Shown here piece by piece: positions 1 to 64,000 of a DNA stretch of 64,000 bases. The position numbers were made by a program, and so were the translations under genes. Each line of letters begins with the position of its first letter. Positions within the stretch are counted from its first letter, which is position 1. The stretch comes from an uncultured delta proteobacterium (GTDB taxonomy: Bacteria; Myxococcota_A; UBA9160; SZUA-336). The notes beneath the pieces were generated by a model, which saw nothing but the letters and a program-made list of their open reading frames with translations, had not been told where the DNA came from and made no database searches. The stretch is from contig CAVPHD010000005.1 in assembly GCA_963704165.1 (NCBI GenBank), forward strand, positions 1-64,000, read 5' to 3'.

Positions 1-1
1 C

Positions 2-94
2 CTCAGTCCGACCGCGTTCGGCGCTCGGCCCGGCGCGGTTCAGGACGCGGCGATGCAGACGACGCTGATGGCGATGGCGGGGCGGACGGCATGA
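2..94 (+). CDS. 3' end of a gene entering the window; TIGR03086/maleylpyruvate-isomerase-like metal-binding protein (partial)
   Basis: Frame 2 reads LSPTAFGARPGAVQDAAMQTTLMAMAGRTA-stop (TGA 92-94); the AFG...DA....L.A.AGR ending resembles this family's C-terminus. Only 30 residues visible. Confidence 0.45.
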   Translation, partial: LSPTAFGARPGAVQDAAMQTTLMAMAGRTA

Positions 95-100
95 AAGTCC

Positions 101-129
101 TCGACCTGATTCCGCGACCGGGTTAATCT
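101..129 (+). promoter_or_regulatory. sigma70-type promoter for the RIO kinase leader
   Basis: TCGACC (101-106), 17 nt spacer, TAATCT (124-129), directly after the upstream stop codon. Confidence 0.5.
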
Positions 130-169
130 GCGCCGAGCTCCGAACCCGTGGAGCGAAGGGAGGCGTGAC

Positions 170-223
170 ATGGCAGCCAGACTCGTTGGCTACTCGTGCT
201 CACGCCCCCGGCGTACCCGGTAG
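170..223 (+). CDS. putative leader peptide (uORF) MAARLVGYSCSRPRRTR, 17 aa
   Basis: GGAGG (159-163) 6 nt before ATG 170; TAG 221-223; lies inside a highly structured leader. Confidence 0.55.
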   Translation: MAARLVGYSCSRPRRTR

Positions 224-262
224 ATCCGGTAGGTTCGAAGACCGATCTCTGGCGAGGAATCC

Positions 263-303
263 GGCGAGTCGCAGGCGTGAGTCTGCGGCTCGTTTCCGTT
301 TCT
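263..303 (+). terminator. intrinsic terminator/attenuator hairpin in the RIO kinase leader
   Basis: 12-bp stem CGAGTCGCAGGC (265-276) / GTCTGCGGCTCG (281-292) with two G-U pairs, GTGA (GNRA) tetraloop, followed by TTTCCGTTTCT. Confidence 0.6.
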
Positions 304-322
304 CCTCGCCGTGGAGATCGAA

Positions 323-1114
323 GTGTCGAAAGAGCGAATCGGTTCGCCGTTGTCCGGCGCCGCGTTCACGCGCGGAATGCTCGCGGACCAGGAGAAGGCC
401 GCCGTCCTGCGCGAGTTCGGCGGGCAGGGTCTGATCACGGACGTGCTCGGTGTGATCGGCGACGGCAAGGAGGCAACCGTCTACTGCTGCGCCGCCGACC
501 CGTCGACCGGTGTCGAGCTTCTGGCGGCGAAGGTCTATCGCGCCCGGAAGTTCCGCGCGTTCGCCCGTGCGCGCGCCTATGCGGGTTCGCGCGTGGTGCT
601 CGACGCGCGGGCCGGCCGTGCCATGAAGACGCGCACCGAGAAGGGGCGGCGCATGGCGCACCACGCGTGGATCGAGTGGGAGTGGGAGACGCTGTGTCTG
701 CTTCACGACGCGGGCGTCGGCGTTCCGAATCCGCTCGCCGCCTCGGACGATGCGATCCTGATGGAGTACGTCGGCGATCGCGGCGGAGCGGCACCGAAGC
801 TCCGGCACGTCGAGCTCACGCCGCTGCAGGCGCGGGCGGCGCTCGAGCGGCTGCTCGCGGACGTCGAGCGCATGCTCGACTGCCACCGGGTACACGGCGA
901 TCTCTCGGCCTACAACGTGCTCTGGTGGCAGGAGCGCCCCGTCATCATCGACGTGCCCCAATCCGTCGATCTGCACGCGAGCCACGACGGCTACCTGCAC
1001 CTTCTTCGCGACGTGCAGAACCTCGACCGCTACTTCGCGAGGTACGGCTTGTCGGTCGGCGACTTCGCGGAGAGAACCTGGCGCAGCTACCTGCGCGGTC
1101 AGCTCGGCCGTTAG
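323..1114 (+). CDS. RIO1-family atypical Ser/Thr protein kinase/ATPase
   Basis: Motifs GDGKEATVY, AAKVYR, LMEYVG, VHGDLSAYNVL, IIDVPQ. ORF track starts at GTG 311; in-frame GTG 323 has GGAG (313-316) upstream and is preferred. Confidence 0.9.
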   Translation: MSKERIGSPLSGAAFTRGMLADQEKAAVLREFGGQGLITDVLGVIGDGKEATVYCCAADPSTGVELLAAKVYRARKFRAFARARAYAGSRVVLDARAGRAMKTRTEKGRRMAHHAWIEWEWETLCLLHDAGVGVPNPLAASDDAILMEYVGDRGGAAPKLRHVELTPLQARAALERLLADVERMLDCHRVHGDLSAYNVLWWQERPVIIDVPQSVDLHASHDGYLHLLRDVQNLDRYFARYGLSVGDFAERTWRSYLRGQLGR

Positions 1115-1152
1115 ACCTACGCCTTTCTCGGATCGTGTCCTAAGCTGGCGGC

Positions 1153-2553
1153 GTGGGTGAGGGAGCCGGGCGCGTGCCGGTGCGCGTGGTGTCGTATCCG
1201 GGAGACGTCCGCGTTTCGGGCGTGTCGGCGGAGGTCGTGTGCGCGCGCACGCTCGCCGAGCTTCGCGCCGCGCTCGAGGCATCGACCCCGGCGGCCCTCG
1301 TGATCGACCTTTCGAGCGGCGGCCACGGCGCGCTCGACCTGCTTCGCGAACGTCGCGTGCGCGGCTCGACCGTGCCCGCGTTGCTCCTGGCACCACACGG
1401 GGACACGGAGGCCGCGGAGCGCGGGCGCACGTTGCGCCACTGCACGGTGCTCGCGAGTGAGAGTGCGACGAGTGCCGTGGTATCGACGGCGTTGAACGAG
1501 CTGCTCGGTCTCTCTCCCGCGGCACCTGCCGACGCATCGCGCGCGCCAGCGATGCTCTTCAAGACCGACTCACGCGGCGGTTTCACTCACTTCACGCGCC
1601 GCTGGCTCGCCTATCTGGGAATTCCCGAGAGCGCCGCGCGAGGTCTCGGCTGGGTCGAGAGCCTCCATCCCGACGACCGCGGGGCCTGGGCGGCTTCGTT
1701 CTCGGCGGCGCTCGAGGAGTCGGCCGCATTCGAGCTCGATCTGCGCGTGCGAACCGCTTCGGGAGTCCACCGATGGGTGCGGGTCTCCGCGTCTCCGGGC
1801 TTCGACGCGAAAGAGGGGTTCACGGGCTTCGTCGGCTCGTTCTTCGAGATCGACGACCTCGTCGAGGCGCGCGATCGAGCCCGCGCGGACGTCGCCAAGC
1901 TCGAGGCGGTGAGCGGTGAGCTCGAGGAGGTCGCCTTCGCCGGCGCGCACGATCTGCAGGAGCCGCTGCGCAGCGTCGAGCAGACGCTGAAGCAGGCGCT
2001 CACGGGTGAATCGACCGACCTGGCGCTCGCGTTGCGTCAGATCGCCCACATGCGGGATCTGCTGCGCGATCTGGTCGACTACGCGGCCTCGAGCGCGGTT
2101 CACCTCGCGGTCGAATCGGTCGACCTCTCGCAGGCGGTCGACTGGGCGCTCGACAACCTGCGGCCAGCGATCGCCGAGTGCGAAGCCGAGGTCAAGATCG
2201 AGACGCTCTCGCGCGCCGCGGCCGATCCGATCCAGATCGCGCGCGTGTTCCAGAACCTGATCGGAAACGCACTGCGCTTTCGCGGCGAGAAGCCCGCGAT
2301 CATCTCCGTCGGTGCAGAGGCACGCGAGCGCGACGTGCTCGTCTGGGTGCGCGACAACGGAATCGGCATTCCCGCACAGCACCACGAGACGATCTTCCGC
2401 GTCTTCGAGCGTCTGCACGCAGGCGAGCTTCCGGGCACGGGCGTGGGGCTCGCGATCTGCCGCCGCATTCTCGAGCGCCACGGCGGCCGGATCTGGGTCG
2501 AGTCGGAGCCCTCCCGCGGCGCGACGTTCCACTTCACGCTGCCACTCGGGTAG
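1153..2553 (+). CDS. PAS-domain sensor histidine kinase with a degenerate receiver-like N-terminus
   Basis: PAS (GWVESLHPDDR, HRWVRVSA), H-box AHDLQEPLR, N-box FQNLIGNALRF, DNGIGI, IFRVFERLH, GTGVGLAIC. Confidence 0.9.
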   Translation: MGEGAGRVPVRVVSYPGDVRVSGVSAEVVCARTLAELRAALEASTPAALVIDLSSGGHGALDLLRERRVRGSTVPALLLAPHGDTEAAERGRTLRHCTVLASESATSAVVSTALNELLGLSPAAPADASRAPAMLFKTDSRGGFTHFTRRWLAYLGIPESAARGLGWVESLHPDDRGAWAASFSAALEESAAFELDLRVRTASGVHRWVRVSASPGFDAKEGFTGFVGSFFEIDDLVEARDRARADVAKLEAVSGELEEVAFAGAHDLQEPLRSVEQTLKQALTGESTDLALALRQIAHMRDLLRDLVDYAASSAVHLAVESVDLSQAVDWALDNLRPAIAECEAEVKIETLSRAAADPIQIARVFQNLIGNALRFRGEKPAIISVGAEARERDVLVWVRDNGIGIPAQHHETIFRVFERLHAGELPGTGVGLAICRRILERHGGRIWVESEPSRGATFHFTLPLG

Positions 2554-2612
2554 CTCGCGTCGCTGCGGGCGGTGTACAGGGATCGGTCGATCGGGACTAC
2601 CCTGAGTCCGAG

Positions 2613-4424
2613 ATGAGCGTCGGCGCGAACACAACCCGCCGGGTCCCGGCGATCGGTGCGGTCCTGGCGTTGGCGACGGCCGCCGCCTACGGGAGCTTCA
2701 CGGGCTTCGAGTTCGTGAACTGGGACGACAACGTCTACGTGACCGGGAACTCGCACGTGAAGTCCGGGCTCACGTTCGAGTCGATCCGCTGGGCGCTCGG
2801 TGCGACGGCCGCTCACAACTGGCACCCGCTCACCTGGCTCTCTCACATGCTCGACGTCGAGCTCTTCGGCCTCGACCCCGTCTGGCATCACCGGACGAGC
2901 CTCCTGCTCCACGTGTCGACGACGTTGCTCTTGTTCCGCGCGTTCTTCCGCATGACCGGCGCGCTCGGGCAGAGTGCCTTCGTCGCGGGGCTCTTCGCGC
3001 TCCACCCGCTGCACGTCGAGTCGGTGGCCTGGGTCGCGGAGCGCAAGGACGTGCTCAGCGCGCTCTGTTTCGCGGTCGCGCTCTGTCTGTACGTTCGATT
3101 CGCGGAGCGGCCATCGCTCTTGCGCTACCTGTGGGTCGCCCTGGCGTTCGCGGCCGGGCTCGCGGCCAAGCCCATGCTGGTGACGCTGCCCGCCGTCCTC
3201 CTTCTGCTCGACGTCTGGCCGCTCGGACGCGTTCGCCTCGCGCCTTCGCCCGACCTGCGGCGGCTGGGTACGCTCGCGCTCGAGAAGCTGCCGCTCCTGG
3301 CGCTGAGCGCGGCGGCGAGCGTGATGACGGTGATCGCGCAGGGCACGGCCATCTCGATCGCCTCTCGATTCACGCTCGGGGAGCGAATCGGAAACGCGAT
3401 CGTCTCGCTCTGTCGCTACGTCGTCGCGACGCTCTGGCCGACGGGGCTCTCGATCAGCTACACGCATCCGGGAAGCTGGCCCGTGGGCGTCCTCGTGGGA
3501 AGCGGACTGGCTCTCGCGGGGATCACCGCGGTCGCGCTGCGTGCGCTCCCGACGCGTCCCTGGTTCACCATCGGATGGCTCTGGTACGTCGGCATGCTCG
3601 TGCCCGTGATCGGCGTGATCCAGGTCGGGGAGCAGGCGATGGCCGATCGGTACACCTACCTGCCGTCGCTCGGTCTGTTCGTGATCGCCGCGTGGGGGAT
3701 TCCCGCGGTCGTTCCCGATCACCGTTTGCGTTCGCGCTCGCTCGTGTTCGCAGCGATCGCGGTGCTCGCGGTCTTCGGAGCGCTCACGCGAGTGCAGACT
3801 CAGTACTGGCGAAACAGCAACGTCCTCTGGGCTCGCGCGCACGCGGTCGATCCGCGCGATCCACTCGCGCTCGAGGTGCTCGGTGTGCTCGCCGAGGAGC
3901 AGAATCGCCACGGCGAGGCGCTCGGCTTGTACCGGCGCGCGCTCGAGATCGACTCCCGACGCCAGAACTCGCAGTACAACCTGGGCAATCTCTTGTTGTG
4001 GTACGGCCGGGCCGAAGAGGCGCTCGGTCCGCTGCGCGAGGCGGTGCGACTCCGACCGGACTTCGCGGTCGCCTACGAAGCGCTCGGCCACGCCTATCGG
4101 GGTCTCGGTGAGAGCTCGTTGTCGCTGCAGGCATTCCAGCGCTCGGTCGAGCTCGATCCCAATGCGGCGAACGCCCAGTACAATCTGGGTCTCGCGCTTC
4201 TTCGGGCGGGCCGCGCGCGCGACGCCCTGACACCGTTTGGTGAAGCCGTCCGGGTCCACCCGGAATTCACGATGGCCTTCGTCGGCCTCGCGGACGCCCG
4301 GATGGTGCTCGGAGATCGTGCGTCGGCCCTCGAAGATGCACGTCGGGCCCTGCTCCTCGCCCGCGAGCAAGGCGATTCGGAGCTCGAAGCGCAGATCTCG
4401 ACCCACTTCACGGATCTGCAGTAG
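2613..4424 (+). CDS. TMTC-like multi-pass membrane protein with C-terminal TPR repeats (GT-C type, putative protein O-mannosyltransferase)
   Basis: FVNWDDNVY, NWHPLTWLS, FALHPLHVESVAWVAERKDVL, MADRYTYLP, then TPRs (AQYNLGLAL). Start placed at ATG 2613 inside ORF 2178..4424. Confidence 0.85.
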   Translation: MSVGANTTRRVPAIGAVLALATAAAYGSFTGFEFVNWDDNVYVTGNSHVKSGLTFESIRWALGATAAHNWHPLTWLSHMLDVELFGLDPVWHHRTSLLLHVSTTLLLFRAFFRMTGALGQSAFVAGLFALHPLHVESVAWVAERKDVLSALCFAVALCLYVRFAERPSLLRYLWVALAFAAGLAAKPMLVTLPAVLLLLDVWPLGRVRLAPSPDLRRLGTLALEKLPLLALSAAASVMTVIAQGTAISIASRFTLGERIGNAIVSLCRYVVATLWPTGLSISYTHPGSWPVGVLVGSGLALAGITAVALRALPTRPWFTIGWLWYVGMLVPVIGVIQVGEQAMADRYTYLPSLGLFVIAAWGIPAVVPDHRLRSRSLVFAAIAVLAVFGALTRVQTQYWRNSNVLWARAHAVDPRDPLALEVLGVLAEEQNRHGEALGLYRRALEIDSRRQNSQYNLGNLLLWYGRAEEALGPLREAVRLRPDFAVAYEALGHAYRGLGESSLSLQAFQRSVELDPNAANAQYNLGLALLRAGRARDALTPFGEAVRVHPEFTMAFVGLADARMVLGDRASALEDARRALLLAREQGDSELEAQISTHFTDLQ

Positions 4425-4442
4425 CCCGGCCGCCCGGGTTGA

Positions 4443-5873
<1,431 letters not shown>

Positions 5874-5888
5874 AGAGAACTTCCGCCC

Positions 5889-7286
5889 GTGGTGGGCCCG
5901 TATCGAGCACTTCTCGCGCTGATCCTTTTCGTTCCGTTCGCGCTCCGGATGTTCAAGCGGAAGCCGCGCGGGGTCGCGGCATCGATCGTCTTTCTCGTCG
6001 GTATCGGCTTTCTACCGGAACAGGCCGCCTTCGATTTCCCGGCGATCCCGCCGCTCGGCAAGGAGTACATCACCTATCTCTGCGCCCTCGCAGGCGGGCT
6101 CACCTACCACGCCCGGAGCATCTCGTCGGCGCGCCCGGGCCGAGGTCTCGAAGCGCTGATCCTCCTGATGCTCGTCGAGAACGTGATCACGGCGCTGCTC
6201 AACACCCAGCCGATGTGGGACGAAGGCAAGCTCGAGGCCGGACTCGGCATCTGGGACGTCGTCGCGAAGACCGGCGACGACATCCTCGGCATCGGCCTGC
6301 CGTACTTCGTCGGAAGGTCGCTGTTCCGAACCCGCGAAGACCTGGTGGTGCTGATGAAGACGCTGGGCATCATCGGCCTGGTCTACACCGTGCTGATCGT
6401 GATCGAGGTCGCGGGCAGCATCCCCTTCAAGGTCTTCCAGCTCGGCGAACGCGTCTACGGGATCCGCCAACAGCCGCTCTGGCGCTGGGGCGTGATCCAA
6501 CCCGTCGTCTTCATGGACAACGGCCTCTCCGTCGCGACCTTCATGGCCGGTTGTCTGATTGCGGTCGGGACCCTGGCGAAGGTGCGACTGAACCTGCTCC
6601 CGCTCCGCGCCACGCGCGCGCGACTCGTCGTCGCCTTCGGTCTCTTGATGACCCGTAGCGTCGCGGGGAACGTCTACGGGCACGTCCTGACGATCGCCAT
6701 CGCGCTCCTGAAGCCGAGAACGATCGCCACCATCGGCCTCGGACTCGTGACGTTCTCGTGCTCCTATCCCATGCTCCGGACCGCGAAGATGTTCCCGAAC
6801 GAGGAGCTCGTCGAGTTCGCGCGCGGCTGGGACCGAGAGCGGGCGCGCTCCCTCCAGGGTCGCTTCGACGAAGAGGACTTCGTGCTCGGCAAGCTCGGTG
6901 AGAAGTTCTGGTTCGGTTGGGGCAACTACGTGCGCACGCCCGGAGCCGAGACGTTCGGCGTGGGCGAGGTCGGCATCGACGGCTGGTGGGTGAACCGGAT
7001 CGGTACGCACGGCATCATCGGCGTCGAGCTTCACTACGCGATCTTCGCCTGGCCGGTCATCCTCGCCTGGCGGCGTTCCCGTCGGTTGCGCGATCCCGTC
7101 CTGATGGCGCTTCTCGCCGCCCTGATGGTGATGGTCGGAATGCGCTCGATCGACCTCCTGCTGAACGGCTGGTGGAACTCGCTCCCGATCTTCCTCGCTG
7201 GCGCGCTCACGGGGGTCTCGTCGTCGATCGGAAGCGGAGGTTCGCCGACACGCATCGATCCGGACCCGCCGCCGAGGACCGGGTAA
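5889..7286 (+). CDS. O-antigen ligase/Wzy-like polytopic membrane protein
   Basis: About 10 hydrophobic segments; late periplasmic loop RARSLQGRF...WFGWG...DGWW...G..GIIG typical of Wzy_C-like proteins. Confidence 0.6.
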   Translation: MVGPYRALLALILFVPFALRMFKRKPRGVAASIVFLVGIGFLPEQAAFDFPAIPPLGKEYITYLCALAGGLTYHARSISSARPGRGLEALILLMLVENVITALLNTQPMWDEGKLEAGLGIWDVVAKTGDDILGIGLPYFVGRSLFRTREDLVVLMKTLGIIGLVYTVLIVIEVAGSIPFKVFQLGERVYGIRQQPLWRWGVIQPVVFMDNGLSVATFMAGCLIAVGTLAKVRLNLLPLRATRARLVVAFGLLMTRSVAGNVYGHVLTIAIALLKPRTIATIGLGLVTFSCSYPMLRTAKMFPNEELVEFARGWDRERARSLQGRFDEEDFVLGKLGEKFWFGWGNYVRTPGAETFGVGEVGIDGWWVNRIGTHGIIGVELHYAIFAWPVILAWRRSRRLRDPVLMALLAALMVMVGMRSIDLLLNGWWNSLPIFLAGALTGVSSSIGSGGSPTRIDPDPPPRTG

Positions 7287-7287
7287 G

Positions 7288-7959
7288 GTGCGAATCCTCG
7301 TGATCGAAGACGAACGCCGCGTGCGCGGATTCCTGGAGCGCGGGCTCTCGGAGGCCGGCTTCGCCGTGGACGTCGCCGAAGACGGACAATCCGGCATCGA
7401 TCTCGCGCTCGTTCACCCCTACGACGCGATCGTCCTCGATCTCATGCTGCCGAAGAAGGACGGCCTCTCGGTCCTGCGCGAGCTCCGCGCGGCGGGCCGC
7501 TCGGCTCCGGTCCTGGTTCTGACGGCGCGCGACGAGGTCGAAGACCGTGTGCGCGGGCTCGACGCTGGTGCGGACGACTACCTGCCCAAGCCGTTCGCGT
7601 TCGCGGAGCTGCTCGCGCGACTGCGCGCGCTGCTGCGCCGCGGAACCTCTCGACCGAGCCTGCTCGAGGTCGGCGATCTTCGCGTCGACCTCGTCTCGCG
7701 GCGCGCGGAGCGAGCGGGGCGGCGGCTCGACTTGACCGCGAAGGAGTTCGCGCTGCTCGAGTATCTCGCCCGCCACGCGGGTGAGGTGGTCACGCGAACG
7801 ATGATCTCGGAGCACGTCTGGGACATGAACTTCGACAGCTTCTCGAACGTGATCGACGTGTACATCCGCTATCTGCGCCGGAAGGTCGACGAGCCCTTCG
7901 AGAAGAAGCTGATCCACACGCGTCGTGGCGTCGGCTACGTGCTCGCGGTCGAGCCATGA
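7288..7959 (+). CDS. OmpR/CusR-family response regulator
   Basis: ILVIEDE, VLDLMLP, LTARD, GADDYLPKPF, LTAKEFALL, NVIDVYIRYLRRK, IHTRRGVGY. Confidence 0.95.
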   Translation: MRILVIEDERRVRGFLERGLSEAGFAVDVAEDGQSGIDLALVHPYDAIVLDLMLPKKDGLSVLRELRAAGRSAPVLVLTARDEVEDRVRGLDAGADDYLPKPFAFAELLARLRALLRRGTSRPSLLEVGDLRVDLVSRRAERAGRRLDLTAKEFALLEYLARHAGEVVTRTMISEHVWDMNFDSFSNVIDVYIRYLRRKVDEPFEKKLIHTRRGVGYVLAVEP

Positions 7960-9320
7960 ATCGGAGCATCCGGCTTCGCGTCGCGCTCGGCGTCTTCCTG
8001 GTCGTCGTCACCCTGGTCGGCGCGCAGGGCTTCTACGTGCTCAACCGCTTCGAGCGCCTGTTTCGCGAAGAGATCGACAAGCAGCTCGACGGGGAGCTCA
8101 CGGAGCTCCGCGCGGTCGTCGACACCGACCGACTCGAGGAGTGGATCGCGCTCGCCGGACGACAGCATCCGAAGGATTCGGAGTTCTTCGTCGAGGTGCT
8201 CGATGCCGACGGAGTGATCATCGCGCAGAGCAAGAACGTCCCCGGCTGCGGTCTCGAGGGCATCGAGAAGTCACCGTCGGCAAGGCGAACGCGCTACTGG
8301 GAATTTCCGAATCCGCGCAGCCGGAGCGGCGCGCGGCGCATCCGAGCCGCGGAGCTGCGGGTCGGGTCGCGGACGCTCTGCGTCGCATTGAGTCTCGAGC
8401 AGGTCCAGCGCTGGTACTGGAACCTGCGCGCCACGCTCGCGACTTCGCTCGTCGTGATTGCCGGTCTGGGAGCGCTGGCGGCGTGGTGGGTCGCGGCGCG
8501 ATCGCTGCGGCCGATCGCGGAGATCGCCGCGCGTGCGCGGAGCCTGGGCGCGCTTGCCGAAGGCAGCTTGCCGCGAACGGGCTCCGGCGACGAGGTCGAT
8601 CGCCTCGCCGCGGTGCTGAACGACCTGCTCGAGCGCATCCGATCCGAGATGCTGCACGTGCGCCGTTTGACGGCGGATGTCGGACACGCGCTGCGCACCC
8701 CGCTCACCGCGATCCGCGGAAACCTCGAGCTTCAGATCGGTCGAGCGAGCGAGGGCGATGTCGACGCGCTCGAGTCCTCGCTCGAGCAGGTCGACGAGCT
8801 CGTCCGGCTCGTGAATCAGCTGCTCCTGCTCGAGCGACTCGAGGGTCGTCCTCTCGACTCGCTCGAGCTCGCGCGCGTCGATCTGCACGCGCTGGCTCGA
8901 GAGCTCGTCGATCACCTGAACGTGATCGCCGCTGAGCGCGGCGTCGCACTGCGCGTGCACGGCCATCCGGTCCACGTCCGCGCAGACCCTTCACAGATCC
9001 GTCAGGCCATCGCCAACCTGATCGACAACGCCGTCCGCCACACGCCTCGCGGCGGAGCGGTCGACGTCGGCGTGGCCGAGGTCGAGGGAAAGGCGGAGGT
9101 GCAGGTCGCAGACACCGGTCCCGGAATCGCCCCCGGACATCTCGAGCGCGTCTTCGAGCGCTTCTACTCGACGGCGCCCGACCTGGCGGGGGGCACCGGG
9201 CTGGGCCTGCCGATCACACGTGCCATCGCGCGCGCGCACGGCGGCGACGTCCGGGCCGCTTCCCCCGGCGGCGCGGTCTTCACCCTGCAGCTCCCGATCG
9301 CGGACGACGCCGCGAATTAG
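7956..9320 (+). CDS. membrane sensor histidine kinase (HAMP-HisKA-HATPase)
   Basis: Two TM helices, HAMP (GDEVDRLA), DVGHALRTPL, NLIDNAVRH, DTGPGI, GTGLGL; ATGA overlap with the regulator. Confidence 0.93.
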   Translation: MNRSIRLRVALGVFLVVVTLVGAQGFYVLNRFERLFREEIDKQLDGELTELRAVVDTDRLEEWIALAGRQHPKDSEFFVEVLDADGVIIAQSKNVPGCGLEGIEKSPSARRTRYWEFPNPRSRSGARRIRAAELRVGSRTLCVALSLEQVQRWYWNLRATLATSLVVIAGLGALAAWWVAARSLRPIAEIAARARSLGALAEGSLPRTGSGDEVDRLAAVLNDLLERIRSEMLHVRRLTADVGHALRTPLTAIRGNLELQIGRASEGDVDALESSLEQVDELVRLVNQLLLLERLEGRPLDSLELARVDLHALARELVDHLNVIAAERGVALRVHGHPVHVRADPSQIRQAIANLIDNAVRHTPRGGAVDVGVAEVEGKAEVQVADTGPGIAPGHLERVFERFYSTAPDLAGGTGLGLPITRAIARAHGGDVRAASPGGAVFTLQLPIADDAAN

Positions 9321-9326
9321 AGCCAT

Positions 9327-9342
9327 CTCATGAGAGGCTCAT
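9327..9342 (+). promoter_or_regulatory. candidate OmpR-family tandem box
   Basis: CTCAT-N6-CTCAT (11-bp period) between the kinase stop and the LTA-synthase-family gene. Confidence 0.3.
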
Positions 9343-9369
9343 CGGCGTCCAAGGCGGCGTTCGTTCTCC

Positions 9370-11277
9370 TTGGCAGCCGTGTTCACCCGACTTCGCCCGC
9401 TGATCTCGTTCTCGCTCGTGGTGCTCGCGCTCTTCGCGCTGACGCGCGTCGCGCTCACCGTGCGCGTGTTCTCCGACGTGGCGTTCTCGCTGCCGATGCT
9501 GGCCCGGGTCTTCGGCGCCGGCATCGGCTTCGATCTCGCCGTGGCGTTGTATGCGAGCGTGCCGTTCGTCTGGCTGATGGTGCTGGTGCCCGAGATGCTC
9601 TGGAAGCTCTGGGGAGTCCGGATCGTGGCTCACGCTGTGGCCATCACCGGGCTCTTCGTATTCTCCTTCGCCGCGGTCGCGGAGTGGATCTTCTGGGGAG
9701 AGTTCTCCGCGCGTCTGAACTTCATCGCCGTCGATTACCTGGTGTACACGCGAGAGGTACTGAACAACGTCTGGGAGTCGTATCCCGTGGTTCCGGTCAC
9801 CGCTCTCGTCTTCGCCGCCGCGGTGATCCTCTGGGCCTGCTTCGTCCGCAGCGCGATCGAGCGCTCGGTGGACTCCCCCATCGGTTGGCCCCTACGCGCG
9901 GCGGTCGGAACGCTCGCGACGGCGACCGCGATCGCCTGCTTCGGCCTCACCCCCGACCGGCCGCCGCGCGTAGATCAGGATCGACTCGCAAACGAGCTCG
10001 CTGCGAACGGTCTCTACAATCTGTTCTCCGCGTTCCGGAACAGCGAGCTCGAGTACGCGCCGTTCTACGTCACCCAGGATTCGTCGGACGTAACACGCGA
10101 GCTCCGCTCGCTGCTGGACGAGCCGCGCACGGAGTTCTCGAGTGACGATCCGATCGGGCTCACGCGAGAGATCACCTCGGCCCGCCCGGAGCGGCGCCTG
10201 AACGTCGTGTTGATCGTGGTCGAGAGCCTGTCGGCGAAATTCCTCGGCACGTTCGGGAACGAGGAGGGGCTGACGCCGAATCTGGACCGGCTCGCGCGAC
10301 AGGGGCTCTTGTTCGCGAACTTGCGCGCGACCGGCACGCGAACCGTACGCGGACTCGAGGCGATCGCGCTTTCGGTTCCGCCGACGCCCGGCTACTCGAT
10401 CGTGAAGCGGCCGCGGAACGCGAACCTGTTCTCGCTCGGCACCGTGTTTCGGGAGCACGCGTACCGGACACGCTTCTTCTACGGCGGTTACTCGTACTTC
10501 GACAACATGGGACCGTTCTTCTCGGGGAATGGCTTCGACGTGATCGACCGTACGGATCTGTCGGGCGACGAAGCGGAGTTCGCCAACGCCTGGGGTGTCG
10601 CGGACGAGTTCGTGTTCAGACGGGTTCTCCGCGAGGCTAGACGCTCACACGAAGCGGGCGAGCACTTCCTGTCGCTGGTGCTGACGACCTCGAATCACAG
10701 GCCGTTCACGTATCCGGACAGCCGAATCGACATTCCCTCCGGTGACGGACGGGCGGGAGCCGTGAAGTACACCGACTGGGCGATCGGGAAGTTCATCGAC
10801 GACGCGCGCAGGGAGGAGTTCTTCGACGACACCGTCTTCGTGATCGTCGCCGATCACTGCGCGAGCAGCGCAGGGGAACTCGACATCCCGGTCGATCAGT
10901 ATCACATCCCCATGCTCATCTACGCGCCGGGTCACATCGCGCCCGGACGGGTCGATCGCCTCGCGAGCTTGATGGACGTCGCTCCCACGCTCCTTGCTCA
11001 GCTCGGCTTCTCGTACCGCAGCCGGTTCTTCGGCCACGACATCCTCGGAGCCGGTCCGCCCGAGGAGCGCGCTCTGCTCGGGACCTACCAGCGACTCGGA
11101 TACCTGAAGCACGGAATGCTCACCGTGCTCTCGCCCGTGAGGCGCGTCGATGTCTATCGCATCGAGACCGACGGCGAGCAGACACCGGTCATGCCGCGCG
11201 CGGCCGGAGACGGCGTCGACGAGGCGATCGCGTACTACCAATCGGCAAGCCAGGCCTTTGCCAGCAAGACGCAGTAG
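9370..11277 (+). CDS. LTA synthase-family (alkaline phosphatase/sulfatase superfamily) membrane phosphotransferase
   Basis: Five N-terminal TMs, EF..RLNFIAVDYL, NVVLIVVESLS, GTRTVRGLEA (Thr nucleophile), TTSNHRPF, YTDWAIG, VADH. Exact start uncertain (TTG 9370 or GTG 9379). Confidence 0.88.
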   Translation: MAAVFTRLRPLISFSLVVLALFALTRVALTVRVFSDVAFSLPMLARVFGAGIGFDLAVALYASVPFVWLMVLVPEMLWKLWGVRIVAHAVAITGLFVFSFAAVAEWIFWGEFSARLNFIAVDYLVYTREVLNNVWESYPVVPVTALVFAAAVILWACFVRSAIERSVDSPIGWPLRAAVGTLATATAIACFGLTPDRPPRVDQDRLANELAANGLYNLFSAFRNSELEYAPFYVTQDSSDVTRELRSLLDEPRTEFSSDDPIGLTREITSARPERRLNVVLIVVESLSAKFLGTFGNEEGLTPNLDRLARQGLLFANLRATGTRTVRGLEAIALSVPPTPGYSIVKRPRNANLFSLGTVFREHAYRTRFFYGGYSYFDNMGPFFSGNGFDVIDRTDLSGDEAEFANAWGVADEFVFRRVLREARRSHEAGEHFLSLVLTTSNHRPFTYPDSRIDIPSGDGRAGAVKYTDWAIGKFIDDARREEFFDDTVFVIVADHCASSAGELDIPVDQYHIPMLIYAPGHIAPGRVDRLASLMDVAPTLLAQLGFSYRSRFFGHDILGAGPPEERALLGTYQRLGYLKHGMLTVLSPVRRVDVYRIETDGEQTPVMPRAAGDGVDEAIAYYQSASQAFASKTQ

Positions 11278-11284
11278 CCGCGCA

Positions 11285-12094
11285 GTGGTCGGCGATGGAA
11301 CTCCGGCACGCGAGAGCGGATGGCGCTTCTACGCGCTCCATGCGGGTGTACCCGCGCTCATCGCGTTCGTGGTGCTCGGCATCTTCGAGACGACCCACGT
11401 CGATCTCCAGATCGAGAACCTGTTCTACGATCCGGTAGCGCGCCGCTTCCCGCATCGCGCGAAGTACTTCTTCGACACGGTGATCCACGACTTCGGAAGG
11501 CTGTCGGTGATCCTGCTCGGCGTGGTACTCGTGGTGCTGGTTCTCTTGTCGTTCCGCCGAGCGTCACTGCGTCCGTGGCGCCGCGGGTTCCTCTACGCCG
11601 CACTGTGTCTGGCGGCCGGGCCGATCGTGGTCGCGCAGATCAAGCACAACACCGTCATCCACTGCCCCAACGACCTCGAGATCTACGGCGGCGATCAGCC
11701 GTACGTGCGCCTCTTCGATCCCGTGCCCGAGGGGATCGACCCCGGGCACTGCTGGCCGGGCGGACACTCGTCGGGGGGGTTCGCGATGATGTCGCTGTAT
11801 TTCGCGTTTCGCCGCAAGCGCCCGCGACTCGCGCTCGCCTGGCTCGGGGGCGGATTCCTCTACGGCTTCGGCCTGGGAATGGGTCGGGTGATTCAGGGCT
11901 CGCACTTCGTTTCGCACAGTCTCTGGGCGGCACTCGTGTGCTGGGTCGTCGCGCTCGTCCTCTACGAGCTGCTCCTGCGAAGGCAGGAGCTTCGGACCCC
12001 TCCGGAGCGCTCGCTCGAAGCTTCGATCAGCTCGACAGCTTGTAGGTCACGATCGCCTGCGCGACTTCCGCACCCTTCGGGTCGCGCACCGTGA
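11285..12094 (+). CDS. PAP2-family membrane phosphatase
   Basis: K......CP, CWPGGHSSGGF, RVIQGSHFVSH. Start placed at GTG 11285 after the upstream stop. Confidence 0.85.
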   Translation: MVGDGTPARESGWRFYALHAGVPALIAFVVLGIFETTHVDLQIENLFYDPVARRFPHRAKYFFDTVIHDFGRLSVILLGVVLVVLVLLSFRRASLRPWRRGFLYAALCLAAGPIVVAQIKHNTVIHCPNDLEIYGGDQPYVRLFDPVPEGIDPGHCWPGGHSSGGFAMMSLYFAFRRKRPRLALAWLGGGFLYGFGLGMGRVIQGSHFVSHSLWAALVCWVVALVLYELLLRRQELRTPPERSLEASISSTACRSRSPARLPHPSGRAP

Positions 12095-12449
12095 CTTCGC
12101 CGTTGCAGATCTCGCGGCCGCGGCGGCGCACACGTGCGTCGGCGATCAGATCGACCCCGCGTCCCGCCGATAGGAACGAGAGCGAGAAGCCGATCGTCGT
12201 GCCGCGCGAGCTCGATGGAAGTCCGGACTTCGCCCAGAACGCCGCGGTCGCGGCCGAGTCGACGAGCCCGGCGATCGCGCCGCCGTGCACCGTGTCGCCG
12301 ATCGTGGTGACGTCGGTGCGATACGGGAGCCGCACCACCACGCGATCCGGTTCGCAGGTCTCGAGCCGGAGCCCGAGGAGCCTTCCGTAGGGCGAGCCGA
12401 CGATCACCTTCTCGACGATCGCGCGCGCGTTCGCATCGAGCTCGCTCAT
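12027..12449 (-). CDS. PaaI-family (hotdog) thioesterase
   Basis: SPYGRLLG, TVHGGAIAGLVDSA, RRRGREI; ATG 12449 overlaps the SSF stop. Confidence 0.88.
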   Translation of the reverse strand: MSELDANARAIVEKVIVGSPYGRLLGLRLETCEPDRVVVRLPYRTDVTTIGDTVHGGAIAGLVDSAATAAFWAKSGLPSSSRGTTIGFSLSFLSAGRGVDLIADARVRRRGREICNGEVTVRDPKGAEVAQAIVTYKLSS

Positions 12450-14371
12450 TCGATCTCTCCCACGGGTGACGGCCGCCCACTCACCGGTGCGGCGATGCGC
12501 AATCCGATCGGGAACAGTAGTGCGCCAGCGATCAGCAGGCATGCAACCCAGAGCGGACGCGACACGAGGTCGAAGGGCACCGGGCTTCGCGCCAGCCAGG
12601 TTCCCGCGCCCGCGAGCAGACAGAAGATCGAGAGCGCGGTCGCGGCCGTCGCGCCCAGGCCGCGGAGCAGCCGGCTCGCGCCGGCTCGCGCGTCCGACTC
12701 GACGTCCGCCGCGACCGGACCCCAGAACCCGGGCGGGCGAACGCGGACGTAGAATGCGCGCAGCCGCGTGGGTGTCTCGGGGCCGAATCCGAGCGACGCT
12801 GCGACGCCGGCGATGCTCGCGCCACCGGCGACCAGGAGCAGGCGGGACGCATCCTGATCGTCGGGTAGCAACGTCAACGCGAGCGGCGCGAGGAAGAGCG
12901 AGGCGGCGATCGCCACGAGTTCGCCGAGCGCCGTCACCCGCCACCAGATCCAGCGAAGCAGCAGCATCACGCCCATGCCAGCGCCGAGCAGGAGACTCAC
13001 CCGCCACGCCGCACCGATCGAGCCGAGCTGGGTCATGATCACGAGCGAGAGAGCGAGGATTCCGATCGTCGATGCGCGCGCGACCCAGACGAGCTCGCGG
13101 GCCGACGCTTTTCGTTCGCCGCGTCGCACGAAGCGCGCGTACAGGTCATGGGTCCAGTACGAGGCGCCCCAGTTCAGGTGCGTGTCCACCGTCGATGCGA
13201 GAGCCGCGAAGAGCGCGGTCAACATCACGCCGAGGGCACCCACGGGAAGCAGCTCGCGGATGCCGCGGACGAAGCTCGCTTCGCGATCCGCGACCAGCGC
13301 ATCGGACGCCAGATCGGACGAGGCCGGAAAGACCACGAGCAGGCCGAGGCCGATCGGGAGCCAGATCAAGCTGCGGATCAGAACCTGCGCGACGGTGAAC
13401 ACGACGGCGGCTTGTCGCGCGTCACGGTCGCTGCGGCAGGCCATCGCGCGTTGGGCGAGGTAGCCGGTACCGTCCGCGTTCATCTGCAGGAGCCACTGCA
13501 GGCCGATCACCGTGAGCAGCGCGGCCCCGGCCTGCGCCGCGTGATCCGGGGTGAATGCGAGTAGCTGCGTCGCGTTCAGCCCGCCCGGTCCACCTGCGCC
13601 GTAGATCTGCGAAAGCTTCGCGTGCATCGCGTCGAGGCCGCCGGCTGCATCGACGACGAAGAAGGCGTAGAGCGCGGTTCCGCCCATCGCCAGCGCGAAC
13701 TGCACGAGATCCGTGCGAACCACGCCGCGCAAGCCGCCCGTCGCGGAGTAGAAGAGGGTGGTCCCGGCGATCGCGAGCACCGAGATCAGATTGTTGGTCG
13801 AGCGTATCCAGAGACCGCCGTCACTGGAGTCCCCGCGCGCGAACGGAACTCCGATGGCCTGCACCACGCGCTCGACGGCGCCGAAGATCGATTCCGGAAG
13901 CCAGCGATCCCAGAACAGGAACGGTTCGGCGATCTCCTTCGCCGCGTAGAGCACCATCGCCAGCACGACACAGTTGAAGACCGTGCCGAAGTAGATGGCC
14001 TTCACGGCGCGGAGAATGGCCGCGGGCCTCCCCCCGTAGCGGAGCTCCGTGAACTCGGCGTCGGTCAGCACGCCCGCGCGCCGCCAACAAGCCGCGAGCA
14101 CCCATCCGACCAGCAGAAACGAGACCGCGTAGATCCACAACCGCCAGAGCGAGAAGATCCCCGCGGTGGCGATCATTCCGGTGACGAGCAGCGGCGTGTC
14201 GGCGGCGAACTGGGTCGCCGCCATGCTGATCCCGGCCTGCCACCCGCGAAGGGTCCGGCCGGCCAGGAAATACTCCTCGAGATCGCGCGAGGCGAGGCTC
14301 CGCGCTCGCAGTCCCGACACGATCGCCCAGAGCGCGAAGGCCGAGAGAATCCCGACATCGATCGGTGTCAC
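12446..14371 (-). CDS. sodium:solute symporter (SSF) family protein
   Basis: EEYFLAGR, SMAATQFAADTPL, GGLRGVVRTD, YLAQRAMAC, ALASTVDTHLNWGASY; GTG 14371 overlaps the OtsAB stop. Confidence 0.9.
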   Translation of the reverse strand: MTPIDVGILSAFALWAIVSGLRARSLASRDLEEYFLAGRTLRGWQAGISMAATQFAADTPLLVTGMIATAGIFSLWRLWIYAVSFLLVGWVLAACWRRAGVLTDAEFTELRYGGRPAAILRAVKAIYFGTVFNCVVLAMVLYAAKEIAEPFLFWDRWLPESIFGAVERVVQAIGVPFARGDSSDGGLWIRSTNNLISVLAIAGTTLFYSATGGLRGVVRTDLVQFALAMGGTALYAFFVVDAAGGLDAMHAKLSQIYGAGGPGGLNATQLLAFTPDHAAQAGAALLTVIGLQWLLQMNADGTGYLAQRAMACRSDRDARQAAVVFTVAQVLIRSLIWLPIGLGLLVVFPASSDLASDALVADREASFVRGIRELLPVGALGVMLTALFAALASTVDTHLNWGASYWTHDLYARFVRRGERKASARELVWVARASTIGILALSLVIMTQLGSIGAAWRVSLLLGAGMGVMLLLRWIWWRVTALGELVAIAASLFLAPLALTLLPDDQDASRLLLVAGGASIAGVAASLGFGPETPTRLRAFYVRVRPPGFWGPVAADVESDARAGASRLLRGLGATAATALSIFCLLAGAGTWLARSPVPFDLVSRPLWVACLLIAGALLFPIGLRIAAPVSGRPSPVGEIE

Positions 14372-16572
14372 CGGGCCGTGCCCGCTCCGAGCCTGCCTGC
14401 GAGCGACTGGAGGAACGCACGCACGGCTGCGACGTCGCGCACGATGAAACGCGCGCGGCTCGCCGAGAGCCCCACGTGAATCGAGATCGCATCCGCGGGC
14501 AGCGCGGCGAACAGGTCTTCGTCGGTTCGGTCGTCGCCGATCGCGAGGACGGCCGTACTGCTCTTCGGGATCGGAAGGGCGTGCTCGAAGACGCGGCCCT
14601 TGTGAACGCCATGGGGTCGGATCTCGACGACGAGATGGCCTTGGATCACCTCGACCGGCACGTTGCTCAGCGTTTCGCTCAGGTGGATTCGGAGCTCCTT
14701 CGCCTGAATCGCGCCGAACTCGCGATCGGCGGCTCGATAGTGCCAGGCGAGCGACGCGCTCTTCTCCTCGATCAGCGATCCCGGCAGCCGCGATGTGAAG
14801 TCGTGCAGGAGCGCGAGCACGCTCTCGCGCCAGGGCAGCACGCCCGCGTATCCCCCCTTCCATTCCTTCGAACCCGCTTCTCGCGACCAAAGACCGTGCT
14901 CGGCATGCAATCCGATCGGGAGATCGGCGAACCAGCGTTCGAGGAACTCGCGCATCCGCCCGCTGACCACGTGCACGGCCGTCGCGGGCCGATGCGCGAG
15001 CGAAGTGAGAAGCTCGAGCAGCTCCGGGTCCGGACGCGCCTCGTCCGGGGTTCGGGCGAACGGCACGAGCGTTCCGTCGTAGTCGAGCAAAAGGACGCGA
15101 GCGGGCGCGGACTCGAGTCGAGCGAGCTGCTCGGCGAGCTCCGCCTCCGTCGTCGCGAGGAAAAGGCCCGTTCGGCCGATCGGACCGACGTCTCCGAGCG
15201 CCTTCATGAAGCTCTTCTCCCAGTGATCCGCGTCGTGGGAGAGAACCCGGGCGCGCAGTGCCCGCATGCGTTCATGCCGTTCCCCGGCGGGAAGCGTGAC
15301 CGCGCGGTGGAATGCCGCGGCCGTAGACTCGATGTCGAAGGGATTCACCGAGATCGCTTCCGAGAGCTCGCTGGCCGCGCCTGCGAACTCACTCAAGACG
15401 AGCACGCCATCCTCGTCGGTGCGAGAAGCTACGAACTCCTTCGCGACCAGGTTCATTCCGTCGCGGACGGGTGTCACGAGCATGACGTCCGCGGCTCGAT
15501 AGAGCGCGATGAGCTCGTCTCGCGAGACGCCGCGGTAGAGCCAGTGCACGGGTACCCAGCTGGCCGTGGCGAACGCCCCGTGGATGCGGCCGATCAGCTC
15601 GTCGGCGGCGCTTCTGGACGTCTGGTACGCGTGGACGTCCTCGCGCGACGGCACACCGACCTGCACGAGTCGCACGTGTCCGCGCAGCTCGGGATGACGC
15701 TCGAGCATGCGCTCGAATGCGAGCAGCCGTCTCGGGATGCCCTTGGTGTAGTCGAGTCGATCGACACCGAGCAGGAGCGTCTCGCCAGCGCTGAGTCGCA
15801 CCTCCTTCGCACGCGCGATCACGTCCGGCCGATCGGCCGTGGCGGCGAACGCGCGCGCGTCGATGCCCATCCCGAACGAGCCGAGCCGGACCTCGCGTCC
15901 GTCCCAGAGCACGCGGTCGATCTCCATCGAGGCGCCGAGCAGGAGGAGCAACGCGGAGGCGAAGTGACGCATGTACGAAACCGTGTGGAAGCCGATCAGG
16001 TCCGCTCCGAGCAGTCCGCGGAGCAGCTCGTCGCGGTGCGGCAGGATCCGGAAGATCTCCGACGACGGAAACGGGATGTGCAGGAAGAAGCCGATCCGCG
16101 AAGTCGGCAGACGCGCGCGAAGCATCTCGGGCACGAGCATCAGCTGGTAGTCGTGAACCCAGATGACGTCTCCGTCTCGATGGTGCTCGGCCGCGGCGTC
16201 GGCGAAGCGCTGATTCACGCGCACGTAGGCGTCCCAGTTCTGGATCTCGAGCGGGAGTTGATAGGGTTGGTAGTGCAGCAGCGGCCAGAGCACGCTGTTG
16301 CAGTAGCCGTCGTAGAATTTCGACACTTCATCTGCCGAGAGCTCGACCGGAATCAGGCGCTGCGAAGCGAGCTGCTCGTGAACTCGGGCGAGATCGGAGC
16401 TGGAGAGCGGGGCCAGCATTCCCGGCCAGCCGATCCAGAGCCCGTTCTCGCGTTCGTGCAGACCGCGGAGTCCGGTAGCGAGCCCTCCGCTGCTCGGTTC
16501 GACGCGCACGGAGTCCGCGCGCGCATCCACGGTCACTGGAAGACGGTTCGAGACGAGAAGCGTGCGGGCCAC
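14368..16572 (-). CDS. otsA: bifunctional trehalose-6-phosphate synthase/phosphatase (OtsA-OtsB fusion)
   Basis: [48 protein letters not shown], then HAD domain LLDYDGTL ... [10 protein letters not shown]. Confidence 0.95.
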
Positions 16573-16576
16573 GGCG

Positions 16577-18403
16577 CTAGCACCACGCCCGAACGCGCCC
16601 GTCGCGGGCCTGGAGCAGCTCTCCGATCGTCGTTGCGGCGTGGATCACGCCCACGTGCGTGTACGCCTGCGGGAAATTCCCGAGCAGGAGACCGGATTCG
16701 GGGTCGACGTCTTCGGAGAAGAGCCCGACCGGGTTCGCGTACGAGAGAAGCCGCTCGAAGACGGCGATCGCGTCGTCGAGACGGCCCGTCAGCGCGAGCG
16801 CTTCGGCCCACCAGAACGAGCAGATCGTGAAGGCGCTCGTGGTCTCGCCGAAGTCGTCCGGGTTTCGGTAGCGAAGCATCAGTCCGTTCTCGACGAGGCA
16901 CTTTCCGTAGGCATCGACGGTCGACACGAAGCGGGGATCTCGTGGGTCGATGAAGCCGATCGAGGCGAGGAGAAGATTCGAGGCGTCGGGAAACGTTCCA
17001 TCGAGGGCCTGCGTGAAGAAACCCAGCTCCGAATTGTATCCGCGTTCCAGTACGACCTCTCGCTCCGTGCGCGCGAGGGACTCCCAGCGTTCGGCCTCCG
17101 GGATCCGGCCCAGCCGTCGCGCGATCACGGCGCCACGGTGCATCGCCGCCCAGCACATTGCGCGAGAGAAGGTGTAGCTGCGGAGCTGGGTGCGGAATTC
17201 CCAAATGCCCATGTCGGGCTCGCCCGCGGCCGAGATCGCCTGCTCGACGAGCCGACGTACGAGCGCGAAGCTCGCCTGCGGATCGTCCTCGAAGATGCGG
17301 GGATCTCCGAGCACGCTGTCGAGACAGAGGATGATCTCGCCCATCAAATCGTTCTGCCGCTGCTCGTACGCGGCGTTGCCGATGCGCACGTGGCCGTTTC
17401 CGCCGAATCCCGACAGGTGCGGAAGCATCCGCTCGACGAGCTCCCACTCACCTTCGATTCCGTACACCGGCTGAAGTCGCCGCGTTTCCGCGATCCTGCG
17501 CAGGAAGCCGATGAAGCGCTCGCCTTCGACCAGATGTCCCAGGCGACGCAGCGCCTCGACGACGAAAGCGGCGTCGCGGATCCAGCAGTACCGATAGTCC
17601 CAGGTGCGCTCGGTGCCGAACGCCTCGGGAACGCTGGTCGTCGTCGCCGCGATGATCGCGCCGCTGTCCTCGCTCACGTGCAGCTTGAGGCAGAGCGCGG
17701 ACCGCAGCACTGCGGCGGGGGCGAAACTCGGAAGCGAGCACGTCTTCGCCCACGCGCGCCACCCGGCGACGGTTTGTGCGAACGCCTCGTCAATCCCATC
17801 GAGCGAAGCGAGTGACTCGCGCGGACCCCAGGTCAGCGTCACGAAGACGGGAGCGACGAGCTCGAACTCGACCCGCTCCGTCAGGCATTCGCGGGGAAGA
17901 TTCGTCTGCACGTGAATCGGCACTTCCGCGCCCTCGATCACGAGCCCTCCCGGAGTCGGAACGAATCGGGCGGCGGCACGTGCGTAGTCGGGCCTCGGAT
18001 CGAGATCGATCCGCAGCCGCGGAACCCCGCGGAGCGGACGCAGAATTCGAACGAGCTCCAGAGGTGCGATCACGCCGAGGCCCGCCGGAACCCGAGGAGC
18101 GAAGTCGAGGACCTCCCACGCACGATCGCCACGTTCGAAGCGAACGCGTGAGACGTTCGTGTTCGGGAGATAGTCGAGGTCGCCGTGGATCTCGTGGTCA
18201 CCATCGAGGATCCGAAACGCCCCTCCGCTCTCCGCATCGATGAGACGCGCGAAGATCGATGGTGAATCGAAGCGCGGCAGGCAGAGCCACTCGATCGCGC
18301 TCGTCGGTGAGACGAGCGCCAGGATGCGTCCGTTCCCGATGGCGGCGTGATCGAGACGGGGTACCGTCGCACTCGGCTCGGAATCGGATCCTACGGCTCG
18401 CAT
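16577..18403 (-). CDS. glycoside hydrolase family 15 (trehalase/glucoamylase-like)
   Basis: WLCLPRFDSPSIF, AATTTSVPE, WDYRYCWIRDA, GIWEFR, GLFSED, GNFPQAYTH. Confidence 0.93.
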   Translation of the reverse strand: MRAVGSDSEPSATVPRLDHAAIGNGRILALVSPTSAIEWLCLPRFDSPSIFARLIDAESGGAFRILDGDHEIHGDLDYLPNTNVSRVRFERGDRAWEVLDFAPRVPAGLGVIAPLELVRILRPLRGVPRLRIDLDPRPDYARAAARFVPTPGGLVIEGAEVPIHVQTNLPRECLTERVEFELVAPVFVTLTWGPRESLASLDGIDEAFAQTVAGWRAWAKTCSLPSFAPAAVLRSALCLKLHVSEDSGAIIAATTTSVPEAFGTERTWDYRYCWIRDAAFVVEALRRLGHLVEGERFIGFLRRIAETRRLQPVYGIEGEWELVERMLPHLSGFGGNGHVRIGNAAYEQRQNDLMGEIILCLDSVLGDPRIFEDDPQASFALVRRLVEQAISAAGEPDMGIWEFRTQLRSYTFSRAMCWAAMHRGAVIARRLGRIPEAERWESLARTEREVVLERGYNSELGFFTQALDGTFPDASNLLLASIGFIDPRDPRFVSTVDAYGKCLVENGLMLRYRNPDDFGETTSAFTICSFWWAEALALTGRLDDAIAVFERLLSYANPVGLFSEDVDPESGLLLGNFPQAYTHVGVIHAATTIGELLQARDGRVRAWC

Positions 18404-18460
18404 CTGACACCCTCGTTAGCTCTCGAGGACTCGAGACGCAAACCGAATCGTGAGGTCCGT

Positions 18461-19564
18461 CTAACGATCCGCGAGTTCGCGCTGCACCTCGATGGCGTCG
18501 AGTCGCAGGTGTCTCTGGATCTTCTCGCGATCTGCGTCGTCGAGAGCCTGGCCGGCGGCGAGCTTCGAAAGTATCTCGATGTCGTAGAAACGGATTGCGT
18601 TCGAGAGCACGAAGAACTCGTCGATCAGGTCCGGTGTACCCGCGGGCGAGGTGATGTCGCAGATGTTGTCGGATCCGATCCGGACGTGAACTCCGGCCGC
18701 GAGAAGCTCGAGGACGCGCGCGATCGAATTGGACGTCGGTGTGCGCAGGGGCCGAAGCTGCCGCATGCTGAGCGCGGCCGACGGGCAACAGATCACGCCG
18801 ATGTTCTTCGCCGCGAGCCTTGCGGCCAGGTCGTCGAAGCGGGGCTCGTCGTAGGTCGACGGCGAGATCACGTGCAGCAGCCAGACCATCGGCTCACCCG
18901 CCGGATAGGACAGGCCGAGCTCGTCGATGATCGAGAGGATCGTCTCGGTGCCGTGTTCTTCGGGATCGTTCTTCTGATCGACGTGGATGTGGATCTGCTT
19001 GCCGAGCCGGTTCGCGAGCAGCAGCGTGCGGCGGCACGCTTCTTCGTAGCCGATGTGGTCCGGATACATCGCGTGGTCGTCGCGCTCGGGCAGGGCGCCG
19101 ATCAGATCCGCCATCTCGCCGGCGCGCTCGATCAGCGTCCAGCGCTCCGGCTCGGCGTCGGTGAAGCCGAGCGGTGTATAGGCGCCGACGCGCAGGTCCA
19201 GTCGCGCGCGCCGCTCTTCCTTGACCCGCAGGAACTCCTCGAGCGCGGACAGGCCGATCCGGTCGGTCGTGACGTCCACGAGCGTGTCGGCTCGCGTCGT
19301 GCCGGCAGCTTCCATCATGTCGAGGAAGTGATCGAGCCGCTTGCGCACGTTCTCGCGGTCGTACCCGGAGCTCGCGTGGATCAGCGGAATGATCCCATGC
19401 TTCTTCGAGAGCGACAGGTGAGAGATGCCGTCGCTCGACTCCTCGGCGAGGAGGAACTCGGTCTCGTCGAGGGTGCCGGAGCGGCACAGGTGCAGATGCG
19501 CGTTCAACAGTCCGCCGCGCCGCACGACCTCCTGGCGCAGCTTCTGGAAGTACGGGGTTTCCAG
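18461..19564 (-). CDS. cytosine-deaminase-like metal-dependent amidohydrolase
   Basis: NAHLHL, HIHVDQ, LHVIS, CCPSA, GSDNICD. ORF track start is GTG 19525; in-frame CTG 19564 follows GGAGG and abuts the upstream stop. Confidence 0.8.
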   Translation of the reverse strand: METPYFQKLRQEVVRRGGLLNAHLHLCRSGTLDETEFLLAEESSDGISHLSLSKKHGIIPLIHASSGYDRENVRKRLDHFLDMMEAAGTTRADTLVDVTTDRIGLSALEEFLRVKEERRARLDLRVGAYTPLGFTDAEPERWTLIERAGEMADLIGALPERDDHAMYPDHIGYEEACRRTLLLANRLGKQIHIHVDQKNDPEEHGTETILSIIDELGLSYPAGEPMVWLLHVISPSTYDEPRFDDLAARLAAKNIGVICCPSAALSMRQLRPLRTPTSNSIARVLELLAAGVHVRIGSDNICDITSPAGTPDLIDEFFVLSNAIRFYDIEILSKLAAGQALDDADREKIQRHLRLDAIEVQRELADR

Positions 19565-19565
19565 G

Positions 19566-22181
19566 TCAGCCTCCGTCCGGTGGCGCGATGACCGGGCGCC
19601 GCGTCTTCTGGTTTCCGTAGCGGAGCCAGGTCACGAACCTGCGCCCGTGGATGAACATGTAGAAGATCGAGTCGTTCCGGTGGATCGCGAGCCGCGTGCG
19701 GAATCGCAGCGAGGCGAAGCGCTCGGGGATCTGCGGCTCGTCGGCCAGGAAGCGAACGAGCTTGGTCGCGATGTCTCTCGAGTAGGGAGGCTCGAAGAAG
19801 TGTCCGTGCTCGCCGTTCACCCATTCCAGGACTGGCACGCGCGCGAACTGCTTCTCCCAGCCGGTCACGCCCCGTTCCAGAATCGGCTCGTAGACCTTGA
19901 AGTCGCTGTGCTTCCCGTACATCAACATGAGCTTGCCCGAGTACTCGAAGAGTTCCGGGTGGAAGTGCTCGAGGTAGCAGACGTGCTCGATCGGTTTGCC
20001 CGCGGCGAGGAAGATCCTCTTGATCCGATGCGCGACGGCTGCGCCGTGGCAGTTGCCGCCGAGCGAAAAATCGGCATTCGGAAACAGCTCGAGCAGCGCT
20101 TCGGCATAGTGGACGCCGGTCTTCTCGATCGTGTCCTCGGTATTCGGAAGCTCGCCGCTGCCGGAATACAGTCCGAGCAGTGGTTGCTCCGGATCGAGAT
20201 GCTGGAGCAATCCGGGCATCTCCGTCTGCGGCCGGTTGAAGCACCAGACGAGCGGTGTCCGCGAACCACTCGGGTTCGCCACCATGATCGTCGACCCGGG
20301 ACGCAGAGCCGGAATCACTCCCGTTCCCATCACGGCGGCCAGGCGCCTGACTTGTGACTCCGAGAGTGACTTCGACGAGCCGCTGCCCGGAACCCAGTTC
20401 GACCGCGAAACCGGATCTGCGTCGGGGCCGAGCAGCTCCGCCATCTGACGGACGGAGACGTGATCCACCAGCGCGTTCGCCGGCAATTGAACTCCGAAGG
20501 AATCCTCGACCGAGGCCAGGAGCCGGACGCCCGATAGCGAGTTGCCGCCAAGCGCGAAGAAATTGTCGTCGAGACGGACCTGTGGAAGTCCGAGCTCCGC
20601 CGCCCAGATCTGCGAGAGCTTCCGCTCGATCTCGGTCGTGGCGCCCTCGGCGGCCTTGGGCTCGTCTAGAGCGCTGGCCAGCGTCGCGAGCGTCAGCCGG
20701 TTCACCTTGCCGATCGGATCCCGCGGCATCGCATCGAGGATCAGGACGCGCTGCGGAACCTTGAAATCGGCGAGCTTCTGCGAGACGAAGGAGCGGACCT
20801 CGCTCTGCGTCAAGGCTCCCGGCGTTCGCAGAACGATCGCGGCGGCGACGTCCTCGCCGAGGGTGCGATGCTTGATGGCGAACGAGGCGGCCTGCGCGAT
20901 GGCCGGGTGCGAGAGCAGCACGTCGTCGATCTCCTGGAGCGTGATCTTCTCGCCCCCGCGGTTGATCATCTCCTTCAGGCGGCCCTTGAGAAACAGGTAG
21001 CCGTCCTCGTCGAGATACCCGGTGTCGCCGGTGTGGAACCAGCCGCCGCGGAAGGAGATGGCGTTGGCTTCGGGCGCGTCCTCGTAGCCCGCGACGACGT
21101 TCTCGCCGCGAATCGAGATCTCGCCGGTCTCGCCCGTGGGAAGAACGGTCCCATCCGGCGCCGTGATCCGGATCTCGGGGCCGCACGAGGGGCCGACGGA
21201 GCCCGGTTTGCGCTTCGCCGGGGGAAGCAGGTTCGTCGTGATCAGGGGCCCGGCCTCCGTCATCCCGAAGGTCTGGATCACCGGCACGTTGAACAGGTTC
21301 TCGAGCTCCTCCATCAGCTGGGGAGAGAGCGCCGCGGCGACCGCGCGGATGAATCGAAGCGGGGCCGCGCTGGTGTTGACGAAGTTCTTCTTCGCGAAGA
21401 CCGAGAGCTCGTTCAGCGTCGTCGGTACGCCCTGGAACCAGGTCGGCTGCTTCGATTCGAGCAGCTTGTAGAACAGCGAAGCGTCGAACCCACCCGCGCA
21501 GATCACCCGGCCGCCGCTCGCGAGGGGAACGAGAAGAAGATCGACGAGACCCCCGACGTGGAACTGCTCCCACATGCACAAGCAGCGGTCCTCGGGGGAG
21601 AGCGCCAACGTCCGGCAGATGTCCGCGGCCGACACGCAGATGTTTCGGTGCGTGAGCGGAACCTTCTTCGAACGTCCCGTCGATCCGGACGTCAAGAGGA
21701 TCAGCGCGACGTCACCGGACTGCGCGAGGTCGGATCCTCCGGCGCTCCGTTCTCCGGCCGGGAGCTGCATCGCCCCGTCCGACGAGAGCTCGAGGATCGG
21801 AATCCCCTTCTCGGCTGCGACCGCCCGCGCTTCGCTCTCGAAGCCTCTGCGCGTCAGCAGGACGTCCACCTTGATTTCGTCGAAGTAGGACCGGAACTCG
21901 TCCCGGCGATAGATCGGATTCAGCGGAACGGCGGTCGCGACGCACGTCACGCCGAGCAGCGTGACGGCCATCTCGACGCCATTGGGAAGCACGATCGCGA
22001 CGCGTGAGCTGCGCCCGACGCCCGAGGCATGGAGCGACACGATCAGGTGTCGGACGTGCTCGAGAAGCTGCGAATGCGTGAGCCGCAGGTCGTGGGGATC
22101 CTCGAGGGCGATCGCGTCCGGACGCTCCGCGGCGTGGACGGACAGGATCTCGAACACGTTCTCGTAGACGCGCGAACTCAT
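19566..22181 (-). CDS. stand-alone NRPS-like protein: acyl-AMP ligase (oxalate-CoA-ligase-like) + carrier domain + thioesterase
   Basis: LTSGSTGRSK, FGMTEA, WFHTGDTG, GRLKEMINRGGEK, PIGKV; carrier motif DNFFALGGNSL; TE-like GGNCHG and GEHG. Confidence 0.88.
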   Translation of the reverse strand: MSSRVYENVFEILSVHAAERPDAIALEDPHDLRLTHSQLLEHVRHLIVSLHASGVGRSSRVAIVLPNGVEMAVTLLGVTCVATAVPLNPIYRRDEFRSYFDEIKVDVLLTRRGFESEARAVAAEKGIPILELSSDGAMQLPAGERSAGGSDLAQSGDVALILLTSGSTGRSKKVPLTHRNICVSAADICRTLALSPEDRCLCMWEQFHVGGLVDLLLVPLASGGRVICAGGFDASLFYKLLESKQPTWFQGVPTTLNELSVFAKKNFVNTSAAPLRFIRAVAAALSPQLMEELENLFNVPVIQTFGMTEAGPLITTNLLPPAKRKPGSVGPSCGPEIRITAPDGTVLPTGETGEISIRGENVVAGYEDAPEANAISFRGGWFHTGDTGYLDEDGYLFLKGRLKEMINRGGEKITLQEIDDVLLSHPAIAQAASFAIKHRTLGEDVAAAIVLRTPGALTQSEVRSFVSQKLADFKVPQRVLILDAMPRDPIGKVNRLTLATLASALDEPKAAEGATTEIERKLSQIWAAELGLPQVRLDDNFFALGGNSLSGVRLLASVEDSFGVQLPANALVDHVSVRQMAELLGPDADPVSRSNWVPGSGSSKSLSESQVRRLAAVMGTGVIPALRPGSTIMVANPSGSRTPLVWCFNRPQTEMPGLLQHLDPEQPLLGLYSGSGELPNTEDTIEKTGVHYAEALLELFPNADFSLGGNCHGAAVAHRIKRIFLAAGKPIEHVCYLEHFHPELFEYSGKLMLMYGKHSDFKVYEPILERGVTGWEKQFARVPVLEWVNGEHGHFFEPPYSRDIATKLVRFLADEPQIPERFASLRFRTRLAIHRNDSIFYMFIHGRRFVTWLRYGNQKTRRPVIAPPDGG

Positions 22182-22223
22182 GCGGCCGCGATTCGCCGCT
22201 CACGCATTTCAATCATCTGTGAC

Positions 22224-22232
22224 ATTGTACCA
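22224..22232 (-). promoter_or_regulatory. extended -10 promoter element for the A-T-TE/amidohydrolase pair
   Basis: TGGTACAAT (TGn + TACAAT) on the minus strand in an AT-richer gap about 43 nt upstream of the ATG. Confidence 0.5.
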
Positions 22233-22254
22233 CTGCGGTGGCGTCGGTGAAGCC

Positions 22255-23100
22255 TCAGAGCGCGACTCCGAGCTGGCGGAGCAGGTGTTCACGGACCGCG
22301 CCCTCGAGCGATTCGGGCCACGCCAGGCCGAGCTTCGAGGCGATCGGCCGGCCGTGCGCGATCAGCGCGCGTGCGGCCTCGAGGTGCGCCGCGATCAGCG
22401 TCTCGCGTGTCGCGGCGGGCCAGGGTAGGGATTCGAGCACCGCGTACTGATCGGGTCGCAGCTTGTCTCGAAAGTGCTTCACGCCGGTGGTCGGGAGTGG
22501 CGCGTTCGCCTCGAGGAAGAGTTCTGCGATCCGCCGGCGAAAATGCCCGTAGCCCTCCTGCGCGAGCAGAAGCTCTCCTCGCCCGAGCACCGCGGGCAGG
22601 AGAGCCAGGTAGCGAAACGGCTCCTCGATCGCGGTCTCGAGCCGGGCGCGATCGGGTCCGGGCGCGGGGCCGGGAAGGGGCACCTGCGCGTCGAGGTCGT
22701 CGCGATCGAAGACGATTGCACGAGCCGTGAACCGGCTCGTGCGCAAACCGCTCACGCGCTCGACGACGACGTCGAGACGTTCGCACGCGGGCGTCAGCGA
22801 GTAGATGCTCCCTCGCAGGAACGGGATCTCGCGCGCGAGGACGGTCGGGGTGATGTCCTCGAGCCAGCTTCGCCAGGACGATGCGAATGCATCGAACTCC
22901 GAATCGGGAACGGCGACGAGCAGGTCGAGATCCGAGTGCGAGTCCGCGTCGCCGCGCGCGAGCGAGCCCGAGACCCAGAGCGCGCGCACGCGCGGATCCG
23001 CCGCGAACACCGAGGCCGCCCGATCGAAGAGCGCCGAGTACCCCGGCGGCAGCACGGCGAGTGCGGGCGGGCGGCGGATCAGCTCCGATCGGTCGGTCAC
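22255..23100 (-). CDS. nucleotidyltransferase-domain protein (Pol beta superfamily; aminoglycoside/lincosamide adenylyltransferase-like)
   Basis: WVSGSLARGDADSHSDLDL motif (GS...D.D), later RLDVVV, helical C-terminal domain. Confidence 0.8.
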   Translation of the reverse strand: MTDRSELIRRPPALAVLPPGYSALFDRAASVFAADPRVRALWVSGSLARGDADSHSDLDLLVAVPDSEFDAFASSWRSWLEDITPTVLAREIPFLRGSIYSLTPACERLDVVVERVSGLRTSRFTARAIVFDRDDLDAQVPLPGPAPGPDRARLETAIEEPFRYLALLPAVLGRGELLLAQEGYGHFRRRIAELFLEANAPLPTTGVKHFRDKLRPDQYAVLESLPWPAATRETLIAAHLEAARALIAHGRPIASKLGLAWPESLEGAVREHLLRQLGVAL

Positions 23101-23147
23101 CTCGCGCTCCCTTTGCGACCGGCGCGCGCCGCTCCGAGATCGTCGGT

Positions 23148-24308
23148 CTACTCGGTCGGCATGCCCGGCATGTCGATCAGATCGTAATAGCGCTCACCCG
23201 CCTCGGCCGTCTTCTGCACCGCGGTCCAGAACTCCGGCGTCGCGGCGAAGTTGCCGATCGCGGCGTCGTCGGCGAGCGCGATCTTCTGGCGTCGAAAGGC
23301 CCAGTTCTCGGGTTGAGCGGAGACCGCCGCTTCGAACCAGCGCTTCGACGCGTCGCGCTCGCCGTTTCGCCAGAGCCACGCGCCGATCGCGAAGCAGGCG
23401 TGGCCGCGCGCGGCTTGCTCGCCCGGTCCCTGCGCACGTCTCTCCACTTCCGCGGGCGAGAGCGCGAAGCGGCTCTTCGCGCCGTGTTTCACCCAGTCGC
23501 GGACGGCGTCGAAGTAGGTCGCGCGAACCGCGGCCGCGCGCTTCGTGATCTCGTCCGGAATCGCAAACGTCGCGAGGTCGATGTGCTTCACGACGTCGTA
23601 GCTGCCCGCGGGTTCGGGCGGACGCACGACCTTCCCGTTCTCGTCGATCCACACCGCCATCGGCACGTTCGTGATCCCGTAGAGCTGCGCGACGACGTGC
23701 TGCTCGTCGCGAAGCAGCGGATAGGTCGCGCGTTCGAGCACGAGGTCCGCCGGCAGATTCCGGGCCAGTGGTCCCGCCTCGGCCGAACGCGCGAAGCGGC
23801 CCGCCGCTCGCTCACCCGCGGTGTCCAGGCTCACGCCGAGAATCACGAAGCCGTGTCCCGAGAGCTCCTCGAAGATTCCCTGCCAAACTGGCAGGTCGTG
23901 GCGGCAGCCTCACCAGGAGGCCCAGGTCATGATCAGCACCCTCTTGCCGCGGTACTGGGACAGCGAGTGCTGCACGCCGTCGAAGTCGGGCAGCGAGAAG
24001 TCCGGCGCGACGCCGCCCGCGAGGCGCGAGCCGGTCTCGGGCCCGACCGAGATCACACCGTGTGCGTCGTCGCGCACGACCGGACGGTGGAGCAGCGCCG
24101 CGAGCGCCTCCACGTTCACGCGCGAGCCATCGACGACGCGCGCCTTTCCGCCCGGAGGGATCGGCACGCAGAGTTCGCCTCGGCACAGACCCTGGGGTTC
24201 GACGTGATAACCCGTTGCGGCATCGAGCGCGCCGGCATCGAGCCAGATCGAGCCAACAGCGGCCGAGTCGAGCTTCGTCTCGCGCCCGTCGTAGAGAAGT
24301 GTAGGCAT
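23148..24308 (-). CDS. selenocysteine-containing thioredoxin-fold redoxin (WASW-U-GC motif), 386 aa
   Basis: ORFs 23910..24308 and 23148..23846 are in frame, separated only by TGA 23910-23912 at the active site: APDFSLPD...VLIMTWASW-U-GCRHDLPVWQ...FVILGVSLD...YGITNVP. Confidence 0.9.
23879..23895 (-). promoter_or_regulatory. bacterial SECIS element
   Basis: CCTGCCA-GTT-TGGCAGG, a perfect 7-bp stem whose G-starting loop begins 21 nt after the UGA. Confidence 0.75.
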
Positions 24309-24332
24309 CGGAATCCCCTCGGCTCGCCCCGG

Positions 24333-25065
24333 TCAGCTCTTCTCCAGGACGTAGGTCAGGTTGTTGTGCCTCCAGGGTAGCCGGCCGAGCGAGAGCGCGC
24401 TGATCACGATCGTCACGAGCCGGATCAATCGCGCTCGCGTCCTGGTTTCGATCACGTACGTCCCCAGCCCGCGCTCCTCTCGGATCACCAGCTGGTGCTT
24501 CGCGCAGAAATCGCGGATGCCGTCGCGGCTGACGACCCGATCGTAGTGGGTCGGATATGGACCGAATCCCGGCTTCCCCGCGTTCTTCCGCCTCAACACG
24601 AATCGGTGGTAGAAGACGTGGAACCAGAACGGTGTCAGGTTCGTGACGAAGCCGAAGACCGTGTTGCGGTCTGGAAGCTTCAAGAGAACGAGTCCGCCCG
24701 GTTTGAGCCACCGGGAGAAGTTCTCGAGAACACGCTCGGCATTCTCGATGTGCTCGAGAACGAACGAGTTGTAGATGACGTCGAACGTGCGGTTGCCGAG
24801 GTCGAGATCGCGCAGGTCGCCGACGATCGCCTCGTCGAGATCCTTCGAGACGTCGACGCGGTAGCGGAGCGCGTCCTCGTCGAGATCGACCCCGGTGAGC
24901 TTGTGCCGGATCTGTCCGAGATCGAGTGGCCAGTGCTGCCCGCAGCCGGCCTCGAGGATCTCGAGCTCCGACCTCGTCTCCGCGAGTCCGCGGACGTATC
25001 GCTCCAGAGAGCTCGTCCTCTTCGCGGTAGGAGCGCAGCAGCTCGAGCATGGGCAGCGCGGTCAT
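24333..25065 (-). pseudogene. class I SAM-dependent methyltransferase with one frameshift near the 5' end (real or sequencing error)
   Basis: MTALPMLELLRSYREEDEL, one extra base at about 25008 (CTCTCT), then LERYVRG...ILEAGCG...TGVDLD...FDVIYNSFVLEHI...WLKPGG, continuous with ORF 24333..24683. Confidence 0.75.
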
Positions 25066-25073
25066 TCCCGATT

Positions 25074-25285
25074 CTACTCCGTTCCGGGCCAGGCTTCGGC
25101 GTCTTCTCGATCGATGAAGGCGCGAAACTGGCGGCCCTGTCTCGCTTCGGCGATGAAGGCCTCGAACTTTTCCCCGCGGCGCGGGTCGGAGCCGATCACC
25201 GCGTCGATCAGCACGTCTCTCGATCCGTCGGTTCCGCGCACCGCACCACGCGAACCCCGTCCCGCTCGACCGCCGAGCACATCAT
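25074..25285 (-). pseudogene. DUF4180-like gene remnant with internal deletion and frameshift
   Basis: MMCSAVERDGVRVVRCAEP in one frame, then DVLID-AVIGSDPRRGEKFEAFIAEARQGRQFRAFIDREDAEAW in another; both ends resemble DUF4180 but the central FFDL...AGE.LQK..NY core is absent. Confidence 0.5.
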
Positions 25286-25301
25286 CGCCGCGTGAATACG
25301 G

Positions 25302-25955
25302 TCAGCGCGCGGCCGCCGCAAGGGCGGGACGGCTCGTGCAGCGCGCGAGCCAGGCATCGAGGTGCGGAAACGCGGCGAATCGGATCAGCGCGAGCCGGGC
25401 CGTCACCAGCACCGAGGCGACATTCAGATCCGTCACGCCGAAGTCGTTCCCGAGCAGGTACTCGCGCCCCGCGAGCGCGTCGTCGAGCACGCGGAAGGGG
25501 AGCTGCAACGCGGCGGTCGCGGCCTTCGGATCCGGCGGGACGTGAACGGGATGGGTTCTCTCGTACTCCGCGCTCTGGGTCCACTCCCGCCACGTCTCGA
25601 ACTGCTTGCCGCCGCGAGCGAGGAGCACGGCAAACGTGTGCGCCTCGCACTCGGTCATCACCCAGAACGACCACTGCACGGCGCGCGCGCGATCCTCGAG
25701 CGTGGTCGGCCAGAGTCCGTCCGCGCCGTACCGCTCGGCCAGGTAGAGATTGATCGCCATCGACTCGAAGAGCCGCAGCTCGCCATCGACGAGCGCCGGC
25801 ACGTGGCCGTTCGGGTTGATGCGCAGGAACTCGGGTGCGCGCGTGTCTCCGCTCGCGAAGTCGGTCTTCACGTGGGCGTACGGAACGCCGAGCTCCTCGA
25901 GCATCCACAGGACGCGAAACGCGCGTGTGTTGGCGGTACCGTAGACCGTGATCAT
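25302..25955 (-). CDS. glutathione S-transferase
   Basis: TRAFRVLWMLEELG, INPNGHVPAL, LFESMAINLYLA, YLLGNDFGVTDL; GGAGG upstream of ATG 25955. Confidence 0.93.
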   Translation of the reverse strand: MITVYGTANTRAFRVLWMLEELGVPYAHVKTDFASGDTRAPEFLRINPNGHVPALVDGELRLFESMAINLYLAERYGADGLWPTTLEDRARAVQWSFWVMTECEAHTFAVLLARGGKQFETWREWTQSAEYERTHPVHVPPDPKAATAALQLPFRVLDDALAGREYLLGNDFGVTDLNVASVLVTARLALIRFAAFPHLDAWLARCTSRPALAAAAR

Positions 25956-25990
25956 CGCGCTGCGACCTCCCTCATTCGAGGCCAGGGATT

Positions 25991-26150
25991 CTAGAGCAGC
26001 TCGCGTCCCTTCCACGAAAAATCCAAGAAGCAGTTCGCGGCACGCTCGGCGCGACAGCGCGTGTGCCGGACCTTCACGTCCGCGAAGCCCATCAGCGTCA
26101 TCCGCTCGGCCTGATCGCCGGTGAACGTTTCGCAGAGCTCGAACGCGGCG
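25991..26150 (-). pseudogene. orphan C-terminal fragment (V4R/DUF2378-like end)
   Basis: LCETFTGDQAERMTLMGFADVKVRHTRCRAERAANCFLDFSW-KGRELL-stop with no room for an N-terminus after the qor stop. Confidence 0.35.
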
Positions 26151-26151
26151 C

Positions 26152-27132
26152 TCAGATCTCGAGCAGGAGCTTCCCGGTCGTCGCGCGACTCTCGAGCGCG
26201 CGGTGGGCGTCGTCGGCGCGCTCGAGCGGAAAGCGGCCGCCGATCCGGATCCGCAGCGCACCGCTGCGCACGGCGTCGAGCACGGCAGTGGCGCGGAGCA
26301 CGAGCTCGTCGCGCGTGGCGGTGTAGTGCGCGAGCGACGGGCGGGTCACGAAGAGCGATCCCAGGTCGTTCAGCTTGCGCAGGTCGAAGTTCTCGACCGG
26401 GCCGCTCGACTGGCCGAAGAGCACGCACAGTCCACGCGGGCGAAGACAGGCGAGGCTCTGCTCGAACGTCGTCCGGCCGACCGAGTCGTAGACGACGTCG
26501 GCGCCGCGGCCGCCGGTCAGGCTCCGCACTTCGGGCGCGAAGTCGATCTGGTCGTAGCGGATCACGTGCTCCGCGCCCGCATCGCGCACCAGCGCGGCCT
26601 TGGCATCGGACGAACACGTCCCGATCACGCGTGCCCCGGCGCCCGCGAGCGTCTGCACGAGCAATAGACCCGCTCCGCCCGCGGCTGCGTGAACGAGCGC
26701 GACGTCACCCGGACGCGTCTCGCGCGTGCTGTACACCAGGTAGTGTGCCGTCATGCCCTGGAGCATCGATGCGGCCGCGGTCTCGAGCGCGACGCCGTCG
26801 GGCACGCGCACCAGCCGCTGCGCGGGCGCGCAGACGTGCTCCGCGTACGAATCGGGAATGCCCGACCAGGCGACCGGATCGCCTGGCGCGAGATCGCTCA
26901 CACCGGGTCCGAGCGCCTCCACGCGGCCCGCGCCTTCGAGTCCCGCGACGAACGGCACGGGCCGCGGATACACCCCGGTGCGGAAGTACACGTCGATGTA
27001 GTTCACGCCGGCGGCCGCGACCCGGACCCGGACCTGACCCGGTCCCGGTTCGGGAATATCGCGATGCTCGAGCTTCAGCGCCTCGGGGCCGCCGGTGGCG
27101 GAGACGACGATCGCGCGCGACCGAGTGCCCAA
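26152..27132 (-). CDS. qor: NADPH:quinone oxidoreductase (zeta-crystallin/MDR family)
   Basis: GGPEAL, AAGVNYIDVYFRTG, MLQGMTAHYL, VHAAAGGAG, VVYDSVG, GSLFVTRP, RATTGKLLL. Confidence 0.93.
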   Translation of the reverse strand: MGTRSRAIVVSATGGPEALKLEHRDIPEPGPGQVRVRVAAAGVNYIDVYFRTGVYPRPVPFVAGLEGAGRVEALGPGVSDLAPGDPVAWSGIPDSYAEHVCAPAQRLVRVPDGVALETAAASMLQGMTAHYLVYSTRETRPGDVALVHAAAGGAGLLLVQTLAGAGARVIGTCSSDAKAALVRDAGAEHVIRYDQIDFAPEVRSLTGGRGADVVYDSVGRTTFEQSLACLRPRGLCVLFGQSSGPVENFDLRKLNDLGSLFVTRPSLAHYTATRDELVLRATAVLDAVRSGALRIRIGGRFPLERADDAHRALESRATTGKLLLEI

Positions 27133-27143
27133 CGAGAACCCGC

Positions 27144-27548
27144 TCAGGTTAGAAGTCGACTGATCCAGATCGCGACGATCGCGAGCTGGGCGAGAAAGAG
27201 CGTCGCGCGCGCGAGAACCATCGGCGGCGCGGTCGATGCGACGTGCACGAGCGACTGCCCGAGGCGCGCGTAGAGCAGAGGCATCGCGAGTCCGTCCGTG
27301 ACGTCGGCCCGGCCGATCACCGCCGCCGAAAGGATCACGGCGCCGGCGACGGGGAGGAACTCGACGCAGTTCAAGTGCGCGCGGGTCAGTCGCTGCCCGA
27401 ATCCTTCAATGTCGGTTCCGTCGGGAAGAAACGAGTTGACGGCCTTTCCGGTGCGCGCCGTCGTGAGAACGCGAAACCCGGCGAGCGAGAACACGAGCAG
27501 CATCGTCCAGGCGGCGAAGCTGCAGAGAGCGACGAGAGATGGCGACAT
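27144..27548 (-). CDS. MAPEG family membrane protein
   Basis: 134 aa, four hydrophobic segments, RLTRAHLNCVE.LP, ARLGQSLVH; GGAGG upstream. Confidence 0.88.
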   Translation of the reverse strand: MSPSLVALCSFAAWTMLLVFSLAGFRVLTTARTGKAVNSFLPDGTDIEGFGQRLTRAHLNCVEFLPVAGAVILSAAVIGRADVTDGLAMPLLYARLGQSLVHVASTAPPMVLARATLFLAQLAIVAIWISRLLT

Positions 27549-27708
27549 TCCTCGATCCTCCTGCGCGCGAGTCTACTCGCGGGCACGCGCGATGGGGGAG
27601 GGAATGCCGGCCGTCACGCCTGTTGTGCGGCGCGTCCCCGCAGAGAGACCGCTGCCCTTCGCGCTCACGCGGTCCGCGCTGATCGACTCACCGAGGAAGC
27701 GTTCTAAC

Positions 27709-27738
27709 TTGGCGTCTTTCCAAGGTATTTGGTACGTT
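27709..27738 (+). promoter_or_regulatory. candidate sigma70 promoter for the DAACS-aminomutase unit
   Basis: TTGGCG, 18 nt, TACGTT preceded by TG(G). Confidence 0.35.
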
Positions 27739-27770
27739 CGACGCCCCTTCCCAGCGGAGACTCCGATCGC

Positions 27771-29054
27771 GTGCTGAGAGCCGTTCCGACCAGATCGATT
27801 CCCTGGCTCCTGCCCGGTTTGATGCTCGGTGGTGCGGTGGTCGGCCTCGTGATCGGCGCGTCCCTCGGTGAGCGCTGGCAGGACCCCGCTCTTCTCCCGT
27901 TGGTTCTCGCGCTGCGCGCTTGCGGGACGGTCTTCCTCTCGTTCCTGAAGGCGTTGGTCGTACCGCTGATCGTGACCAGCGTGGTGCTCGGTGTGGCGCA
28001 GCTCGCCGGATTGGCCGGCTTCGGCCGCCGCGCGGTGGCCGTCGCCTTCTACTACTTCGCGACCACGCTCGCGGCGGTCGCGACCGGCCTCGTGCTCGTG
28101 AACGCGATCGCGCCGGGACGAAACGTCGGTGAGTTGACCGCGCACGCGGCGCCTGCGATCGCGCTCGAAGGTCGCGGTCCGGCCGCGGCGATCTACGATC
28201 TGGTCGTCAGTCTCTTCCCGCCGAACTGGATCGGAGCCGCGGCCGAGGGGAATCTGCTCGGGCTGATCGTCGCGGCGGTGCTTCTGGGCGCGGCGATCGC
28301 GTCCGTCCCGCGCGCGGCGGAGAAGCTCGTCCCGCTTATCGACGCGCTCAACGAGGTACTGCTCCGCCTCGTGCGCGCGGCCGTCTGGGCGGCGCCGATC
28401 GGAATCCTCGGGCTGGTCGCCGATCGGATCGGAGTGGCGGGTGGCGGCGCGGCGATCGGGCGCGAGCTCGCGGCGCTCGGTGCGTACTCACTGACGGTCA
28501 TCGTGGGGCTCGCAATTCACGGCGGAGTGACTCTTCCTCTGGTGCTCCGTTTCGTCGCAAAGCGAAATCCACTTCGATACGCGAACGGAATGAGCGAGTC
28601 ACTCGTCACCGCGTTCGGGACGGCGTCGTCCGCGGCGACGCTCGGCCTCACGATGCAGGGCGTCGTCGAGCGAAACTCCGTCTCGCCGCTTGCCGCGGAG
28701 CTCGTCGTCCCATTGGGCACGACCGTGAACATGAACGGCACGGCGCTCTACGAGGCGGTGGCCGCCGTCTTCATCGCGCAGGTCGTCGGAATCGAGCTCA
28801 GCGGCGTGCAACAGATCGTCGTTCTCCTCACCGCGACCCTCGCGGCGGTCGGCGCCGCGGCCATTCCGGAGGCGGGCCTGGTGACTCTCGTGCTCGTGCT
28901 CTCCGCGGTGGGATTGCCCGCGGAGAGCGTCGGTTTGATTCTCTCGATCGACTGGATCCTCGATCGATTTCGCACCACGGTGAACGTGTGGGGGGATGCG
29001 GTCGGCGCAGCCGTGCTCGATCGCTGGCTCACGGGTGGCAAGGACGCGCCCTAG
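27771..29054 (+). CDS. dicarboxylate/amino acid:cation symporter (DAACS, GltP/SstT family)
   Basis: LKALVVPLI, AFGTASSAATL, PLGTTVNMNGTALY, GAAAIPEAG, DWILDRFRTTVNVWGD. Start at GTG 27771 after GGAGA. Confidence 0.93.
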   Translation: MLRAVPTRSIPWLLPGLMLGGAVVGLVIGASLGERWQDPALLPLVLALRACGTVFLSFLKALVVPLIVTSVVLGVAQLAGLAGFGRRAVAVAFYYFATTLAAVATGLVLVNAIAPGRNVGELTAHAAPAIALEGRGPAAAIYDLVVSLFPPNWIGAAAEGNLLGLIVAAVLLGAAIASVPRAAEKLVPLIDALNEVLLRLVRAAVWAAPIGILGLVADRIGVAGGGAAIGRELAALGAYSLTVIVGLAIHGGVTLPLVLRFVAKRNPLRYANGMSESLVTAFGTASSAATLGLTMQGVVERNSVSPLAAELVVPLGTTVNMNGTALYEAVAAVFIAQVVGIELSGVQQIVVLLTATLAAVGAAAIPEAGLVTLVLVLSAVGLPAESVGLILSIDWILDRFRTTVNVWGDAVGAAVLDRWLTGGKDAP

Positions 29055-29067
29055 TCGGAGGAGCAAG

Positions 29068-30468
29068 ATGGCCCCACGCATTCGAGGCCGCCGATATCGC
29101 GCCCACGTTCGCAAGGACCTCGACCGTCTGCCCGCGCTCGAGGGCCTCGACCCCGGTCTCGTGCTCGACATGAAGGCGGTCTCCGCGGTCTTCCCGTTCC
29201 GGACGAACCCCTACGTCGTCGATACGCTGATCGATTGGAAGCGCGTGCCGGACGATCCGATCTTCCAGCTCACGTTCCCGCAGCCGGGCATGCTCGACGG
29301 GAACGATCTTCGCGAGCTGCGAGCGCTCGTCTCGCGCGATGCGACCGAGCGGCAGATCGCGCCGGTCGTTCGCAGGATCCAGCGCGCGCACAACCCGCAT
29401 CCCGCCGGGCAGATGGAGCTGAACGTTCCCGAGTTCCAGGGCCGCCGGCTTCCCGGAATGCAGCACAAGTACCGCGAGACGGTGCTCTTCTTCCCGAGCC
29501 AGGGGCAGACCTGTCACGCCTACTGCACGTACTGTTTCCGCTGGCCGCAGTTCGTCGGGATCGACGAGCTCCGGTTCGCCAGCCGCGAGGCGGAGGGGCT
29601 CGAGGGCTACCTGCGTGAACACACGGAAGTGTCGAGCGTCCTCTTCACCGGCGGCGATCCGCTCGTGATGAAGACCGCGAAGCTGCGCCGGTACATCGAG
29701 CCGCTTCTCGACCCGGCGCTCGACCATCTGATCAGCATCCGCATCGGCACGAAGGCGCCCGCGTACTGGCCGTATCGATTCCTGACCGATCCCGATGCCG
29801 ACGATCTGCTTCGCCTGTTCAGCGAGGTGCGGGAGTCGGGCCGACACCTCGCGCTGATGGCGCACTTCTCGCACCCGCGCGAGCTCGAGACGCCGGAGGC
29901 CCAGGCCGCGATGCGACGCATCACCGACGCAGGCGCCGTCGTGCGCTGCCAGGCGCCGGTCGTCCGCCACGTGAACGACAGCGCCGAAACCTGGGCCGAG
30001 CTGTGGCGGCTCGAGGTGCAGCTCGGCGCCGTCCCCTATTACATGTTCGTCGAGCGCGACACCGGACCGAAGGCGTACTTCGAGGTCCCGCTCGCGCGCG
30101 TACACGAGATCTTCTCCGGTGCCTACCAACGTGTCTCCGGCCTGGCGCGGACGGTACGCGGCCCGTCGATGACCGCGACACCCGGGAAGGTGCGGATCGA
30201 CGGTATCGCCGAGATCCGCGGCGAGCGCGTCTTCGTGCTCGAGTTCCTGCAGGGGCGCGTGCCCGGTTGGGTGGGCCGTCCGTTCTTCGCCGCCTTCGAC
30301 CCCGCAGCCACCTGGCTCGACCAGCTGCGTCCCGCGTTCGGGGAACCCGAGTTCTTCTTCGACTCCACGCTGCGCGAGATCCGCGAGCAGCACATCGCGC
30401 CGGCGTGGGCCTCGAAGTCGTCACGACGCAGACGGCCGACGATCTTCGGCAGCGTGGAATGGGAGTGA
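29068..30468 (+). CDS. KamA-family radical SAM/PLP amino-acid 2,3-aminomutase
   Basis: HKYRETVL, CHAYCTYCFR (CxxxCxxC), LFTGGDPL, IRIGTK, HFSHPRE, PYYMF, TPGKV; RBS GGAGGAG. Substrate unknown. Confidence 0.88.
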   Translation: MAPRIRGRRYRAHVRKDLDRLPALEGLDPGLVLDMKAVSAVFPFRTNPYVVDTLIDWKRVPDDPIFQLTFPQPGMLDGNDLRELRALVSRDATERQIAPVVRRIQRAHNPHPAGQMELNVPEFQGRRLPGMQHKYRETVLFFPSQGQTCHAYCTYCFRWPQFVGIDELRFASREAEGLEGYLREHTEVSSVLFTGGDPLVMKTAKLRRYIEPLLDPALDHLISIRIGTKAPAYWPYRFLTDPDADDLLRLFSEVRESGRHLALMAHFSHPRELETPEAQAAMRRITDAGAVVRCQAPVVRHVNDSAETWAELWRLEVQLGAVPYYMFVERDTGPKAYFEVPLARVHEIFSGAYQRVSGLARTVRGPSMTATPGKVRIDGIAEIRGERVFVLEFLQGRVPGWVGRPFFAAFDPAATWLDQLRPAFGEPEFFFDSTLREIREQHIAPAWASKSSRRRRPTIFGSVEWE

Positions 30469-30473
30469 AGACG

Positions 30474-31763
30474 ATGCAGACACCGCAGCGACCCGAGGTC
30501 GCGTTGAACCCGAACATCCGCGGCATCGGAAAGTCACCGACGATGGCGATTCAGGAGCGCGCGGACGCGCTCGTTCACGCCGGACGCGCAATCTACCGGC
30601 TGGGCCTCGGCCAGTCACCGTTTCCGGTTCCGGCGGAGGTCGTCGAGTCACTGCGTGAGCACGCCGCGCGCAAGGAGTATCTGCCGGTTCGCGGGCTTCC
30701 GGAGCTGCGGGAAGCCGTTGCGGACTACCACCGGAGGCGACACGGAACCGGCTGCGACGCGGCGGACGTCCTGATCGGACCCGGCTCCAAGGAGCTGATG
30801 TTCCTGCTCCAGGTCGTCTACCGCGGAGATCTTCTGATTCCGACTCCGGCCTGGGTCTCGTACGCGCCACAGGCGCAGATCGCGGGACGAACCGTACAGC
30901 TGCTTCACACCGACGCCTCGGACGGCTGGCGGCTGCAACCCGAAGCCCTCGACGCGCTCTGCCGCGTCGAGCCGGACCGCCCGCGCGTGTTGGTCTTGAA
31001 CTATCCGAACAATCCGACCGGGGGTACGTACACCGAGCCCGACGTGAAGGCGCTCGCCGAAGTCTGTGCGCGCCGCGGGGTCGTCGTGCTCTCCGACGAG
31101 ATCTACGCGGAGCTTCACCACACCGGTGGGCACGTCTCGATCGAGCGCTTCTACCCGAACGGCACGATCGTCTCGAGCGGACTCTCGAAGTGGTGTGGCG
31201 CGGGCGGCTGGCGCCTCGGCACGTTCGCGTTCCCACCGGCGCTGCGCTGGCTGCTCGAAGCGATGGAGGCGGTCGCGAGCGAGACCTACACCACGACCAG
31301 TGCCCCGATCCAGTGCGCCGCCGTGCGTGCCTTCCGCGGCAGCCTCGAGATCGAACGCTACCTGTGGCGGGCGCGGCGCATCCTGCACGCGCTCGGGGCG
31401 AGCATCCACCGGCGCCTCTGTGCCGCGGGGGCGAACGTCGAGCCACCCGTCGGTGGCTTCTACCTGTTTCCGGACTTTGCCCCGCTCGCCGAGCGGCTGA
31501 GATCGAGGGGAGTCACGACGAGCGACGAGTTGTGCGAGCGGCTGCTCGACGATACCGGCGTCGCCATGCTTCCCGGCAGCGCGTTCGGACGCGGTCCCGC
31601 CGAGCTGACCGCGCGGATCGCCTACGTCGACTTCGACGGTGCCCAGGCCATGGCGGCGTGCGAGGAGATCGGCGGAAGCGACCCGCTCTCGGACGACTTC
31701 CTCGACCGCTACTGCGCCCGCGTGATCGTGGCGGTGGATCGACTCTGCGATTGGATCGCGTGA
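30474..31763 (+). CDS. class I/II PLP aminotransferase (aspartate-aminotransferase-like)
   Basis: LGLGQSPFPVP, GPGSKE, NYPNNPTG, LSDEIY, GLSKWCGAGGWRLG, GGFYLF. Start ATG 30474 or GTG 30465 (overlapping upstream stop). Confidence 0.92.
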   Translation: MQTPQRPEVALNPNIRGIGKSPTMAIQERADALVHAGRAIYRLGLGQSPFPVPAEVVESLREHAARKEYLPVRGLPELREAVADYHRRRHGTGCDAADVLIGPGSKELMFLLQVVYRGDLLIPTPAWVSYAPQAQIAGRTVQLLHTDASDGWRLQPEALDALCRVEPDRPRVLVLNYPNNPTGGTYTEPDVKALAEVCARRGVVVLSDEIYAELHHTGGHVSIERFYPNGTIVSSGLSKWCGAGGWRLGTFAFPPALRWLLEAMEAVASETYTTTSAPIQCAAVRAFRGSLEIERYLWRARRILHALGASIHRRLCAAGANVEPPVGGFYLFPDFAPLAERLRSRGVTTSDELCERLLDDTGVAMLPGSAFGRGPAELTARIAYVDFDGAQAMAACEEIGGSDPLSDDFLDRYCARVIVAVDRLCDWIA

Positions 31764-31855
31764 CGGCGGGGCCCTGATTCCGTCCCCCTTTCTTCTCTCG
31801 AGCGCCGATGCAATGCTGGGCGGGCGATCCGGGAGAGTTTGGGGGAAGCCGCGCG

Positions 31856-33736
31856 ATGCTCGTCGAAGGCCCGACGTTCAACTTCGCGCTCGCGCTCGGT
31901 GTAGGTGTCCTCGCGCAGACCGTCGCCCGGCACGTGCGCGTGCCGAGCATCGTGATCCTGCTGGGGGTTGGCGTCGCGCTCGGGCCCGACGGATTCGGCT
32001 GGCTCGTGCCGCGCTCGCTCGGAGACGGCCTGTTCGCGCTCGTCTCCCTCGGCGTTGCCGTGATCTTGTTCGAGGGTGGCCTGGGTCTCGACCTGCAACG
32101 CCTGCGCGCGGCGGCGCTCTCGGTACGCCGTCTGGTCACGTGGGGTGCGCTGCTCACGATGGGAGGTGCCGCGCTCGCGGCCGCGCTGACGCTCGGCTGG
32201 CCAGCGGAACGCGCACTGCTCTTCGGCGCGCTCGTGATCGTGACCGGACCCACGGTGATTCGCCCGATCCTGCGCACGGTACCCCTGCCCGGGCGACTCG
32301 CGACCGTTCTCGAAGCCGAGGGTCTGTTGATCGACCCGATCGGCGCGGTGATCGCGGCGGTAACGCTGCAGGTCGTCGTCGCACCGACGCTCGATCAGCT
32401 CGGCGCCGGTGCGGTCGGTCTGCTCGCCCGTCTGGGCTTTGGCACCGTGGCCGGGCTCGCGATCGGATTCGCGCTCGCGGCGCTTCTTCGCATGCAGCGC
32501 GCGATTCCGGAGGGTCTGGAGAACCTCGTCACGCTCGGCGGCGCGCTCACGGGCTTCGTCCTCTGCGAGGCGACGCTGACCGAGAGCGGGATCCTCGCGG
32601 TCACCGTCGCCGGAATCGTCGTCGGAAATCGCGCCAAGGGCGTCGCTTCACACCTGTCGGAATTCCAGGAGTCCCTGACGCTTGCCGTGATCGGCATGCT
32701 CTTCGTCCTGCTCGCCGCGGACGTGCGTCTCGCGGATATCCGGTCGCTCGGATTGCCAGCGATCCTCACCGTCGTGCTGGTCGCGTTCGTCGTCCGGCCG
32801 ATCGTCTCGCTCTGGTGTACGCGTGGCTCCGACCTGTCGCTACGGGAACGCCTCTTCGTGGCCTGGCTCGGCCCGCGCGGGGTCGTCGCGGCGGCGGTTG
32901 CGTCTCTCGCTGCGGTCGTGCTCGAGGACCTCGGAATCGAGGGTGGCCGGGAGGTGCGCGCGCTCGTCTTCCTGACGATCTTCTCGACGGTGGTCGTTCT
33001 CGGTGGCGCTGCGCCGCTGGTCGCCCGGCTACTTCGCGTGCGCCAGCCGGAGCGCGACGGTGTCGTCGTACTCGGTGCGGACGAGGTCGGGCTCACGCTC
33101 GCGGAGGTTCTTCGCGAGACATCGAGCCAGGTGATCTTCGCCGACAACAACGCGGATCACTGCCGCGAGGCTGCGCGGCGTGGTTTCGAGGTGGTCTTCG
33201 GGGACGCATCCGAGCCGACGACGCTCGAACGGATGCATCTCGAGCGAGCGCGCGCGGCAATCGGCCTGACGACACGTCCGGAGCTGAACCAGCTCTTCGT
33301 GGCGCAGGCGCGCGACGAGTACGACGTTCGCGATCTCTATGTCGCTGCGCGCCGAGGCAGCGGCAACGTGTCGGCCCGACTCGCGCAGCGGGTGGCCGCT
33401 CGTGTGCTCTTCGATCGCGCGAAGGATCTCGCGCGCTGGAACGTCCGGCTCAGCAACCTGCTCGCGGACAAGGTCATGTTGCGCTTTGCCGCGGAGCCCG
33501 TGGCTGCCGATTCCGCGTCGTCCCCTGAAGACCCGGATCCGGCATCGGCCGATCGCTACCTGATCCTCGCGGTGAAGCGCGGCCCGCGCTGGGAGCCGAT
33601 GCACGCGGAATGGCAGGCCGTGAATGGGGACGAGGCGCTCGTCCTGCTGCACGAATCCGAGCGCGACATTGCCCTGGCCGAACTGGAAGTACTCGGTTGG
33701 ACACCACCCGCAGACCCGCCCGCCAAAACCGCCTGA
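31856..33736 (+). CDS. CPA1/NhaP-type cation:proton antiporter with TrkA-N-like C-terminal domain
   Basis: VAVILFEGGL, VTGPTVI, EGLLIDPIG, ESGILAV, FVLLAA, GPRGVVAA, then VVLGA...FGDA. Confidence 0.9.
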   Translation: MLVEGPTFNFALALGVGVLAQTVARHVRVPSIVILLGVGVALGPDGFGWLVPRSLGDGLFALVSLGVAVILFEGGLGLDLQRLRAAALSVRRLVTWGALLTMGGAALAAALTLGWPAERALLFGALVIVTGPTVIRPILRTVPLPGRLATVLEAEGLLIDPIGAVIAAVTLQVVVAPTLDQLGAGAVGLLARLGFGTVAGLAIGFALAALLRMQRAIPEGLENLVTLGGALTGFVLCEATLTESGILAVTVAGIVVGNRAKGVASHLSEFQESLTLAVIGMLFVLLAADVRLADIRSLGLPAILTVVLVAFVVRPIVSLWCTRGSDLSLRERLFVAWLGPRGVVAAAVASLAAVVLEDLGIEGGREVRALVFLTIFSTVVVLGGAAPLVARLLRVRQPERDGVVVLGADEVGLTLAEVLRETSSQVIFADNNADHCREAARRGFEVVFGDASEPTTLERMHLERARAAIGLTTRPELNQLFVAQARDEYDVRDLYVAARRGSGNVSARLAQRVAARVLFDRAKDLARWNVRLSNLLADKVMLRFAAEPVAADSASSPEDPDPASADRYLILAVKRGPRWEPMHAEWQAVNGDEALVLLHESERDIALAELEVLGWTPPADPPAKTA

Positions 33737-33776
33737 GGCGGGGACGCCGGCGCCCGTCACACTTCGCGGTGCAAAA

Positions 33777-33792
33777 AGTCGGCCAGCCGACA
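33777..33792. promoter_or_regulatory. Crp/Fnr-geometry palindrome of CooA-box type
   Basis: AGTCGGCCAGCCGACA = (A)GTCG-N6-CGACA, about 80 nt upstream of the DUF4398 gene. Confidence 0.5.
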
Positions 33793-33872
33793 CACATGCA
33801 CTGCGGCTGGTAGCGGACTCGTGATGGATGCCCGAGAGTGACCGGGAACTGATTCCAAAGGAGGGGCTAGAC

Positions 33873-34271
33873 GTGCCTTCGATTCACAAGAACCTGAGAT
33901 GGGTCGTCGCGGCTGCGGCGATCGGCGCTCTGATCGGCTGCGCCAGCATTGCACCACCGATCGAGACCATCTCGGCCGCGGACCTCGCGGTCACCGAGGT
34001 CAGCCGAGCGGATGAGCGCGAGATCTCACGCTTGGAGATCCACCTCGCGAACGAGGAGCTCAAGGCCGCGCGCGCCGCACTCGCCAAGGACGAGAACCTC
34101 GCCGCGCAGCGACACGCCGAGCGCGCGCTGGTCCAGGCTCAGCTCGCAGACGCGAAGATCCACGCTGCGCGCGCGAACGCGTCCGTCACGCAGCTGCGCG
34201 ACGACATCAATGCGCTTCAGCTCGAGATCGAGCGCGCCTCGAACCGCGGCCGCACGCCGGTGACGCGGTGA
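33873..34271 (+). CDS. DUF4398-domain lipoprotein
   Basis: Lipobox LIGC, helical A..A...AERALVQAQLA pattern; AAGGAGG upstream of GTG 33873. Confidence 0.8.
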   Translation: MPSIHKNLRWVVAAAAIGALIGCASIAPPIETISAADLAVTEVSRADEREISRLEIHLANEELKAARAALAKDENLAAQRHAERALVQAQLADAKIHAARANASVTQLRDDINALQLEIERASNRGRTPVTR

Positions 34272-34297
34272 AACCCATGAGAGAGAGGAACGATTCC

Positions 34298-35203
34298 ATG
34301 CGAACGACCCTGAGACATTCGTCCGGTTTCGCCGCGCTGGCGATCGCAGCGGCCGCCGCCCTGCTCGTCGCCTGCGCGACACCGGTTCCGCCTTCCGAGT
34401 TGGTGGCGGCTCGCGATGCCTACTCGAAGCTCAGCGCCGATACGGCGGTCGCGAGTCAGGTGCCCGTGATCCTGTACGAGGCGAAGCGAGAGCTCGACGC
34501 CGCCGAGAGCGCGTGGACGCGCGAAGACATCGAAGAGATGGAGCACATGGCGTACCTGTCACGCACCCGCGTGGAGATTGCCCGTCAGGTGGCATCGCAG
34601 CGGGCCGCCGAGGCGGACGCCAAGAAGCTCTCGAAGGATCGGGCCGGTGTTCGGCTCGAGGCGCGCACGCGAGAGGTCGACGTGGCTCGGGTCGAGGCGG
34701 ACGCGGCCGCGAAGGCGGCGGAAGAGCACAAGAGACGGGCCGCGGACCTCGAGAAGTCGCTCGCCGACCTGAAGGCGACGCGCACCAGCCGCGGCATGAT
34801 CCTCACGCTGGGTGACGTCCTCTTCGACACGGGCAAGGCGGAGCTGCGCCGCGGCGCGATGCAGAATCTGTTTCAGCTGGTGAGCTTCCTGCGCGAGAAC
34901 CCGGAACGCGAGCTGCTCGTCGAAGGACACACGGATTCGGTCGGGACGGACGACTACAACCTCGATCTCTCGCGGCGGCGCGCGCAGGCCGTCCGCGCCT
35001 TCCTGATCGACAACGGGATCGAGGCCCGTCGGATCGTGGCCACCGGCTTCGGAGAGGGCTATCCGATCGCGACGAACGAGGATTCGTCCGGTCGGCAGCA
35101 CAACCGCCGAGTCGAGGTCGTGATCCTCGATGCCGGCCAGAATGCGGCCGAGCGGGCCCGGACCGACCGTCCGACCGATGTGGCGGCGCCGCCACGGCCC
35201 TGA
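34298..35203 (+). CDS. DUF4398 + OmpA-like peptidoglycan-binding lipoprotein
   Basis: Lipobox LVAC, RGMILTLGDVLFDTGKA, VEGHTDSVG, LSRRRAQAV, NRRVEVVI. Confidence 0.92.
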   Translation: MRTTLRHSSGFAALAIAAAAALLVACATPVPPSELVAARDAYSKLSADTAVASQVPVILYEAKRELDAAESAWTREDIEEMEHMAYLSRTRVEIARQVASQRAAEADAKKLSKDRAGVRLEARTREVDVARVEADAAAKAAEEHKRRAADLEKSLADLKATRTSRGMILTLGDVLFDTGKAELRRGAMQNLFQLVSFLRENPERELLVEGHTDSVGTDDYNLDLSRRRAQAVRAFLIDNGIEARRIVATGFGEGYPIATNEDSSGRQHNRRVEVVILDAGQNAAERARTDRPTDVAAPPRP

Positions 35204-35267
35204 TGCGACGACTCCGCGCCCGATGATCCGAGGGCGATATCGGATAAACTCCCGGACCGCCAAGACC

Positions 35268-36023
35268 GTGGGACAGTGCGTGCGACGAAGCGCGCGCTAC
35301 TTCCACGGTCTACGCGGGCCCGGGAGTTGCCGTCTGGAGCACTGGCACATCGCGAAGGTCCATTGGCTGCGGTCGCTCGAGCCCGCAGTCACCGAGACAT
35401 TGCGTCGCGGCTGCCGAGTCCTGGAGTACGAGCGCGGGCAGATGATCTACGCGCCGACCCCCGAGCCCGAATCCGTGTACCTGCTCGAGCAGGGACTCGT
35501 CCGCGTCCACCGGATCTCCGATGCGGGCGAACAGGTCACGCTGTACTACGTCCGCGCTGGCCAGATCTTCGGTGAGCTCGCGGTGATCTCCGACAAGGCG
35601 CGCGAGAGCTTCGCGCAGGCCACGCGCAGATCCGTCGTCTGGTGCATGGATCGCGCGACTTTGACGCAGCTGATGGCGAAGAGCTCGACCGCGGCGCTCG
35701 AGATCACCAAGCAGGTCGCGGGCAAGATGAAGCGGATCGAGAACCGCGTCGAGGATCTGGTCTTCCGTCCCGTCCGTTCCAGACTCGCCCGCACGCTGCT
35801 CACCCTGGCCGAGGACTTCGGCAAGAAAGAGGGCGATTGGGTTTCGATCGAGCTTCCCATCACCCAGGCCGAGCTGGGCACGCTGGTCGGAGCCACACGG
35901 CAAAGCGTCAGCGACAGTTTCCGGGACCTCGTGTCCGAGAAGGTCCTCTCTCGTGATCGCGGCCGAGTTCTGGTCTTGCAGCCGGAAGCACTCCGGAGGG
36001 TTGCGGCGGGCAGCGGCGCGTGA
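35268..36023 (+). CDS. Crp/Fnr-family transcriptional regulator
   Basis: cNMP-domain VYLLEQGLV...GQIFGE...R, C-helix, HTH ITQAELGTLVGATRQSVS. Start uncertain. Confidence 0.9.
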   Translation: MGQCVRRSARYFHGLRGPGSCRLEHWHIAKVHWLRSLEPAVTETLRRGCRVLEYERGQMIYAPTPEPESVYLLEQGLVRVHRISDAGEQVTLYYVRAGQIFGELAVISDKARESFAQATRRSVVWCMDRATLTQLMAKSSTAALEITKQVAGKMKRIENRVEDLVFRPVRSRLARTLLTLAEDFGKKEGDWVSIELPITQAELGTLVGATRQSVSDSFRDLVSEKVLSRDRGRVLVLQPEALRRVAAGSGA

Positions 36024-36115
36024 GGCGAGCGAGCGCAGAATCGGGCGGACGCCCGACACAACGACTCGCGTCTGCCGCTCGCGCCTCCACCGTGCGAGTT
36101 CGCGGGTCGCAGCCG

Positions 36116-36697
36116 GTGAACTGGCGTCTCGCGCCGGTCCTGGGCGGCGGCCTGATCGTGGTCTTCGGTCCGCCCCTCGGAGGAAAGAGCCTGATCGCCG
36201 CTGGCCTCGCCGACTCCCTGCCGCGGGTGATCAAGCTCGAGGCGATCGACAACCTCGACCAGAAGAGTGACTACTGGCCGCGGGGAGGGGTCTTCGGCAG
36301 GACGCGATCCGGCCCCGAGCTCCGGCTTCTGACGGCTGCACGTGGATCGTGGTCGCGCCGACCTCGATCATCCCCGCCGACGATCATCGTCAGCGCGCGC
36401 TTCGGCAGCCCGCGCCTGCGCGGCGCCGCGATCCGAGCGGCCTCGAAGGCGGGAATGCGCGTGCTGCTCGTCGAGGCGCTCTCCTCCGAGCTGCGTTCGC
36501 TCCGGCGAATTCCGCTCTCGTTGCTTCCCCCCGAAGAGATGGACCGACGGCTCGAGACCTACCGCCGTGCGGTCGGCGAATACCAACCGGTCGGCGCCGG
36601 CGAGGCGCGCACTCGACCCTGTCTCCGCCTGCGCCATGTTCTGGCGGATCCGGACGCTTCGGTGCGCCGGATCGTGACCGAGTGGTCGATGCCGTGA
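36116..36697 (+). CDS. P-loop kinase-like hypothetical protein
   Basis: LIVVFGPPLGGKS Walker A, then IIVSARF...R, VLLVE; AAA_33/nucleotide-kinase-like layout. Start uncertain (36020 or 36116). Confidence 0.55.
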   Translation: MNWRLAPVLGGGLIVVFGPPLGGKSLIAAGLADSLPRVIKLEAIDNLDQKSDYWPRGGVFGRTRSGPELRLLTAARGSWSRRPRSSPPTIIVSARFGSPRLRGAAIRAASKAGMRVLLVEALSSELRSLRRIPLSLLPPEEMDRRLETYRRAVGEYQPVGAGEARTRPCLRLRHVLADPDASVRRIVTEWSMP

Positions 36698-36720
36698 GGA
36701 AATCGGGGGGGGCGCGCACG

Positions 36721-37689
36721 ATGTCGGAATTCGAGCTGAGCTTTTGCGCGCGAGGGCGGATCGCCGAGCGAGCCAGCCTGGAGCTGCGTGGGACCGGGGG
36801 ACTCTTGCGAACGCGGGGTGTGACGCGGACGCGAATTCCCAGCAGTCGAACGGTCTTCGAGATCTCGGCCCGGAGCGAATCCTCGATCTCTCTCGACGTC
36901 GAGCGCCTCGAGGGTCGTTTCGTCCAGACCGCCGACGAGTCGCTGGTGGCCGCGCTCGTCGCGCTCGCGTCCGACCGCTTCGCGGAAGCCCGTCGCAGAC
37001 TCGATGACGACACGGACGCACCCGACGCCGTCTTCCTGGGTGGCGCCTTGGCCTTGCTCGACGGCGATGTCGTCGAGGCGGAGCGCGCCTTCGACGCGGC
37101 GCTGCGCGGATCGCGGCGCCTCGGCCGGGCGCTGCGCAGGTACGGGATCGACGCCCGGCTCTGGTTCGAGCTGACGCCGACGCTGTCGATCTGTGTTCGG
37201 CCGGAACGCGAGAGCCTTCTCTTCGCGCAGGCGCAGCTTCTGCGCGAGCTCGGACGCGAGGAGTCCGCGCAGTCCGCGCTCACCGATCTGCGCCGGCTCG
37301 CGCCGCAGGACATGGTGCTTCGCCTCTGCCTCGCTGATCTTCTGCTCGCCCGAAAGGTCCGCCCGGACGACGCCGCGCGGCGCGTTCTTCGCCTGTCCGA
37401 CAGCGTGACGAACACGTCGACGCTCGCCGCCTCGCTGCTGCTCCTACGCGCGCGCGCGCTTCGTCGACTGGGGCGTTCGGGCGCCGCGTTCGAGCTCTGC
37501 TCGCGCGTCGTCGGTCGTGTGCGCGGCAGACCACGTGCGCTCATCCTCGCGTTCCAGCTCGAGCGGGCCTGCGCGGCGAACGACCTGCGCGACTACGAGA
37601 GCGAACAGCACGTGCTCGGTGAGCTCGCTCGACTCGCGCCGGGCTACGCGGAGTCCAGGAGACCGCTCGATCTCGGGACGCTCTCGTGA
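36721..37689 (+). CDS. hypothetical TPR-like protein, possibly divergent DUF4236/TPR family
   Basis: ATG 36721 after GGGGGGG; Ala/Leu/Arg helical repeats; ends LERA...LAPGYAE. Confidence 0.5.
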   Translation: MSEFELSFCARGRIAERASLELRGTGGLLRTRGVTRTRIPSSRTVFEISARSESSISLDVERLEGRFVQTADESLVAALVALASDRFAEARRRLDDDTDAPDAVFLGGALALLDGDVVEAERAFDAALRGSRRLGRALRRYGIDARLWFELTPTLSICVRPERESLLFAQAQLLRELGREESAQSALTDLRRLAPQDMVLRLCLADLLLARKVRPDDAARRVLRLSDSVTNTSTLAASLLLLRARALRRLGRSGAAFELCSRVVGRVRGRPRALILAFQLERACAANDLRDYESEQHVLGELARLAPGYAESRRPLDLGTLS

Positions 37690-37868
37690 CGAACACGTGG
37701 TGATTCGCGCCGAGCGAAGCCTCGCCCGCGAGGCCGACTGAGTTCATCGCGCTGCGCCGGCTTCCGGATCGCGCGCATCGGCTCGACCGGAGATCCGGCG
37801 ACGGTATCGTTCACGTCGAATTCCGATCGCGAGCTCACCCATCCGGTCGAGCGGCGCGGAGACTGCAC

Positions 37869-39242
37869 ATGGCCGAAGAGTTCGTCCGCAACCCCTGGGA
37901 AGAGCTGCACGAGATCCTCGAGGCGCGCGATGCCGAACGGCTGCACGACTACCTCGAGCAGATCGGTCCCGCCGAAACCGCGCGGGCGATCTCGCGCATG
38001 GATCAGGAGTACCAGACGCGTCTGCTCCTCCTGCTCGAGCCCGCCGACGCCGCGGACCTGATCGAGGACATCCCGGATGTCCAGGCGATCGACCTGATCG
38101 AAGACCTCGAGCCCGCGCGAGCGGCGGCCATCGTCGACGAGATGGACAGCGACCGGCAGGCGGATCTGCTCTCGGAGCTTTCCGTCGCCGAGGCCGAGGC
38201 GATCCTGCAGCAGATGTCTCCGTCGGAGGCCGAGGAAGCGCGCGAGCTGATGGGGCACGCGCGCGACACGGCGGGCGGAATCATGATCAAGGAGTATCTC
38301 GCCTACTCGCGAAGCCAGAGGATTTCGGAGGTCCTCGACGATCTATCGGCGAACCGGGAGAAGTACTCGGGCTTCGACGTGCAGTACATCTTCGTGCTCG
38401 ACGAGCGCCGGCGGCTCGTCGGCGTGCTGCGCATGCGCGACCTGCTCTTCCCCGAGCGGACCTCGACGCTCGATCAGCTGATGGTTCGCGACCCGCTCAC
38501 GCTCTCGGTACGCGCGCCGGTCGGCGCGATCGTCGAGTTCTTCGATCAGCACCGCCTCTACGGCGTACCCGTCGTCGATGACGAGAAGCGGCTCGTCGGC
38601 GTGGTGCTCCCCGAGGACGTCGAGGAGGCCGCGCGCAAGCAGAGCGACCGCGAGTTCCTCGGCGTCACCGGCATCGTCGGTGGTGAGGAGATCCGCACGC
38701 TTCCCCTCCTGCTGCGATCGCGCCGCCGGCTGTCCTGGCTCTCGATCAACGTCGTGCTCAACATCGTGGCCGCGAGCGTGATCGCGTACTACCAGGACAC
38801 GCTCTCGGCGGCGATCGCGCTCGCCGTCTTCCTGCCGATGATCAGCGACATGAGCGGCTGCTCGGGGAATCAGGCCGTGGCGGTCAGCGTGCGCGAGCTC
38901 TCGCTCGGCCTGGTCCGCCCCGAAGAGCTGCGCCACGTCTTCATGAAGGAGAGCAGCCTGGGAATTCTGAACGGGCTCTTTCTGGGTCTCTTGCTCGGGG
39001 GCGCGGCGCTGCTCTGGCAGGGAAGCCCGTGGCTCGGCCTGGTCGTCGGTGGCGCGCTCGCGGTGAACACCGTCGTGGCCGTCTGCCTCGGCGGTCTATT
39101 GCCGCTCGCCCTGAAGCGAATGGGGCTCGATCCGGCACTGGTCTCGGGGCCGCTGCTCACGACGGTGACCGACATGTGCGGCTTCTTCCTGGTGCTCTCC
39201 TCCGCGACGCTGCTGCTTCCGCAGCTGACCGGCGTCGGCTGA
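37869..39242 (+). CDS. mgtE: magnesium transporter MgtE
   Basis: Acidic MgtE_N, DTAGGIM, two CBS domains, RLSWL, FLPMISDMSGCSGNQ, DPALVSGPLLTTVTD. Confidence 0.95.
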   Translation: MAEEFVRNPWEELHEILEARDAERLHDYLEQIGPAETARAISRMDQEYQTRLLLLLEPADAADLIEDIPDVQAIDLIEDLEPARAAAIVDEMDSDRQADLLSELSVAEAEAILQQMSPSEAEEARELMGHARDTAGGIMIKEYLAYSRSQRISEVLDDLSANREKYSGFDVQYIFVLDERRRLVGVLRMRDLLFPERTSTLDQLMVRDPLTLSVRAPVGAIVEFFDQHRLYGVPVVDDEKRLVGVVLPEDVEEAARKQSDREFLGVTGIVGGEEIRTLPLLLRSRRRLSWLSINVVLNIVAASVIAYYQDTLSAAIALAVFLPMISDMSGCSGNQAVAVSVRELSLGLVRPEELRHVFMKESSLGILNGLFLGLLLGGAALLWQGSPWLGLVVGGALAVNTVVAVCLGGLLPLALKRMGLDPALVSGPLLTTVTDMCGFFLVLSSATLLLPQLTGVG

Positions 39243-39253
39243 GGGGGCTCGCT

Positions 39254-40015
39254 TCACATGCCGCCGGTCACCTTGAGAACCTGCCCGGTCACCCAGTTCG
39301 AGGCGGACGAAGCGAAGTAGAGCACCGCGGCGGCGAGGTCAGCGGGTGTCCCGAGTCGCCGCAGGGGCAGGCGCAGGCCCTTCTCGAGCGCGGGGAGGTC
39401 GGAGTCCCGCAGGCCGAGCGATGCCATCGTGACTTCGGTCGGCACCACGCCGGGCGAGACCGCATTGACTCGCACGCGCGGTGCGAGCTCGATCGCGAGC
39501 GTCTGCGTCAGGTTGTTCACGCCGGCCTTGGCAGCGGCGTAGTGTCCACTCCCTGGCATCGGACCGTGCCCGGCCGCAGAGGAGATGTTGACGATCCGGC
39601 CACCCTCGCGAAGGCGCTTCGCGGCAACGACGCTGTTCATCCAGACCGAGGTCAGGTTGAGGTCGATCACGGCGTCCCAGACCTCGCGCGTGATTTCCGT
39701 GAGCGGCGCGCGCACCGGCGAGCCACCGGCGTTGTTGATCCAGACATCCAGGCCGCCGAACTCCTTGACCGCTTGCTCGGCCAGCGCCTCGATCGCCGCT
39801 TGGTCGGTGATGTCGGCCGACACGGCGATCGCAGGCCGACCGGCATCGGTGATGCTTCGGGTGACCTTCTCGACCTCGGCCGTGGCGCAATCCGCCAGCA
39901 CGACCGCAGCACCCGCCTCGGACAGGATGTGCGCGATGCCCTCCCCGATGCCACGCCCCGCGCCCGTGACGACCGCAACCTGACCGGAGAGGTCGAACAG
40001 GCGTGCGATGGACAT
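39254..40015 (-). CDS. SDR-family oxidoreductase
   Basis: VTGAGRGIG, INNAGG, NISS, YAAAK, VNAVSPG, WVTGQ. Confidence 0.93.
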   Translation of the reverse strand: MSIARLFDLSGQVAVVTGAGRGIGEGIAHILSEAGAAVVLADCATAEVEKVTRSITDAGRPAIAVSADITDQAAIEALAEQAVKEFGGLDVWINNAGGSPVRAPLTEITREVWDAVIDLNLTSVWMNSVVAAKRLREGGRIVNISSAAGHGPMPGSGHYAAAKAGVNNLTQTLAIELAPRVRVNAVSPGVVPTEVTMASLGLRDSDLPALEKGLRLPLRRLGTPADLAAAVLYFASSASNWVTGQVLKVTGGM

Positions 40016-40051
40016 GCCTTCACCCCCAAAGAAAAAGATCGACCAATAAGT

Positions 40052-40062
40052 TACCGGCGGTA
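40052..40062. promoter_or_regulatory. candidate TetR operator in the divergent SDR/TetR promoter region
   Basis: TACCG-G-CGGTA palindrome in AT-rich DNA, between TCGACC (40039-40044) and GATAAT (40063-40068). Confidence 0.4.
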
Positions 40063-40110
40063 GATAATTCAACGGATGCCATTCTGCAACTGCACTTGCA
40101 GGCGATCCGG

Positions 40111-40731
40111 ATGAGTACGCGAGGAAAGGTGGAGTCGGGATCGGGGCGAGGACGGGGGCGACCGCCGCTCACCAACCGAGAAGCGCTGCTCGACGCCGCC
40201 GAGATCGCGATACGCCGCGGGGGGCCGGAGGTTTCTCTCGAAGCGATCGCCAGGCAGGCGGGCGTATCCAAGCCGATCCTCTACGCGCACGTCGGCGGCC
40301 GATCGGAGTTCGTGCGTGCGCTCATGGATCGATTGGCGAGCCGAATCCAGACCGCCGCGCTGCGCGCGCTCGCTTCACGCCCCCCGGGACGCGAGGCCGT
40401 GGCGGCGTCTCTTCTGGCGCACATCGCGACGGTCGTGTCGGACCGGCACCTGTACAGCTTCGTGAACGGCGCGGGCGGCGGTCAGACGAGCCCCGAGGAC
40501 TCGGTGCATTTCGCTCGGCACTGGGCAGAGACGGTCGCCACGGGTATCGCGGCGGCGCGGTCCGAGGCGGGCCGCGATCCCGCGGTAGCGCATTCCTGGA
40601 GCTACGCGATTCTCGGCATGCTGCACATGGTCTCGCTCGCCTGGCTGTACGAGCCGGCGTTGGAGCGAGATCCCGCGAAGCTCGCCGCCGAGCTCGCCGA
40701 CCTGATCTGGTTCGGTATCAAGCCGCGATAG
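40111..40731 (+). CDS. TetR/AcrR-family regulator
   Basis: REALLDAA...SLEAIARQAGVSKPILYAH. Confidence 0.92.
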   Translation: MSTRGKVESGSGRGRGRPPLTNREALLDAAEIAIRRGGPEVSLEAIARQAGVSKPILYAHVGGRSEFVRALMDRLASRIQTAALRALASRPPGREAVAASLLAHIATVVSDRHLYSFVNGAGGGQTSPEDSVHFARHWAETVATGIAAARSEAGRDPAVAHSWSYAILGMLHMVSLAWLYEPALERDPAKLAAELADLIWFGIKPR

Positions 40732-40749
40732 CGACACGGAGGTCGGACC

Positions 40750-41709
40750 ATGCTCGAGTGGATGCCGAAGCGCGGCGTGATGAGCGGCGGTCTGCACGAG
40801 GAGATCACCCTGCCGCACGTGGGCGAATGGGACCTCTACCACAATTCCTTCTCGCTCTGTTCCAAGAAGCTGCGCATCTGCATGGCGGAGCTCGGGCTCG
40901 ACTACGAGAGCCATCCGATCGACCTGATCGAGACGGGCCGATATCAGAACCTGAGCCGCGCGTTCCGGGCCGTGAATCCCGCCGCAACGGTGCCGGTGCT
41001 CGTGCATCAGGGGCATCCCGTCTACGAATCGCACGACCAGATCGCCTACGCGGCTCTGCACGCCGCTGCGCGGGGGCGCGAACTGCTGCCCGCGGACCCC
41101 GTAGCACGGGCCCTCGTCGAGCGCTGGGTCGATTGCGCGTCCCTCGTCGGTGACGATCCGACGCGCAACACGCGGGAACGCGCAGGTCACTGCGTTCCCG
41201 GACTCACGATCCCGATCTTCGCGGCGATGGTGCGCCACATCCCGTATCGCAGGATCCTCTACGGTCTGTTCTTTCATCCGAACAAGGAGCGGCCGCTGAT
41301 CTTCGCGGCGCTGAAGGCGCGCGGAATCCACGATCTGCCCGGGTTCAAGGCGGCGATGAAGGTGCTCGTGCGGAGCCGTGAGCACATGGGTGTCCATCTC
41401 GACGCGCTCGGCGCTCAGCTCGAGAGAAGTGGTGGACCGTGGATCGCGGGTGAGAGCTTCACGCTCGCCGATGTGAGCTGGGTGGCGATCCTCGATCGGC
41501 TGGCCGAGGTCGATTGGGACGATCACTTCTTTGGCCACGGCCGCCGACCGATCGTCGCCGGGTACTGGGAACGACTGCAGAAGCGACCGAGCTACGCGCA
41601 GGCGATCGCGGGCCAGCGCTGCACGTTCACCCGTCGCGGCATGGAGGACGTGAAGCGCGCCAAGCGCGAGGACGCCGCGCTGCGCAAAGCGCTCGAAGGC
41701 ACGGCCTGA
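40750..41709 (+). CDS. long glutathione S-transferase-family protein (GDAP1-like insertion)
   Basis: FSLCSKKLR, VNPAATVPVL, YESHDQIAY, long helical insertion, WIAGESFTLADV, RPSY. Confidence 0.82.
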   Translation: MLEWMPKRGVMSGGLHEEITLPHVGEWDLYHNSFSLCSKKLRICMAELGLDYESHPIDLIETGRYQNLSRAFRAVNPAATVPVLVHQGHPVYESHDQIAYAALHAAARGRELLPADPVARALVERWVDCASLVGDDPTRNTRERAGHCVPGLTIPIFAAMVRHIPYRRILYGLFFHPNKERPLIFAALKARGIHDLPGFKAAMKVLVRSREHMGVHLDALGAQLERSGGPWIAGESFTLADVSWVAILDRLAEVDWDDHFFGHGRRPIVAGYWERLQKRPSYAQAIAGQRCTFTRRGMEDVKRAKREDAALRKALEGTA

Positions 41710-41743
41710 GACGAAGCACCGCGGCGCGCGTATGATCGCGTCC

Positions 41744-42775
41744 ATGTTGAAGCCGATTCAGCTCGGCCGGGAATCCGGATTGCGTGTCTCCCGGCTCTGT
41801 CTGGGGACGATGAACCTCGGCGTGCCCGGGCGGGGTCACCAGGGCGACTGGACGCTGGGCATCGACGAGGCGCGTCCGATCTTCAGGGCCGCGATCGACC
41901 GCGGCCTGTTCTACTTCGACTGCGCGGACTTCTACGGGCTCGGATCGTGCGAAGAGGTGGTCGGCAAGCTGCTCTGCGAGCTGCTCCCGCGCGACGAGTA
42001 CGTGCTCGCGACGAAGATCGCGATGCCGATGGGGCGGGGCGCCAACCAGGGCGGGCTCTCTCGCAAGCACGTGATCGAGGGCGTGGATCGCAGCCTCGCG
42101 CGGCTCGGCCACGACTACATCGATCACCTGGTGATTCACCGTCATCCGCACGGCGTCCCCGGCCAGGCGCAGGTCCCGATCGAGGAGACACTCGAGGCGC
42201 TTCACGACGTCGTGAAGGCGGGCAAGGCGCTCTACATCGGCGCGTCGTCGATGTTCGCGTGGCAGTTCGCCGAGCTCCAGCTCACGGCCGAGATGAACGG
42301 CTGGACTCGATTCATCTCGATGCAGAACCACTACAACCTCGTCTACCGCGAGGAGGAGCGCGAGATGAATCCCTACTGCGCGAAGACCGGCGTCGCTCTC
42401 ACGCCGTGGTCGCCGCTCGCGCGCGGGATTCTCGCGGGCTCGTACCGGGGTGGCTTCGATCACGGATCGACCAGTAGATCCAAGGGCGTCGATCGCATGC
42501 GCACGCAGGGTCTCTACACGGGAGCGCGGACCTTCGAGATCGCGGACCGCGTGATCGAGCTGGCCGAGAAGTACGGCAAGTCGCCGGCGCAGATCTCGGT
42601 CGCGTGGCTGCTCTCGAAGCCCGAGGTCCACGCGCCGATCGTCGGCGTCTCGAAGGTCGAGCAGATCGAACAGCTCGTGGCCGCGACGGAGATCATTCTG
42701 GACGCGGCGGACATCGCGTACCTCGAGGAGCTCTACGAGCCGGTGCCGAACCTGCTGTCGCTCGGCTTTTCCTAG
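41744..42775 (+). CDS. aldo/keto reductase
   Basis: GLRVSRLCLGTM, FDCADFYG, LATK, GKALYIGAS, MQNHYNL, PWSPLARG. Start ATG 41744 or 41732. Confidence 0.93.
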   Translation: MLKPIQLGRESGLRVSRLCLGTMNLGVPGRGHQGDWTLGIDEARPIFRAAIDRGLFYFDCADFYGLGSCEEVVGKLLCELLPRDEYVLATKIAMPMGRGANQGGLSRKHVIEGVDRSLARLGHDYIDHLVIHRHPHGVPGQAQVPIEETLEALHDVVKAGKALYIGASSMFAWQFAELQLTAEMNGWTRFISMQNHYNLVYREEEREMNPYCAKTGVALTPWSPLARGILAGSYRGGFDHGSTSRSKGVDRMRTQGLYTGARTFEIADRVIELAEKYGKSPAQISVAWLLSKPEVHAPIVGVSKVEQIEQLVAATEIILDAADIAYLEELYEPVPNLLSLGFS

Positions 42776-43401
42776 CCGCTCCGACGCGCGAGGACGAGGT
42801 CGAGGAGCGCCGCGACACCGAAGAGCGTCAGCCCGAGGAGGAGTCGCGGATCGCCGAGGTAGATCCGCGTCTCGATCGGGAACGCGATCGTCTTCGTGAG
42901 CGCCGCCATCTTGAAGTCGTGGCGTCCGGGCATCTCCGGATTCGAGGCGATCTCCATCAGGCTGCGCCGACTCCGGTAGCGCATCAGCGCCGCGACGTCC
43001 CAGACCTCGGCGCCCTCGATCCCGGCGAGGTCCATCGCCGTGCTGACCGCGATTCCCATCGTCACCGGGTGGCACGCCCGCGTGAAGAGCTGCGGGTACA
43101 TGTGCTCCATGTAGCGATCCATGAGCTGGCTCGCCGATTCCCCGGGCTCGGCTCCGGCAACGTCCGGCGGATCCTCGTTCATGTCGAGAAGGTTGACCAT
43201 CAGGAACTGGCGGCCGGTGTCGGTCTCCATGAAACGGCGGATCCGATCGAGCCCCTCCGGCGGTGCGCCGTTCGCCTCGAGCTTCGCGATGAAGCCCGCG
43301 ATCTCGTCGGGCTGAAGCGGGCCCTTGAAGTCCGTGTACCAGAACACGAACGCGCCATAGATCAGCGCCGAGATTCCCCAGACCCAGATCCGTCGATTCA
43401 T
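42772..43401 (-). CDS. hypothetical membrane-anchored protein with DUF1330-like core
   Basis: N- and C-terminal TMs; FLMVNLL...Y...WDVAALMRYRSRR...K.AAL. Confidence 0.65.
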   Translation of the reverse strand: MNRRIWVWGISALIYGAFVFWYTDFKGPLQPDEIAGFIAKLEANGAPPEGLDRIRRFMETDTGRQFLMVNLLDMNEDPPDVAGAEPGESASQLMDRYMEHMYPQLFTRACHPVTMGIAVSTAMDLAGIEGAEVWDVAALMRYRSRRSLMEIASNPEMPGRHDFKMAALTKTIAFPIETRIYLGDPRLLLGLTLFGVAALLDLVLARRSG

Positions 43402-43469
43402 CGCGCTGCTCCCAAGTGCTTCACGGCGCGCAGGATTATCATCCAACGACGCCAGGGGAGGTAGCCGCA

Positions 43470-45149
43470 TTGGTGAAATGGATCGCCGGACTCGTGCTCT
43501 TCGTCGCGATCGCCGCCGGCGCGCTGATCTTCGCTGGACCGTCGCTCGCTCTCCGCTACCCGGTACTCCTGCGGGTCGCCTCGAGGATCATCGATCCGAT
43601 CGGCCCCAATCAGGAAGTGAGCTGGCAATCGGGACCCGCCCAACCCGCCGCCGATGCGGCGCAGCGGCCCCCGAACATCGTCTTCATCCTCGTCGACGAT
43701 CTGGGCTGGAACGATCTGACCTGGAACGGTGGGGGCTTCGCCGCCGGCAGCGTGCCGACTCCACGCATCGACTCACTCGCCCGAGAGGGCGCGCAGTTCA
43801 CGATGGGCTACGCGGGAAACGCGACGTGCGCGCCGTCCCGCGCCGCGCTCCTGACCGGACGGTATCCGCCGCGTTTCGGCTTCGAATCCACGCCCGCGCC
43901 GTCGTCGATGGGAAGGATCGGGCTCGAGGCGATTGGACCGGAGATTCCGGAAGGCCGACCGCGCTCGATCTACCACGAGGACCGCGTGTCCGAGGTCCCG
44001 CCGATGTGGAAGCAGGGGGTTCCCGGCTCCGAGATCACGATCGCCGAGCTTCTGCAATCGCACGGATACCGGACATTGATGCTCGGCAAGTGGCACCTCG
44101 GGGCGACCGCCGGCCAGCTCCCGACCGATCAGGGCTTCGACGAGTTCCTCGGCTTCTACGACGGCGCTTCGCTGTACGGCGACGAGGACGATCCGGCGAT
44201 CGTCAGCGCGCGGCAGGAGTTCGATCCGATCGACGTGTTCATCTGGAAGCTGCTTCCGTTCGCGGTTCGCAAGGACGCGGGAAAGCGCTTCACGCCGGAC
44301 GCGTACATGACCGACTACTTGTCGGCGGAGGCCGTGAAGGCGATCGGTGCGAATCGCGATCGGCCGTTCTTCCTGTACCTCGCCTACAACGCGCCGCACA
44401 CACCGCTGCAGGCGACGAAGGCCGACTACGACGCGCTCGCGCACATCGACGATTACGCGCAGCGCGTCTACGGCGCGATGCTGCGTTCGCTCGACCGCGG
44501 CGTCGGCCAGGTGCTCGACGCTCTGCGCTCGAACGGACTCGAGGAGAACACGCTGGTCGTGTTCTCGAGCGACAACGGCGGCGCGCACTACGTGGGCATC
44601 CCGGGTCTCAATGAGCCGTACCGTGGCTGGAAGATGACGTTCTTCGAGGGCGGACTTCACTCGCCGTTCTTCGTGAAGTGGCCGGCGCGGATTCCCGCGG
44701 GAACACGCAGCGCCACGCCCGTCTCGCACATCGATCTCTTCACCACCGCCGCATCCGCTGCGCGCGTGCCGCTTCCCGACGACCGAGTGATCGATGGCGC
44801 CGATCTCGTTCCGTTCGCAGCGGGCGAGAGATCCGGCGACGCGCACGAGGCGCTCTTCTGGCGCTCGGGCGATCTTCGGACCGTCCTTTCGGGCGGCTGG
44901 AAGTTGACCGTCGATGGCCGGCAGAAGAAGCGCTGGCTCTTCGACCTCGAAACCGATCCGACGGAGCGGATCGATCGCTCCGAGGAGAAGCCCGAGATCG
45001 CGAGCGCCCTCGCCGCGAAGCTCGACGCGCACGACCGCGAGATCGGCCCGCGAAGCTTCCCCGTGCTGGTGGAGGCCGTCATCCCGATCGATCGGACGAT
45101 TCTCGGGCCGTGGGTTCCGGGCGAGGACTTCAACTACTGGCCGAACTAG
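43470..45149 (+). CDS. formylglycine-dependent sulfatase
   Basis: PNIVFILVDDLG, CAPSRAALLTGRY, GKWHLG, YNAPHTP, SSDNGG, FEGG; GGAGG 8 nt before TTG 43470. Confidence 0.93.
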   Translation: MVKWIAGLVLFVAIAAGALIFAGPSLALRYPVLLRVASRIIDPIGPNQEVSWQSGPAQPAADAAQRPPNIVFILVDDLGWNDLTWNGGGFAAGSVPTPRIDSLAREGAQFTMGYAGNATCAPSRAALLTGRYPPRFGFESTPAPSSMGRIGLEAIGPEIPEGRPRSIYHEDRVSEVPPMWKQGVPGSEITIAELLQSHGYRTLMLGKWHLGATAGQLPTDQGFDEFLGFYDGASLYGDEDDPAIVSARQEFDPIDVFIWKLLPFAVRKDAGKRFTPDAYMTDYLSAEAVKAIGANRDRPFFLYLAYNAPHTPLQATKADYDALAHIDDYAQRVYGAMLRSLDRGVGQVLDALRSNGLEENTLVVFSSDNGGAHYVGIPGLNEPYRGWKMTFFEGGLHSPFFVKWPARIPAGTRSATPVSHIDLFTTAASAARVPLPDDRVIDGADLVPFAAGERSGDAHEALFWRSGDLRTVLSGGWKLTVDGRQKKRWLFDLETDPTERIDRSEEKPEIASALAAKLDAHDREIGPRSFPVLVEAVIPIDRTILGPWVPGEDFNYWPN

Positions 45150-47440
45150 CGGTCTCCGTTCTTCGCTTCGCCGGACTCGCTCTCCTCGGGCGAATCGGAG
45201 GCCTCGGGAATCGGCTCCGGCTCGTCGTCCGAGATCGGCACGTCCTCGGCGGCGGCGACGAGTGCCACGACCGGAAGCCGCTCGAGAAGTTCATCGATTC
45301 CGACGCCGAACGGATCCTCGGGACGCATGCCGGGTAGCCGCAGCGGCATGAAGACCAGTGCAGCGTCGGCGGATCGCGAGACGACGGCTTCGAGGTCGGG
45401 ATCGGCCACGCTCTCGACGGAGGCGTCGATGCGGCTCTCTTCGAGTCGGCGCTCGGCATTCGCCGTCGTGCGCTCCTCCTTGCCGGACCGGGTCGGCACG
45501 AGCACGCGGATCACGGCTTCGTCCCAGCTCTCGTTTCGCGTCATCAGGTACGCGAGCAGGAGCGTCAGACGCGATGACTCGTCGTCGAAGAACCAGACGT
45601 CGATGCGACGCTTCTCGTTCGGAAGCTCGAGCATCCGATCCCAGCTCGATTCGGTCGCCTCGAGAACGGCCACGCTGCGTCCCAGCCGTAGCGCCTGGCC
45701 GAGATTCCGGCCGTACCAGAGCGCGGAGCTCGTCGCTCCGTTTGCGGCGCTCTGCGTCCAGTTGGCGACGACCAGGTTCGATCGGATCGGCCCCGCTCCC
45801 CAGCTCTGGAGCACGGCTCCGAGTCCCTCGCGCAGATTCCGGACCGTGACCGCGAGTGGATAGGCTTCGACCTCGAGCTCCTCGATCTCCGCGCGGAGAG
45901 CTCGCTCCGCCTCGAGCGCGGGCGCGGGCGAATACTGCCCGGCGCTCTCGGTCTCGATCACCTGCGCCGCGGTCACGAGTCCCGCGCCGCCGGAGATCCA
46001 CGACGAGAAACGCAAGACCCGGGAGCGACGCTCCGCGCTGTCGGTGAAGACGATGATCTGCGGCTGCCACTCCTCCGGTTGTCCCTCGCGCGACGCAAGC
46101 TCGCGAAGATCTTCGCGAACCCGGCGGAATCGGTAGGCCTGTCGGCTGTCACGCCAGCGCGCGGGTACGGCGGTCCTCCGCACGTACTGGTACACCGCGG
46201 CCAGGATCGAGACCGCGATCGCGCCGGAGATCGGATCGATCGCGAGCATCGCGGCACCGCAGAGCACCAGGCCGAGCAGGCTCGCGCGCGCGTGGAAGAA
46301 CCGGAAGCGCGGCCGGAAACTCGGGCTCGCCGCACGGGCCTCGATGTAGGTCGAGTAGTTCAGGAGCCCATACGAAATCAGGAAGAACATCGATACCAGC
46401 GCCGCGATCGAGTTCAGGTTGCCCGCAGCGATCGTCACCAGCGCGATCGCGCCGGTGAGCAGCACCGCGCGGCGGGGGTTCTGCGACGCGCCCGAGCCCT
46501 TGGCGAACACGCTCAGGCTCGAGAACACCCCGTCGCGTGCGAGCGCTTGCAGAATGCGCGGCGCTCCGAGCAGCGAAGCGAGCGCCGAGGAGAGCGTCGC
46601 CGAGAGTACGCCGGCGTCGACGAGCCAGCTCTGCGAAGCGAGGCTGCGCATCGCGCCGGTGTCGCCACCGAGCGATTCGGCCGGGAGCGCGCCGCCGAGC
46701 ACGACGATCGCCGCCAGGTAGACCACGGTCGAGAGACCGACGGCGAGGAACGTGCCCAGAGGCAGGCTCCGTCCGGGGTCACGCAGCTCGCCCGACATGC
46801 TGACGCCCTGCGTGAAGCCGGTCACCGCGGGAAAGAAAATCGCGAAGAGCGGCCAGAAGCCGAGCCCGTCGGCGGGCGCGCGCCAGTTCCGTGCCAGGAC
46901 ATCGGCATCGAAGCGTCCGACTCCGCCGAGGAAGAACGAGACCAGCGCCAGAATCAGGATCGCCATGATCACGAACTGGAATCGCGTGGCGAGATCTGCG
47001 CCCGCGAACGCGAGCGCGAGCAGCATGACGCCCGCGGATGCGGCGGCGATCGTGGCGACGCCAGCGGAGCTCGAGCCGAGCATCGTCGCAACGCCTTCGC
47101 CAAACCCGATGCAGTAGAACGCGGCCGAGAACGCCTGCGCGGCGAAGAGCAGCAGTCCGAGCGCGCCACCCGCGGCGATACCGAGGCTGCGTGAGATCAG
47201 ATAGTAGTCGCCGCCTGCCCGTACCTTGCGGTTGGTCGCGATCGCCGCGAGAGAGAGGCTCGTCGTCACCGAGATCGAGGTGGCGAGGGCCAGGATGCCC
47301 AGCGTTTCGATCAACCCCCCGCGGCCGATCACGAACCCCAGGCGCAAGAAGAGAACCAAACCGAGGATCGTCAGGATGCTCGGCGTGAAGACCCCGCCAA
47401 ACGTCCCGAGCCGCCCGCGCCCGCTTCCGCTCCGACTCAT
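45146..47440 (-). CDS. prokaryotic cation-chloride cotransporter (SLC12/CCC)-like APC transporter
   Basis: LGTFGGVFTPSILTILG..LFLR, GGDYYLISRSLG, FAIFFPAVTG, GAPRILQALARD, SPSFRPRF, plus large cytosolic domain (WQPQI...IDVW). Confidence 0.85.
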   Translation of the reverse strand: MSRSGSGRGRLGTFGGVFTPSILTILGLVLFLRLGFVIGRGGLIETLGILALATSISVTTSLSLAAIATNRKVRAGGDYYLISRSLGIAAGGALGLLLFAAQAFSAAFYCIGFGEGVATMLGSSSAGVATIAAASAGVMLLALAFAGADLATRFQFVIMAILILALVSFFLGGVGRFDADVLARNWRAPADGLGFWPLFAIFFPAVTGFTQGVSMSGELRDPGRSLPLGTFLAVGLSTVVYLAAIVVLGGALPAESLGGDTGAMRSLASQSWLVDAGVLSATLSSALASLLGAPRILQALARDGVFSSLSVFAKGSGASQNPRRAVLLTGAIALVTIAAGNLNSIAALVSMFFLISYGLLNYSTYIEARAASPSFRPRFRFFHARASLLGLVLCGAAMLAIDPISGAIAVSILAAVYQYVRRTAVPARWRDSRQAYRFRRVREDLRELASREGQPEEWQPQIIVFTDSAERRSRVLRFSSWISGGAGLVTAAQVIETESAGQYSPAPALEAERALRAEIEELEVEAYPLAVTVRNLREGLGAVLQSWGAGPIRSNLVVANWTQSAANGATSSALWYGRNLGQALRLGRSVAVLEATESSWDRMLELPNEKRRIDVWFFDDESSRLTLLLAYLMTRNESWDEAVIRVLVPTRSGKEERTTANAERRLEESRIDASVESVADPDLEAVVSRSADAALVFMPLRLPGMRPEDPFGVGIDELLERLPVVALVAAAEDVPISDDEPEPIPEASDSPEESESGEAKNGDR

Positions 47441-47526
47441 CGCACGGCCCCCGACGCACTTGCCGTGCGGACCCTATCACCCTCCGCACGGCCGCGCCGC
47501 ACGATGAACGGCTCGGCGAGGACGAC

Positions 47527-48375
47527 TCAGGTCAGTGCGGGAAGCGCGACCAGACACTCCAGCGCCACCGTGAGCGCGGTCGTGGTTCTCGCGGCGGCGG
47601 CCACCAGCCAGCGATGTGCGCCGGCGACGCGGAAGCCCAGTCGTCGATACAGAGGCTCGCCCATCCGGGTCGCCTGCAACGTGACGATGCGAGCCCCGGC
47701 TTCGAAGGCCGCGTTCGCCGCCGCGCGCGTACAGGCTTCGCCGTAGCCGCGACTCCGCGCGTCTTCGCGTGTTCCCACCCAGTAGATGCCTCCGACCTCG
47801 GCGGTCTGCAGCAACATCGCGGTCGAGACCGGCTCGTCGCCGCGATAGACGACGAAGACGGCGTTCTGTGGTTCGAGCGCGCGGTCCGGACGTCCGTAGA
47901 TCGCATCGACCTCTTCCGCGGAGAAGGCGAGTGACTGGTAGGCATCGCGATTCACCGCGGCCGCATCTCGGATCCCCGGTTCGTTCTTCACGCGCACGAG
48001 TCTCGATCCATCGGTCAATGGCTTCGTGCTGAGCGGCGCGGAGAGCACCATCCATGGTGACTCGGTGATCTGCCGCAGGCCCTGCGCCGACGCTTCGCGT
48101 TCGAGGTCTTCGTCGGCGGGAACGCGAGTCCAGAGCGTGTAGCCGCGCTCCTGGTCGCCGAAGAACCCTCGCACGCGTTCGAGCAGGAGCGAGGCGGGCG
48201 TTCGGGGATCGACGCGGATGGCGCAGTTGGAATAGCCGAGAGGGGAATCGCTCGCCCCCGAGACGAGCAGAATGCCGTCCTCTTCGAGGCAGAGCGCGCC
48301 CTGTTGCCAGCGCGCGAACTCGCGGATCGACTCGAACAGGTTCAAGTCCAAAAGGCGCGGATCGACATCGGCCAT
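47527..48375 (-). CDS. GNAT-family acetyltransferase
   Basis: GIYWVGTREDARSRGYG, LQATRMGEPLYRRLGF; start ATG 48375. Confidence 0.85.
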   Translation of the reverse strand: MADVDPRLLDLNLFESIREFARWQQGALCLEEDGILLVSGASDSPLGYSNCAIRVDPRTPASLLLERVRGFFGDQERGYTLWTRVPADEDLEREASAQGLRQITESPWMVLSAPLSTKPLTDGSRLVRVKNEPGIRDAAAVNRDAYQSLAFSAEEVDAIYGRPDRALEPQNAVFVVYRGDEPVSTAMLLQTAEVGGIYWVGTREDARSRGYGEACTRAAANAAFEAGARIVTLQATRMGEPLYRRLGFRVAGAHRWLVAAAARTTTALTVALECLVALPALT

Positions 48376-48482
48376 ACAGATTGGAGTGTAACACCCGCGG
48401 AAGTGGAGCCGAGACTCGGAATCCGGGAATCGCGGCGGCTCGAGCGGTAGACTCGATGATCTGGATTTCCGGAGGCACGAAA

Positions 48483-50742
48483 GTGGACGCTTCCCGCGTG
48501 AGTTCTGAAGGAAATGCACTTTCGCGCGCGGTCCTCTCCGCGCTCGAGCGGATCTTTCCGAAACTCGGCCAGACCGAGCGCGAGGCGCTCGAGGCCGGCA
48601 CGGTCGGCTGGGACGGTGAGCTCTTCTCGGGCGCCCCCGATTGGCAGAGCCTGCTCGACACGCCCGTGCGCGGCCTGTCCGCCGAAGAGCAGGCGTTTCT
48701 CGACGGTCCGGTCGAGGAGCTCTGCCGGCGTCTCGACGATTGGCAGATCTTCCTCGACGGAGATCTCCCGCCGCGCGTTTGGAGTCTTCTGCGCGAGCAG
48801 CGTTTTTTCGGGATGATCATTCCGAAGGAGTGGGGTGGGCTCGGATTCTCGGCCGCCGCGCACTCGGCCGTCGTGGTGAAGCTCGCGAGCCGCTGCGTCG
48901 CGTGCGCCGTCACGGTGATGGTGCCGAACTCGCTCGGGCCCGCGGAGCTTCTGCTCCACTACGGAACCGACGAGCAGCGCCGGAGCTACCTGCCGAGGCT
49001 CGCGCGCGGCGAGGAGATCCCCTGCTTCGCGCTCACGGGCCCGAAGCGGGAAGCGATGCCGCGGCGATGCAGAGCGTCGGCGTCGTCTGCCGCGGGACAT
49101 TCGAGGGAAGAGAGGTGCTCGGCATCCGCCTGCGCTGGCGCAAGCGCTACATCACGCTGGCGCCGGTCGCGACGCTGATCGGCCTCGCCTTCCGGCTGCG
49201 TCGATCCCGAGCACCTGCTCGGGCGAGACGGACGATCTCGGCATCACCTGCGCGCTCTTGCCCGCCCGGCTTCCCGGGATCGAGATCGGGCGGCGACACG
49301 ATCCGCTCGGGATCCCGTTCATGAACGGACCGATCGTCGGCGACGACGTGTTCGTGCCGCTCGACTTCATCATCGGCGGGCGCGAGCGCGCGGGCCAGGG
49401 CTGGCGGATGCTGATGGAGAGCCTCGCCGCAGGCCGCTCGATCTCGCTTCCGTCGCTCGCGGTCGGCGGCGCGAAGGTCGCGACGCGCGTCGTCTCCGCG
49501 TACGCGATGGTGCGCGAGCAGTTCGACACGCCGATCGGGCGCTTCGAGGGCGTCGAGGAGCCGATCGCGCGGATCGCCGGCCTCACCTACCTGATGGATG
49601 CCACGCGAAGGCTCACCGTCGCTTACGTCGATGCGGGCGAGAAGCCCGCCGTGCTCTCGGCGATCGCGAAGGCCTACCTGACCGATGCGATGCGCGCGGT
49701 GGTGAACGACGCGATGGACGTGCGCGCCGGCGCCGCGATCCAGCGCGGGCCGCGCAACGTGCTCGCCCGCGCGCACGCCGCCGCGCCGATCGGGATCACC
49801 GTCGAGGGCGCGAACATCCTGACGCGCTCGATGATCATCTACGGTCAGGGAGCGATCCGCTGCCACCCCTACGCGCTCGAGGAGATCCGCGCCGATCGAG
49901 GCCGGGGATCTGCGGCGCTTCGTCGCGCGCTTTCCTCGGCCACACGGGATTCCTGCTGCGCACGACCGCGCGCGCCTTCGGCCTCGCGCTCTCGAACGGC
50001 CGACTCGCGGGTCGCAGGCCGCCGGGAAGCACGCGGCGGCTCTTCGGTCGTCTGGCGCGGCTCAGGGCGGCCTTCGCGCTCGTCTCCGACGCCGCGATGA
50101 TCACGCTGGGCGGCGAACTGAAACGCCGCGAGAAGATCACGGGGCGACTCGCCGACGTGTTGGCCTGGTGCTACCTCGCGTCGGCCGCGCTCAAGCGCTT
50201 CCACGACGAGGGCTCGAAGCCGACGGATCTCCCGCTCGTCGAGTGGGGCTGCGAGACGGCGTTCGAGCGCGCCGAGGCCGCGCTCGCGGCGATCGTGCGC
50301 AACCTGCCGAATCGGCCGGCGGCGTGGCTGCTGCACGTGCTCGTGCTGCCGCTGGGACGGCGTCTGCACGGGCCGAGCGATGCGCTCGGCGCAGAGGTCG
50401 CGCGCGTCGTTCTCGACGACGCGGAGGCTCGCGATCGGCTCACCGCCGGGATCCACCTGCCGTCCGCCGACGAGCCCGGGCTCGGAATGCTCGATGCCGC
50501 GCTGCGTCGAGGCGGCCGCGGCGCTCCCGATCGAAGCGAAGCTTCGTCGCGCGGTGCGCGACGGCACGCTGGAGCACGCGCCGGGGGACGCGCTCGAAGC
50601 CGAAGCGCGCAGGATCGGGCTGCTCTCGGACGAGGAGCTCGAGCTCCTGCGCAGCGCCGACCGCGCGCGAGACGAGGTGATCCAGGTAGACGCCTTCGCG
50701 CCCGACGACTTCCCGCGAGCGAGACGCGCGCGCGATTCGTGA
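48483..50742 (+). pseudogene. fadE: FadE-type long acyl-CoA dehydrogenase (with DUF1974 tail) broken by six single-base frameshifts
   Basis: [85 protein letters not shown] across successive frames; breaks near 49042, 49202, 49221, 49894, 49931, 50505. Confidence 0.88.
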
Positions 50743-50749
50743 TTTCCGC

Positions 50750-52811
50750 TCAGCGCGTACTTCCTCGGTCACGACGATTGTCCCCGCCGCTGGACTCGAC
50801 GCCGGGATCGACTCGGGTATCGGACCGCTTTCGCTCCGCTGCGCGCTCGCGTCGATCGACTCGCGGCGCAGCGCGTTCGATCCGAGCCGGAGCCCCCCGC
50901 TCGACGCGCGCGGGTGCCTCGCGCGCGGCACCGTGCCGCTCGGACCGGGCTGCGCGGGCCTGCGTTTGCGGGCGTTCTCGGCGTTCGACCTGCTTCGGGC
51001 TCGGCGCTTGCGAGCCGTTGCTTCGCGCGACTCGCGAAGCACCACGCGCTCCGCCGCGGGACTTCTGTGCGGTCGCGGCACGTGATCGCGCCGGCTCCGA
51101 GGCCGTCGCGGCCTCTCGCGCGCGGTCGCGACCGACGCGCGGCGCGCTCGACACCGAGCCGCGTCGCTCAAGCGTGTCGGCCTGAGCACGCGGTGTGCGC
51201 GGCGAGGCCTCTCGGCGCTCGCGCGTCGGCTCGCGTCTCGAGACCGCGGGCTTCGACACAGGATCGCGTCGCTCCGCCCGCTCGGCACGCGCCATCCGCG
51301 TCGGAGGTGCCGCCGACGCAGCGCTCGCGCGGCGTTGGCTTCCGCCTCGCGGGATTCGGGCGTCCGTGCGCGGACGCGCCTCGCCGCGGACGCGGCCGGG
51401 ATCCTGTCGCGTGACGACGCTTCGTTCGCGGGTCCCACGCGACGGGCGCGTGCCGCGTCGTTCCGCCTTCACGTACGCGTCGCGATTCGCCCGGATTCCG
51501 AGATCTCCGCCGCGCACCGGAGCGAGCTTCGCGGAGTCGAACCGCGCGATGCGCGCGTCCTTCACATGCCCGTGACCGAAGCGCCCGCGATCGACCGCCA
51601 CCATCGCGCCGTGGCGACCGTGGTGTTGATAGTGCCGAATCTGATTCACGTTCACGTGATGGTGATTCTTGATCACGATGTTGTTGACCACTCGTGGTCC
51701 ACCCCAGCCCGCCCAACGCGCCACGCCGCGGCAGCCGCGTGGACCCCACCAGGGGACGACCGGCTCGCCCCAGCCCAGCGCCACCCAGCCGACGTAGGGC
51801 CGGCCGAAGCTCACGCTCACCGAGACGCTCGGGCTCGAGTAGAACGCGACCAACGCCGGCGAGTAGTACGCGCGGGTGACGCGCGGCCCGGGGGACCAGG
51901 CCCAGTAGTTGCTCACGTAGACCCAGCGCCCGTAGTGGAACGGCGCCCAGCCCCAGGGTGCATCATCGACCCAGGTCCACCCGTAGTACGGGATCCGAAA
52001 CCCAGCGGCCTGTGCTGTAGGGCGCCCAGCCGATCGCGACGCGCGGCACCCAGACCGCGCCGTACGAGGGAACGGTTCGCCAGGCGCCGTGATCGTCGAG
52101 ATCGTCGGTGCCGTAGACACCGGAGGGGACGTAGCGCGCACTCACCGGTGCGCTCTGTCGCTCGCTTCGCGAATAGTTCCAGCGATCCCAGTCGTCGAGC
52201 GAGGGTGACCCCGACGATACGAGAACCGGCGAGTCCGTACCGCGCACCACGACCTGCTCGTTCGCGGAGATCGGCGCGGGCAACCCCTTCCCGGTCTGAA
52301 CGACGGCCTGGCCACCGCGTCGGGTGATGAACTTCGTCTCGTCGCCCGCGATCTCGACCCGGTAGTAGCCCGGGCGCTCGATCGTGAATGCCGCGTTGGG
52401 TGTGTTGACATCGAGCGTCTGTCCCGACGCGAGCTCGCGCACGTCGAGTGCAGCCGTGCCACTGAAGAGCTCGAACTGCAGGTAGTCCGGCTCGAGCGCG
52501 CCGAGCGCGAGCTGTGTCGCCTCGCCCGCGCGCAGATAGCTGCGCGCCCCGATCTGAAGCTCGAGGTTCGCGCCCGCGCCCGTCGAAAGCTCGTCGCCCG
52601 AGGCGAGCGGTGTGTTGATTCGCGCCACGGTCCAGTCGTCGTCACCCGGGCGCCAGTACGAGACCTCGCCGTCGGTGAACGACAGTCGCGGAGGGGTGCG
52701 CTCGAAGCCGAGCGCGGAGCTCTCGTCATCCTCCGCGCCAGCGGGTGGAGCAGCGATCACCAACAGAACCAGAAGCGCGCGAGAGAACCAGCGATCGATC
52801 GTGAGAGTCAT
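50750..52811 (-). CDS. exported FecR-like + DUF6600 protein with Arg/Pro-rich tail; one frameshift near 51990
   Basis: Signal peptide, RLSFTDGEVS...INTPL..GD, WAPYSTGRW..DP / YYGWTWVDDAPWGWAPFHYGRW, GWVALGWGE; halves are ORFs 51963..52811 and 50750..52141. Confidence 0.8.
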
Positions 52812-53160
52812 CGTTGTCCATCCTTGTGTCCCTCGGGGCCGTCGATGCCGCCGCCGATCCCGTAGGTGAGCGCGCGGCCGAAGACCTCGAGCGGAACGAC
52901 GATCCCGTAGTACAGGCCGTACCGGATCGTGAGACCTGCGACGTAGAAGGGCGCATAGACCGCCCGGACGGCGATCGGGAGCGGGCGCGGCGCGGCGGCG
53001 GCGGGAGCGGACGCGGCTCGTAATAGACCACCGCGGGCGCGGGCGCGTAGATCACCTCGGTGCGGGCAGGCCGCCAATCGGGCGGTGGCGGCGGACCCGC
53101 CAGCGCTACCGATCCCGAGAGGCAGAGCGCGAAGACCGCGAATGCCCGACCGAGCTTCAC
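52808..53160 (-). CDS. small exported proline-rich hypothetical protein; one frameshift near 52991
   Basis: GAGGGG RBS, GTG 53160, signal peptide KLGRAFAVFALCLSGSVALA, Pro-rich stretch, frame change within a CCG run into RPLPIAVRAVYAPFY...; stop overlaps the next ATG. Confidence 0.55.
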
Positions 53161-53275
53161 AGCCCCCTCGCGAGGTTCGACGGTGCTTGCGACGGGAAGT
53201 TCAAACCGGCCATGATTCGCGCGGAACAGCGTGCGCATCGCCAGGTTGAACCCGTCGGGTCCGGATTGGTTTCGG

Positions 53276-53291
53276 AGTGAGCTTGCTCACA
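53276..53291. promoter_or_regulatory. CRP-type box
   Basis: AGTGA-GCTTGC-TCACA, 9/10 to TGTGA-N6-TCACA, in a divergent intergenic region. Confidence 0.5.
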
Positions 53292-53351
53292 CTCGGTTCG
53301 GTACCCTCGCGGCGCGTGCGGTGCCCGGGCACCGACGAAGGCCGGCGGTCC

Positions 53352-54833
53352 ATGAAAATCGTTCTCGTCCTGCTCGTCGTTCTCTGCTCTGCTTGCACGC
53401 ACCCATTCGCGGTTGCGCCGCGCCCGAACATCGTTCTGATCCTCGCGGACGATCTGGGCTTCTCGGACGTCAGCCCGTACGGCGGCGAGATCCACACGCC
53501 GAACCTGCAACGTCTCGCCGACGAGGGACTTCGCTTCACGCAGTTCTACGACAACGCGAAGTGCACGGTGACGCGCGCGTCGCTGCTCTCCGGCATGTAC
53601 CCGCGCAACCACGGCGACTCGATCCCGCTCGAGTTCCCGACGATCGCCGAGATGCTGCGCGCGCACGGCTACCAGACCGGCATGAGCGGGAAGTGGCACC
53701 TGGGTGCGAGCGCTCCGCAACGGCCGATCGATCGCGGCTTCGACGAGTTCTACGGGCTGATGGGCGGCGCGATGAGCTACTTCGATCCCGCGCGACCCGA
53801 TCCCGAGTTCAAGAGCTCCCGGATCCGGACGTTCGTGCACAACGACCAGCCGATTCGCGAGTTCCCGCCCGACTTCTACGCGACCGACGCATTCGCCGCG
53901 CACACGGTCGAGACCATCCGGCGCTTCGCGAAGGCGGAGACGCCCTTCTTCATCCACCTCGCGTTCACCGCACCGCACTACCCGCTGCACGCACGTCCGG
54001 AGGACATCGCGCGATATCGCGGCCGCTACACGCTCGGCTGGGACGAGCTGCGGCGGCAGCGACACGCTCGCCAGCTCGCGCTGGGTCTGCTCGACCCGAG
54101 CTGGACGCTCTCACCGACCGACGCGAGAAGCTACGCGTGGGAGAGTGCGAACCAGGAATGGGAAGACCTGCGCATGGCGACCTACGCCGCGATGGTGGAG
54201 AGCATGGATCGCGGCATCGGCCGCGTGCTCGAAGCGCTCGACGCGCTCGGCATCGCCGACGACACGCTGGTGATCTTCCTCTCCGACAACGGCGGCACAC
54301 GGGAGGAGCCGGGCGGCCGCGACGACACGCAGCTGCCGGGCCTCGCGACCACCTACACCGCCGTCGGTCCTGCCTGGGGCTCGGCACAGAACACGCCTTT
54401 CCGGCGCTACAAGAGCTGGGTGGACGAGGGCGGCATCAGCACGCCGTTCATCGCTCGCTGGCCCGGGCACATCGTGGCGGACACGCAGACCCAGCAGATC
54501 GGACACGTGATCGATGTGCTTCCGACGCTGCTCGAGCTCACCGGCGCGAAGACCACGCCCCTCGAGGGACGAAGCCTCGCGCAGGTTCTGCGCGGCGAAA
54601 CGCTCGACCTGCACACCGATCTGTTCTGGCAATGGTCCCGGAATCGCGCGATCCGCCGCGGCAAGTGGAAGCTCGTCTGGGACGGCGATTCCGATCCGTT
54701 GAAGTGGCGGCTCTACGACATGGAGCTCGACCGCACCGAGCTCGACGATCTCGCCGAGCGCCATCCCGAGATCGTGAAGGAGCTAGCGGAGTCCCATTCG
54801 CGCTGGGCGAAGGCGACCGGCCGCTCGAAGTGA
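53352..54833 (+). CDS. arylsulfatase (putative lipoprotein)
   Basis: Signal/lipobox CSAC, PNIVLILADDLG, CTVTRASLLSG, GKWHLG, FTAPHYP, LSDNGG, EGGISTP. Confidence 0.92.
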   Translation: MKIVLVLLVVLCSACTHPFAVAPRPNIVLILADDLGFSDVSPYGGEIHTPNLQRLADEGLRFTQFYDNAKCTVTRASLLSGMYPRNHGDSIPLEFPTIAEMLRAHGYQTGMSGKWHLGASAPQRPIDRGFDEFYGLMGGAMSYFDPARPDPEFKSSRIRTFVHNDQPIREFPPDFYATDAFAAHTVETIRRFAKAETPFFIHLAFTAPHYPLHARPEDIARYRGRYTLGWDELRRQRHARQLALGLLDPSWTLSPTDARSYAWESANQEWEDLRMATYAAMVESMDRGIGRVLEALDALGIADDTLVIFLSDNGGTREEPGGRDDTQLPGLATTYTAVGPAWGSAQNTPFRRYKSWVDEGGISTPFIARWPGHIVADTQTQQIGHVIDVLPTLLELTGAKTTPLEGRSLAQVLRGETLDLHTDLFWQWSRNRAIRRGKWKLVWDGDSDPLKWRLYDMELDRTELDDLAERHPEIVKELAESHSRWAKATGRSK

Positions 54834-54840
54834 CGATCGG

Positions 54841-55824
54841 CTAGCTGCCGAACGTGTCGGCGATCGCGGCCAGGTTCTCCTTCGCACGCGCGGGCGAGAC
54901 GCCGATGCTCGGCGGGTAGAAGAGAACCTGTTCGGTCAGTCCGTCCCACTGGCGCAGGCGGTCCTTCGCCTCGTCGGGACGACACGCGATCGCGATCTGG
55001 TCGACGAGCTCGTCGGGCACGGCGGCCGCGATCGACGCGAAGTCGCCGCGCTTGAAGGCGGCGGTGATCGTCTCGCCCACGCTGCGCCAGCCGTGGACGT
55101 CGAGCACCGTGTGATACAGGCTCGTCGTGTAGTAGAAGGCGATCTGCGCGCGTACCTCGCGGCGGGCGCGCTCGACGTCGTCGCTGAGCGAGCACATCAC
55201 GTAGGGCGCGAGCGCGCACTTCGAGCCCTCGAGCTCGGGGAGAACCTTCTCCGAGATGTACTTGCGCGTGAAGATCGGATGGCCGACCAGGCCGTCCGCG
55301 ACGGCGGCTGCGGCGCGGATCATGCCGCGATTCACGGCGGCGATGTAGATCGGGATCTCGCTGCGCGGCGCACCCGGGCGCATGTACTGCGGGATGTCGA
55401 CCTTGTAGTAGCTGCCATCGAAGCGCAGCCCGCCGCCCTTCTGCGCCGCGATCGCGGCGCGCACGAGCTTCACCGCTTCTCGCATTCGCGGCGCGGGCGG
55501 ATCCACGAAGGGCATCGAGTACCAGCGCTCGTTCATCGAGCGCGTGCCGCTCCCGAGTCCGAGGATCACCCGGCCACCGGAGAGCTCGTCCACGTCCATG
55601 GCGGCGGCCGACGCGAGCAGCGGTGTACGCATGAATGCGTAGGCGATCGCCGTGCCGAGCTTGACGCGCGTGGTCGCCTGCGCGAGCGCGGCGAGCCGGA
55701 CGAAGCCGTGCTGGTTGAAGAACTCCGTCACCCAGACCGAGTCGAAGCCGCGCGCTTCGGCGTGCCGGGCGGCTTCGAGCTGACCGGCGATCGTCGGCGC
55801 CATCAGGATGAGTCCGTGCTTCAT
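54841..55824 (-). CDS. LLM-class (luciferase-like) flavin/F420-dependent oxidoreductase
   Basis: AEARGFDSVWVTE, TTRVKLGTAI, SGGRVILGLG, IPIYIAA, VADG. Confidence 0.9.
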   Translation of the reverse strand: MKHGLILMAPTIAGQLEAARHAEARGFDSVWVTEFFNQHGFVRLAALAQATTRVKLGTAIAYAFMRTPLLASAAAMDVDELSGGRVILGLGSGTRSMNERWYSMPFVDPPAPRMREAVKLVRAAIAAQKGGGLRFDGSYYKVDIPQYMRPGAPRSEIPIYIAAVNRGMIRAAAAVADGLVGHPIFTRKYISEKVLPELEGSKCALAPYVMCSLSDDVERARREVRAQIAFYYTTSLYHTVLDVHGWRSVGETITAAFKRGDFASIAAAVPDELVDQIAIACRPDEAKDRLRQWDGLTEQVLFYPPSIGVSPARAKENLAAIADTFGS

Positions 55825-55881
55825 GATCGCCATTAGAACAGATCGTGCGGCGAGCGCGCACGGCGGCGCTAGATTCCGGCG

Positions 55882-57219
55882 ATGCTCCGAGAGGTGACGG
55901 TTCAGGTCCTGTGCACGATGACGGTGCTCGGCTGCGCCGGCTTCGCGCACGTCGATGCCCATCCGTCACCCGCCGCTTCGCGCGAGGTGCCGGACGCACC
56001 GGTCGCGGCTCCGATCTTGCTTCGCGGCGCCACCGTCATGACCGCGGCCGGTTCGACGCTCGAGCGCGGCGACGTGCTGGTCGAGAACGGCCGCATCAGC
56101 GCCGTAGGCACCGCACTGGTCGCGAAGCCGGGAGTCGCGGTGGTCGATGCATCCGGGCGCTGGATCACGCCGGGGATCATCGACCCCCACTCCCACCTCG
56201 GTGTCTACTCGATGCCCGCGACGCCCTCGAACGCGGACGGGAACGAGATGACCGGGCCGTTCAAACCGGACCTCCGTGCCGAGCACTCGTTCTGGCCGCA
56301 GGATCCCGCGATCGAGCGCGCGCTCGCCGGTGGAGTGACGACGATCCACGTGCTGCCCGGCTCGGCGAATCTGGTCGGCGGGCAGGGAGTGACCTTGCGA
56401 CTCGTTCCGGCGCTCTCCGCGCGCGAGATGCGCAGGCCCGACGCTCCGCCGACGATGAAGCTCGCCTGCGGCGAGAATCCGATCCGCCTCTACGGCCAGG
56501 CCAAGGGCGCCGAGCCCCAGACGCGCATGGCCGAGGTCGCCCTGCTGCGTCAGAAGCTCGAGAACGCGCGCGCCTACAAACTCGAACCGGGAAAGGCGCG
56601 CGACTTCGCGACCGATGCGCTCGCGCAGGTCTTGCGCGGAGAGATCCTGGTGCAGAATCACTGCTACCGCGCGGACGAGATGCTCGTTCGCCTCGACCTC
56701 TTCGCCGAGTTCGGCATCGCGCCGCGCGCGTTTCACCACGCGGTCGAGGCCTACAAGATCCGCGACCGACTCGCCCAGGCCGGCGTCGGCGCGGTCGTCT
56801 GGGCCGATTGGGGAGGTCTCAAGATGGAGCTCGTCGATGCCGTGCCCGCGAACGCGGCGCTGCTCGACGAAGCCGGCGTGCGCGTCGCGCTCCACTCGGA
56901 TTCTCCCTACGACATCCAGCGCATGAACCAGGAAGCGGCCAAGGCGATGGCCGCCGGCCGACGGGCAGGTCTTTCGGTCGAGCGCGAGGCCGCACTCCGC
57001 TGGATCACGGCGAATCCCGCCTGGATCCTCGGCATCGATGCGCGCGTGGGAACGCTCGAACCCGGCAAGGATGCGGATCTCGTGATCTGGTCGGCGGATC
57101 CCTTCTCGGTGTACGCGCACGCCGACCAGGTCTTCGTCGCGGGCCAGCTCGTGTACGACCGCGAGAATCCCGGACCGCCGCGCTCCGACTTCGAGCTCGG
57201 TCTGCGAGGTGCGAAGTGA
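55882..57219 (+). CDS. secreted amidohydrolase-family protein (HutI-like), first of a pair
   Basis: TPGIIDPHSHLG, MKLACGENP, HCYRADE, HHAVEAYK, HSDS, GKDADLVIW. Confidence 0.88.
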   Translation: MLREVTVQVLCTMTVLGCAGFAHVDAHPSPAASREVPDAPVAAPILLRGATVMTAAGSTLERGDVLVENGRISAVGTALVAKPGVAVVDASGRWITPGIIDPHSHLGVYSMPATPSNADGNEMTGPFKPDLRAEHSFWPQDPAIERALAGGVTTIHVLPGSANLVGGQGVTLRLVPALSAREMRRPDAPPTMKLACGENPIRLYGQAKGAEPQTRMAEVALLRQKLENARAYKLEPGKARDFATDALAQVLRGEILVQNHCYRADEMLVRLDLFAEFGIAPRAFHHAVEAYKIRDRLAQAGVGAVVWADWGGLKMELVDAVPANAALLDEAGVRVALHSDSPYDIQRMNQEAAKAMAAGRRAGLSVEREAALRWITANPAWILGIDARVGTLEPGKDADLVIWSADPFSVYAHADQVFVAGQLVYDRENPGPPRSDFELGLRGAK

Positions 57220-58412
57220 AGTCGCTCGCCATGGCGATCGCGCTCGTCGGAGCCACCGTCTACACCGGAGACGGGCCACCGCTCGAGAACGCGACGATCG
57301 TGATCGACGGCGCGCGCGTGCACAGCGTCGGCACGAAGGTGCGCGCACCGGAGGGCGCGCGCGTGATCGACGTCACGGGCCAGGTGATCACGCCGGGTCT
57401 GGTCGCGGTGGGCACGCGGATCGGCACGCTCGACGTCGAGCTCGAAGCGTCGAGCGTCGAGGCGACGCTTCCCGCGTCGGCCGATCCGGTTCGCGCCGCG
57501 TTGCGCGCGGCGGACAGCTTCAATCCCGCGTCGTTCACGGTGCCGATCGCACGCGCGGGCGGCATCACGTCGGCGCTCGTCATGCCCGACGGCGGCCAGA
57601 TCTCGGGCCAGGCGGCGTGGGTCGATCTCGCGGGGAAGGAGTGGCTCCGGCGCGGGTCGGCGGCGCTTCGGATCGCGATCGGAGCACCGAACGGCGCGTC
57701 CGGTCCGCCGCTCGCGGGCGCGCGCGCCTCGTCGTTCCTGCGACTGCGCGAAACACTGACCGACACGCGCTTGTACCGCGGGAACCGCGGGCCGTATCTG
57801 ACGAACAAGCTGCGCCAGCTCTCGATCTCCTCCGCCGATCTCGACGTGCTCGATCGCGTGCTCGCGCGCGAGCTGATCGTGGCCATCGACGTGGACCGCG
57901 CCTCCGACATCGAGACCGTGATCGAGATCGCCGAGGAGTACTCGCTCCGTGTGGTGATCGTCGGAGGCGCCGAGGCCTGGCTCGTCGCCGGCGGGCTCGC
58001 GCGCGCCGGGATCCCGGTCGCGCTCGACGCGTTCGCCGATCTGCCCTCGAGCTTCAGCGCGCTGCGCAGCCGACCCGACTCCGCAGCGCTTCTGCAGAAG
58101 GCGGGCGTGCGCGTGATCCTCGCGGATCTCGGCAGTCCTCACTTCGCGCACCGGCTGCGCCAGTCCGCGGGAAACGCCGTCGCATCCGGCATGAAATACG
58201 ACGAGGCGATCGCGTCGATCACGCGCGTGCCGGCCGAGGTCTTCGGCATTCCCGACACCGGAACGATCCGCGCCGGATCGATCGCGAATCTCGTGGTCTG
58301 GAACGGCGACCCGCTCGAGGTCACGACCTGGGCCGAGCGCATGTGGATCCGTGGACAGGAAGTACCGCTCGAAACCCGCCAGGATCTGCTGACGCGCCGC
58401 TACCGTCGCTAG
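57216..58412 (+). CDS. amidohydrolase-fold protein lacking the HxH metal motif, second of a pair
   Basis: ITPGLVAVGTRIG replaces PG.ID.H.H; GAEAW, ANLVVWNGDPLE; GTGA overlap with the first gene. Confidence 0.82.
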   Translation: MKSLAMAIALVGATVYTGDGPPLENATIVIDGARVHSVGTKVRAPEGARVIDVTGQVITPGLVAVGTRIGTLDVELEASSVEATLPASADPVRAALRAADSFNPASFTVPIARAGGITSALVMPDGGQISGQAAWVDLAGKEWLRRGSAALRIAIGAPNGASGPPLAGARASSFLRLRETLTDTRLYRGNRGPYLTNKLRQLSISSADLDVLDRVLARELIVAIDVDRASDIETVIEIAEEYSLRVVIVGGAEAWLVAGGLARAGIPVALDAFADLPSSFSALRSRPDSAALLQKAGVRVILADLGSPHFAHRLRQSAGNAVASGMKYDEAIASITRVPAEVFGIPDTGTIRAGSIANLVVWNGDPLEVTTWAERMWIRGQEVPLETRQDLLTRRYRR

Positions 58413-58421
58413 CGTCGGGCG

Positions 58422-59642
58422 CTACTCGCGCAGGATTCCGTCGCGGACGAGCGCGTCGATCCGCTCGCGCGAGTACCCGAGCGAGCCGAGCAGCTCGCGG
58501 CCGTGCTCGCCGATCTCCGGGGCGCGCGTGGCCGGTCGCTTCTCGGCCCCGTCGAGGTGGATCGGGCTGTCGACGGTGCGCAGACCCGGGCGCACGCCCG
58601 GCCCGACGACGGGGCGGAACACGCCGTTCGCTTCCAGCTGCGGATCGTCCGGCAGGTCGTCGATCCGCGCGATGATCCCGAACGTGACGCCGTATCGATC
58701 GAGCTCGGCGCGCCAGTGGGCGATCGGCTTCGACGCGAAGATCGGATCCAGGATCTCGACGAGCGCCGGCGCATGGGCACGCCGGTTGGAGAGCTCGGCG
58801 AAGCGCGGATCCTCGCGCAGTTCCGGCTTTCCGACGGCGTCGGTGAAGCGCGACCACTCGACCGCCTCCTGCACCATCGCGAGGTACAAGCCGCGGCCGT
58901 CCGCGCAGACGTAGCTGTTCACCAGCGCGTTCAGCGTCTTCGCGCGCGGTGGAACCGCATAGGTCGTTCCACCGCAGAGCGCGGCCTGAATCAGGATCGA
59001 GTTCGACCACGCGCCGTTCGCGACGAGCGACGTGCGCACGCGCCGGCCCTTTCCCGTCCGCTCGCGGTCGAAGAGCGCGAGCGCGATCGCGCCGAAGAGC
59101 GCGGAGGCGCCCGGGTGATCACCCATTCCGGCCGTGGCGAACGCGAAGTCCCCGTCCTGCGCGCGGACCGCGTCCATCAGACCCGATCGCGCCCACCAGG
59201 CGGTCGCGTCGTAGCCGGGCTTCTCGACCTCCGTTCCCCGGTCACCGTAGCCGGTCGCGTGCGCGTAGATCAGGCGTGGATTCTCGGCGGCGACGTCCTC
59301 GTAGCGCATGCCGAGCTTCTCGAGCACCGACGGGTGGAGATTGGTGATGAAGACGTCCGCGCCACGGACCAGGTCGAGCGCGACCGCGCGGCCCGCTTCG
59401 CGCCGCACGTCGAGCGCGATCGACTTCTTGCCGCGCGAGGTCAGGATCCAGCAGTAGTTCTCCTCGCATTCGGGCAGGGGTCGTAGCTGAGTCAGGTAGC
59501 GGTAGGCGTCGCCCGTCTGCGGGTGCTCGATGTGCACGACGTCGGCGCCGAAGTCGCCGAGAATCGTGCCGGCCGCGGGGCCGAAGACGAAGGTCGCGAG
59601 CTCGACGACGCGAATTCCGTCGAGCAGATACTTCTCACTCAT
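58422..59642 (-). CDS. CaiB/BaiF family III CoA-transferase
   Basis: LDGIRVVEL..FVFGP, GADVVHIE, GKKSIALD, NPRLIYAHATGYG, GYD, GMGD, APEIGEH; GGAGG RBS. Confidence 0.93.
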   Translation of the reverse strand: MSEKYLLDGIRVVELATFVFGPAAGTILGDFGADVVHIEHPQTGDAYRYLTQLRPLPECEENYCWILTSRGKKSIALDVRREAGRAVALDLVRGADVFITNLHPSVLEKLGMRYEDVAAENPRLIYAHATGYGDRGTEVEKPGYDATAWWARSGLMDAVRAQDGDFAFATAGMGDHPGASALFGAIALALFDRERTGKGRRVRTSLVANGAWSNSILIQAALCGGTTYAVPPRAKTLNALVNSYVCADGRGLYLAMVQEAVEWSRFTDAVGKPELREDPRFAELSNRRAHAPALVEILDPIFASKPIAHWRAELDRYGVTFGIIARIDDLPDDPQLEANGVFRPVVGPGVRPGLRTVDSPIHLDGAEKRPATRAPEIGEHGRELLGSLGYSRERIDALVRDGILRE

Positions 59643-59772
59643 GGTGTTTCCTCCCATCGGGGTGGGTGCGAGCCGAGCCGGGCGGCGGGACGGGCGAAGT
59701 GCGCGGGCGTCGCCGAGAGCTCCGCCGCGTGGCGCACACCTCGAATCCGCCCCAGCGTTTCTTGCGCGGAAC

Positions 59773-60654
59773 TCATGCGCGCAGGAACCCGCCGAGAACC
59801 TCGAGGAACTTCTCGAGCTGATCGTGGTGCACCCAGTGCCCGGCCTTCTCGACGTTCACGACCGTCGCATTCGAGAAGAACTTCGCCCGACCGTCGAGAT
59901 CGGGATCGCTCGCCCAGCTCTCGCTCCCGCGCACGAGCAGCGTCGGGCAGGTGATGCGGCTCCAGAGATCGCGCGCCTCGTCGGCGTTGAACGAGTACGG
60001 AGAGAACGCGCGGACGTAGTTGTCGAACTTCCAGCTGTACGTGCCGTCCTCGTTCTGGTTCACGCCGTGCACCGTCAGATGGCGCGCCTGCTCGTCCGAC
60101 AGGTGGGAGTTCTCGCTGTGCATGCGCGCGAACGCCTCCTCGATCGAGCCGTACCTGCGAGGTGACCGGCCGGAGAGCGCACGCATCGAGTCGATCCACT
60201 CCTTCATCCGCTCGTGAATCCGCAGCTTTGCGCGTGCGGCGATCATCGCGGGCGGCGGGCCCAGCCCCTCGATCGCCACCAGCTTCGAGACGCTCTCGGG
60301 GTAGATGCCGGTGTACGACAGACTGATCGATCCGCCGAGCGAGTGCGCCACGATCGTGACCGGCGCGAGCTTCTTCTGGTGGATCAGCTGCGCCAGATCG
60401 TAGACGTAGTCGACCATCCCGTAGTTCGCGCCAGTGACCCAGGCCGAGTCGCCGTGACCCCGAAGGTCGGGCGCGAGGATGTGCCAGTCGTGGCGCAGCC
60501 GTTCGGCGACCCAGTCCCAGTTCCGGCAGTGGTCACGCCCGCCGTGGACGAGCAGGAGCGGTGGCGCGCTTTCGTTGCCCCAGTCCACGTAGTGCAGCCG
60601 CAGCCGGTGCGACCAGAAGTAGCGCGAGGTCGGTCCGAGGAACTCTCGTGTCAT
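59773..60654 (-). CDS. alpha/beta hydrolase
   Basis: LVHGG, DLRGHGDS, AHSLGG nucleophile elbow, AGHWVHHD. Confidence 0.92.
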   Translation of the reverse strand: MTREFLGPTSRYFWSHRLRLHYVDWGNESAPPLLLVHGGRDHCRNWDWVAERLRHDWHILAPDLRGHGDSAWVTGANYGMVDYVYDLAQLIHQKKLAPVTIVAHSLGGSISLSYTGIYPESVSKLVAIEGLGPPPAMIAARAKLRIHERMKEWIDSMRALSGRSPRRYGSIEEAFARMHSENSHLSDEQARHLTVHGVNQNEDGTYSWKFDNYVRAFSPYSFNADEARDLWSRITCPTLLVRGSESWASDPDLDGRAKFFSNATVVNVEKAGHWVHHDQLEKFLEVLGGFLRA

Positions 60655-60698
60655 GCCGGCATGATGGCAGGCCCGCGTCGATCGGGTAAAGATCAGCC

Positions 60699-62102
60699 AT
60701 GGCCAAGCACGGATCGCGCGTTTCGGGTCGGCTCTCGCGTGCGGACCTCGAAGAGCTGGTGCACAACGGCGAGATCGAGACCGTCGTCACGGTGGTCCCC
60801 GACATGTACGGGCGCTTGATCGGAAAGCGCATCACCGGTCAGTTCTTCCTGGACGAGACCGCCGATCAGGGCATGCACGTCTGCGACTACCTGCTCGCCT
60901 GCGACATGGAGATGGACCCGGTGCAGGGCTACGCCTTCACGTCCTGGGAGAAGGGCTACGGCGACGTGCTGTGCAGGATCGACTGGGCGACGTTGCGGCG
61001 CGCGGACTGGCTCGAGAAGAGCGCGATCGTGATCTGCGACGTCTTCGACGAGCGGACCGGCGCACCGGTCGCCGTCGCACCGCGGACGATGCTCCGAAAG
61101 CAGCTCGAGCGCGCGCGGTCCCTCGGCTTTCTGGCGATGGGCGCCTCGGAACTCGAGTTCTTCGCCTTCCGGGAGAGCTACGCGAGCGCGAGCGCGAAGG
61201 GCTTCGACAAGCTCACCACGTTCGGCGAGTACGTCGAGGACTACCACATCCTTCAGGGAACGAAGACGGAGCCGCTCGTCGGCGCGATCCGCCGCCACCT
61301 CGAGGCGTCGGGCGTGCCGGTCGAGTTCAGCAAGGGCGAGTGGGGACCGGGGCAGCAGGAGATCAACCTGCGTTACTGCGAGCTGCTCGAGATGGCCGAC
61401 CGGCACGTGATCTACAAGAACGCGGCGAAGGAGATCGCAGCGTCGCTCGGGCTCGCGATCACGTTCATGGCGAAGTGGGACGCGGCGATGGCGGGCAACA
61501 GCATGCACGTGCACACGAGCTTGTGGGACGCGACCCACGAGAAGAACGTCTTCGCGGGCGACGACCCGCTTCCCGGCAGCTCCATGCGCGCCTCGAAGAC
61601 GTTTCGATTCTGGCTCGGCGGCCTGCTCGCACACGCGCGCGAGATCGCGCTCTTTCTCGCGCCCACCGTGAACAGCTACAAGCGTTTCATGGAGGGCACG
61701 TTCGCGCCGACCGCGATCGCCTGGGCCGCCGACAATCGCACCTCGGGCTTTCGGATCGTCGGCCACGGCTCGTCGCTGCGCAGCGAGTGCCGGATTCCCG
61801 GCGCGGACGCGAATCCCTACGTGGCGTTCGCTCTTCTCATCGCCGCCGGCCTCGACGGCATCGAGCGCAAGCTCGAGCCGCCGGCGATGCTGTCGGGGAA
61901 TCTCTACGCCGCGAAGGACGTCCCGAAGATTCCGCGCACGCTCGGCGATGCGATCGCGGCGGCGGAGTCCTCGACGTTCGTCCGCCAGGCGCTCGGCGAC
62001 GACGTACTCGAGCACTACCTGCACTTCGCGCGCGTCGAGAAATCCAAGTTCGAGAACACGGTCACGACCTGGGAACGCGCGCGCTACTTCGAGCGGATCT
62101 GA
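60699..62102 (+). CDS. glutamine-synthetase-family gamma-glutamyl ligase (GlnA4/PuuA-like)
   Basis: DMYGRLIGKR, YLLACDMEM...SWEKGYGD, ELEFF, GEWGPGQQEIN, TFMAK, HVHTSL, NSYKR, DNRT, ECRIPGADANPY. Confidence 0.9.
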   Translation: MAKHGSRVSGRLSRADLEELVHNGEIETVVTVVPDMYGRLIGKRITGQFFLDETADQGMHVCDYLLACDMEMDPVQGYAFTSWEKGYGDVLCRIDWATLRRADWLEKSAIVICDVFDERTGAPVAVAPRTMLRKQLERARSLGFLAMGASELEFFAFRESYASASAKGFDKLTTFGEYVEDYHILQGTKTEPLVGAIRRHLEASGVPVEFSKGEWGPGQQEINLRYCELLEMADRHVIYKNAAKEIAASLGLAITFMAKWDAAMAGNSMHVHTSLWDATHEKNVFAGDDPLPGSSMRASKTFRFWLGGLLAHAREIALFLAPTVNSYKRFMEGTFAPTAIAWAADNRTSGFRIVGHGSSLRSECRIPGADANPYVAFALLIAAGLDGIERKLEPPAMLSGNLYAAKDVPKIPRTLGDAIAAAESSTFVRQALGDDVLEHYLHFARVEKSKFENTVTTWERARYFERI

Positions 62103-62816
62103 TGCGGCCGAGAATCGGGATCACCACCTACGGACCCGACGGAGAGCGGAACTCGTTCTCGCTGCCGCGGCACTACTCCGACTCCGTCGCGGCCGCGGGG
62201 GGAATGCCGGTTCTGCTCGTCTCGGGCTCGGTCTCGGCCGAGGAGGTGCTCGACTCGATCGATGCGCTGATCGTCGCGGGCGGCGGCGACATCTCGCCGG
62301 AGTCCTACGGCGGCTCGGGCCACGAGACCATCTACAGCGTGAACCCCACGCGTGATTCGTTCGAGATGTCGCTCCTGCGCCACGCGCTCGAGGATTCCGA
62401 GCTGCCGGTGCTCGGGATCTGTCGCGGCATGCAGATGATGAACATCGTGCTCGGCGGCGACCTCGAGCCGCACCTGCCCGACGTCTATGGCGAGTCGGTC
62501 CTGCACCGGCTTCCACCCCGCGAGCCGACGACGCACGGCGTCCGTGCCGAGCGATCGGGACTGCTTCGCCGAGATCTTTCCGGACACCGAGTTCCCGGTC
62601 TGCTCGTGGCACCATCAGGGCCTGCGAAAGCTCGGCGCGGGTCTGCAGGTCAAGGCGCATGCACCGGACGGTGTCGTCGAAGGCGTGGTCTTCGACTCGC
62701 ATCCCTTCGCGATCGGTGTGCAGTGGCATCCCGAGATGCAGGCGCTCGAAGACGTGCGGCAGCTTCGCGTATTCGCGGCGCTCGTCGATCGCGCCCGCGC
62801 GCGCCGCTTCCCGTGA
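62102..62816 (+). CDS. gamma-glutamyl-gamma-aminobutyrate hydrolase-like (peptidase C26, PuuD-like); one frameshift near 62566
   Basis: RPRIGIT, GGGDI, RDSFE, LGICRGMQ in one frame; CSWHHQG, APDGVVE, GVQWHPE in the next. Confidence 0.85.
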
Positions 62817-63709
62817 CGGAATCCGAGGGAACCGTCCTCACGGTCACGCGCGGCGGCTGCGACGTGGTGCACGCGGAGCAGGTGGTCCACTTGCAGCTCG
62901 TCGGCAAACACTCGCACCGCGAGACCTCGCTCGCGGTCGGAGATCGCGTCAGCTTCGACCCGGTGCGTCGGATCGTGATCGACGTGCGGCCGCGGCGCAC
63001 GAAGCTGTCGCGCCAGCGCAGCTTCGGAAGACAGCGCGAGCAGGTGCTCGCCGCGAATGCGGATCGTCTCGCGATCGTCGCGTCCGTTTCGAGCCCGCCG
63101 TTCCGGTCGGGCGCGGTGGACCGCTTTCTCCTCGCCGCGCATCTCGGCGGGCTCGAAGCGGTCCTGGTGGTGAACAAGCTCGACTTGCTCGCGACCGGCG
63201 AGCCGCTCTCCGACGAGATCCGCGCGTACGAATCGGTCGTCGAGGTGTTTCCGGTCTCGGCCGAGAACGGCGTGGGCCTCGAGCGCTTCCGCGCGAAGCT
63301 CGCGAACAGCACGACCGTCCTTGCCGGTCATTCCGGCGTCGGGAAATCGTCGTTGATCAACGCGCTCGAGCCCGAGCTCCGGCTCGTGACCGGTGAGATC
63401 AGCAAGTGGGACCGAGGCTCGCACACCACCTCGGCCTCGACGTGGATCCGTCTCGCCGGTGGCGCCGTGGTGATCGACACCCCGGGCGTACGAGAGATCG
63501 GAAGCGGGCCGATCGATCGGAGCGCGCTCGGTCCCGTGTACCCCGAGATCGAGCTGCGCTCCGCGGACTGCCGCTTCCGCGACTGCCGGCACCGGACCGA
63601 ACCGCGCTGCGCCGTACGCGCGGCCGTCGAAGCGGGCGAGCTCAGCGCCGCACGCCTCTCGAACTACCACCGGCTGCTCGACGAGGTCGATTCGCACCCG
63701 AACGCCTGA
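62813..63709 (+). CDS. rsgA: ribosome small-subunit-dependent GTPase A
   Basis: AVGDRV, NKLDL, GHSGVGKSSLIN, GSHTT, IDTPGVRE, zinc finger CRFRDCRHRTEPRC. Confidence 0.95.
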   Translation: MTESEGTVLTVTRGGCDVVHAEQVVHLQLVGKHSHRETSLAVGDRVSFDPVRRIVIDVRPRRTKLSRQRSFGRQREQVLAANADRLAIVASVSSPPFRSGAVDRFLLAAHLGGLEAVLVVNKLDLLATGEPLSDEIRAYESVVEVFPVSAENGVGLERFRAKLANSTTVLAGHSGVGKSSLINALEPELRLVTGEISKWDRGSHTTSASTWIRLAGGAVVIDTPGVREIGSGPIDRSALGPVYPEIELRSADCRFRDCRHRTEPRCAVRAAVEAGELSAARLSNYHRLLDEVDSHPNA

Positions 63710-63715
63710 CGCGGA

Positions 63716-64000
63716 TCAGCTCCGTGCGGCGTCGCGGAGCGCGAGTGCGAGCAACGTCGAGGTTCCGATCGCGAACGCGATCGCGACCTGCTGCGCGCTC
63801 TGGAGCGGGAGCACGACGTTGAGCGGGGACTGCGCGAGCAGCAGCAGCACCGCGACCGAGAGCACGCGCCGGCGCGGAGATGCGTCCGGGCGGAGGAAAT
63901 GCAGCAGGAGCGGAAGCGCCAGCAGGAAGTAGTGGTCCCACGCGATCTGCACCGAGATCAGCGGGACGACGCAGCCGGCGCCGACCGCCAGGACGTCGTC
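63716..64000 (-). CDS. C-terminal part of a polytopic membrane protein, possibly GT87/DUF2029-type glycosyltransferase (partial)
   Basis: Open from the window edge; LISVQIAWDHYFLLALP resembles the S...W.HY motif; hydrophobic. Confidence 0.5.
   Translation of the reverse strand, partial: DDVLAVGAGCVVPLISVQIAWDHYFLLALPLLLHFLRPDASPRRRVLSVAVLLLLAQSPLNVVLPLQSAQQVAIAFAIGTSTLLALALRDAARS

Follow-up and report, generated by a model that had tools for sequence, protein, structure and literature searches.

The window analyzed here, a stretch of 64,000 nucleotides, carries near its beginning a RIO kinase gene whose leader is, in our judgment with high confidence, a real and conserved attenuator. This leader contains a short upstream open reading frame (uORF), and a strand within its coding sequence can pair either with the Shine-Dalgarno (SD) region of the uORF itself or with the top of a terminator hairpin. 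On the basis of modelled folds, we regard it as reasonably probable that the leader works in the manner of the vmlR and rli80 leaders, with ribosomes that are held on codons 1–4 (or 5), at the beginning of the uORF, inducing the kinase. It would then be set apart from known leaders by an SD serving as anti-antiterminator, an antiterminator placed within coding sequence and a RIO kinase as target. The literature listings and openings of abstracts covered showed no attenuator of a RIO gene; supplements (e.g., Term-seq regulator tables) and subscription papers lay outside its scope and could hold one.

All elements of the leader are located on the forward strand. A putative sigma-70-type promoter (101–129) was read from the sequence as TCGACC (101–106) and TAATCT (124–129) separated by 17 nt. 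This proposal of the first-pass annotation is favoured by the hexamers themselves and by similarly spaced -10-like hexamers in most close relatives, but a consensus promoter scan called no promoter here. Transcription would start near position 136. A 6 bp hairpin (137–154), seen in folds, stands directly before the uORF SD. The following strand A (158–168) comprises this SD (GGGAGG, 158–163) and the spacer, and would also act as anti-antiterminator. The uORF (170–223) has 17 codons and encodes MAARLVGYSCSRPRRTR, a peptide with five Arg residues; its codons 10–13 form strand B (198–209, core 198–206), the putative switch strand.

Downstream lies a weak middle hairpin (222–248; -5.6 kcal/mol) that overlaps the uORF stop and the SD-hiding arm; similar arms are visible in the leaders of clade 1, to which the window belongs. 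The 5′ arm of an outer helix (243–258) consists of an anti-SD segment (243–250) and GGCGAGGA (251–258), while its 3′ arm (303–320), recognized from folds and own-arm pairing, includes the kinase SD (GGAG, 313–316). Between these arms are the terminator hairpin (265–292; 12 bp stem 265–276/281–292, GUGA loop) and a degenerate U-tract (293–303). Strand C, the partner of B in the antiterminator, corresponds to the top and loop of the terminator hairpin (274–282).

Strand B is complementary to both A and C. The sequence AGGCGTGA is found at 161–168 and again at 273–280, its only two copies within the first 1200 nt, and CTCACGCC (199–206) is the exact complement of 274–281. The uORF, SD, repeat, complementarities and hairpin coordinates of the first-pass annotation all check out in the sequence. 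Its further helix between CAGACTC (178–184) and 279–285 has the complementarity claimed but occurs in only one of 19 related leaders, and its terminator likewise stands in part: the 12 bp GUGA stem is present, but the U-tract has only five T among its first eight nucleotides and fails the terminator filter applied. A consensus scan detected two terminator-like sites against 1.2 expected. The fold of region 135–320 is unusually stable (z = -5.47), with equal stability in 0 of 200 shuffles.

An Rfam search, one of the checks initially suggested, gave no family at threshold for window positions 1–1500 (best score 18.8 bits against a threshold of 80), and a tRNA was the only match among nine related loci. 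A tRNA-like or Y-RNA-like reading of 222–248 was dropped, there being no Rfam match and the uORF explaining the conservation. By duplex energy the window leader is fourth among 99 SD-led short ORFs in the genome (68% GC), so that complementarity within one sequence of this composition does not go beyond chance; it is conservation, and not complementarity alone, that makes the leader real. This modest rank and the Rfam result would suit chance pairings in GC-rich DNA beside an ordinary 5′ UTR. We nevertheless consider such a coincidence extremely improbable, as the layout is conserved in several phyla and absent from most RIO genes of the PA4780 type, and compensatory changes are present.

To describe this conservation we aligned 19 leaders, from the window, 11 genomes of the same genus, one genome of the same family and six metagenome contigs. 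The kinase is present in all 11 same-genus genomes searched. All 19 leaders contain an ATG-initiated reading frame of 17–22 codons preceded by a strong SD, and the GGAG core of strand A is nearly invariant, so the attenuator proposed in the first-pass annotation has the conserved uORF that it called for. The upstream neighbours vary among relatives while the leader stays; in one relative (L002) a tRNA gene (2582–2654, minus strand) is located just upstream of the RIO promoter.

Covariation is clearest in the 5′ hairpin, where five of six pairs show changes on both sides. The 7 bp core of the outer helix (251–257 with 304–310) is paired in all cells of the alignment, with one pair changed on both sides; a total of six such pairs was reached in 0 of 500 shuffles, a control that ignores kinship. 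This core helix extends across the kinase SD, and the anti-SD arm pairs with its own SD arm in most of the 19 leaders (means of -11.1 and -7.7, as against -8.1 and -5.8 kcal/mol across clades). The B:C helix is paired in 89.5% of 190 cells, compared with 29–47% when the strands are slid, but its covariation, at 2 of 10 pairs, is modest and was equalled in 92 of 500 shuffles. The 5′ hairpin and the outer helix, as well as the GTG start of the kinase, are absent from the first-pass annotation.

The number of T residues in the first 8 nt after the hairpin is five in the window, 5–8 (mostly 7–8) in ten other clade-1 leaders and 1–5 in eight leaders of clade 2, in which the U-tract is absent. As an intrinsic terminator, the element is therefore weak in the window and strong in most of its clade-1 relatives. 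The output of clade 1 is likely to combine termination with SD hiding, whereas in clade 2, which lacks the U-tract, SD hiding is likely to act alone.

We then extended the comparison to 171 RIO loci, 17 duplicate or weak-hit loci having been removed before scoring; 11 had too little upstream DNA, leaving 160. A strong-SD ORF of 10–40 codons precedes the kinase in 136 of the 160 loci and, by the same test, in 5 of 33 PA4780-type RIO genes. Since kin are not independent, these proportions are descriptive and do not constitute a test; three of the 33 PA4780-type loci also belong to the 24 misses among the 160, and the uORF was picked by SD strength alone, which in a few cases evidently selected the wrong ORF. 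By record title, most of the loci come from Chloroflexota, alongside a cyanobacterium and some further taxa; cultured carriers include Ktedonobacter, Dictyobacter, Thermosporothrix and Tolypothrix. Pattern searches covering five Chloroflexota/cyanobacterial genomes gave three matches resembling the RIO leader by sequence in one round and none in another.

Removal of near-copies left 98 leaders. A hairpin with a U-tract follows the uORF in 70 of them, and strand C overlaps it in 53. For 94 leaders, joint pairing was compared with 30 synonymous recodings each, and in 80 of them the natural codons exceeded the recoded mean (p about 0.06 for the window leader alone). When B was chosen via its pairing with A only, its pairing with the downstream region of the same leader was stronger than the average over 20 foreign ones in 75 of the 98 leaders (-17.5 vs. 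-15.0 kcal/mol), and in 38 of the 98 none of 10 shuffled versions of that region paired as well. It should be noted that several Ktedonobacterales loci (L036–L040, L047, L067, L071, L072 and others) have two tandem U-tract hairpins after the uORF, the second of which matches strand B, and then a further SD-led short ORF ahead of the start of the kinase.

To follow the effect of ribosome position, a ribosome was modelled by an assumed footprint that blocks nucleotides -14 to +15 relative to the P-site codon. For window RNA emerged to 282–288, the probability of B:C is 0.98–0.99 with the ribosome on codons 1–4 and marginal on codon 5; at the same lengths it is 0.00 without a ribosome, A:B holding with a probability of about 0.89. 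Among the 19 close leaders, the B:C probability is at least 0.5 in all 19 at codon 1, in 18 at codon 3, 14 at codon 4, nine at codon 5, three at codon 6 and five without a ribosome; its zero value from codon 8 on (codons 8–14) is imposed by the blocked footprint. When the uORF interior was shuffled, 9 of 228 sequences matched the observed pairing. In addition, an anti-SD pattern derived from the sequences seen matched 60 of the 98 leaders, and in all 60 the motif begins at nt 23 or beyond. This places it outside the edge of an initiating ribosome, given as +16 to +18 in the accessible parts of the reports (PMC9226507; PMC12121999).

Equilibrium folding of the full leader was also tried as evidence for a switch and rejected, as it showed none. 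The terminator probability is near 1 in almost all states, a forced ON fold is worse by 6 kcal/mol at length 297 and by 20.5 kcal/mol at length 335, and in the 12 leaders, out of 19, for which SD accessibility was computed, the kinase SD is paired whatever the state. The ON state would therefore have to be kinetic, its fold being only metastable. Kinetic ON states are usual for attenuators.

The mechanism that we favour would proceed as follows. With no ribosome on the leader, A would pair with B, the terminator and the outer helix would form, and the kinase would be off. A ribosome running through the uORF, or stalled on codons 8–17, would cover B, with the same outcome. A ribosome at the start codon or on codons 2–4 would instead cover A and leave B free to capture C as it emerges from RNA polymerase; the terminator loop could not close, and transcription and translation of the kinase would proceed. 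The outer helix would provide a second layer by hiding the kinase SD. The likely signals are drugs that trap initiation (of the pleuromutilin, lincosamide or tetracycline type) or ribosomes that linger at initiation, and the kinase would serve in a translation-stress response.

In 70 diverse leaders, codon-1 pairing averages 10.8 bp as against 7.1 bp in synonymous controls, but a strict on/off switch test was passed by 15 leaders and 16 synonymous controls, and in 40 of the 70 the antiterminator forms without any ribosome. The latter behaviour, seen also in the five close leaders mentioned above, and the weakness of A:B in Ktedonobacterales (about -10 to -12 kcal/mol) suggest another possibility, namely a coupling sensor such as whiB7, which operates in this way according to the accessible part of its description (10.1101/2023.06.02.543512). 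In such a sensor, B:C would be on by default and only a timely ribosome at codons 8–14 would allow termination; A:B would matter little, and slowing before B or failed initiation would induce. We judge this to be unlikely, though by no means negligible: A:B wins without a ribosome in the window and in 14 of 19 close leaders, its local pairing can be in place before C has been transcribed, and the anti-SD strand is kept across phyla. The strict test and the ribosome-free pairing in the diverse leaders give the coupling sensor some plausibility, mainly for Chloroflexota. Both models agree in sign, a ribosome on B meaning off.

The initial proposal for the inducer was macrolide arrest at the RPR or RTR motif of the peptide, or Arg limitation. 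Among the 19 close leaders, the switch strand indeed encodes R-x-R in 14 and SLR, CLR or CFR in five, and the accessible text on the hflXr leader gives RLR as a signature (PMC6310831). However, 41 of 98 leader peptides contain R/K-x-R/K, where residue shuffling leads one to expect 37.7, and 3 of the 19 close ones lack it. The strand is moreover read in two frames, the 9-mer CACGTCTCC giving S-R-L in some Chloroflexota leaders and H-V-S in others, while the matching strand in other lineages reads S-A-P or C-A-S. The number of Arg residues ranges from 0 to 8 across leaders and is 0–1 in several (L097 has none). Judging from these sequences, the anti-SD sequence best accounts for the Arg codons, which would be its by-product.

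The position of the motifs argues against arrest as well. Codons 12–17 are located on or just past strand B, so a ribosome at RPR (codons 12–14) or RTR (codons 15–17) would mask B, leaving the terminator intact and the kinase off; the Arg codons in general lie on or after this strand. In a few full-length folds the terminator probability does fall, to 0.39 and 0.13 with the ribosome on codons 12 and 15, respectively (length 297), but this dip relies on the 178–184 helix of a single leader and is gone at length 303. The leaders thus show neither a conserved R/K-x-R/K motif nor an arrest favouring the on state, the marks of macrolide arrest leaders, nor conserved regulatory codons upstream of or on the anti-antiterminator, as in attenuators of the Arg biosynthetic type. 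Induction by macrolide arrest or Arg starvation appears highly improbable. What stands of the initial proposal is a conserved attenuator before a RIO kinase, whose folds exclude one another and which probably responds to ribosome position.

Only slightly more credit can be given to a different trigger, such as binding of the leader by the kinase or by some other protein, or to a peptide with a function of its own. Such a trigger could account for the covarying 5′ hairpin, which possibly leaves the SD region accessible or shields the 5′ end, as well as for the loose common N-terminal pattern of the uORFs (M-T/R/A-A/K-V). The peptide, however, is poorly conserved and its frames differ, and the identity of strand A with the SD suggests that the ligand is the ribosome.

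The leader shares with attenuators of the vmlR, rli80 and cplR type a conserved uORF with its own SD and mutually exclusive helices, the latter computational and with modest covariation. The features of the known systems given below are those described in the accessible portions of the cited reports. The vmlR leader of Bacillus subtilis (PMC9226507) has, as predicted here, an anti-antiterminator, an antiterminator, a terminator and an SD-sequestering hairpin; a ribosome stalled on or close to the uORF start releases the antiterminator, and a second layer hides the main SD. Its uORF, however, has three codons (MIN), with a single-stranded SD ahead of SL-1, whereas the uORFs here have 17–25 codons, their own SD would serve as anti-antiterminator, and the antiterminator strand is embedded in coding sequence. 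The vmlR target is an ARE-ABCF protein and not a RIO kinase. In the cplR leader of Clostridioides (10.1101/2022.12.05.519065), induced by start-codon stalling drugs, a 5′ hairpin sequesters the uORF and terminator and SD hiding cooperate, similarly to our leader; it differs in its three-codon uORF and its target, a resistance ABC-F protein.

The rli80-hflXr leader of Listeria (PMC6310831) resembles ours in the size of its uORF (14 codons, with RLR) and in three-strand attenuation. In both, an ATG mutant is predicted to be off and RLR is frequent. The rli80 ORF, though, covers the anti-antiterminator, whereas here the RLR/RPR codons are the antiterminator strand; arrest at these codons is thus predicted to have the sign opposite to that described for rli80. 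The actinobacterial whiB7/wblC leaders (10.1101/2023.06.02.543512) similarly tie the antiterminator to uORF translation, efficient translation leading to termination, but their uORF is longer, Ala-rich and responsive to stalls at many codons, and the accessible text describes no SD-based anti-antiterminator. The toiL-topAI leader of Escherichia coli (PMC12121999) also responds to ribosomes held at the start codon (tetracycline, retapamulin); toiL, however, pairs directly with the downstream SD and a stall anywhere induces, whereas here a stall over B would repress.

The gene controlled by the leader (323–1114, forward strand) encodes a RIO1-like kinase/ATPase of 263 aa. Its assignment in the first-pass annotation is confirmed by the RIO domain (PF01163; E = 3e-35; 121.9 bits vs. 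a cut-off of 22), and alignment showed the catalytic motifs to be intact (P-loop, Lys, HGDLSxYN and IIDxPQ). Translation likely starts at GTG 323, since the relatives keep GGAG and GTG or TTG there while the codon at 311 varies. In one relative (G005:C3:103356-104148) the RIO gene consists of two tblastn pieces in different frames near the start, a frameshift or an assembly error; its leader is intact. The closest solved relatives of the kinase are Rio1 proteins. With archaeal and eukaryotic Rio1 and with the PA4780 family (NF041645) it shares the RIO domain and the intact motifs, but it scores 183 bits against the PA4780 equivalog, under the 350-bit cut-off, and a quick tree of 65 rows separates kinases of the window type from the PA4780 type with an SH-aLRT of 100. 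In this tree Chloroflexota sequences surround the kinases of the genus and also lone representatives of cyanobacteria, planctomycetes and proteobacteria. The kinase gene may have been transferred together with its leader.

The RIO gene of the window is adjoined downstream by a gene for a histidine kinase with PAS and HATPase domains (1153–2553). A PAS-domain gene also lies 3′ of the kinase in four close relatives and not in clade 2; apart from it, no conserved partner was found among the 59 downstream genes scanned.

In archaea and eukaryotes, RIO proteins act on the small ribosomal subunit. The role of the bacterial RIO kinases is described as poorly characterized in the accessible part of a published account (PMC5815136). 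It can tentatively be hypothesized that one RIO branch (of Chloroflexota, one Myxococcota family and scattered others) is wired to a sensor of initiation stalls and that its kinases are quality-control or rescue factors for 30S/70S particles. If so, they would be the bacterial counterpart of the late role of Rio1 in small-subunit maturation, the leader would form a feedback loop counting initiation complexes that fail to enter elongation because of drugs or immature subunits, and the RLR-like peptides of such leaders would be a by-product of the anti-SD sequence. A sensor in front of one RIO branch allows the inducing translation stress to be asked for directly, and the predicted sign is sharp: stalls at the start codon should induce and stalls on the Arg-rich stretch should repress. 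Should this sign hold, bacterial RIO would be linked to the ribosome, a design in which the SD of the uORF itself is the anti-antiterminator would be added to the known attenuators, and RLR motifs in leader peptides would have to be read with caution, as they can stem from an anti-SD sequence.

Finally, a sister leader was revealed in the same genome before a MATE efflux gene (contig C12, minus strand, uORF start at 94603). It is present in 11 of 12 loci of the genus, the twelfth being without upstream DNA, and is composed of an SD-led uORF of 29–42 codons, an anti-SD strand and a GC hairpin with little U-tract; the 3′ end of the uORF is matched by the 5′ arm of this hairpin. Its nascent fold switches for most ribosome positions from codon 1 to codon 24, codon 6 being an exception. 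A drug-efflux target would fit a translation-inhibitor signal. No such leader was found at nine ABC-F, HflX, RtcB and release-factor loci, where the starts of one ABC-F gene and of RtcB fall outside the stretch inspected. Neither these loci nor a downstream partner gene points to a particular stress, which counts against the favoured mechanism. A genome scan by duplex energy for regulon members was not selective and was discarded. A second scan left six intergenic candidates out of 98 and filtered out the MATE leader, which makes it insensitive; one of the six is an SD-led 19-codon ORF on contig C9 (plus strand, 22982), located 85 nt before an ORF of 1857 codons.
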